The position numbers were made by a program, and so were the translations under genes. 26,316 nt of DNA from a virus (Duplodnaviria; Caudoviricetes): positions 1-26,316 of IMG/VR virus record IMGVR_UViG_3300009161_000197, one strand, 5' to 3'. Position 1 is the first letter of the stretch. Each line of letters begins with the position of its first letter. This document shows positions 1-26,316 of the stretch, piece by piece. Under the pieces are notes generated by a model, which saw only the letters and a list, made by a program, of their open reading frames with translations, did not search any database and was not told the DNA's origin.

Positions 1-5
1 AATAA

Positions 6-110
6 ATGAATATATTTGAAACTAAAATTTTAAAATTGCATTTCAATTATTATTGTGTTAGGCAAAAAAATATTATATTTGCTATGACTTTCACTTATTA
101 CTTAAACTAA
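6..110 (+). CDS. Small hypothetical protein (34 aa, MNIFETKILK...TYYLN), not in ORF track
   Basis: Read by hand: ATG at 6, TAA at 108-110 overlapping the next ATG (TAATG coupling). Very short and overlaps a promoter-like element. Confidence 0.35.
   Translation: MNIFETKILKLHFNYYCVRQKNIIFAMTFTYYLN
53..81 (+). promoter_or_regulatory. Candidate Bacteroidota sigma70 promoter (TTG...TATATTTG)
   Basis: TATATTTG at 74-81 matches the TAnnTTTG -7 consensus; TTG at 53-55 with an 18-nt spacer. Confidence 0.45.
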
Positions 111-349
111 TGTACACTATAATTATATCACTATTCATTGCTATACTACTACTAAGGGAATGGTCATTATCTAGCAGAGCGAAAACTTTTCTAGGTATAG
201 ACCCCTTCAAATTTGTTAAACTATTAGATTGTTATCCATGCTTTACTTTTTGGACTTCAGTAATAGTTTTAATTTGCACACAAGAAAATATAATTTATTC
301 ACTAGCTACATTCGTGATAGCATCAATACTAGACAAACTATGGAACTAA
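110..349 (+). CDS. Small membrane protein with CxxC motif
   Basis: 79 aa, about three hydrophobic segments, LLDCYPCFTFW motif. Confidence 0.7.
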   Translation: MYTIIISLFIAILLLREWSLSSRAKTFLGIDPFKFVKLLDCYPCFTFWTSVIVLICTQENIIYSLATFVIASILDKLWN

Positions 350-696
350 ACATTCAAGGACGTATATCTTTAGATATATTAAGAAACAAAATAACTGCTA
401 ATAATAACAAGTGGGACTTTGACGAGAAAATACATATCCAAACAATATACCAAGCGATCACAAAAAAGACGTTGTCTTTAAATTGCTCAGGTTGCTGGAT
501 TAATGCAGTTAACATAATTAACAACTTTATTAGATTTCACGAAACTGCACCCTTAACAATAGTTTTAGATACTGAAGTAATAAGTGGTAAATTTGAAATA
601 ATGAGTTTTAAAGAAATGAAATCGTTATTAAAGAAAAGAGGTATTAAAATACCACGTAATGCTACAAGGGAAATACTAAATGAATTATTGAAATAA
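340..696 (+). CDS. Hypothetical protein with CxxC motif and C-terminal helix-extension-helix (HeH/SAP/Rho-N-like) module
   Basis: Start revised from 229 to ATG 340 (MELNIQ...) to avoid a long overlap. Has LNCSGCW and ends MSFKEMKSLLKKRGIKIPRNATREILNELLK; stop overlaps next ATG. Confidence 0.65.
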   Translation: MELNIQGRISLDILRNKITANNNKWDFDEKIHIQTIYQAITKKTLSLNCSGCWINAVNIINNFIRFHETAPLTIVLDTEVISGKFEIMSFKEMKSLLKKRGIKIPRNATREILNELLK

Positions 697-1133
697 TGCC
701 TATACCAATACCTACAGCTTCAGAAAATCATGACGAATTTATACAACGTTGTATGAGTGATGAAAAGATGAAAGATGAATATGATACAGAGCAACGTTAT
801 GCAGTTTGTGAAAGTGCCTTTAAAATAAAACTAGCGAAGCAAAAAATATCATTTGATTACGACGGAACGTTAAGCACAAAGAAAGGTTTTGATTTAGCAA
901 AGGAACTAATTAAAGATAATACATTATATATTATTTCAGCACGTTCTAGTAAACTAGAAATATTAATCAGAGCGTCTCAGTTAGGTATACCAGCGAGCAG
1001 AGTATTTGCAACGGGTTCTAATAAAGCAAAGGTCGAAAAGATTAAGGAATTAGGAATAGATAAGCATTATGATAATAATCCAGATGTGATTAAAGAATTA
1101 GGTAACATAGGTAAAATTTTTAACAATGGCTAA
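696..1133 (+). CDS. HAD-superfamily phosphatase-like domain fused to a small N-terminal phage domain
   Basis: HAD motif I ISFDYDGTL, motif II IISAR, motif III K, motif IV HYDN; N-terminal ~45 aa module MPIP...EFIQRCM...QRYAVC. Confidence 0.75.
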   Translation: MPIPIPTASENHDEFIQRCMSDEKMKDEYDTEQRYAVCESAFKIKLAKQKISFDYDGTLSTKKGFDLAKELIKDNTLYIISARSSKLEILIRASQLGIPASRVFATGSNKAKVEKIKELGIDKHYDNNPDVIKELGNIGKIFNNG

Positions 1134-1530
1134 TAAGCATAGAGAAATTGACGTTGAAAAGCTTGTAGAGTTAGCTTACTTATATTGTGATGAATGTATT
1201 GAGTCAACAAAAGAGGTAGCAACAGGAAGCGGTAAAATAGTAGAGGTTAAAGAAAGACACTTGCCTACTATTAGTTATTTCCTATTGCATTGGTTAAGAA
1301 GGAATCAATTTGATTTTTATAAAAGGGCTAATTTTTATGTTATATTAAATAGTGATAACCATCCATTATTAGACACTATAAAAAGTATAGACGAACATTT
1401 TAAATCATTAGCAACTGATATAGTAGCCAATGAAGGTAAAGGTATATTCTACGCTAAGAACCGTTTAGGGATGCATGACAAACAACATATTGAAACTAAA
1501 ACCGTAGAAGGATTCGACTTTGATAATTAA
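1126..1530 (+). CDS. terS: Terminase small subunit (probable)
   Basis: 134 aa immediately upstream of and overlapping terL; C-terminal GIFYAKNRLGMHDK resembles the IF.LKN..G..D motif of P22 gp3-like small subunits. Confidence 0.75.
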   Translation: MANKHREIDVEKLVELAYLYCDECIESTKEVATGSGKIVEVKERHLPTISYFLLHWLRRNQFDFYKRANFYVILNSDNHPLLDTIKSIDEHFKSLATDIVANEGKGIFYAKNRLGMHDKQHIETKTVEGFDFDN

Positions 1531-2722
1531 AGGATATAGACCGCACGATAAGCAAAAGGAAATACATCATAGTATAAACCATGAGCCGTACAAGTATTAT
1601 ATTTTAAATATCGGTAGGCAGTTTGGTAAAACTATGCTAGGCATTAATCAATTGCTTTATTGGTCTATGAATGACAAAGGTTGTAATATTGCATGGGTTA
1701 CTCCCATCTATAAGCAATCCAAAAAGGTGTTTGATGAGATGGAAAAGGTTTGTCAACGTAGTGGATTCTTTCAATTCAATAGATCAGATTTAACTATCAA
1801 AGGTTTTGGTTCTACAATACAATTCTTTTCTGGTGAACGTCCTGACAATATAAGGGGTAATACATTCGACTATCTTATAATGGATGAGATAGCATTTAGC
1901 AGAGAGCAGTTATGGAGTGAAGTATTAAGTGCGACCGTATTAGTTAAAGGTAAAAAGATACTGTTTATTTCAACTCCAAAAGGTAAGAACCATTTTTATA
2001 AACTTTCATTACAGCATAACTACGATAATAGATACAAGTACTTTCATTTTTCTAGTTATGACAATCCAATGATTAGCTTTGAAGATTTAGAAGAGCGTAG
2101 ACGTAATTTGCCAGACCATATATTTAGACAAGAATACTTAGCTGAATTTCTAGATAATTCTTCGGGTCTATTCAAGAATGTAAAAGACTGTGTTAATGAA
2201 TTTCCTATATCAACTCCGTTAATGTTTGGTGGTTTAGATATTGGACGAGCAGATGATTATACTGTACTCACTATTATAAACCGTGATAATCAAATGATAC
2301 ACGTTGAACGATGGAGACAGGACGATTGGACTAATATAATAAATAAGGTTGCTGAAGTAATTAATAGATTCAGAGCAAAGATATACGTAGAGGTTAATAA
2401 CCAAGGTGACGTATTCTATGAGATGCTGCATAAACAATGCCGTACATTTATAGAACCTTATGTTACATCTAGTAAAACAAAACCCGTTATGATTGAAGAC
2501 TTAGCATTACTATTTGAGCAAAAGAATATATCTATACTTAATGAAGAGTGGCTAATAAACGAACTAGAAGCCTTTACTTATATTTATGACACAAAGACTA
2601 GGGGTGTTAAGTATTCAGCTCCTCAAGGTGTGCATGATGATGGGGTTATATCTTTGGCTTTAGCAATACAATCTAGAAAAGACTTAATCAAAAAAGGTCA
2701 TTATATTGGTACTCATGCGTAA
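1520..2722 (+). CDS. terL: Terminase large subunit
   Basis: Q motif (PHDKQ), Walker A GRQFGKT, Walker B YLIMDE, coupling motif ISTPKG, RNase H-like nuclease GLDIG...DD and HDDGVISLALA; TTG start. Confidence 0.95.
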   Translation: MIIKGYRPHDKQKEIHHSINHEPYKYYILNIGRQFGKTMLGINQLLYWSMNDKGCNIAWVTPIYKQSKKVFDEMEKVCQRSGFFQFNRSDLTIKGFGSTIQFFSGERPDNIRGNTFDYLIMDEIAFSREQLWSEVLSATVLVKGKKILFISTPKGKNHFYKLSLQHNYDNRYKYFHFSSYDNPMISFEDLEERRRNLPDHIFRQEYLAEFLDNSSGLFKNVKDCVNEFPISTPLMFGGLDIGRADDYTVLTIINRDNQMIHVERWRQDDWTNIINKVAEVINRFRAKIYVEVNNQGDVFYEMLHKQCRTFIEPYVTSSKTKPVMIEDLALLFEQKNISILNEEWLINELEAFTYIYDTKTRGVKYSAPQGVHDDGVISLALAIQSRKDLIKKGHYIGTHA

Positions 2723-2763
2723 TAATTAATATTAAAGTATAATATATTGGTTAAATAAAATGT

Positions 2764-2771
2764 TATATTTG
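2764..2771 (+). promoter_or_regulatory. Bacteroidota -7 promoter element (TATATTTG) 5 nt before ATG 2777
   Basis: Exact TAnnTTTG in the terL-downstream intergenic gap; no -33 TTTG at canonical spacing. Confidence 0.55.
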
Positions 2772-2776
2772 CAAGC

Positions 2777-2986
2777 ATGAGTACCAATATCTTTAAAAAT
2801 ATGGCGTTAAGAGAGATACCAGATGCTGAGTTTATTAATAATATTCTTATTAGTCCTTTGCCTAAGATAAAGATAAATGGTATATTCAGGGAAGGCAACG
2901 ATATAATACTATTAGCTATTTCAAAGTTTAGTTATTCATCTGTAATCGAAGCTATGAAAAACCCTAAGATAATAATAATGTTATGA
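2777..2986 (+). CDS. Hypothetical protein (69 aa)
   Basis: ORF directly after a -7 element; no recognisable motif. Confidence 0.55.
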   Translation: MSTNIFKNMALREIPDAEFINNILISPLPKIKINGIFREGNDIILLAISKFSYSSVIEAMKNPKIIIML

Positions 2987-3057
2987 GAAAATCATTTATA
3001 ATGGTAATAATAATTTCATCAATACTATGGTATATAATTATAAAGTCCTTAATTTAA
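2983..3057 (+). CDS. Possible 24-aa single-pass membrane microprotein (MRKSFIMVIIISSILWYIIIKSLI)
   Basis: ATGA overlap with upstream stop; basic N-terminus then hydrophobic run; overlaps the start of the GT gene in another frame. Confidence 0.3.
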   Translation: MRKSFIMVIIISSILWYIIIKSLI

Positions 3058-3929
3058 GTAGTAATGACTACGCTAATATGGCGCACAATAACGCAAACGC
3101 TTTAAGGTCGATAGGTGTTATATGTGAGGACTTAACATTAAACAGCCATGTGTTTGGATATACAGAAGAAAGCAAGGTAGTAGATAGAAAGTATATTATA
3201 AACCACGTTAACAACTACGATGTAATACAGATATTCCATAGTTGTCCAGTGATCCTTTCACTTATTGAAATAGCTAAATTCAAAGGTCGATTAATTGTTT
3301 ACCATTCAGGGAGTAGATATAGAGATGAGCCTTTTTTTTATAACAACATATTCAATCCAATTGTTCACCGTTGCATTACAGACCAAACAGAGTTCATGGA
3401 GTTGGGAGCGAAAGACATTGAATACTTAGCACCTCACACAGATTTAAAACCCGTAGACAAACGTAAAGACGGTAAACTTATTATCGGTCACTATCCTAGT
3501 AATGCAATTGTAAAAGGCACGAAAGAGATTAGAGAAATGCTAGAGCCGTTTAAAGATGACTTTGAAATAAGAATAGATGAAACGATATTAACGCATGAAG
3601 AAAATCTAAAACGTATTGCTGAATGTCATATATATATTGAACTATTTAAACCAGAGTTAAATGGTAAACCTTATGGATGTTTCGGAGTGACTGCATTTGA
3701 AGCTACGGCTTTGGGTTGTGTTGTGGTTACGAATGATTTGAATAGTAGTGTATATTTAAAAGCCTACGGTAAACACCCATTCTTAATATCAAATCACATG
3801 GATGGTTTTAAGTTTCACATCGAAAATCAATTAACGCAATTACAAACAGATATAATTGAACAAAGTAACTTTTACAATCAACACTCAATTGAAGCTACAG
3901 GAAAACGAATACTAGATTTAATAAAATGA
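3027..3929 (+). CDS. Glycosyltransferase, GT-B fold (GT4/group 1-like)
   Basis: YDVIQIFHS, IGHYPSN...KGT, and C-terminal GCFGVTAFEATALGCVVVTN resembling the GT4 donor-binding motif. Confidence 0.8.
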   Translation: MVYNYKVLNLSSNDYANMAHNNANALRSIGVICEDLTLNSHVFGYTEESKVVDRKYIINHVNNYDVIQIFHSCPVILSLIEIAKFKGRLIVYHSGSRYRDEPFFYNNIFNPIVHRCITDQTEFMELGAKDIEYLAPHTDLKPVDKRKDGKLIIGHYPSNAIVKGTKEIREMLEPFKDDFEIRIDETILTHEENLKRIAECHIYIELFKPELNGKPYGCFGVTAFEATALGCVVVTNDLNSSVYLKAYGKHPFLISNHMDGFKFHIENQLTQLQTDIIEQSNFYNQHSIEATGKRILDLIK

Positions 3930-5152
3930 ATCCACTAGTAACAATAATAATTCCTTATTCAATTGATAGGGGTTATCTTAGGCAAGCAATTGAAAGCGTT
4001 AAAAAACAAACATATTCCAATATTGAATTATTGATACAGAATGATAATGTTAACGTTTCAACTAATATAAACAACGGTATTAAACGCGCGAAAGGTTTAT
4101 ATATTAAATACCTATGTGAAGACGATTATCTAACCCCTAACTCAATTACAGATAGTGTTGAAGCTATGCAAGGGTTCGACTTTATTCATGGGGTTGCTAA
4201 TAATGTACACACAAATATCGTGCAAGTGCAAGTGCCAAGGTTTAAGCAGCCTACTTTTAATGATATGATATACAACAATGTTATTCATGGTGGTACACTA
4301 ATGTTCAGAAAGGACATTTTAGATGCTGTAAACGGCTTTGATGAGTCATTAACTTGTGCTGAAGAGTACGATTTAAACCTTAGATTGTTAGATGCTGGTT
4401 ATAAGTTAGGTTATACTGATAAGATTCTATATAATTACCGTAGACATGACGATCAAAAGAGCTTAGGTAAAGGGATAAACCAAGGTGAACGAGCGCAAAA
4501 GATACAAGCAATTAAAGATAAGTTCACCAGGACACCCATAATTGTAGGTATAGCAACCTTTAAAGGGCGTGAATTGTTACTACAAAGGACTATAGACTCT
4601 TTAATAGGTCAAGTTGATAAGATAATAGTTTACAATAATGAACTAAATACAGACTTAACCGATAATGGAAAGTTTTACGGGTTAAATTATGTGACTAAAC
4701 CGTCTTACTATTTCAGTTGTGATGATGATATTATTTACCCTAGCGACTATATACAGAAAACAATACAAGCAATAGACAAACATAATTGTATAGTAACTTA
4801 CCACGGCCGTAGATTAAAAGGTATAGGAGTGGAATACTATAGAGGTCATGATTCTTATAGCGCATTTAAGACCGTTAATAATGGAATGTATTTAGATGTA
4901 TGTGGAACTGGTGTAACTGCATTTAAAACCGATTATTTTAACCCAACAAGCTTACTAGATTCCGAACATAAAAAAATGAGTGATGTTATATTCTCACTCA
5001 AAGCAATGAAGGATAAAAAGAAAATGTTTATGATGCCACATTCTCAAGGGTGGATTGTAGAACAAAGGACAATAGTAAATATACACAGCGAACAAATTAA
5101 AAACTCACAAATACAAACAACACTATGCGACGAAATACTGAATTTGAAATAA
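3926..5152 (+). CDS. Two-domain glycosyltransferase (GT2 family domain plus second GT-A domain)
   Basis: Domain 1: PLVTIIIP, YLRQAIESVKKQTY, CEDD, GFDESLTCAEEYDLNLR, YRRH. Domain 2 from ~aa 203: IVGIATFKGRE, DNGKF, FSCDDDIIYP, GTGV, MSDV. Confidence 0.9.
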   Translation: MNPLVTIIIPYSIDRGYLRQAIESVKKQTYSNIELLIQNDNVNVSTNINNGIKRAKGLYIKYLCEDDYLTPNSITDSVEAMQGFDFIHGVANNVHTNIVQVQVPRFKQPTFNDMIYNNVIHGGTLMFRKDILDAVNGFDESLTCAEEYDLNLRLLDAGYKLGYTDKILYNYRRHDDQKSLGKGINQGERAQKIQAIKDKFTRTPIIVGIATFKGRELLLQRTIDSLIGQVDKIIVYNNELNTDLTDNGKFYGLNYVTKPSYYFSCDDDIIYPSDYIQKTIQAIDKHNCIVTYHGRRLKGIGVEYYRGHDSYSAFKTVNNGMYLDVCGTGVTAFKTDYFNPTSLLDSEHKKMSDVIFSLKAMKDKKKMFMMPHSQGWIVEQRTIVNIHSEQIKNSQIQTTLCDEILNLK

Positions 5153-5742
5153 AACTACCTAAGACACTAAACGATTTAAGGATAAGACATTTAAAAGCGT
5201 TTAGTGACGAACACTTTAAGGTTGAAAATATTACACTGAATGATAAGGTTATATTCTTAGCTAATATTACTTTGGTGTCAGTTCCTAAGTTATTGACTAT
5301 TGATTATAAAGATATAGAGAAAATGTTTAGTCATTGCATGAATTTATTTGATGGTTACAAAGTGAACGGTAACCCCAAAGAATTGATAACGGTAAATGAT
5401 ATAGACTATCAATTAGTAGATCAAAAGAAAGTTGGTATAGGATACCACATTGACGTAGAAAATTCAGACTTTGTAAATGACCCTGTAAGATTAGCTTGTG
5501 TTAATTACATACCTAAGGGAACTATCTACGGTTGCATGGACGAAAACGAAAACATGCTTTACCCTATAAGCTCCAGATATGAAGACTTTAAAGAACATTT
5601 TAAGATGACAGACTTTGTAGAGCTTCAAGGTTTTTTTTTGCTCAGAGACGTAAGATTAATGAGCAACTATATGGAAAGCCTAAAGTTAAAAAAGATGATA
5701 AAAAAGAAGTTAAAAATGTTTGGGCTTGGCACGAAATCATAA
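5125..5742 (+). CDS. Probable tail assembly chaperone (G-like); -1 frameshift product extends to 5882
   Basis: GGT TTT TTT TTG slippery site at 5629-5640; the -1 frame is open to TGA 5880-5882. Function inferred from analogy to lambda G/GT. Confidence 0.65.
   Translation: MRRNTEFEIKLPKTLNDLRIRHLKAFSDEHFKVENITLNDKVIFLANITLVSVPKLLTIDYKDIEKMFSHCMNLFDGYKVNGNPKELITVNDIDYQLVDQKKVGIGYHIDVENSDFVNDPVRLACVNYIPKGTIYGCMDENENMLYPISSRYEDFKEHFKMTDFVELQGFFLLRDVRLMSNYMESLKLKKMIKKKLKMFGLGTKS
5631..5640 (+). other. Slippery sequence (T9G), programmed -1 frameshift site
   Basis: T TTT TTT heptamer correctly phased; 80 further sense codons in the -1 frame fill the otherwise empty 5743-5878 gap. Confidence 0.8.
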
Positions 5743-5878
5743 TTTATCTATCAAAAGAATTAGGTGAAAATAGAAAAGATATAATAAAAATGAATATCTT
5801 TACATTTAATAACTGGGTAAACTTCTTTACGTATAAGATAAAAAAAGACAACCCTCCGACAAAGACAATAGTTAGAAG

Positions 5879-6448
5879 ATGACAGAAGCTGAGATATTAG
5901 GTAAGTTGAATTTAGGTAGTTCTAAAGCTGTACTTAATAATACGGCTGGTAATCCTATGTCTGCATTACTTTTAAAACTTACTCAGGACGTTATAGATGA
6001 TTTGCGTAAAGCAATAGCTGCGCGAGATATAGACGCTAGTAGAAACCTATCACAAGGTATAAAGCCAACAAAGGTAATATACAACGGTAAAGCGGTTAGT
6101 GTTGGTATTGAAATGGATTTCTATTGGAAGTATGTAAACTATGGAGTAAACGGTACTGAAGTTTCACATGGTGCGCCTAATTGGGGTAAAGCTCCTGATA
6201 GTGGTTATTCATTCCATGATTCTATTAAAAGTTGGATAGCTCAAAAGGGTATAGGTTTACCAGAACAATTTAAAACTTATGATTCATTTGCTTGGGCTGT
6301 TCAAAATAGTATTGTTAAGAAAGGACAAAAACCAAAGCCATTCTTTGAGGACGTTGTTAATGACCAACTTATTAACGTACTTAAAAAACCTATTCAAAAA
6401 TTACTAGGTAAATCTATAAAAATAAATATTATTTCACCATGGCGGTAA
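5879..6448 (+). CDS. Neck/tail-completion protein (HK97 gp10-like virion morphogenesis protein)
   Basis: SRNLSQGI, YWKYVNYGVNG, WIAQKGI, KGQKPKPFFE pattern typical of gp10-like proteins. Confidence 0.6.
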   Translation: MTEAEILGKLNLGSSKAVLNNTAGNPMSALLLKLTQDVIDDLRKAIAARDIDASRNLSQGIKPTKVIYNGKAVSVGIEMDFYWKYVNYGVNGTEVSHGAPNWGKAPDSGYSFHDSIKSWIAQKGIGLPEQFKTYDSFAWAVQNSIVKKGQKPKPFFEDVVNDQLINVLKKPIQKLLGKSIKINIISPWR

Positions 6449-7596
6449 CAATAGCAAGCTCACCACAAAAATACACACCTTCAGATAATCCTATTATTTG
6501 GACTTTCTACAGCGGTGCAATTGGTAACCCTAACTTTAGTTATATTATTGAAGTTTATGTTAATGCCGTGTTGATTTCATCTCATCAAGTATTCCCTGAG
6601 ATCGGCGGTGGGTATTCTCATTTTGATATTAGCGAAATAATTAGACCTATCACACCCGTAGCCATTGTAGGTAGTTCCACTATTGTAACCGATGCAAGCA
6701 ATTATAGAAGTGCATACGTTAAGATTAGAGAGTTTTACGGAACTACTCCAGGGTTTCATGCTGATGCTACAAGTGCCACAATATATACTTTTAAAGCGTG
6801 TTTAAATCCTATTGATTTTGATACGTTTGACTATACAGATTTTAAATGTACATTAAATAGTAAAAGATTTTTAACAGACTCACCAAATGATTTGTACATT
6901 CGAGAGGGTAAAGATTATTACTTAAACATAATAACAGACGAGCAAACAGATATAGGTATTATTTTAACTTTTTACGATTCAAGTAATACACAAATAACGG
7001 GTTTAGATTATAACGCTGCCACAAGTTTTAAGATAACACAGTTCAATCTTAATTCTGATAACTATTTAGCTACTTTAACACAGCCCGTTTTAGATACTGT
7101 TTCTTATGTTGATTATTACATGGCTGATTTAGGGGGTAGTCCAATTAGTGAAACTAAAAGAATGTATTTTGATAGGGGTTGCGACAATGGAGCTGAGCTG
7201 ATATGGTTAAATAAATATGGCTCATTTGATGTTTACAACTACGGACAAAATTTAATAGCTTCATCTGAAATAACTGCTAAAACTTTTGAAAAGCAATATG
7301 GCGGTTGGGTAGATGTTAATTATGTTTTAGATTCGTCTAATGCTGGTGTACATTCTTATTTTAAAACAGCTACAGACAAGGTTAAATTAATTAGTAAATA
7401 CATTGATTCAGATACACAGAATTGGTTAGTAAGGTCGGCTTATATTTCGTCGCTTGTTTTCATGTTTGATGCTACTAGACAGATGGTTAACATTGCGTCC
7501 ACTTCTTATGAAGAAAGCAATAACCGATTTGTAGAAGAAACAACAGAGATAGTCGACCTTACACTTCCTAACATTCGTAAATCAATACTATTATAA
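6439..7596 (+). CDS. Tail tip/distal tail structural protein (probable)
   Basis: 385 aa beta-rich; WLNKYGSFD motif I associate with Bacteroidota phage tail proteins; sits directly before the large tail-tip gene. Confidence 0.6.
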   Translation: MAVTIASSPQKYTPSDNPIIWTFYSGAIGNPNFSYIIEVYVNAVLISSHQVFPEIGGGYSHFDISEIIRPITPVAIVGSSTIVTDASNYRSAYVKIREFYGTTPGFHADATSATIYTFKACLNPIDFDTFDYTDFKCTLNSKRFLTDSPNDLYIREGKDYYLNIITDEQTDIGIILTFYDSSNTQITGLDYNAATSFKITQFNLNSDNYLATLTQPVLDTVSYVDYYMADLGGSPISETKRMYFDRGCDNGAELIWLNKYGSFDVYNYGQNLIASSEITAKTFEKQYGGWVDVNYVLDSSNAGVHSYFKTATDKVKLISKYIDSDTQNWLVRSAYISSLVFMFDATRQMVNIASTSYEESNNRFVEETTEIVDLTLPNIRKSILL

Positions 7597-9966
7597 ATGG
7601 ATAGATTAGTAGTTAATAATACGGAATTAGATTTAAACGATAGAGTACCATTCCCTTTAAACTTTTCCATAGCAGATAGTAAAGAACCAAATAAGCGCAA
7701 AAGGAATTACTCGAAAGAGGTTGTTATTCCCGGCACGTCTTCAAACATGGCTTTCTTTAGTTCAGCTTATCAATTAGCTTTATCTACAGTTGACAATACT
7801 ACTTTAATCGGTTTTAACTTTGACCCAACGGTAAGAGTAAAAGCAAAGTATTATAAAGAGGGTTTACTTGTCTTTAACGGGTTATTAAGATTGAACCAAG
7901 TTACTATATCAAATGGTGACTATTCGTTTAAGTGTACACTATTCTCAAACTTTATTGATTTATTCATGAAGTTAGGAGATAAAAAGATAAGCGAGTTAGG
8001 TTGGTCTGAATATAACCATTTATTAAATAGAACAAACGTAATAAACTCATTTGCGACTTCGGTAAAAGTGGAAGGAGTAGATACGGTTAATTTTACAGCG
8101 GGGTTGCCAGATGGTTTTGGTTACCATTACGGATTAGTTGAATACGGTTACACAGCTTATTCGACAAGGTCAACAACTGATATTATACCTTTGACTTATG
8201 CGCGTGAAATCTTTACAAAATGTTTAGAGGTTGCTAACTTAACGCATGAGTCTGATTACTTAGATTCTGCAATATACAAAAAGAAACTTGTAGGTTTTGG
8301 GGGCGGTCAAAAAATATCTTTACCATCTACGGAGGTTGCAAATAGACGCGTTAAATTTACAAGCACTTTAAGCAATGTCAAAGAATATGTTTACATAGCT
8401 GTAGACCCTGACAATGCAAATAGATATAGATACTTGGCTAATAATTGGATTGATATGTTAGCAACGTGGGACGGTATAACATCAACTTTAGTACATGATA
8501 ATTTTGATCAATACTATATAGACCACACAAATACAGCAGCAGGATATTACAATTATATAACTATAAAGAAACAAGGTTTATATAATCTAAATATATCACA
8601 CCCTATAGAAGTAGCTTTTGATTTTGGAGCTATGAGTAACGCTGGCGGTATATTTAATGTTAAGTGGGAAGTTTTAAAAAATGGCGCGGTTATAGATTCT
8701 CAATTAGTTGAAGAGGGTGATATTAGTACAACTTACGCAAATACATTTACCTATAATAGCAATATTCAATTAAATGTTGGCGATGTTATTACTATGAGGT
8801 TTCAAGTTTATGTAGATTATAAGCTAGACGTCACAATGTTTTCAGGAGTAGAACCATTACAGATAACTATAACTTCTAGTGCTAACTTTATTACGGATTT
8901 AACAAGCGTACAAGCTACATTACAAGATGGCGACATAGTAGATATTAGTAGATTCATGCCAGATATGAAAGCTAGTACATTCTTTGAAGCTGAAATGTTA
9001 ATGGCTAACCTTTATTTTAGTGACCCTGACATCTACGGAGTGATTAAAATAGAACCTTTAAACGATTTTTACCAACCTACAACCGAATTTTGGGACATTA
9101 CAGATATAGTTGACCATTCAAAAGATATTAATATAATGCCATCTAGTAAAATTGAGGGTAAAATATACAAATATCAATGGATGAAAGACCAAGACTATGA
9201 CAATAAAAAGTATTTCGGTTACTTCGGTATAGACTACGGTAATCATTGGTACACAGTTCCGTCTACGTTTCAAGTAGGTGAGCGAGTTTATCAATTACCA
9301 TACGCTCAAACAGTACCTACAGATGCTATATTTCCATTCGTTGCACCTAGAATTATAGATGTTGACATACAAACGGGAATAGTAAAGCCATTTAAAGGTA
9401 AACCTAGAACGTATTTATGGAATGGTTTAAAAAGTGGCTCATGGAGGTTAACAGATACCAATACGGCTACCTATTCAGATTTAACAACTTACCCTAGTGT
9501 ACATCATTTTGATAATTGGGAAAGTCCAAACTTTGATTTAAATTGGGGTATGCCTATACTATTTGATTACGCAGCCACTTCGGTAACAAGTGACAATCTA
9601 TTCACTAGATATCATGAAAGGTTTGTTAAGGAAATGACAGGACGTGATAGTAAGATAGTAGAACTTTATGCAAAGATAAGCGTTAACGATATTAATAGCT
9701 TAGACTTTAGTAAATCTGTAATGTGGAACGGAGTACTTTATAGGCTTAATCAAATAACGGATTTTGATAGTAATATATCTGAATCTACAAAAATAGAATT
9801 AATAAAAATAATACAAGCCAACAACCCCGTAAGTGGTACTATAACATGGACGGAAATATCTACTATAGATGCTGAGTTTTCACCATCAGATACGGGTACA
9901 GATGTGGGTGTTGGCTTTGGAGGGGTTGAGGACATATTAACTTACAGTGATATATTTTTTGGATAA
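7597..9966 (+). CDS. Tail tip/hub protein (probable)
   Basis: 789 aa; N-terminal ELDL...LNFSIAD...KRNYSKEVVIPGT and C-terminal YRLNQITD...TKIELIK typical of Bacteroidota phage tail-tip proteins. Confidence 0.7.
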   Translation: MDRLVVNNTELDLNDRVPFPLNFSIADSKEPNKRKRNYSKEVVIPGTSSNMAFFSSAYQLALSTVDNTTLIGFNFDPTVRVKAKYYKEGLLVFNGLLRLNQVTISNGDYSFKCTLFSNFIDLFMKLGDKKISELGWSEYNHLLNRTNVINSFATSVKVEGVDTVNFTAGLPDGFGYHYGLVEYGYTAYSTRSTTDIIPLTYAREIFTKCLEVANLTHESDYLDSAIYKKKLVGFGGGQKISLPSTEVANRRVKFTSTLSNVKEYVYIAVDPDNANRYRYLANNWIDMLATWDGITSTLVHDNFDQYYIDHTNTAAGYYNYITIKKQGLYNLNISHPIEVAFDFGAMSNAGGIFNVKWEVLKNGAVIDSQLVEEGDISTTYANTFTYNSNIQLNVGDVITMRFQVYVDYKLDVTMFSGVEPLQITITSSANFITDLTSVQATLQDGDIVDISRFMPDMKASTFFEAEMLMANLYFSDPDIYGVIKIEPLNDFYQPTTEFWDITDIVDHSKDINIMPSSKIEGKIYKYQWMKDQDYDNKKYFGYFGIDYGNHWYTVPSTFQVGERVYQLPYAQTVPTDAIFPFVAPRIIDVDIQTGIVKPFKGKPRTYLWNGLKSGSWRLTDTNTATYSDLTTYPSVHHFDNWESPNFDLNWGMPILFDYAATSVTSDNLFTRYHERFVKEMTGRDSKIVELYAKISVNDINSLDFSKSVMWNGVLYRLNQITDFDSNISESTKIELIKIIQANNPVSGTITWTEISTIDAEFSPSDTGTDVGVGFGGVEDILTYSDIFFG

Positions 9967-10460
9967 TGGACATTAAAAGAAGACAAGTAATTAAAAGAAG
10001 TACAGGAGTTGCGACAGTTCCTGTAAGTGGTGACCATAGAAATGGCGACTGGATAGTGACCGATATCTACGAAGGTGAGTTGATGCAAGACATTACCACG
10101 GGTTTATTATACACACGTTTAGGAAATGATATACTAGACGCTAACGGAAAGCCTTTAGTGAAAAATTACCGTGCTTTAATATCACAAGTAAGCACAAGCG
10201 CGCCAAGTGTAATAGAGTTTGAAAACACTATAGGAGCAATTGTATGGACTAGAATTTCAGCGGGTAAATATATGGGTACACTAGCAGCAGCTTTTACAAT
10301 AAACAAAGTAGAATGTTATTGCGGTACTCCAATGGTTACTGATAGGGTTTACAACTTCTATAGAAAGTCAGCAAATGTTATTGAATTATACACTTATGAG
10401 GGTGGTGTGTTAACCGATGCAATTATAGATAATTTATCAATTAAAATAACTATTAACTAA
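9966..10460 (+). CDS. Minor structural protein (tail-associated)
   Basis: 164 aa, translationally coupled on both sides; DIYEGEL..D...GLLY and WTRISAGKY motifs reminiscent of fibre/tail domains. Confidence 0.5.
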   Translation: MDIKRRQVIKRSTGVATVPVSGDHRNGDWIVTDIYEGELMQDITTGLLYTRLGNDILDANGKPLVKNYRALISQVSTSAPSVIEFENTIGAIVWTRISAGKYMGTLAAAFTINKVECYCGTPMVTDRVYNFYRKSANVIELYTYEGGVLTDAIIDNLSIKITIN

Positions 10461-12595
10461 TGGCTGAAGAAATAGTATTTAAGACCACAGTCGACACTGG
10501 TAATAGTGTTTCTGCAATTAACAACGTAGACAAAGCGTTAAAAGAAGTTAACTCAACGGTAAAGGTTGCTACTACTGACTCAGCAAAAGCATTTGAGGAA
10601 CTGAATAGAAAAGTTGAGAGTGGTGAGTTATCTATAAAGCAACTTGCTAGAGCTGTTAAGGAATACGCTACTATTGCAATAATGGCTGGAGAGGACAGTC
10701 CTATAGGTCAAGAAGCTATAAAAAAGGCAGGTCAATTAAAGGATAGACTTGGAGATTTACAAACTACTATTAATGCGGCTGCTAATGATGGTCGTAACAT
10801 GCAAACTGCTATACAAGTAGGTTCAGGGGTTGCTGCTGGTTATGCAGTTGCTCAAGGTGCTATGGCTTTGTTTGGGAATGAGAATAAAGACCTACAAAAA
10901 ACATTAGTTAAACTACAAGCTATTCAAGCTGTTTTAGCAGGACTTGAACAAATACGCGCTACCCTTGAAAAGGAAAGTTTAGTAAGGTTAAAAGCTACTC
11001 AAATATGGAATAAGATAAAGATTGCTAGTGAGTACGCTTACACAACTGCAATCGGTACAAGTACGGGAGCTTTACGTGTAGCTCGTATAGCAATGTTAGC
11101 TTTGCCAATAGTTGCTATTATTGCTGGTATAGTTGCAGTAGCTGCAGCTATGGGAGCGTTTAGTAGTTCAACAGCTGATGCTGCAGAAAAACAAGCTGCA
11201 TTAAATCAACATGAAAAAAGAGGTTTAGAAATTGCCCTTCAAGTTATAGCTCAGTCTGAAAAAATAAGAGCAAATAAACAAGGGGGTGTTAACATGATTC
11301 AAAAAGAAATTGACATTCTAAAAGCTAAAGGAGCTACAGACCAAGAGGTGTTTCTTAAAGAGCAAGAGTTAGCAAATGCAAGAATACAGAATTTAAAAAT
11401 AAAAGGTTTATCACTAGATCAAAATAATAAATACGAAAGAACGGAAGCGTGGAGAACAGTCTTTGAAATAAAACAAGCTCAACATGAAAAACTAGTATTA
11501 GAAACTGCTAATGATAAAGCAATTGCAGACGCTAAAAAAACAAGTTCCGATGAAGCTAAAAAGAAACGTGATGAAAGAAACAAAGAACACATTCAACAAG
11601 AACGTGAAAGGTTGTTAAATCTTAAGAAGCTGGAGAATGATTTTTTAATGGAGATTGAACAAGCAGAAACTGAATACTTTGACTCTTTATTAAATCAAAG
11701 ACAAAAAGACACCCAAGATGTTAATGATTATTATTTTAATTTAATTTCACAAGCTGAAAAAAACGGACAAGACACTACAGTACTGAAGCAAGCACAATCG
11801 CAAAAATTATATCTAATAAACAAAGAGTTTACAGACAAAGAAACTGAAGACCGAAAAAATGCTTTAGATATACAAGCACAAGCTGAAGAAGATTTTTATA
11901 CAACTTATCAGGAAACTATTAATACTTCTGCACAAAACGAAATAAATTCAATAAATGATAAATACTTTTTACTTATTGCAACAGCCGAACAATACGGACT
12001 TGATACTGTAGAACTAGAAAAGAAAAGACAAGCTGAATTAGATAAAGTAGAGGAGGACGCTACAGTTAAAAAGATAGACAACGCTAAAAAGATAGCTGAT
12101 GCTACAATGACGTCTTTAAATGCTTTAAACGATTTACAAAACCAATTAGATTCTAATAAATTAAAAAATCAAAACTTAACAGAAGCGCAAATATTAGAAA
12201 TTAAAAAGAAAGCGTTTAATAGAGACAAGGCTTTAAAGATTGCTAGTGTTTCTATAAACACAGCAGAGGCTATAAGTAAATCCGTTGCTGCAAGTCCATT
12301 AACATTTGGAGCGCCTTTCTCTGTATTCTCTGCAGTTACGGGAATAGCACAAATAGCAGCAATAGCAAGCACTAAGTTTGATGGAGGTAGCGGTAATATT
12401 GCACCGCCACCAGCTCCAAGTAATGACGCTCAAGGCGGTGGTGGTGGTTTTGGTTCTGGTTCTACTAGTCAAGTTAGTAGTGTTGGACTTACAGATAATG
12501 CGACAGGAATAAAGGTAACCGTTGTAGATTCTGAAATTAAAGCCGTTATGGATGCCTCGGCTGCAGCTAGTGCCTTGTCTACTTTTGGAGGTTAG
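10460..12595 (+). CDS. Tape measure protein (probable)
   Basis: 711 aa, Ala/Lys/Glu/Gln-rich coiled coils with hydrophobic Ala/Gly-rich segments and a Gly/Ser-rich C-terminus. Confidence 0.75.
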   Translation: MAEEIVFKTTVDTGNSVSAINNVDKALKEVNSTVKVATTDSAKAFEELNRKVESGELSIKQLARAVKEYATIAIMAGEDSPIGQEAIKKAGQLKDRLGDLQTTINAAANDGRNMQTAIQVGSGVAAGYAVAQGAMALFGNENKDLQKTLVKLQAIQAVLAGLEQIRATLEKESLVRLKATQIWNKIKIASEYAYTTAIGTSTGALRVARIAMLALPIVAIIAGIVAVAAAMGAFSSSTADAAEKQAALNQHEKRGLEIALQVIAQSEKIRANKQGGVNMIQKEIDILKAKGATDQEVFLKEQELANARIQNLKIKGLSLDQNNKYERTEAWRTVFEIKQAQHEKLVLETANDKAIADAKKTSSDEAKKKRDERNKEHIQQERERLLNLKKLENDFLMEIEQAETEYFDSLLNQRQKDTQDVNDYYFNLISQAEKNGQDTTVLKQAQSQKLYLINKEFTDKETEDRKNALDIQAQAEEDFYTTYQETINTSAQNEINSINDKYFLLIATAEQYGLDTVELEKKRQAELDKVEEDATVKKIDNAKKIADATMTSLNALNDLQNQLDSNKLKNQNLTEAQILEIKKKAFNRDKALKIASVSINTAEAISKSVAASPLTFGAPFSVFSAVTGIAQIAAIASTKFDGGSGNIAPPPAPSNDAQGGGGGFGSGSTSQVSSVGLTDNATGIKVTVVDSEIKAVMDASAAASALSTFGG

Positions 12596-12604
12596 TGTAA
12601 ACAC

Positions 12605-12625
12605 TATTTAGAATTAATCTAAATA
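12605..12625 (+). promoter_or_regulatory. 21-bp palindromic operator-like site, copy 1 (TATTTAGA-ATTAA-TCTAAATA)
   Basis: Perfect 8-bp inverted arms with 5-nt spacer, upstream of the head operon; near-identical copies at 15296 and 23375. Confidence 0.7.
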
Positions 12626-12652
12626 AAATGTAAATAATTCAATTTTAATTAA

Positions 12653-12660
12653 TAACTTTA
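12653..12660 (+). promoter_or_regulatory. Variant -7 element (TAACTTTA) 4 nt before ATG 12665
   Basis: One mismatch to TAnnTTTG; same 4-nt spacing to ATG as at 15329 and 19232. Confidence 0.45.
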
Positions 12661-12664
12661 TATC

Positions 12665-13741
12665 ATGTTACCAATATACAAGCTTACAATTAACGATAAT
12701 GACGAGACGGGCGTAGACTATAACGCGTTTGTTGACACGCCTGCCCACCTAAAAGCGTTTATTGCTTTTGATAAATCTATGCCTTATAAGTTTAAAGAAG
12801 AGCAAAGAATTGTAACGGGTGTTATGATGAGCGCAAATACTTTGATATACCGAAACAGTCCAGATATTGGAGAACATCAAGTTTTCTTTGACGTTGCTAC
12901 TATTAAGCAAATTGTTTTAAAGTTTTTTAAGAACAGTTTTGGAAACAATGTAAATAAGATGCACAATGAAAACGATAAAGTAAACGGTGCTATAATGCTA
13001 GAAAGTTTCTTTATTGATTCAAAGCGTGGTATTAACGCGCCTATTGAATTTAGTAAACAAAATCTACAAGACGGTACTTGGATAGCGTCTTACAAAGTAG
13101 AGAATGACCAACTATGGAACGAAGTAAAAAGCGGGAAGTTTCAAGGTTTTAGCGTCGAAGGAATATTTGACAGAATACAAGTAAATATAAAAACAAATAA
13201 TAAACAAAAGATGAACAAAAAAGAAGTAAGTGGAAAGTCACTTTTCAATTTGATCTTTGGAAAAAGCAAGTTTGAAGATGTGCCAGTTACAGAAGAAACA
13301 GTTTCATCATTTGCGGAGGTTACATCAATAGACGGCACGGTGCTGGCTTATGAGGGTGAACTAGCAATTGATGCGCCTATCTTCGTGATTGATGAGAATG
13401 GCGACAAGTTGCCAGCTCCAGCGTTAGACTATCAATGTGAAATTGATGGTAAAGTATTAATTATTTCAGTTAATGAAAGTGGTTTAATTTCTGCTATTGA
13501 AGACGTTATCGTTGAAGATGCTGAGATGAGCGCTGAGATTAAAGACTCAATCCTTGCAGAAGTTGCTGAAGTAATGAAAAGTACTTTAGAAGCTACGTTT
13601 GCTAAGATTGAAGAATTGACTTCAGAACTTAAAAAACTTAAAGAAGAGAAAGTGAGCAAGTTTCAAAGTGAAGCTAAAACGGGAGTTAAAGAAGTTGCTA
13701 AAATGACAGCAAACGAAATCCTAAAAAATATTAAAAACTAA
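12665..13741 (+). CDS. Prohead protease (XkdF-like) fused to scaffolding protein
   Basis: FVDTPA, EQRIVTGVMM, NKMH, GTWIASYKVEN..LWNEVKSGKFQGFSVEG motifs; acidic then coiled-coil C-terminal half; precedes capsid gene. Confidence 0.85.
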   Translation: MLPIYKLTINDNDETGVDYNAFVDTPAHLKAFIAFDKSMPYKFKEEQRIVTGVMMSANTLIYRNSPDIGEHQVFFDVATIKQIVLKFFKNSFGNNVNKMHNENDKVNGAIMLESFFIDSKRGINAPIEFSKQNLQDGTWIASYKVENDQLWNEVKSGKFQGFSVEGIFDRIQVNIKTNNKQKMNKKEVSGKSLFNLIFGKSKFEDVPVTEETVSSFAEVTSIDGTVLAYEGELAIDAPIFVIDENGDKLPAPALDYQCEIDGKVLIISVNESGLISAIEDVIVEDAEMSAEIKDSILAEVAEVMKSTLEATFAKIEELTSELKKLKEEKVSKFQSEAKTGVKEVAKMTANEILKNIKN

Positions 13742-13759
13742 ATTTAAAAATAAATAAAG

Positions 13760-14746
13760 ATGAATAAAATTGGTAAATTGGGTAAAGCCCTTAAAGAAAA
13801 ATTTGATTACGATGTAGCTGGATTACCAGCATGGACTGACAACACAATGCCTGTAGTAATTACAGACTTGATTAATAACTCTGAGTTCTTGAACTCTTTG
13901 ACTTTAGAGTCAGATGTTAAAGGCACGAAAGAGATTGCTTTGCTTAATGCAGACGTAACACTTCAAGCTAAAGTTGCTTGTACTCCTTCACCTGATGGTT
14001 CTGTTATCTTTACAAAAGCTAATCTTACAACTGTACCTTTATACATGGGTATCGAGTTTTGTAATGAAGACTTGAACGGTAAGATGACACAAATCTTAAA
14101 CAAGTTAGGTTTGAAAATGCAAGACGGACAATTGCCAGCTGACCTTGAAACTGTTTTAGGTGCTTACCTTGGTAAATTGTTACAACGTAAAGCTCAGTTA
14201 GTAGTTGTTTCTGGTGATACTTCTTCAATCGACCCTGAATTAGTTTTGATGAATGGTTTACGTCACATCTTAGTTAATGATGCAGATGTATTAACTTACA
14301 ATGCGCCTGATGCTACAATGACATCTACAAACGCTTATGACCAATTTCTAGGAGTACATGATAAAATACCTACTGAACTCTTTGATAACGAAATGACTAT
14401 CAAATTATACACAGGACGTACTGAAGCTAGAAAAGCAATTACTGCTTGGAACACTGCTAATCAATATGATCACGTAGTTGTTACTAATACTAAATCTAGT
14501 GTTTCTTTTATCCTTCCGGGTACTAACGTTGAAGTTGTTACTTTACCAGAATTAGATGGTAAATCTGAAATTTACGCTATTCCTTTAGATTTAACTTTCT
14601 TAGGTGTTGACTCTTTAGACGATATGAACTTTGAAGTTAAATATAACGCTTATGACGATAAATTGAAAGCTGAAGCTTCTTTTAGATTAGGTACTCAAAT
14701 TGTTTGGGGTCAATACTTTGTTAGACTTCATTTGTTAAACTCTTAA
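13760..14746 (+). CDS. Major capsid protein
   Basis: 328 aa after protease/scaffold; high-expression codon bias (GCT/ACT/GTT/TCT); size and pattern consistent with an HK97 fold. Confidence 0.85.
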   Translation: MNKIGKLGKALKEKFDYDVAGLPAWTDNTMPVVITDLINNSEFLNSLTLESDVKGTKEIALLNADVTLQAKVACTPSPDGSVIFTKANLTTVPLYMGIEFCNEDLNGKMTQILNKLGLKMQDGQLPADLETVLGAYLGKLLQRKAQLVVVSGDTSSIDPELVLMNGLRHILVNDADVLTYNAPDATMTSTNAYDQFLGVHDKIPTELFDNEMTIKLYTGRTEARKAITAWNTANQYDHVVVTNTKSSVSFILPGTNVEVVTLPELDGKSEIYAIPLDLTFLGVDSLDDMNFEVKYNAYDDKLKAEASFRLGTQIVWGQYFVRLHLLNS

Positions 14747-14758
14747 TATTACTGAATT

Positions 14759-15268
14759 ATGTGTGAAATCCTAGAAGGAAAGAACGCAGTATGTGATAGC
14801 GTAGGCGGTGTAAAAGCCATCTACGCTTGGAATACTGCAGACGCTACAATCACAAAGGCAAATGGTACTATTTCAGCTTTGGCTTTGTCTGCTGGTAAAT
14901 ATATCCACAAGTTTTTTGTTGAAATGGAGACGTCTAAATTTACAGCTACGAAAATCGGAGATAGAAAGAACCAATCTGTTGCATACGAGCAAACAGGAAC
15001 TATGATGTTGAGCGGTAATACTGCAACTGATATTGTAAACCTTGAAGCTTTAGAAATTGCTAGAACTACTTTCGCTGTAGAATTGAACGATGGTACTTAC
15101 GAAGTATTCTATGAAACTAACGGAGCGAGTGTGTCAGGTGTTAGAGATTCTGGACAAGCTTATGAAGATGCAAACGGTAACGTTTTAACTTTATCTGGTA
15201 AAGAAAAGAATAGACCTAATAAAATTGCTGCAGGATTAATTACAGCATTGTTAGACCCTGTTTCTTAA
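14759..15268 (+). CDS. Major tail (tube) protein (probable)
   Basis: 169 aa, MC...CDSVGGVKAIY N-terminus and SG.A..D.NG..LTLSG.E C-terminus; high-expression codons; followed by a terminator. Confidence 0.7.
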   Translation: MCEILEGKNAVCDSVGGVKAIYAWNTADATITKANGTISALALSAGKYIHKFFVEMETSKFTATKIGDRKNQSVAYEQTGTMMLSGNTATDIVNLEALEIARTTFAVELNDGTYEVFYETNGASVSGVRDSGQAYEDANGNVLTLSGKEKNRPNKIAAGLITALLDPVS

Positions 15269-15288
15269 TTAGAAATAATAAATTAATT

Positions 15289-15327
15289 AAAACCTTATTG
15301 AGAATTAATCTTAATAAGGTTTTTTTT
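15289..15327 (+). terminator. Rho-independent terminator whose core is copy 2 of the 21-bp palindrome
   Basis: AAAACCTTATTGAGA-ATTAA-TCTTAATAAGGTTTT stem (one G-U) running into a T8 tract. Confidence 0.85.
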
Positions 15328-15328
15328 G

Positions 15329-15336
15329 TATCTTTG
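15329..15336 (+). promoter_or_regulatory. -7 element (TATCTTTG) 4 nt before ATG 15341
   Basis: Exact TAnnTTTG immediately after the terminator, where re-initiation is needed. Confidence 0.65.
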
Positions 15337-15340
15337 AACT

Positions 15341-15730
15341 ATGACAATTTTAATAACGAAATCTAGTTTAAACATTATAGCTTTGACATTGTCAGAACTT
15401 GAGGACCAAACACTAGATATTAATTGGCTTTTTAGATTTACTAAAGACGAAGGTAGGCAAGAAATATTTTGCTATTTAAATGATTTAAACGAGTCGACAG
15501 CACGTTATAATTTGTTTAATTTATTGGAAGGTGTAGATGCTACATTCACGAAGTTAGGAGATTATACGTATAGAGTTTATCAAATGCCTGACGGTGGCTC
15601 TTTAGATTATTCCTTAGGTATTCAATGCGAGATAGGTAAAGTAAGAGTTATAGATAACATTATAGTAGTGCCAGCAAGCTTTGAGCCTACGTTAACATCA
15701 AACATTTATGGAGGAGAAACAAACAGCTAG
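15341..15730 (+). CDS. Structural protein (possible head completion/stopper)
   Basis: 129 aa beta-rich (RYNLF, GDYTYRVYQ, EIGKVRV) directly upstream of portal. Confidence 0.5.
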   Translation: MTILITKSSLNIIALTLSELEDQTLDINWLFRFTKDEGRQEIFCYLNDLNESTARYNLFNLLEGVDATFTKLGDYTYRVYQMPDGGSLDYSLGIQCEIGKVRVIDNIIVVPASFEPTLTSNIYGGETNS

Positions 15731-17453
15731 AACGTTTAGCACATTTAGAGAAGTTGCAATCATTGACCCCGTCGAAACAGTAGCTAAAGAAGGGTGGGTA
15801 AAATGGGGTATCGACAATCTTTACCCTCAATTTTTATGGTCTTTATATGTTAACAGCCCAATTCATGGAGGTATAATCAACTCTAAAAATACTTTTATTT
15901 CGGGTGCTGGTTTAAAATATGAAGGTGTTGAAAATTGGGACGAGATTAATAAAAATGGACGATCTAAATATACACTAGACGAACTTGTCGAAATGTACTC
16001 ACTAGACCAAGAAGTTATTAACGGTTATTATATTAAATGCGTTTATGATTCATTAAATCAAAAGTGGCAATTAGAACACTTAGATTTTGAGTTGATGCGA
16101 CCTAACGAAAACGGAACTATATACTATTATTCTGAGAATTGGGCAACGTCTAGACAAAATGATAAAACTAAATTCAAAGAATATACTAGCTTTTTTAACC
16201 GTACAATCGAAACAAAAGAATGCGTTTTATTTGTAAAGGCTAAATCTAGACAATTTATACTAGAAACTAAAAAGCTGACTTCAGGATATTATCCTATTCC
16301 ATTGTACAGCGGTGGTATTGATTCAATATTGACTGATATAGAGATTAATTTCTTTAGATTATCGGAAGTTGTAAACGGTTATAAGGGTGGGACATTGATA
16401 TCTTTGAACAATGGAATACCAGAAAGTGAAGAGCAAGCAGAAAAGATAGTTTATGACCTTAAATTAAACGCTACAGATAAGCGTAAACAAGGCGGTGTAA
16501 GCGTTACTTTCTCTGACGGTAAAGATAGAGAACCTAGCATTGTACAATTAAACGGAAATGACTTAGATAAGCGCTATGAAAGTACAGAGGTTGGACTTTC
16601 TAAAAAGATATTTATTTCGCATTCTGTAATTAATCCTAAAATGTTTGGGTATATTCAAGACAATTCTATGTTTTCACAAGACTTAGAAAATGACTTTAAA
16701 CTATTCAATCGTACATACGTAAAGAAAAGACAAAAGAATATAGCAGACTCTTTGAACTATGTACTTTCAGAACTTAACGGAATGACGGGAGAAATTAGTT
16801 TTAATGAATACGAACTATTTGATAAAGCTGAAGTAATACCTACTACTCCCGTAGCTTTAAAGTTGTCAGCAGAGGACAATGAAACGCAAATACTAGATTT
16901 ATTTGTAAGTTGTGGACGTTCAAAAAGTGATGTTAAAATTATAAAATCTAGTGAATTTAAAAACCAAACAGAAGAGGAAATTATCGAAGGTTTTTTTAAA
17001 GACAAATTTGCTGTTAACGATAATCAAAATAGAATCCTATCCATGCTTTCAAATGGTGAGAGTTATGATGCAATTGTAAAAGCTTTAGATATGAAACCTA
17101 TTGAAGTTTCAAAGATAATTGTAGGGTTACAAAATAATGGTTATTTAGACGGTGGTAACGTTACCGACAAAGGACTTCAAGAGATTGTAAGCAAAGAACA
17201 GATAAGTGTTGTTTATTCTTATGAGAAAAGACCTAACGCGCCCGACTTAGTTAAAGGCGGTAGTTCTAGACCATTTTGCAAAACACTTATCGAAATGGAT
17301 AAAGTTTACACAAGGGAGGAAATAGATACTATCAGCTCAGCGGTTAACCGTGATGTATGGAGTTATAGAGGCGGTTGGTATCATAACCCTAACACAGATA
17401 TTAACACACCTTCGTGTAGACATTTTTGGAAACAAAACGTAATCTTTAAATAA
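15708..17453 (+). CDS. Portal protein with C-terminal extension
   Basis: WGIDNLYPQFL...SPIHGGII..K...I.G.G N-terminus, YYPIPLY, ISH..INP.MFG; extension with helical domain and SRPFC...YRGG...CRHFW. Confidence 0.85.
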   Translation: MEEKQTARTFSTFREVAIIDPVETVAKEGWVKWGIDNLYPQFLWSLYVNSPIHGGIINSKNTFISGAGLKYEGVENWDEINKNGRSKYTLDELVEMYSLDQEVINGYYIKCVYDSLNQKWQLEHLDFELMRPNENGTIYYYSENWATSRQNDKTKFKEYTSFFNRTIETKECVLFVKAKSRQFILETKKLTSGYYPIPLYSGGIDSILTDIEINFFRLSEVVNGYKGGTLISLNNGIPESEEQAEKIVYDLKLNATDKRKQGGVSVTFSDGKDREPSIVQLNGNDLDKRYESTEVGLSKKIFISHSVINPKMFGYIQDNSMFSQDLENDFKLFNRTYVKKRQKNIADSLNYVLSELNGMTGEISFNEYELFDKAEVIPTTPVALKLSAEDNETQILDLFVSCGRSKSDVKIIKSSEFKNQTEEEIIEGFFKDKFAVNDNQNRILSMLSNGESYDAIVKALDMKPIEVSKIIVGLQNNGYLDGGNVTDKGLQEIVSKEQISVVYSYEKRPNAPDLVKGGSSRPFCKTLIEMDKVYTREEIDTISSAVNRDVWSYRGGWYHNPNTDINTPSCRHFWKQNVIFK

Positions 17454-17454
17454 A

Positions 17455-17997
17455 ATGAGTACAGCATTATTAATAAACGCATATAATCTTAAACAACTTT
17501 CTTTAATTCATGGAAATGTTGAAGATAGTATATTAACACCTACAATTAAGATAGTACAAGACACAATGATAGAACCTATTATAGGCACGTCTTTGTACAC
17601 TAGAATACTAGAAGGTATTGACCTAGATAATCTTAACGCTGACGAGGTTATTTTAATGGATAAGTATATTATTCCCGTAGTTGCTATGGGTTGTAATTTA
17701 GAGGCCGTTGTAATGACTACATACCAAATTAGAAACAAAACTACAGGAATAACAAACGACGAATTTCTAAGGGGTGCAAGTGAAAGCGAAATAAATAGAC
17801 TTCAGGATTCATTTAGAAGTAAATTTGAACACTATAGACAAAAGTTAATACAGTATTTAAAATACAATTCTGTTCTATATCCTGAATACTATCAATATTT
17901 CTCAAATCCTGACTCTTTTTATAGTTGTTTAACAGATGGCGGTGAAGGAATTAAACCAGACTTAGGTAAAACTAGAAGTAATATCTATTTTAAATGA
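17455..17997 (+). CDS. Head-tail adaptor/connector (probable)
   Basis: 180 aa helical protein after portal; GNVED...IKIVQD..IEPIIGTSLY...YPEY pattern. Confidence 0.65.
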   Translation: MSTALLINAYNLKQLSLIHGNVEDSILTPTIKIVQDTMIEPIIGTSLYTRILEGIDLDNLNADEVILMDKYIIPVVAMGCNLEAVVMTTYQIRNKTTGITNDEFLRGASESEINRLQDSFRSKFEHYRQKLIQYLKYNSVLYPEYYQYFSNPDSFYSCLTDGGEGIKPDLGKTRSNIYFK

Positions 17998-18623
17998 AGA
18001 AAACTTTAAATAATCTTAATACAGAACTACAAGCAATTGCAGACGCACACCTTCAGGTTAATACTTATTATTGGGGTGACTTTCTAAATGCTATAAACCA
18101 AGACAAGGCGGTTACTTACCCTTTAATGTGTTGCTTTGTTACAGGAAATAGTTTAGATAAAGTTACTATTCCTGTTACTATTAATATAATTGTAGCTGAT
18201 AAGTTTTTTAAGAATGGTCGACAAGGTAATTTAAACGATACTGAAAGCGACACTTTGCAAGTTGTTAGAGATGTTTACGAAGTTATTAGTAAAAGCCCTA
18301 GATGGCAAAACATTGGTAAGATAACGGGTGCAACGGCAAGTAAATTTATAGAAAAGGGTGCAGATGAAAGCGCTGGATGGATTTTAGCAATATCATTTAC
18401 AATATACGATAATCAAAGTATTTGTAATTTACCTATGATGGGGTACGACTTTGAAACGTCTGCTAATATGCAAATGTGTGAGGACGTTATTATAATAAAC
18501 TCAGATGGTTCGTTTACGCATACGGCTGCAAGTGGTGACGTTTATACGCTTCCAGATACCACATACAATGTTTATGTAAATGGTAACTTAAATAGTACGT
18601 TCAATATTCCAACATTAAGCTAA
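17994..18623 (+). CDS. Tail terminator/completion protein (probable) with beta-rich C-terminal extension
   Basis: HLQVNTYYWGD, YPLM, SDTLQVVRDV, F.E..ADESAGW, CNLP motifs; position after adaptor. Confidence 0.55.
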   Translation: MKKTLNNLNTELQAIADAHLQVNTYYWGDFLNAINQDKAVTYPLMCCFVTGNSLDKVTIPVTINIIVADKFFKNGRQGNLNDTESDTLQVVRDVYEVISKSPRWQNIGKITGATASKFIEKGADESAGWILAISFTIYDNQSICNLPMMGYDFETSANMQMCEDVIIINSDGSFTHTAASGDVYTLPDTTYNVYVNGNLNSTFNIPTLS

Positions 18624-19213
18624 TGAAAAACTTTATAACCGACTTAGCATTTACAGAAGAACTTACAACGCTTGCAAGTGATGACACTATACTAGTAAGA
18701 AAAACTAGTCAAAGCAAAAAGAATACAGAGATAAGTGTAAGTAATTTCTTTGAGTCAAATATAACTCCACATATAGCTTTATTAGATACAACTATTCAAA
18801 CCATTGCCGTTGCACACACTCCACAAGTAATTACATTTAATACTTTAGACTTTGCGGCTAAAATAACACAAACTTCTAGTTCTAGATTTACAGTTTTAGA
18901 AGGTGGTAATTTTATAGCTAATATTTCAGCACAAACAGAACTTTCTAGTGGTGCTAATAAATTACTAGATATTTGGATAAAAGTAAACGGAACTAATTTA
19001 GCTAACTCAAATAGTAAGATTAGAGTTGCAAATGGTAACGATCAGAAAAGGCTAACTATTTCAATACCATTTACTTTAAATGCTAACGATTACGTTGAAC
19101 TTTGGATGAGTGGTGATGATGTACATTTACGATTATTATCAACTGGAGTAGAAACAACACCTGATAGACCCGCAACTCCAAGTATTTTTTTAACAATAGA
19201 TAAATTACCGTAA
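18623..19213 (+). CDS. Fibre/spike-like protein with C1q/TNF-like beta-sandwich head
   Basis: ITFNT, SRFTV..GG.F, DIWIKVNG, TLNANDYVELWM pattern. Confidence 0.6.
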   Translation: MKNFITDLAFTEELTTLASDDTILVRKTSQSKKNTEISVSNFFESNITPHIALLDTTIQTIAVAHTPQVITFNTLDFAAKITQTSSSRFTVLEGGNFIANISAQTELSSGANKLLDIWIKVNGTNLANSNSKIRVANGNDQKRLTISIPFTLNANDYVELWMSGDDVHLRLLSTGVETTPDRPATPSIFLTIDKLP

Positions 19214-19231
19214 AAATTAAATAATTATTAA

Positions 19232-19239
19232 TATCTTTA
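19232..19239 (+). promoter_or_regulatory. Variant -7 element (TATCTTTA) 4 nt before ATG 19244
   Basis: In a 30-nt intergenic gap; same geometry as 12653 and 15329. Confidence 0.45.
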
Positions 19240-19243
19240 TACT

Positions 19244-20965
19244 ATGGCGAATAACATTAATATAACATTTAGCAAGGCGGATATGGGTCTTGAAAATGTG
19301 GATAATACTTCTGACTTAAACAAACCAATATCTACAGCTACACAAACGGCATTAGATGATAAGGTAGACAAAGAAGCTGGAAGCCGTTTAATAACTAGTG
19401 CTGAAGCTACATTGCTGGGTAATACTAGTGGAACGAATACGGGCGACCAAGACCTTCAAAGCGTTGTAACTGCTGGCAATACTACAGATACAGATATTCA
19501 ATTTGGGGACGGTGTTGGTGTGTTATTAAATAATACTTCAAGGCTTAGAGAGGGTACAATTGATTCAGGTGCTGGTGGTGGTGTTGCTCAAATTTGCGCA
19601 GTTGGTTATGAGTTGAAATGGGAAGCTGGAAGTCAGTATGTAATGGACGGAAACGGTCTTTTAATAAGAGAGGTTAACCATAAATTTACAAGCATTCCAG
19701 ATGCAAATAATGACAATTCACAAGGCTTTTATGCTGGTTCACGTTGGATATTAGATAATGGGGATTTATACATTTGCACAGATTCAACAACCGCTACTGC
19801 TGTTTGGGAATTACAAACTATTGACACCGTGCCAACAGATGGAAGTGTTAAAGCTGTAGAATCTAACGGAGTATTTGACGCTTTAGCAGATAAAGTTGAT
19901 AAGGTTGCAGGAGAAAGACTTATAACAAGTGCAGAAAGTACTTTACTAGGCAATACTTCAGGAACTAATACGGGAGACCAAACACTAGGTTCTTTAAATG
20001 CTGAAGACTTAGCTAATAAAGCAACTAATTTTACAACTGTAAATGATACACTCTATCCAAGTGTTAAAGCGGTTGATGACCATATAAATAGTAAACTTGT
20101 TGGACTTTGGGATGACAGAGGTTCTTATGATGCTTCAGTTAATTTATTTCCTTCAAGTGGGGGAAGTGGCACAGCAGGAGCTATAATGAAAGGTGATATA
20201 TGGACTATTAACGTACAAGGTACTTTAGGTGGTACTGTTATGCACGTTGGTGATACGGTTAGAGCTTTAATAGATTCACCAGCTCAAACTGCAGCAAATT
20301 GGGCTTTACTAGAAAGTGCTATAGGTTACGTTCCTGAAAATGTTACCAATAAAGTTACTACTTTTAGCGGTAATACTACTTCAGATATTAAATATCCAAG
20401 TGTTAAAGCAATTGTAGATAATTATACTAGTTCAAATATTAAAACTATTCTAGGAATTACAACATTAAGCGGAAGTAATACGGGAGATCAAGACTTAAGC
20501 GGTTACCAAGCTACATTAACGGCCACAAACTTAAAGACTTTAGTGGATACTTTTGCAGCTACTACTACGCCTGTAGACGCTGACGTTGTACCGATTACTA
20601 ATAGTGCAGGAACGACAACAAAAAAGCTATCATGGTCTAATTTTAAGAGTACTTTACTAGCTTATTTTGATACTATATTTCCAAGGGTAACAGCAGCTAC
20701 AACGGGGTCTGTAATTTCGTTTAACGTACCAGTAGTGTGGAATACTCCAGCGAGTCCTTCATCTTCTAATTTAACTGACGATTTGACAAATGCAAAAATT
20801 GGATATATTCAAAAGATATACCATAATAAGGCAACCGCTCCGACTGTTCCAGCTGGTTGGGTTTTAATAGGTACAGGAACTTACACAACTTCGACTTTGA
20901 ATATTATATTTGCCGAGTGGGTTTCATCTACTCGCGTTGAATATTGGATTACTAAACCAGCATAA
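19244..20965 (+). CDS. Tail fibre protein, mosaic with internal repeats
   Basis: Thr/Gly/Ser/Asn-rich; GLENVDNTSDLNKPISTATQTALD fibre motif; three SG(T/S)NTGDQ and two YPSVKA repeats. Confidence 0.8.
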   Translation: MANNINITFSKADMGLENVDNTSDLNKPISTATQTALDDKVDKEAGSRLITSAEATLLGNTSGTNTGDQDLQSVVTAGNTTDTDIQFGDGVGVLLNNTSRLREGTIDSGAGGGVAQICAVGYELKWEAGSQYVMDGNGLLIREVNHKFTSIPDANNDNSQGFYAGSRWILDNGDLYICTDSTTATAVWELQTIDTVPTDGSVKAVESNGVFDALADKVDKVAGERLITSAESTLLGNTSGTNTGDQTLGSLNAEDLANKATNFTTVNDTLYPSVKAVDDHINSKLVGLWDDRGSYDASVNLFPSSGGSGTAGAIMKGDIWTINVQGTLGGTVMHVGDTVRALIDSPAQTAANWALLESAIGYVPENVTNKVTTFSGNTTSDIKYPSVKAIVDNYTSSNIKTILGITTLSGSNTGDQDLSGYQATLTATNLKTLVDTFAATTTPVDADVVPITNSAGTTTKKLSWSNFKSTLLAYFDTIFPRVTAATTGSVISFNVPVVWNTPASPSSSNLTDDLTNAKIGYIQKIYHNKATAPTVPAGWVLIGTGTYTTSTLNIIFAEWVSSTRVEYWITKPA

Positions 20966-20966
20966 T

Positions 20967-21725
20967 ATGAGTTACTACCATCATTTAATTAAGAGTAGTG
21001 CTGGATACGGTGCTTTAACTACTGCGTGGATAACTGCAACTGGAGAAACTGATACAACTATCATAAGCGCTTTAAACACCTTAGAAACAGATTTAACAAC
21101 TTACGGGTTAACTTCTAAAATGAAATATTTATATCCATTTGTTGGGGGAACTGCGGTTAAACATAAGTACAACTTTATGAATACTGCCTTAAAACAATTA
21201 ACTTTTAGTGGTGGGTGGACGCATTCTGCAACTGGGGCGCAACCTAATGGAACTAATGGTTATGCAGACACAGGTGTATCAAGAAGTGATTTTACAAGTC
21301 TTAATTCTTTGAGTTTTGGTGTTTATTCAAGAACTAACATTCAAGGAATTTATGGTGATATTGGTACGGGTGGAGGTACTGATGATTTTAATATGTATTC
21401 ATACGCGGTAGGAGGTAATTATTACCGAGTAGGAGGGGCTGATGGTTCACAAGTTTCAGCTGGCACAAACTCTTTAGGGTTGTTTGTTGGTAATAGAATT
21501 GATGCGACTACTGTAAGATGTTTATCGAATGGAACTATAACGGGTAAAACGGTAGTTCAGGCGTTTACAAATACTCAAAATAGTTTAATTGGTACAGCTT
21601 TAGCTAATTACTCACCACGTCAATATGCTTTTTGTCTTTATGCTGATGGATTAACTGACGCTAACTTAAACAACTTAGATACTTTAGTTCAAGCATTCCA
21701 AACAACTTTATCAAGAAACGTATGA
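20967..21725 (+). CDS. Lectin-like (beta-sandwich) fibre/receptor-binding protein (probable)
   Basis: Start revised to ATG 20967, 1 nt after the upstream stop; YPFVGGTA..HKYN, GGWTHS..GA.PNGTNGYADTG, FQTTLSRNV. Confidence 0.6.
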   Translation: MSYYHHLIKSSAGYGALTTAWITATGETDTTIISALNTLETDLTTYGLTSKMKYLYPFVGGTAVKHKYNFMNTALKQLTFSGGWTHSATGAQPNGTNGYADTGVSRSDFTSLNSLSFGVYSRTNIQGIYGDIGTGGGTDDFNMYSYAVGGNYYRVGGADGSQVSAGTNSLGLFVGNRIDATTVRCLSNGTITGKTVVQAFTNTQNSLIGTALANYSPRQYAFCLYADGLTDANLNNLDTLVQAFQTTLSRNV

Positions 21726-21973
21726 AACTAACAGACATAACACAAGCACAATGGACTACCTATGTAGGTCTATTGACTATTGAGCAAAAGGATTTAATAG
21801 TAGGTCAACAGTATACTACGGATTCTTACTTCAATCCGATTCAAGACTTAAATGACAACTGGGTAATATCTATTGAAGAGATGGAATATTGCACAAACGT
21901 AGATTACCTTTGGGTTAAGAATTTAGATTTAATTATATACGAGCCAAAGGCAGTTGTTAACCCTTTTGAATAA
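21722..21973 (+). CDS. Small acidic protein, possible fibre assembly chaperone
   Basis: 83 aa coupled by ATGA to the preceding gene; YFNPIQD.NDNWVIS.EE motif. Confidence 0.5.
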   Translation: MKLTDITQAQWTTYVGLLTIEQKDLIVGQQYTTDSYFNPIQDLNDNWVISIEEMEYCTNVDYLWVKNLDLIIYEPKAVVNPFE

Positions 21974-22653
21974 TGGAGTTCATAAAGTACATTACACAGT
22001 CTAACTTACCACCTTACTTGCTATTCTTTGCAATTATATTACTAGGTGCTATGTACTTTTTTAGAAAGCCAATAAGCACAATCTTAACAAATATAAAGTT
22101 TAAGAAATCAATTGATAAGGATATTATAGATTTAAAAAGTCATGACATATTCAACACGCTAGAAAGGGTTAAGAATGAAGCTATGTTTTTAAAGTTTTAT
22201 TCACATGGCAAATATGATGCTACTAAGTCGAGAATGTCATGCGATTTCGTTAGTTTTAAATGTGATGTTTGCTATCAAAAGTTTAATGAGTTTTTAGATA
22301 ACGACTTTACAAAGGTAAGTAGTGATGAGATAAAGAAAATGATATTAGCTGCTATGTGGGGAATGCACGCTGAATATGTTAAGCAAATCAAAGCGCATTG
22401 GAGCGATAGAGGTATAGACAAAACTGATATTGACTATGTTATTCAATTGTTTGAGAAATTCAGACACGATGTAATTGTAAGCTTTCAACACAGAATAGAT
22501 GCTATATTTTCGTGTGAACATTATTTAACTAACTTTGATAAGATATTAGCTTGTTATAACATATTTTCATTCGGTATTGATTTACTGCCAAAGGACTTAC
22601 AAGACACGTTTGAGAATGTTAACGGAAAATTTTACGATATAAAATACAATTAA
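21973..22653 (+). CDS. Membrane-anchored protein at the head of the lysis cassette
   Basis: Single N-terminal TM (YLLFFAIILLGAMYFF) followed by RK and a ~190-aa soluble helical domain. Confidence 0.6.
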   Translation: MEFIKYITQSNLPPYLLFFAIILLGAMYFFRKPISTILTNIKFKKSIDKDIIDLKSHDIFNTLERVKNEAMFLKFYSHGKYDATKSRMSCDFVSFKCDVCYQKFNEFLDNDFTKVSSDEIKKMILAAMWGMHAEYVKQIKAHWSDRGIDKTDIDYVIQLFEKFRHDVIVSFQHRIDAIFSCEHYLTNFDKILACYNIFSFGIDLLPKDLQDTFENVNGKFYDIKYN

Positions 22654-22654
22654 T

Positions 22655-22843
22655 ATGAGAGAATTAAAAAAAAGATGGAATAGTGAAACACCTCACTTTT
22701 TTAAAAAGTTAATCCACGCTGGTATAGTAGTTGGTTTAATTGGGGGTGCATTAGTTACGTTCCCTGTTACTGCTGCAGTAGGTGCGGTGTTAGTTACAAT
22801 AGGCGCAACTGCTGCGACAATTTCAAAGTTGACTAAAATATGA
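22655..22843 (+). CDS. Holin (probable)
   Basis: 62 aa, basic N-terminus, two TM segments, ATGA-coupled to endolysin. Confidence 0.65.
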   Translation: MRELKKRWNSETPHFFKKLIHAGIVVGLIGGALVTFPVTAAVGAVLVTIGATAATISKLTKI

Positions 22844-23286
22844 AGGTTTCACAAATTGGTATTCAATTGATCAAAGATTTTGAGGGCTGTAGATTAAAGG
22901 CTTATGTTGATCCTGGAACTGGTGGATTACCAATTACGATTGGGTATGGAAATACAGCTAGGAAGGATGGCAGTAAGTTTAAACTAGGTGATGTAATTAC
23001 TCAAGAAAGAGCTAATGAACTATTTTTAGAATTACTTCCTAAATACGAAGCTACTGTAATCAAAAACATAAAGGTTACTGTAAACCAAAATCAATACGAT
23101 GCTTTAGTGTCATTCTGTTGGAACTGTGGGAGCTCTGATAGTTTATTTAGATTAGTAAACATAAAAGCAACTGATGAGATTATTCATAAATGGTGGTCCA
23201 CGCATTACATCATGGGCGGTGGTAAAGTGCTTGCAGGATTAGTAAGACGTAGAAAGGTCGAAGCTGATTTGTTTGTAAAGAAATAA
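22840..23286 (+). CDS. Endolysin, GH24 phage lysozyme
   Basis: IKDFEGCRLKAYVD...TIGYG catalytic region, NQNQYDALVSF, GLVRRR..E..LF; no SAR/signal segment. Confidence 0.93.
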   Translation: MKVSQIGIQLIKDFEGCRLKAYVDPGTGGLPITIGYGNTARKDGSKFKLGDVITQERANELFLELLPKYEATVIKNIKVTVNQNQYDALVSFCWNCGSSDSLFRLVNIKATDEIIHKWWSTHYIMGGGKVLAGLVRRRKVEADLFVKK

Positions 23287-23298
23287 AGGTTATATTTG
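23268..23298 (+). promoter_or_regulatory. Consensus Bacteroidota promoter TTTG-N19-TATATTTG driving a small RNA
   Basis: TTTG 23268-23271, 19-nt spacer, TATATTTG 23291-23298. Confidence 0.75.
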
Positions 23299-23302
23299 TA
23301 TC

Positions 23303-23379
23303 GGGTTTTTCATAATTCCCTGTGTTTTTGGTTAGGTTAAATTAATGCTCGTAGCTCCTGTTACGGGCATTTCTTATTT
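23303..23379 (+). ncRNA. Candidate small RNA with an anti-start-codon seed (UUUUUCAUAAUU)
   Basis: Bounded by a consensus promoter and a terminator hairpin; no plausible + strand ORF before the hairpin; U-rich. Confidence 0.6.
23344..23379 (+). terminator. Rho-independent terminator
   Basis: AATGCTCGTAGC-TCCT-GTTACGGGCATT 12-bp stem (two G-U pairs favour the + strand) followed by TCTTATTT. Confidence 0.75.
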
Positions 23380-23395
23380 AGAATTAATATAAATA
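23375..23395 (+). promoter_or_regulatory. 21-bp palindromic operator-like site, copy 3 (TATTTAGA-ATTAA-TATAAATA)
   Basis: 20/21 identical to copy 1; ends 20 nt upstream of the -33 element of the early promoter. Confidence 0.65.
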
Positions 23396-23415
23396 GCAAT
23401 TATTTTATTATAAAG

Positions 23416-23446
23416 TTTGTTATATTCAATATTATAACTAACTTTG
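23416..23446 (+). promoter_or_regulatory. Consensus Bacteroidota promoter TTTG-N19-TAACTTTG for the early operon
   Basis: TTTG 23416-23419, 19-nt spacer, TAACTTTG 23439-23446; A-rich leader to ATG 23480. Confidence 0.85.
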
Positions 23447-23479
23447 AAACGTCATAAGACATAACTAATAATAAAAATT

Positions 23480-23620
23480 ATGAAAAAAGAAAACACGTAC
23501 ATCGCACCGCCATTAGGTATCTGCATTAAATGGTGGAAATCAAAAGGACAAGCCGAAGCAACTACAGGAAGCTTCAACTATGAATTATACTTACAGTATT
23601 TAAAAGCAATAAACAAATAA
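23480..23620 (+). CDS. Hypothetical early protein (46 aa, MKKENTYIAPPLGICIKWW...LKAINK), not in ORF track
   Basis: First ORF after the early promoter, strong A-rich initiation region, stop 2 nt before next ATG. Confidence 0.75.
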   Translation: MKKENTYIAPPLGICIKWWKSKGQAEATTGSFNYELYLQYLKAINK

Positions 23621-23622
23621 TT

Positions 23623-23841
23623 ATGAAAAGCAGAGCAAACACAACATACGTCAATTATATGGACGTTGAGTTAGAAGTAGAATACGAAGATACCTACGAC
23701 AATAGATTTCCTGAAGATGGACAAACGATCTATGTTCACCGAGTTTATTGCGCCGGTGTTAATATCACTGGTCTATTCGATGTAGACAAAGGACAGATGA
23801 GATACGATTTAATTAACCTTTACTTAGAAACTATAGTATGA
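23623..23841 (+). CDS. Hypothetical early protein (72 aa)
   Basis: AATTATGAAAA start context; ATGA-coupled to next gene. Confidence 0.75.
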   Translation: MKSRANTTYVNYMDVELEVEYEDTYDNRFPEDGQTIYVHRVYCAGVNITGLFDVDKGQMRYDLINLYLETIV

Positions 23842-24089
23842 AAAACTTAAACGACTTAATGCAGTTAACTGCTGAAATGATGCAGACAGAAGGTAAAAGT
23901 AATAAATTTTTTATTCGAATTTATGGACACGTGCAAAAAATAGAAGTTACATATTACAAAAACGGTTGGAGCGCAGAATCAGATATAAAACCTATCGAAA
24001 GAAGTGCTTACTTTAACAATACTGAACAAATTGAATTATTATACTGGCATTTAAAATTATTATTAAAAAGTAATGACTATGAAAATTGA
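23838..24089 (+). CDS. Hypothetical early protein (83 aa)
   Basis: Coupled ORF in early cluster. Confidence 0.75.
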   Translation: MKNLNDLMQLTAEMMQTEGKSNKFFIRIYGHVQKIEVTYYKNGWSAESDIKPIERSAYFNNTEQIELLYWHLKLLLKSNDYEN

Positions 24090-24258
24090 AATGAATGAAG
24101 GTTTTGAGATCACAGAAGAGATTATCAAAATAGCGAACGGTTATGATTTCTACACATCATATATAGATAACTACGGACAAATGATGGAAGCTAAAGAAAA
24201 AAATACAAAAATAATGATTAAATTAAATAATTTAGGAGTTAAAAATTTAAATAAATAA
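24073..24258 (+). CDS. Hypothetical early protein (about 60 aa; start 24073 or 24079)
   Basis: Fills the gap before erf; YDFYTSYIDN motif. Confidence 0.65.
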   Translation: MTMKIEMNEGFEITEEIIKIANGYDFYTSYIDNYGQMMEAKEKNTKIMIKLNNLGVKNLNK

Positions 24259-24260
24259 TT

Positions 24261-24773
24261 ATGAAAATATACGCAAAAATACACGAAGCTAAGCAAGAGA
24301 TAGGAGTAGTTAAGAAAAATGCAAAGAACCCGCACTTTAAAAATACTTATGCTGATTTAAACGCATTAATTGAAGCGGTTGAACCAGTACTACTAGAAAA
24401 GGGTTTAATACTATTACAACCGATTAAAGACGGCAAGGTGTTCACACAGATAATAGATATTGATACTTTTGAGATGGTCGAAAGTAGTATTGATTTAAGC
24501 CCTAACTTAACAGCTCAAGCATTAGGAAGCCAAGTTACTTACTATCGTAGATATACTTTACAAAGTTTAATGAGCTTACAAGCTGATGATGATGACGGTC
24601 AAAAAGCAAGTGCGCCACAATCAATTGCTAAACCAATTTGTTCTCCTGCAGCATTCGAGAAAGCAGTAAGTAGATACGAAGGTTTAGAGTTAGACGTGTT
24701 TGATAAACTTAAAACAGTATATATATTAACAGCACAACAACAATTAGAAATTAACGAAATAACTAAAAACTAA
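24261..24773 (+). CDS. erf: ERF-family single-strand annealing recombinase
   Basis: KNPHFKNTYADL, GSQVTYYRRYTLQSLMSLQADDDDG signature. Confidence 0.92.
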   Translation: MKIYAKIHEAKQEIGVVKKNAKNPHFKNTYADLNALIEAVEPVLLEKGLILLQPIKDGKVFTQIIDIDTFEMVESSIDLSPNLTAQALGSQVTYYRRYTLQSLMSLQADDDDGQKASAPQSIAKPICSPAAFEKAVSRYEGLELDVFDKLKTVYILTAQQQLEINEITKN

Positions 24774-24778
24774 ACAAG

Positions 24779-25228
24779 ATGAATAATTTAGAAAGACAAC
24801 AAAGAGAAAGCGTTATTGAAATCACACCAACTACGCTACAGGATTACTTCGGTATATTAATCGAAGCAGTTAGAAACGGGGAACTAAATGCTTTAGAACT
24901 TTACGGTAAAGCAAAAGAGATTGAAGAGTTAGCGCAAAAGGTTAAAATTGAAATACAAATGCTGGCAATTGATGAAGCTGAAAAAAGAGTAGAAAAAACA
25001 TTTAACTTCGGTAACTTTAAATTTACCAAAGTAGAAGGACGTAGAATGATTGACTATTCAGAAATTGAAGAGTATCAGATTGCTAAGGCTAACCTTAAAG
25101 AGATTGAGGATAAATATAAGCAAGTTGCTTTAAGTAGTTTAGCAAGCTTAGATGAAAGCACTGGGGAGATACTTAAACGTCCAATCGTAACATTCTCTAA
25201 AAGTTCAATTTCAGTTAAAAATATTTAA
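24779..25228 (+). CDS. Conserved-type hypothetical protein adjacent to erf
   Basis: 149 aa helical, DYS...LKEIE...DESTGEI..P pattern; function unknown. Confidence 0.75.
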   Translation: MNNLERQQRESVIEITPTTLQDYFGILIEAVRNGELNALELYGKAKEIEELAQKVKIEIQMLAIDEAEKRVEKTFNFGNFKFTKVEGRRMIDYSEIEEYQIAKANLKEIEDKYKQVALSSLASLDESTGEILKRPIVTFSKSSISVKNI

Positions 25229-25229
25229 G

Positions 25230-25355
25230 ATGAGAGAGTTCCAAGACGATGATAATATTAGAGAGCTGAAATTCTTAATAAAACTATTTTTAACGATTAC
25301 AGTAATATCAGGATTAATTTTAGCGTTTACAATTTACGAAATATTTACCAAATGA
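25230..25355 (+). CDS. Small single-pass membrane protein (41 aa, MREFQDDDNIRELKFLIKLFLTITVISGLILAFTIYEIFTK), not in ORF track
   Basis: Starts 1 nt after upstream stop; ATGA-coupled to next ORF; clear TM segment. Confidence 0.7.
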   Translation: MREFQDDDNIRELKFLIKLFLTITVISGLILAFTIYEIFTK

Positions 25356-25525
25356 AAAGACAACTTAAAAAAAACATCATAGATTTTAGTGAGATTGACC
25401 TTACTAACATCTTAAAGATTACAGAGATTAACGGTCTAAAAGAGGATGCTAATAACCTTGTTAAATTAGCGTTTAAATTAGTGGATCAAATGGTTGAAGC
25501 AGACCTTAAAACATTAGAGCTATGA
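25352..25525 (+). CDS. Hypothetical protein (57 aa, MKRQLKKNII...LKTLEL), not in ORF track
   Basis: ATGA overlaps at both ends. Confidence 0.7.
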   Translation: MKRQLKKNIIDFSEIDLTNILKITEINGLKEDANNLVKLAFKLVDQMVEADLKTLEL

Positions 25526-25734
25526 AACAGACAGCAGTAGAATGGGTGCTAGAAAAGTTAACTGAAACTCATACAAACGATGAGTGGAAAAAAATTATCA
25601 AACAAGCTAAAGAAATTGAGAAGCAACAGATTATAGAATCATATTGTATAGGTTGTTTAGACATTACAAAAGATGAAAATATTTTCCCAAGAGAAACAAG
25701 CGAAGATTATTACAACGAAACTTTTAAATCATGA
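25522..25734 (+). CDS. Hypothetical protein of the MKQTAVEW small phage protein type
   Basis: MKQTAVEW...QAKEIEKQQII..Y...EDYYNETFK pattern I recognise from Bacteroidota phages. Confidence 0.75.
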   Translation: MKQTAVEWVLEKLTETHTNDEWKKIIKQAKEIEKQQIIESYCIGCLDITKDENIFPRETSEDYYNETFKS

Positions 25735-26057
25735 AACTAGAAGAAGCTATAAGCCTTTTAAAAATACACCAAGAGTGGAGGTTAGGAGGTGATACAGAAA
25801 TGATATACCCTAAGGAATTAACTCAAGCAATCGATGTAGTAATAAACGAATTTACACTAATAAAAAAAGAGATGACAGCTAAGGAAAAATCAGAACACCT
25901 GATAAGACAAATGACAGTAGACTTTAATATTGACTACAACCAGAGCGTGTTGTGCGCTTTGATTTGCTGCGATGAGGTGTTAGATAGTCTTCAGCTTCAC
26001 GATATTGTTATGATTGATTATTGGGATAGGGTTAAATTAGAATTAGAGAAACTATGA
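25731..26057 (+). CDS. Hypothetical protein, apparent fusion of two small modules
   Basis: Module 1 MKLEEAI..L..HQEWR.G...ELTQAID; module 2 from Met48 MTAKEK...ALICCDEVL...YWDRVK.ELEKL. Confidence 0.7.
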   Translation: MKLEEAISLLKIHQEWRLGGDTEMIYPKELTQAIDVVINEFTLIKKEMTAKEKSEHLIRQMTVDFNIDYNQSVLCALICCDEVLDSLQLHDIVMIDYWDRVKLELEKL

Positions 26058-26314
26058 TAAGTGATAACTGTTTAGTAGGGTGTAGAGAAACACACCACCA
26101 TAGAAACTGCAACGAATATATGCAGCTTAACAATCATGTAGAAACGAAATTCTTAGAAACAAAAGAAGTGATCGCTAGAAAAGGATATGCTAATTTAATA
26201 ACTCCTATGAATATCTACATTGTCCTAGAAAAATATAAACAGCAATATATGATACAATGTGATAATGGAAAAATTCACAAGCTTTCAAAGAAATTGTTTT
26301 ACGGTAAAATTTAA
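26054..26314 (+). CDS. Hypothetical protein with Cys/His-rich N-terminus and SH3-like beta C-terminus
   Basis: CLVGCRETHHHRNC; C-terminal YIVL...YMIQCDNGK; stop at 26312-26314. Confidence 0.6.
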   Translation: MISDNCLVGCRETHHHRNCNEYMQLNNHVETKFLETKEVIARKGYANLITPMNIYIVLEKYKQQYMIQCDNGKIHKLSKKLFYGKI

Positions 26315-26316
26315 AA

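Follow-up and report, generated by a model that had tools for sequence, protein, structure and literature searches.

Positions 23268-23379 of a 26,316-nt stretch of viral DNA, analyzed here in full and called the window, appear to hold a small-RNA gene, conserved and self-contained, in a phage of Bacteroidota type. With somewhat better than even confidence, we take its product to be a FopS-like RNA of ~77 nt whose free 5′ end base-pairs around the start codons of the phage's own early genes and thereby blocks their translation. The unit sits at the border between a structural/lysis module (terminase, portal, tail fibre, and endolysin upstream) and an early module (small ORFs and an Erf-like recombinase downstream). 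Its parts and predicted targets are listed in Table 1.

Table 1. Coordinates, in the window, of the small-RNA unit, the neighboring promoter, and the predicted target sites.
Feature	Position	Strand	Basis or detail
TTTG, −33 element of small-RNA promoter	23268..23271	+	within final endolysin codons; pattern scan
TATATTTG, −7 element of small-RNA promoter	23291..23298	+	pattern scan and relatives
Predicted small RNA, ~77 nt	23303..23379	+	fold, relatives' model R1, FopS register
5′ seed GGGTTTTTCATAATTCCC (GGG-TTTTTCATAATT-CCC)	23303..23320	+	alignment and FopS comparison
Invariant seed core TTCATAATT	23309-23317	+	21-sequence alignment
Anti-start CAT within seed core	23311-23313	+	
Second conserved motif GGTTAGGTTAA	23330..23340	+	conserved alignment columns
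Intrinsic terminator: hairpin 23344-23371 (12 pairs) and U-tract 23370-23379	23344..23379	+	fold, covariation
Second promoter, TTTG-N19-TAACTTTG	23416..23446	+	pattern scan
Predicted target 1, start of ORF 23480-23620	23476..23487	+	12-nt perfect complement of 23306-23317; duplex −18.1 kcal/mol
Predicted target 2, start of ORF 23623-23841	23619..23629	+	11-nt perfect complement; −18.2 kcal/mol
Predicted target 3, start of ORF 23838-24089	23837..23846	+	10-nt perfect complement; −25.1 kcal/mol
Predicted target 4, start of Erf-like recombinase gene 24261-24773	24257..24267	+	11-nt perfect complement

The small-RNA promoter, TTTG-N19-TATATTTG, fits the consensus Bacteroidota promoter TTTG-N19-TAnnTTTG, a pattern found at only two sites in the window (23268-23298 and 23416-23446; 1.64 chance occurrences expected). 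The second of these likely drives the early operon, and its counterpart is conserved in relatives, downstream of the RNA. By the register known from FopS (−7 box, 4 nt, +1), the 5′ end would be G23303, and the predicted 3′ end lies within the U-tract. Folding of the 78-nt RNA at 23303-23380 gave a free 5′ part and a terminator hairpin (−20.6 kcal/mol, z −3.8), the hairpin being followed by TCTTATTT; this terminator doubles as the end of the structural/lysis operon. Extended pairing and protein binding are candidate roles for the second conserved motif. A further conserved 21-nt repeat adjoins the terminator, so the intergenic DNA also holds DNA-level signals. A search of the window for tRNA and tmRNA genes found none. 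One lake metatranscriptome, uninformative either way, contained 9% of the sampled words; its few low-depth contigs cover portions of the endolysin and early genes, but the element itself is not among the sequences covered. A preliminary description of this DNA had set out the TTTG-type promoter, the sequence GGG-TTTTTCATAATT-CCC, the U-rich tract, the terminator, and the target coordinates, and all of these sequence statements were reproduced.

The unit is present in 34 other viral contigs. Among the 80 endolysin-relative loci kept for comparison, 26 have it close to the endolysin gene, in some directly behind it; 8 more contigs came from motif scans, each scoring at least 60 bits with a model, R1, that was built from phage sequences only and that matched the window once, at the element (73.6 bits). 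The first loose motif scan had returned mostly images of gene starts, which were sorted using R1. A search of viral contigs for the exact 18-mer GGGTTTTTCATAATTCCC gave one true relative and one copy, in contig L084, that was rejected as the image of a gene start. The core TTCATAATT was invariant in all 21 aligned sequences, in keeping with the seed conservation in related phages that had been proposed as a check. The consensus structure of these 21 relatives comprised the terminator helix only, with compensatory changes in 9 of its 12 pairs and at least six stem types, and the relatives' terminators had T runs of 8-9. A −7 box of the TAnnTTT(G/A) type was found at the same place in relatives, a few of which depart more (e.g., L047 and L052), and it was retained despite a different upstream gene in L037, L048, L169, L238, and L219. 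This conservation supports, for a predicted RNA, the earlier proposal of a discrete plus-strand small-RNA gene that has a promoter and a terminator to itself. The refuting alternative offered alongside that proposal, a minus-strand micro-ORF (MKNPIQI) as the functional element, fared less well: past the minus-strand ATG, L039 has 3 codons, the window ~7, and L049 8, and a 1-base indel (TATCGGG versus TATGGG) shifts the frame between close relatives. Frame and length thus vary among relatives by eye, and the lack of conservation removes this alternative. Among cultured phages, no DNA match was found for 22600-24300, and 23265-23500 gave chance-level matches only; the endolysin was <47% identical to that of any deposited phage, and neither DNA matches nor this endolysin comparison yielded a cultured relative.

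Complementarity to early genes was evident in the window. The start region of ORF 23480 is perfectly complementary to TTTTTCATAATT. Copies of AATTATGAAAAA (23476-23487) and of exact AATTATGAAAA (23619-23629 and 24257-24267) all lie at ORF starts, the latter two giving ORFs 23623 and 24261 the shared start context previously ascribed to them; the one remaining exact copy of AATTATGAAAA in the window is the minus-strand image within the element itself. The AATTATG context was found at 0 of 27 late ORF starts, in agreement with the statement that the structural genes do not have it. Predicted target 3 has a second contact with the leader (AUUAACC), and its energy was second best among all 40-nt windows scanned. 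With at least nine perfect pairs as the threshold, 4 of 11 early start regions matched versus 1 of 27 late ones (p 0.019). Among 2,000 shuffled seeds, 42 gave a perfect complement of at least 12 nt to one of the 38 start regions (an event of ~2%), and AATTATGAAAA with at most one mismatch was found 5 times against 4.2 expected. Seed-target pairing is A/U-rich, and an energy-only window scan with duplexfold, which is noisy because of G-U pairs, placed its top match inside the erf coding region; perfect-complement counts with controls were taken in its place. Within the window alone, the complementarity is modestly above chance, and it is because the element is conserved in related phages that we regard it as more than chance.

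Across the relatives, the proposal that the seed is antisense to early-gene start codons was borne out. At least nine perfect pairs with the phage's own RNA were found at 57 of 130 unique early-side start regions versus 1 of 123 late-side ones, a contrast for which Fisher-type counts overstate independence because the loci are related and represent effectively three or four lineages; in the control, with the seed read backwards, the counts were 3/130 and 0/123. Downstream of the endolysin gene, AATTATG starts were seen for 75 of 178 ORFs in loci with the RNA versus 1 of 291 ORFs in 54 loci without it. In each lineage examined, no match was more constant than that to the first early ORF, and matches reached several early ORFs, up to ~1 kb off. 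Inspection of the sequences by eye distinguished a short form, with CATAATTTTTAG against the leader CTAAAAATTATG, from a long form in which matches extend into the coding side, ATGAAA(AA); in a third lineage (L242), a 16-nt perfect match, TTCATAATTTTGTTTT, to the first early gene was seen, also by eye. For the 20 unique pairs compared (10 of 30 candidates having been dropped by script rules), duplexes with the own RNA averaged −16.8 kcal/mol (z −3.1 versus shuffled start regions), and pairs within a form were better than those across forms by 2.5-3.8 kcal/mol. The AATTATG context arises partly from stop-TT-start junctions (TAATTATG) and so could be there for translational coupling instead of pairing with the RNA. 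Four loci that R1 matched less strongly and that have different neighboring genes (L104, L164, L122, and L106) showed no complementary start region downstream.

The closest known kind, which the preliminary description did not recognise, is FopS/GibS: FopS (Rfam RF04319) is a paralogous sRNA family that, together with GibS (RF04182), is described from Bacteroides thetaiotaomicron (PMC11697453 and PMC7366714). FopS sRNAs block translation by pairing at the translation initiation region (PMC11697453). The phage unit and FopS have in common (i) a canonical Bacteroidota primary-sigma promoter, TAnnTTTG, with the +1 position, presumably also in the phage, four bases past the −7 box, and indeed the 4-nt spacing from the −7 box to G(T/G)GTTTTTCATA is the same in the window as in most FopS-pattern loci compared; (ii) an RNA of ~65-77 nt with a long single-stranded 5′ seed and one Rho-independent terminator; and (iii) the first 12 bases, G(U/G)GUUUUUCAUA, identical at 11 of 12 positions with the anti-start CAU included, and an AGGUUAA motif further 3′. 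The sequences diverge between these first 12 bases and the motif, and the middle of the seed differs (AAUUCCCUGUGUUUUUGGUUAGG in the phage versus GUAUUAGAUUUAAGG in FopS); in the FopS consensus, the conserved 5′ seed (regions R1/R1′) is placed at positions 1-21. FopS is multicopy and chromosomal (12-15 copies in Bacteroides), whereas the phage RNA occurs once in the 26-kb window and, unlike FopS, has a fixed place at the junction of lysis and early modules in phages that are uncultured and not from the gut; it matches best to early genes of the phage itself, not to susC genes.

Model searches reflected this divergence. With the RF04319 covariance model, whose gathering score is 56 bits, a 101-nt piece of the window scored only 13.5 bits (E 4.4), and a 1.2-kb search gave no FopS match; relative L039 scored 20.9 bits over model positions 25-71 only, and six true FopS loci scored 70.3-77.5 bits. 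Conversely, of 20 FopS-pattern loci searched with R1, 13 were matched at the FopS site, with scores of 20-29 bits and E values of 0.001-0.07. An Rfam search of the window and relatives returned no family at threshold, and the weak top matches (trpB, L10 leader, and others) were rejected, the alignment covering the terminator alone. Judged from sequence, the unit is best read as a phage-borne FopS-like sRNA gene, a diverged counterpart of the described FopS/GibS kind. One FopS member is derived from a 3′ UTR (PMC11697453), and the phage RNA may in part be so as well. The FopS authors noted a FopS sequence in one Caudovirales phage, which they took as a vehicle of spread, and this remark (PMC11697453) was the only one to turn up in literature searches on phage-encoded sRNAs in Bacteroidota or on FopS together with phage.

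It is conceivable, though unlikely, that the RNA is real and FopS-like yet acts mainly on host mRNAs for secreted or outer-membrane proteins (e.g., SusC-like ones), with phage targets also possible; equally unlikely in our estimate is the corollary that the phage commandeers a regulon of host sRNAs, whether to take over the host or to remove surface receptors. Several observations point that way. The phage 5′ end is nearly that of FopS, whose targets are susC-type start regions (PMC11697453). Chromosomal sRNA-like copies with both motifs, the AGGTTAA likeness included, were found in Sphingobacterium (19 matches at E ≤0.01 in one genome), Flavobacterium, Cyclobacteriaceae, and Paludibacter-type Bacteroidales. 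In a 320-kb Flavobacterium genome sample, 9.6% of 219 ORF starts, mostly ATGAAAAA starts, had at least nine perfect pairs, and with about a tenth of host-type start regions matching, the main targets could be host mRNAs. The global silencing of host mRNAs put forward in the preliminary description stays a hypothesis. An exact complement of both motifs was also found at the starts of real long Bacteroidota ORFs, several of them lipoprotein- or SusC-like by eye. The two-motif form is rare, however, with 6 matches versus 1 in the control among 401 Bacteroidota genomes, counts on which TTAACCTAAMC...AATTATGAA was rejected as a general Bacteroidota leader. Host targets also leave unexplained the match frequency of early phage starts, which is 4-5 times that of the Flavobacterium background, and the near-restriction of AATTATG starts to loci with the RNA. 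A different host connection, as a decoy for an RRM-type protein of the RbpB kind that alters host sRNA networks rather than pairing with mRNAs, seems very improbable: RbpB binds FopS sRNAs in their 5′ portion (PMC11697453), and the AGGTTAA-type second motif is common to the phage, FopS, and other host copies without a clear mRNA partner, but the invariant anti-start core and the matching early start regions would go unexplained.

Action in cis, which we think improbable, would have the anti-start stretch of a terminator read-through RNA fold onto the start of the first early ORF and silence that ORF, while transcripts from the early promoter, which lack the stretch, would be translated. A 208-nt read-through RNA (23303-23510) does pair the stretch with AAAAAUUAUGAAAAA of ORF 23480 (−44.7 kcal/mol, z −4.0; none of 200 shuffles reached this), and the constancy of the first early ORF as a match across the lineages examined fits as well. 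A strong, covarying terminator with long T runs nevertheless stands between the two partners, the element retains its own promoter, the matches are not confined to the nearest ORF, and the same design acts in trans in FopS (PMC11697453). Still less credence is given to the absence of any regulatory RNA, in which case the unit would be an operon terminator beside conserved intergenic DNA (a protein-binding site or an inverted gene-start relic) and the complementarity a by-product of A/T-rich starts. The weak in-window statistics and the conserved 21-nt repeat beside the terminator, as a DNA-level signal, would suit this account. It is at odds with a single-stranded part that is invariant in sequence next to a hairpin that varies in sequence yet conserves its pairing, with a −7 box whose distance stays constant even where the upstream context is different, and with a register equal to that of the experimentally mapped FopS genes; the variable micro-ORF and the strong contrasts between early and late starts and between loci with and without the RNA argue against it too.

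Under the reading that we prefer, an RNA that acts on the phage's own early mRNAs, the host primary-sigma-type promoter would yield a ~77-nt RNA starting at G23303, whose free 5′ end would pair in the cell with the start-codon regions of early mRNAs and so repress their translation. Repression is proposed by analogy with FopS-10, which pairs beside the start codon of susC(BT_3983) and blocks its translation in vitro (PMC11697453). Having its own host-type promoter and lying at the 3′ end of the late operon, the RNA could hold back the synthesis of early proteins throughout infection, with a stronger effect in the late phase. The early promoter and that of the RNA belong to one class, a poor fit to a simple late switch, and no evidence for lysogeny was found in the window; any assignment of timing, whether to an early-to-late switch or to lysogeny, is conjecture. 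More tentatively, and with somewhat less than even confidence, we suggest that Bacteroidota phages carry their own diverged FopS-type sRNA and that close to half of their early genes bear a matching AAUUAUG-type "address." The two would form a module made of RNA alone, a counterpart of T4 RegA that sets the timing or the upper limit of early-protein synthesis and is also plugged into the host regulon for secreted and outer-membrane proteins, among which phage receptors may be found. The link to that regulon follows, if true, from the seed being that of a phylum-wide host sRNA class.

Post-transcriptional control in Bacteroidota has become tractable only since GibS and FopS, and phage-borne FopS relatives had been mentioned once, as a single sequence in a single phage (PMC11697453). 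The family described here consists of a predicted, diverged FopS-like RNA fixed at the late/early border of uncultured phages whose early start codons hold a matching motif, and the Rfam FopS model misses the look-alike sRNA families in Sphingobacterium, Cyclobacteriaceae, and Flavobacterium as well as those in their phages. If confirmed, the pairing would represent a simple RNA-based means by which phages of an ecologically dominant phylum control the timing of their genes, provide natural seed/target pairs with lineage-specific changes for the study of start-codon occlusion without a Shine-Dalgarno sequence, and offer a gene-silencing tool for Flavobacteriia-type hosts.

Initiation in Bacteroidota is mostly not led by Shine-Dalgarno sequences. 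Small phage RNAs that base-pair with phage mRNAs are known from other systems, among them P22 sar, lambda OOP, P1/P7 c4, and P4 CI. The sar and OOP RNAs are opposite-strand, cis-antisense transcripts, whereas the RNA predicted here is on the same strand as its targets, the nearest of which lies ~170 nt downstream, past the terminator and a second promoter. The c4 and CI RNAs likewise share a strand with their targets and are encoded upstream of them, and c4, like sar, occludes the ribosome-binding region; c4 and CI, however, are processed from the operon transcript and provide prophage immunity against one operon, whereas the present RNA has its own promoter and terminator and several dispersed targets with a common start-codon motif. 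T4 RegA is a protein translational repressor that recognizes a loosely shared A/U-rich motif at many early start codons, and the likeness to it is one of outline, that of one phage factor acting on many early mRNAs, with no relation in sequence or structure.

All genes of the window (26,316 bp), an IMG/VR virus record with an estimated completeness of 76%, lie on the plus strand, and the element fills the first half of a 193-bp gap between the upstream module and a downstream module in which small ORFs accompany an Erf-like recombinase gene. The letters that the preliminary description had read at the element were all correct on re-checking. The RNA predicted for positions 23303 to 23380 folds into a mostly free 5' part and a terminator hairpin (−20.6 kcal/mol, z −3.8). 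Full matches to the promoter pattern numbered only two in the window (1.64 expected by chance), one in the element and one before the early ORFs. The start of ORF 23480, the first early ORF, carries AATTATGAAAAA, and ORFs 23623 and 24261 each have an exact AATTATGAAAA at their start; with up to one mismatch allowed, AATTATGAAAA is not enriched in the window (5 observed versus 4.2 expected). A shuffled 43-nt seed had a perfect complement of at least 12 nt to one of 38 start regions in 42 of 2000 shuffles. Within the window alone, the element exceeds chance only modestly, and the case for it depends on relatives. A tRNA search found none, and Rfam returned no family at threshold for the window.

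Features of the window around the predicted small RNA
Feature	Position	Strand	Composition or context
Large terminase	1520-2722	+	upstream of element
Head-protease-like gene	12665-13741	+	upstream of element
Portal	15708-17453	+	upstream of element
Tail-fibre gene	19244-20965	+	upstream of element
Phage lysozyme (endolysin)	22840-23286	+	upstream of element
Element promoter	23268-23271; 23291-23298	+	TTTG, 19 nt, then TATATTTG
5' stretch	23303-23320	+	GGGTTTTTCATAATTCCC
Hairpin	23344-23371	+	12 pairs, then TCTTATTT
Second promoter, same kind	23416-23446	+	TTTG-N19-TAACTTTG; directly before early ORFs
Erf-like recombinase	24261-24773	+	downstream of element, with small ORFs

Relatives of the endolysin locus carried the element in 26 of 80 cases, and motif scans together with R1, a covariance model built from the phage copies, added 8 further viral contigs scoring at least 60 bits, for a total of 34 besides the window. 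Across a 21-sequence alignment, TTCATAATT was invariant and a GGTTAGGTTAA-like motif nearly so. The terminator, by comparison, was built from at least six unrelated stem sequences among relatives, every one of them pairing, with compensatory changes at 9 of the 12 predicted pairs. These patterns carry the signature of a small RNA whose single-stranded part is constrained in sequence and whose terminator is constrained in structure. The TAnnTTT(G/A) −7 box also kept its distance even where the upstream neighbor was not an endolysin gene (L037, L048, L169, L238, and L219). The preliminary description had named a functional minus-strand micro-ORF as an alternative that would undo its reading; by eye, this micro-ORF is not conserved, spanning about 7, 3, or 8 codons depending on the relative, with a frame-shifting indel between close relatives. 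As judged from comparative sequence, the element is a real, conserved feature.

The slot behind the endolysin gene has other occupants. The closest endolysin relatives (L003-L024, 78 to 82% identity) are without the small RNA after the endolysin stop; a small ORF begins a few bases past it (region about 10 to 210 nt after the stop), hydrophobic by eye and perhaps encoding a lysis-cassette membrane protein. Another sequence of ~190 nt takes up the slot behind the same TATATTTG box in L040 (3443-3646), as well as in L009, L037, and L041; a G+C-rich hairpin and a T-run close it, it contains no ORF, and Rfam gave nothing for it at E 1. The FopS-like RNA comes after this sequence in L037. The sequence may encode a second phage RNA, of an unknown kind. 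A 21-nt repeat, TATTTAGAATTAATATAAATA, occurs in two copies 95% alike, directly after the element terminator (23375-23395) and in the gap before the head-protease-like ORF 12665 (12605-12625), and the same words come after the terminator in long-form relatives; it may be a phage-regulator site or a piece of a phage-specific promoter.

When the start region (−20 to +12) of each ORF was compared with the 45-nt 5' part from its own locus, at least 9 perfect pairs were found for 45.5% of early-side ORFs (n = 154) versus 0.7% of late-side ORFs (n = 150) in 22 loci, which are phylogenetically non-independent and amount effectively to three or four lineages. With identical start regions removed, the counts were 57/130 early and 1/123 late, bearing out the proposal that the seed is antisense to early start regions; a backwards-seed control gave 3/130 and 0/123. 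The window itself had 4/11 early versus 1/27 late (p 0.019). In every locus compared, the ORF that comes first after the early promoter matched (8 to 14 perfect pairs), despite products that differ between phages. By eye, pairing reaches the coding side in the long form, that of the window (AUGAAAAA), and the leader in the short form (CUAAAAAUUAUG with CAUAAUUUUUAG), and the third lineage, L242, pairs perfectly over 16 nt of a sequence of its own. Duplexes of an RNA with its own start regions averaged −16.8 kcal/mol (z −3.1), and within-form pairs beat across-form pairs by 2.5 to 3.8 kcal/mol, in a comparison that shares the non-independence of the loci and from which the script's rules dropped 10 of 30 candidates. 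Weaker R1 matches in other contexts (L104, L164, L122, and L106) had no matching start region. Downstream of the endolysin gene, AATTATG starts were found for 75/178 ORFs of RNA-carrying loci and 1/291 ORFs of 54 endolysin-relative loci without the RNA. In a host sample, 8/219 Flavobacterium ORFs had such starts. Two copies in the window (23618-23625 and 24256-24263) are formed by stop-TT-start junctions of neighboring early ORFs (TAATTATG), so the motif may also serve translational coupling. Elsewhere in the window, TAnnTTTG boxes (2764-2779, 20905-20912, and 15329-15343) lie only 0 to 5 nt upstream of the called starts of ORFs 2777, 20910, and 15341; were they to act as promoters, the resulting transcripts would have little or no leader.

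The FopS family of B. thetaiotaomicron comprises 14 paralogs of about 65 to 70 nt; their promoter is of the canonical primary-sigma type, and a 5' seed that is single-stranded precedes one terminator. FopS binds beside the susC mRNA start codon, blocking translation in vitro, and is antagonized by the RNA-binding protein RbpB (PMC11697453). GibS has a similar mode of action (PMC7366714). The best-supported reading of the element is a trans-acting FopS-like RNA that would occlude start codons on phage early mRNAs, with the first early ORF as its foremost target. We infer from the anatomy of the element and from FopS that the RNA would be transcribed and that pairing would repress; one lake metatranscriptome yielded a few low-depth contigs covering neighboring genes only. 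As to timing, the RNA promoter is host-type, like that of the early operon, and the late operon also has its 3' end in this RNA.

Targets may lie among host mRNAs in addition or instead, because a class of host small RNAs has this seed and about a tenth of host-type start regions match it (9.6% in a crude background of 219 long ORFs from 320 kb of Flavobacterium genome); the full two-motif target form, however, is rare, with 6 matches versus 1 control in 401 genomes. An action in cis is thermodynamically possible, since a modeled read-through RNA folds the anti-start stretch onto the start of ORF 23480 (z −4.0), but a separate RNA is favored by the strength of the terminator and by the promoter that the element has to itself. 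A decoy for an RbpB-type protein is a further proposed role. The predicted link of the element to the phage's own early genes is well supported.

Look-alikes occur in host genomes. When a single genome of each prokaryotic species was scanned for the two motifs, an estimated 320 or so places came up, almost all in Bacteroidota and of two kinds: mirror images of real gene starts, and small-RNA-like units in which both motifs precede a hairpin and T-run and the opposite strand has no gene. Such units were found in Sphingobacterium, Cyclobacteriaceae, and Paludibacter-type Bacteroidales, and for one host locus of this kind Rfam gave a Bacteroides small RNA as a weak match. Of at least 120 loci, 100 were searched for such units, and 20 of them gave 23 matches in all. 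Matches to R1 numbered 19 in one Sphingobacterium genome and 2 and 1 in two Flavobacterium genomes. The Sphingobacterium genome (G002; L370-L389) holds at least 19 near-identical units, TTCATAATTTAGGTTAATAATTGGTTAGGTTA followed by hairpin and T-run, many in tandem on one contig at a spacing of 1 to 3 kb. They were not reported by the Rfam FopS model RF04319 at E 0.1; from their sequences they look like an unannotated multicopy FopS-like family beyond Bacteroidaceae.

FopS sequence has been noted in one Caudovirales phage and interpreted as a means of spread (PMC11697453); literature listings on phage-encoded small RNAs of Bacteroidota gave nothing beyond that remark. FopS loci retrieved with the FopS-10 5' end, taken from a primer in the supplement of that paper, scored 70 to 77 bits against RF04319. 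The same model gave 13.5 bits for the window and 20.9 bits for the related locus L039, under its gathering score of 56, so the element falls outside FopS by Rfam's definition. R1 nevertheless recovered the FopS site in 13/20 FopS loci (20 to 29 bits). FopS genes and the window share one register (TAnnTTTG, 4 nt, RNA), which places the predicted start of the phage RNA at G23303, the 5' end that the preliminary description had guessed. From there, the first 12 bases are identical but one (GTGTTTTTCATA versus GGGTTTTTCATA), and AGGTTAA lies further along in both, with the terminator after it. The element represents a known type of regulator in a new form carried by a phage; its RNA is probably a distant relative of FopS and is predicted to work as FopS does.
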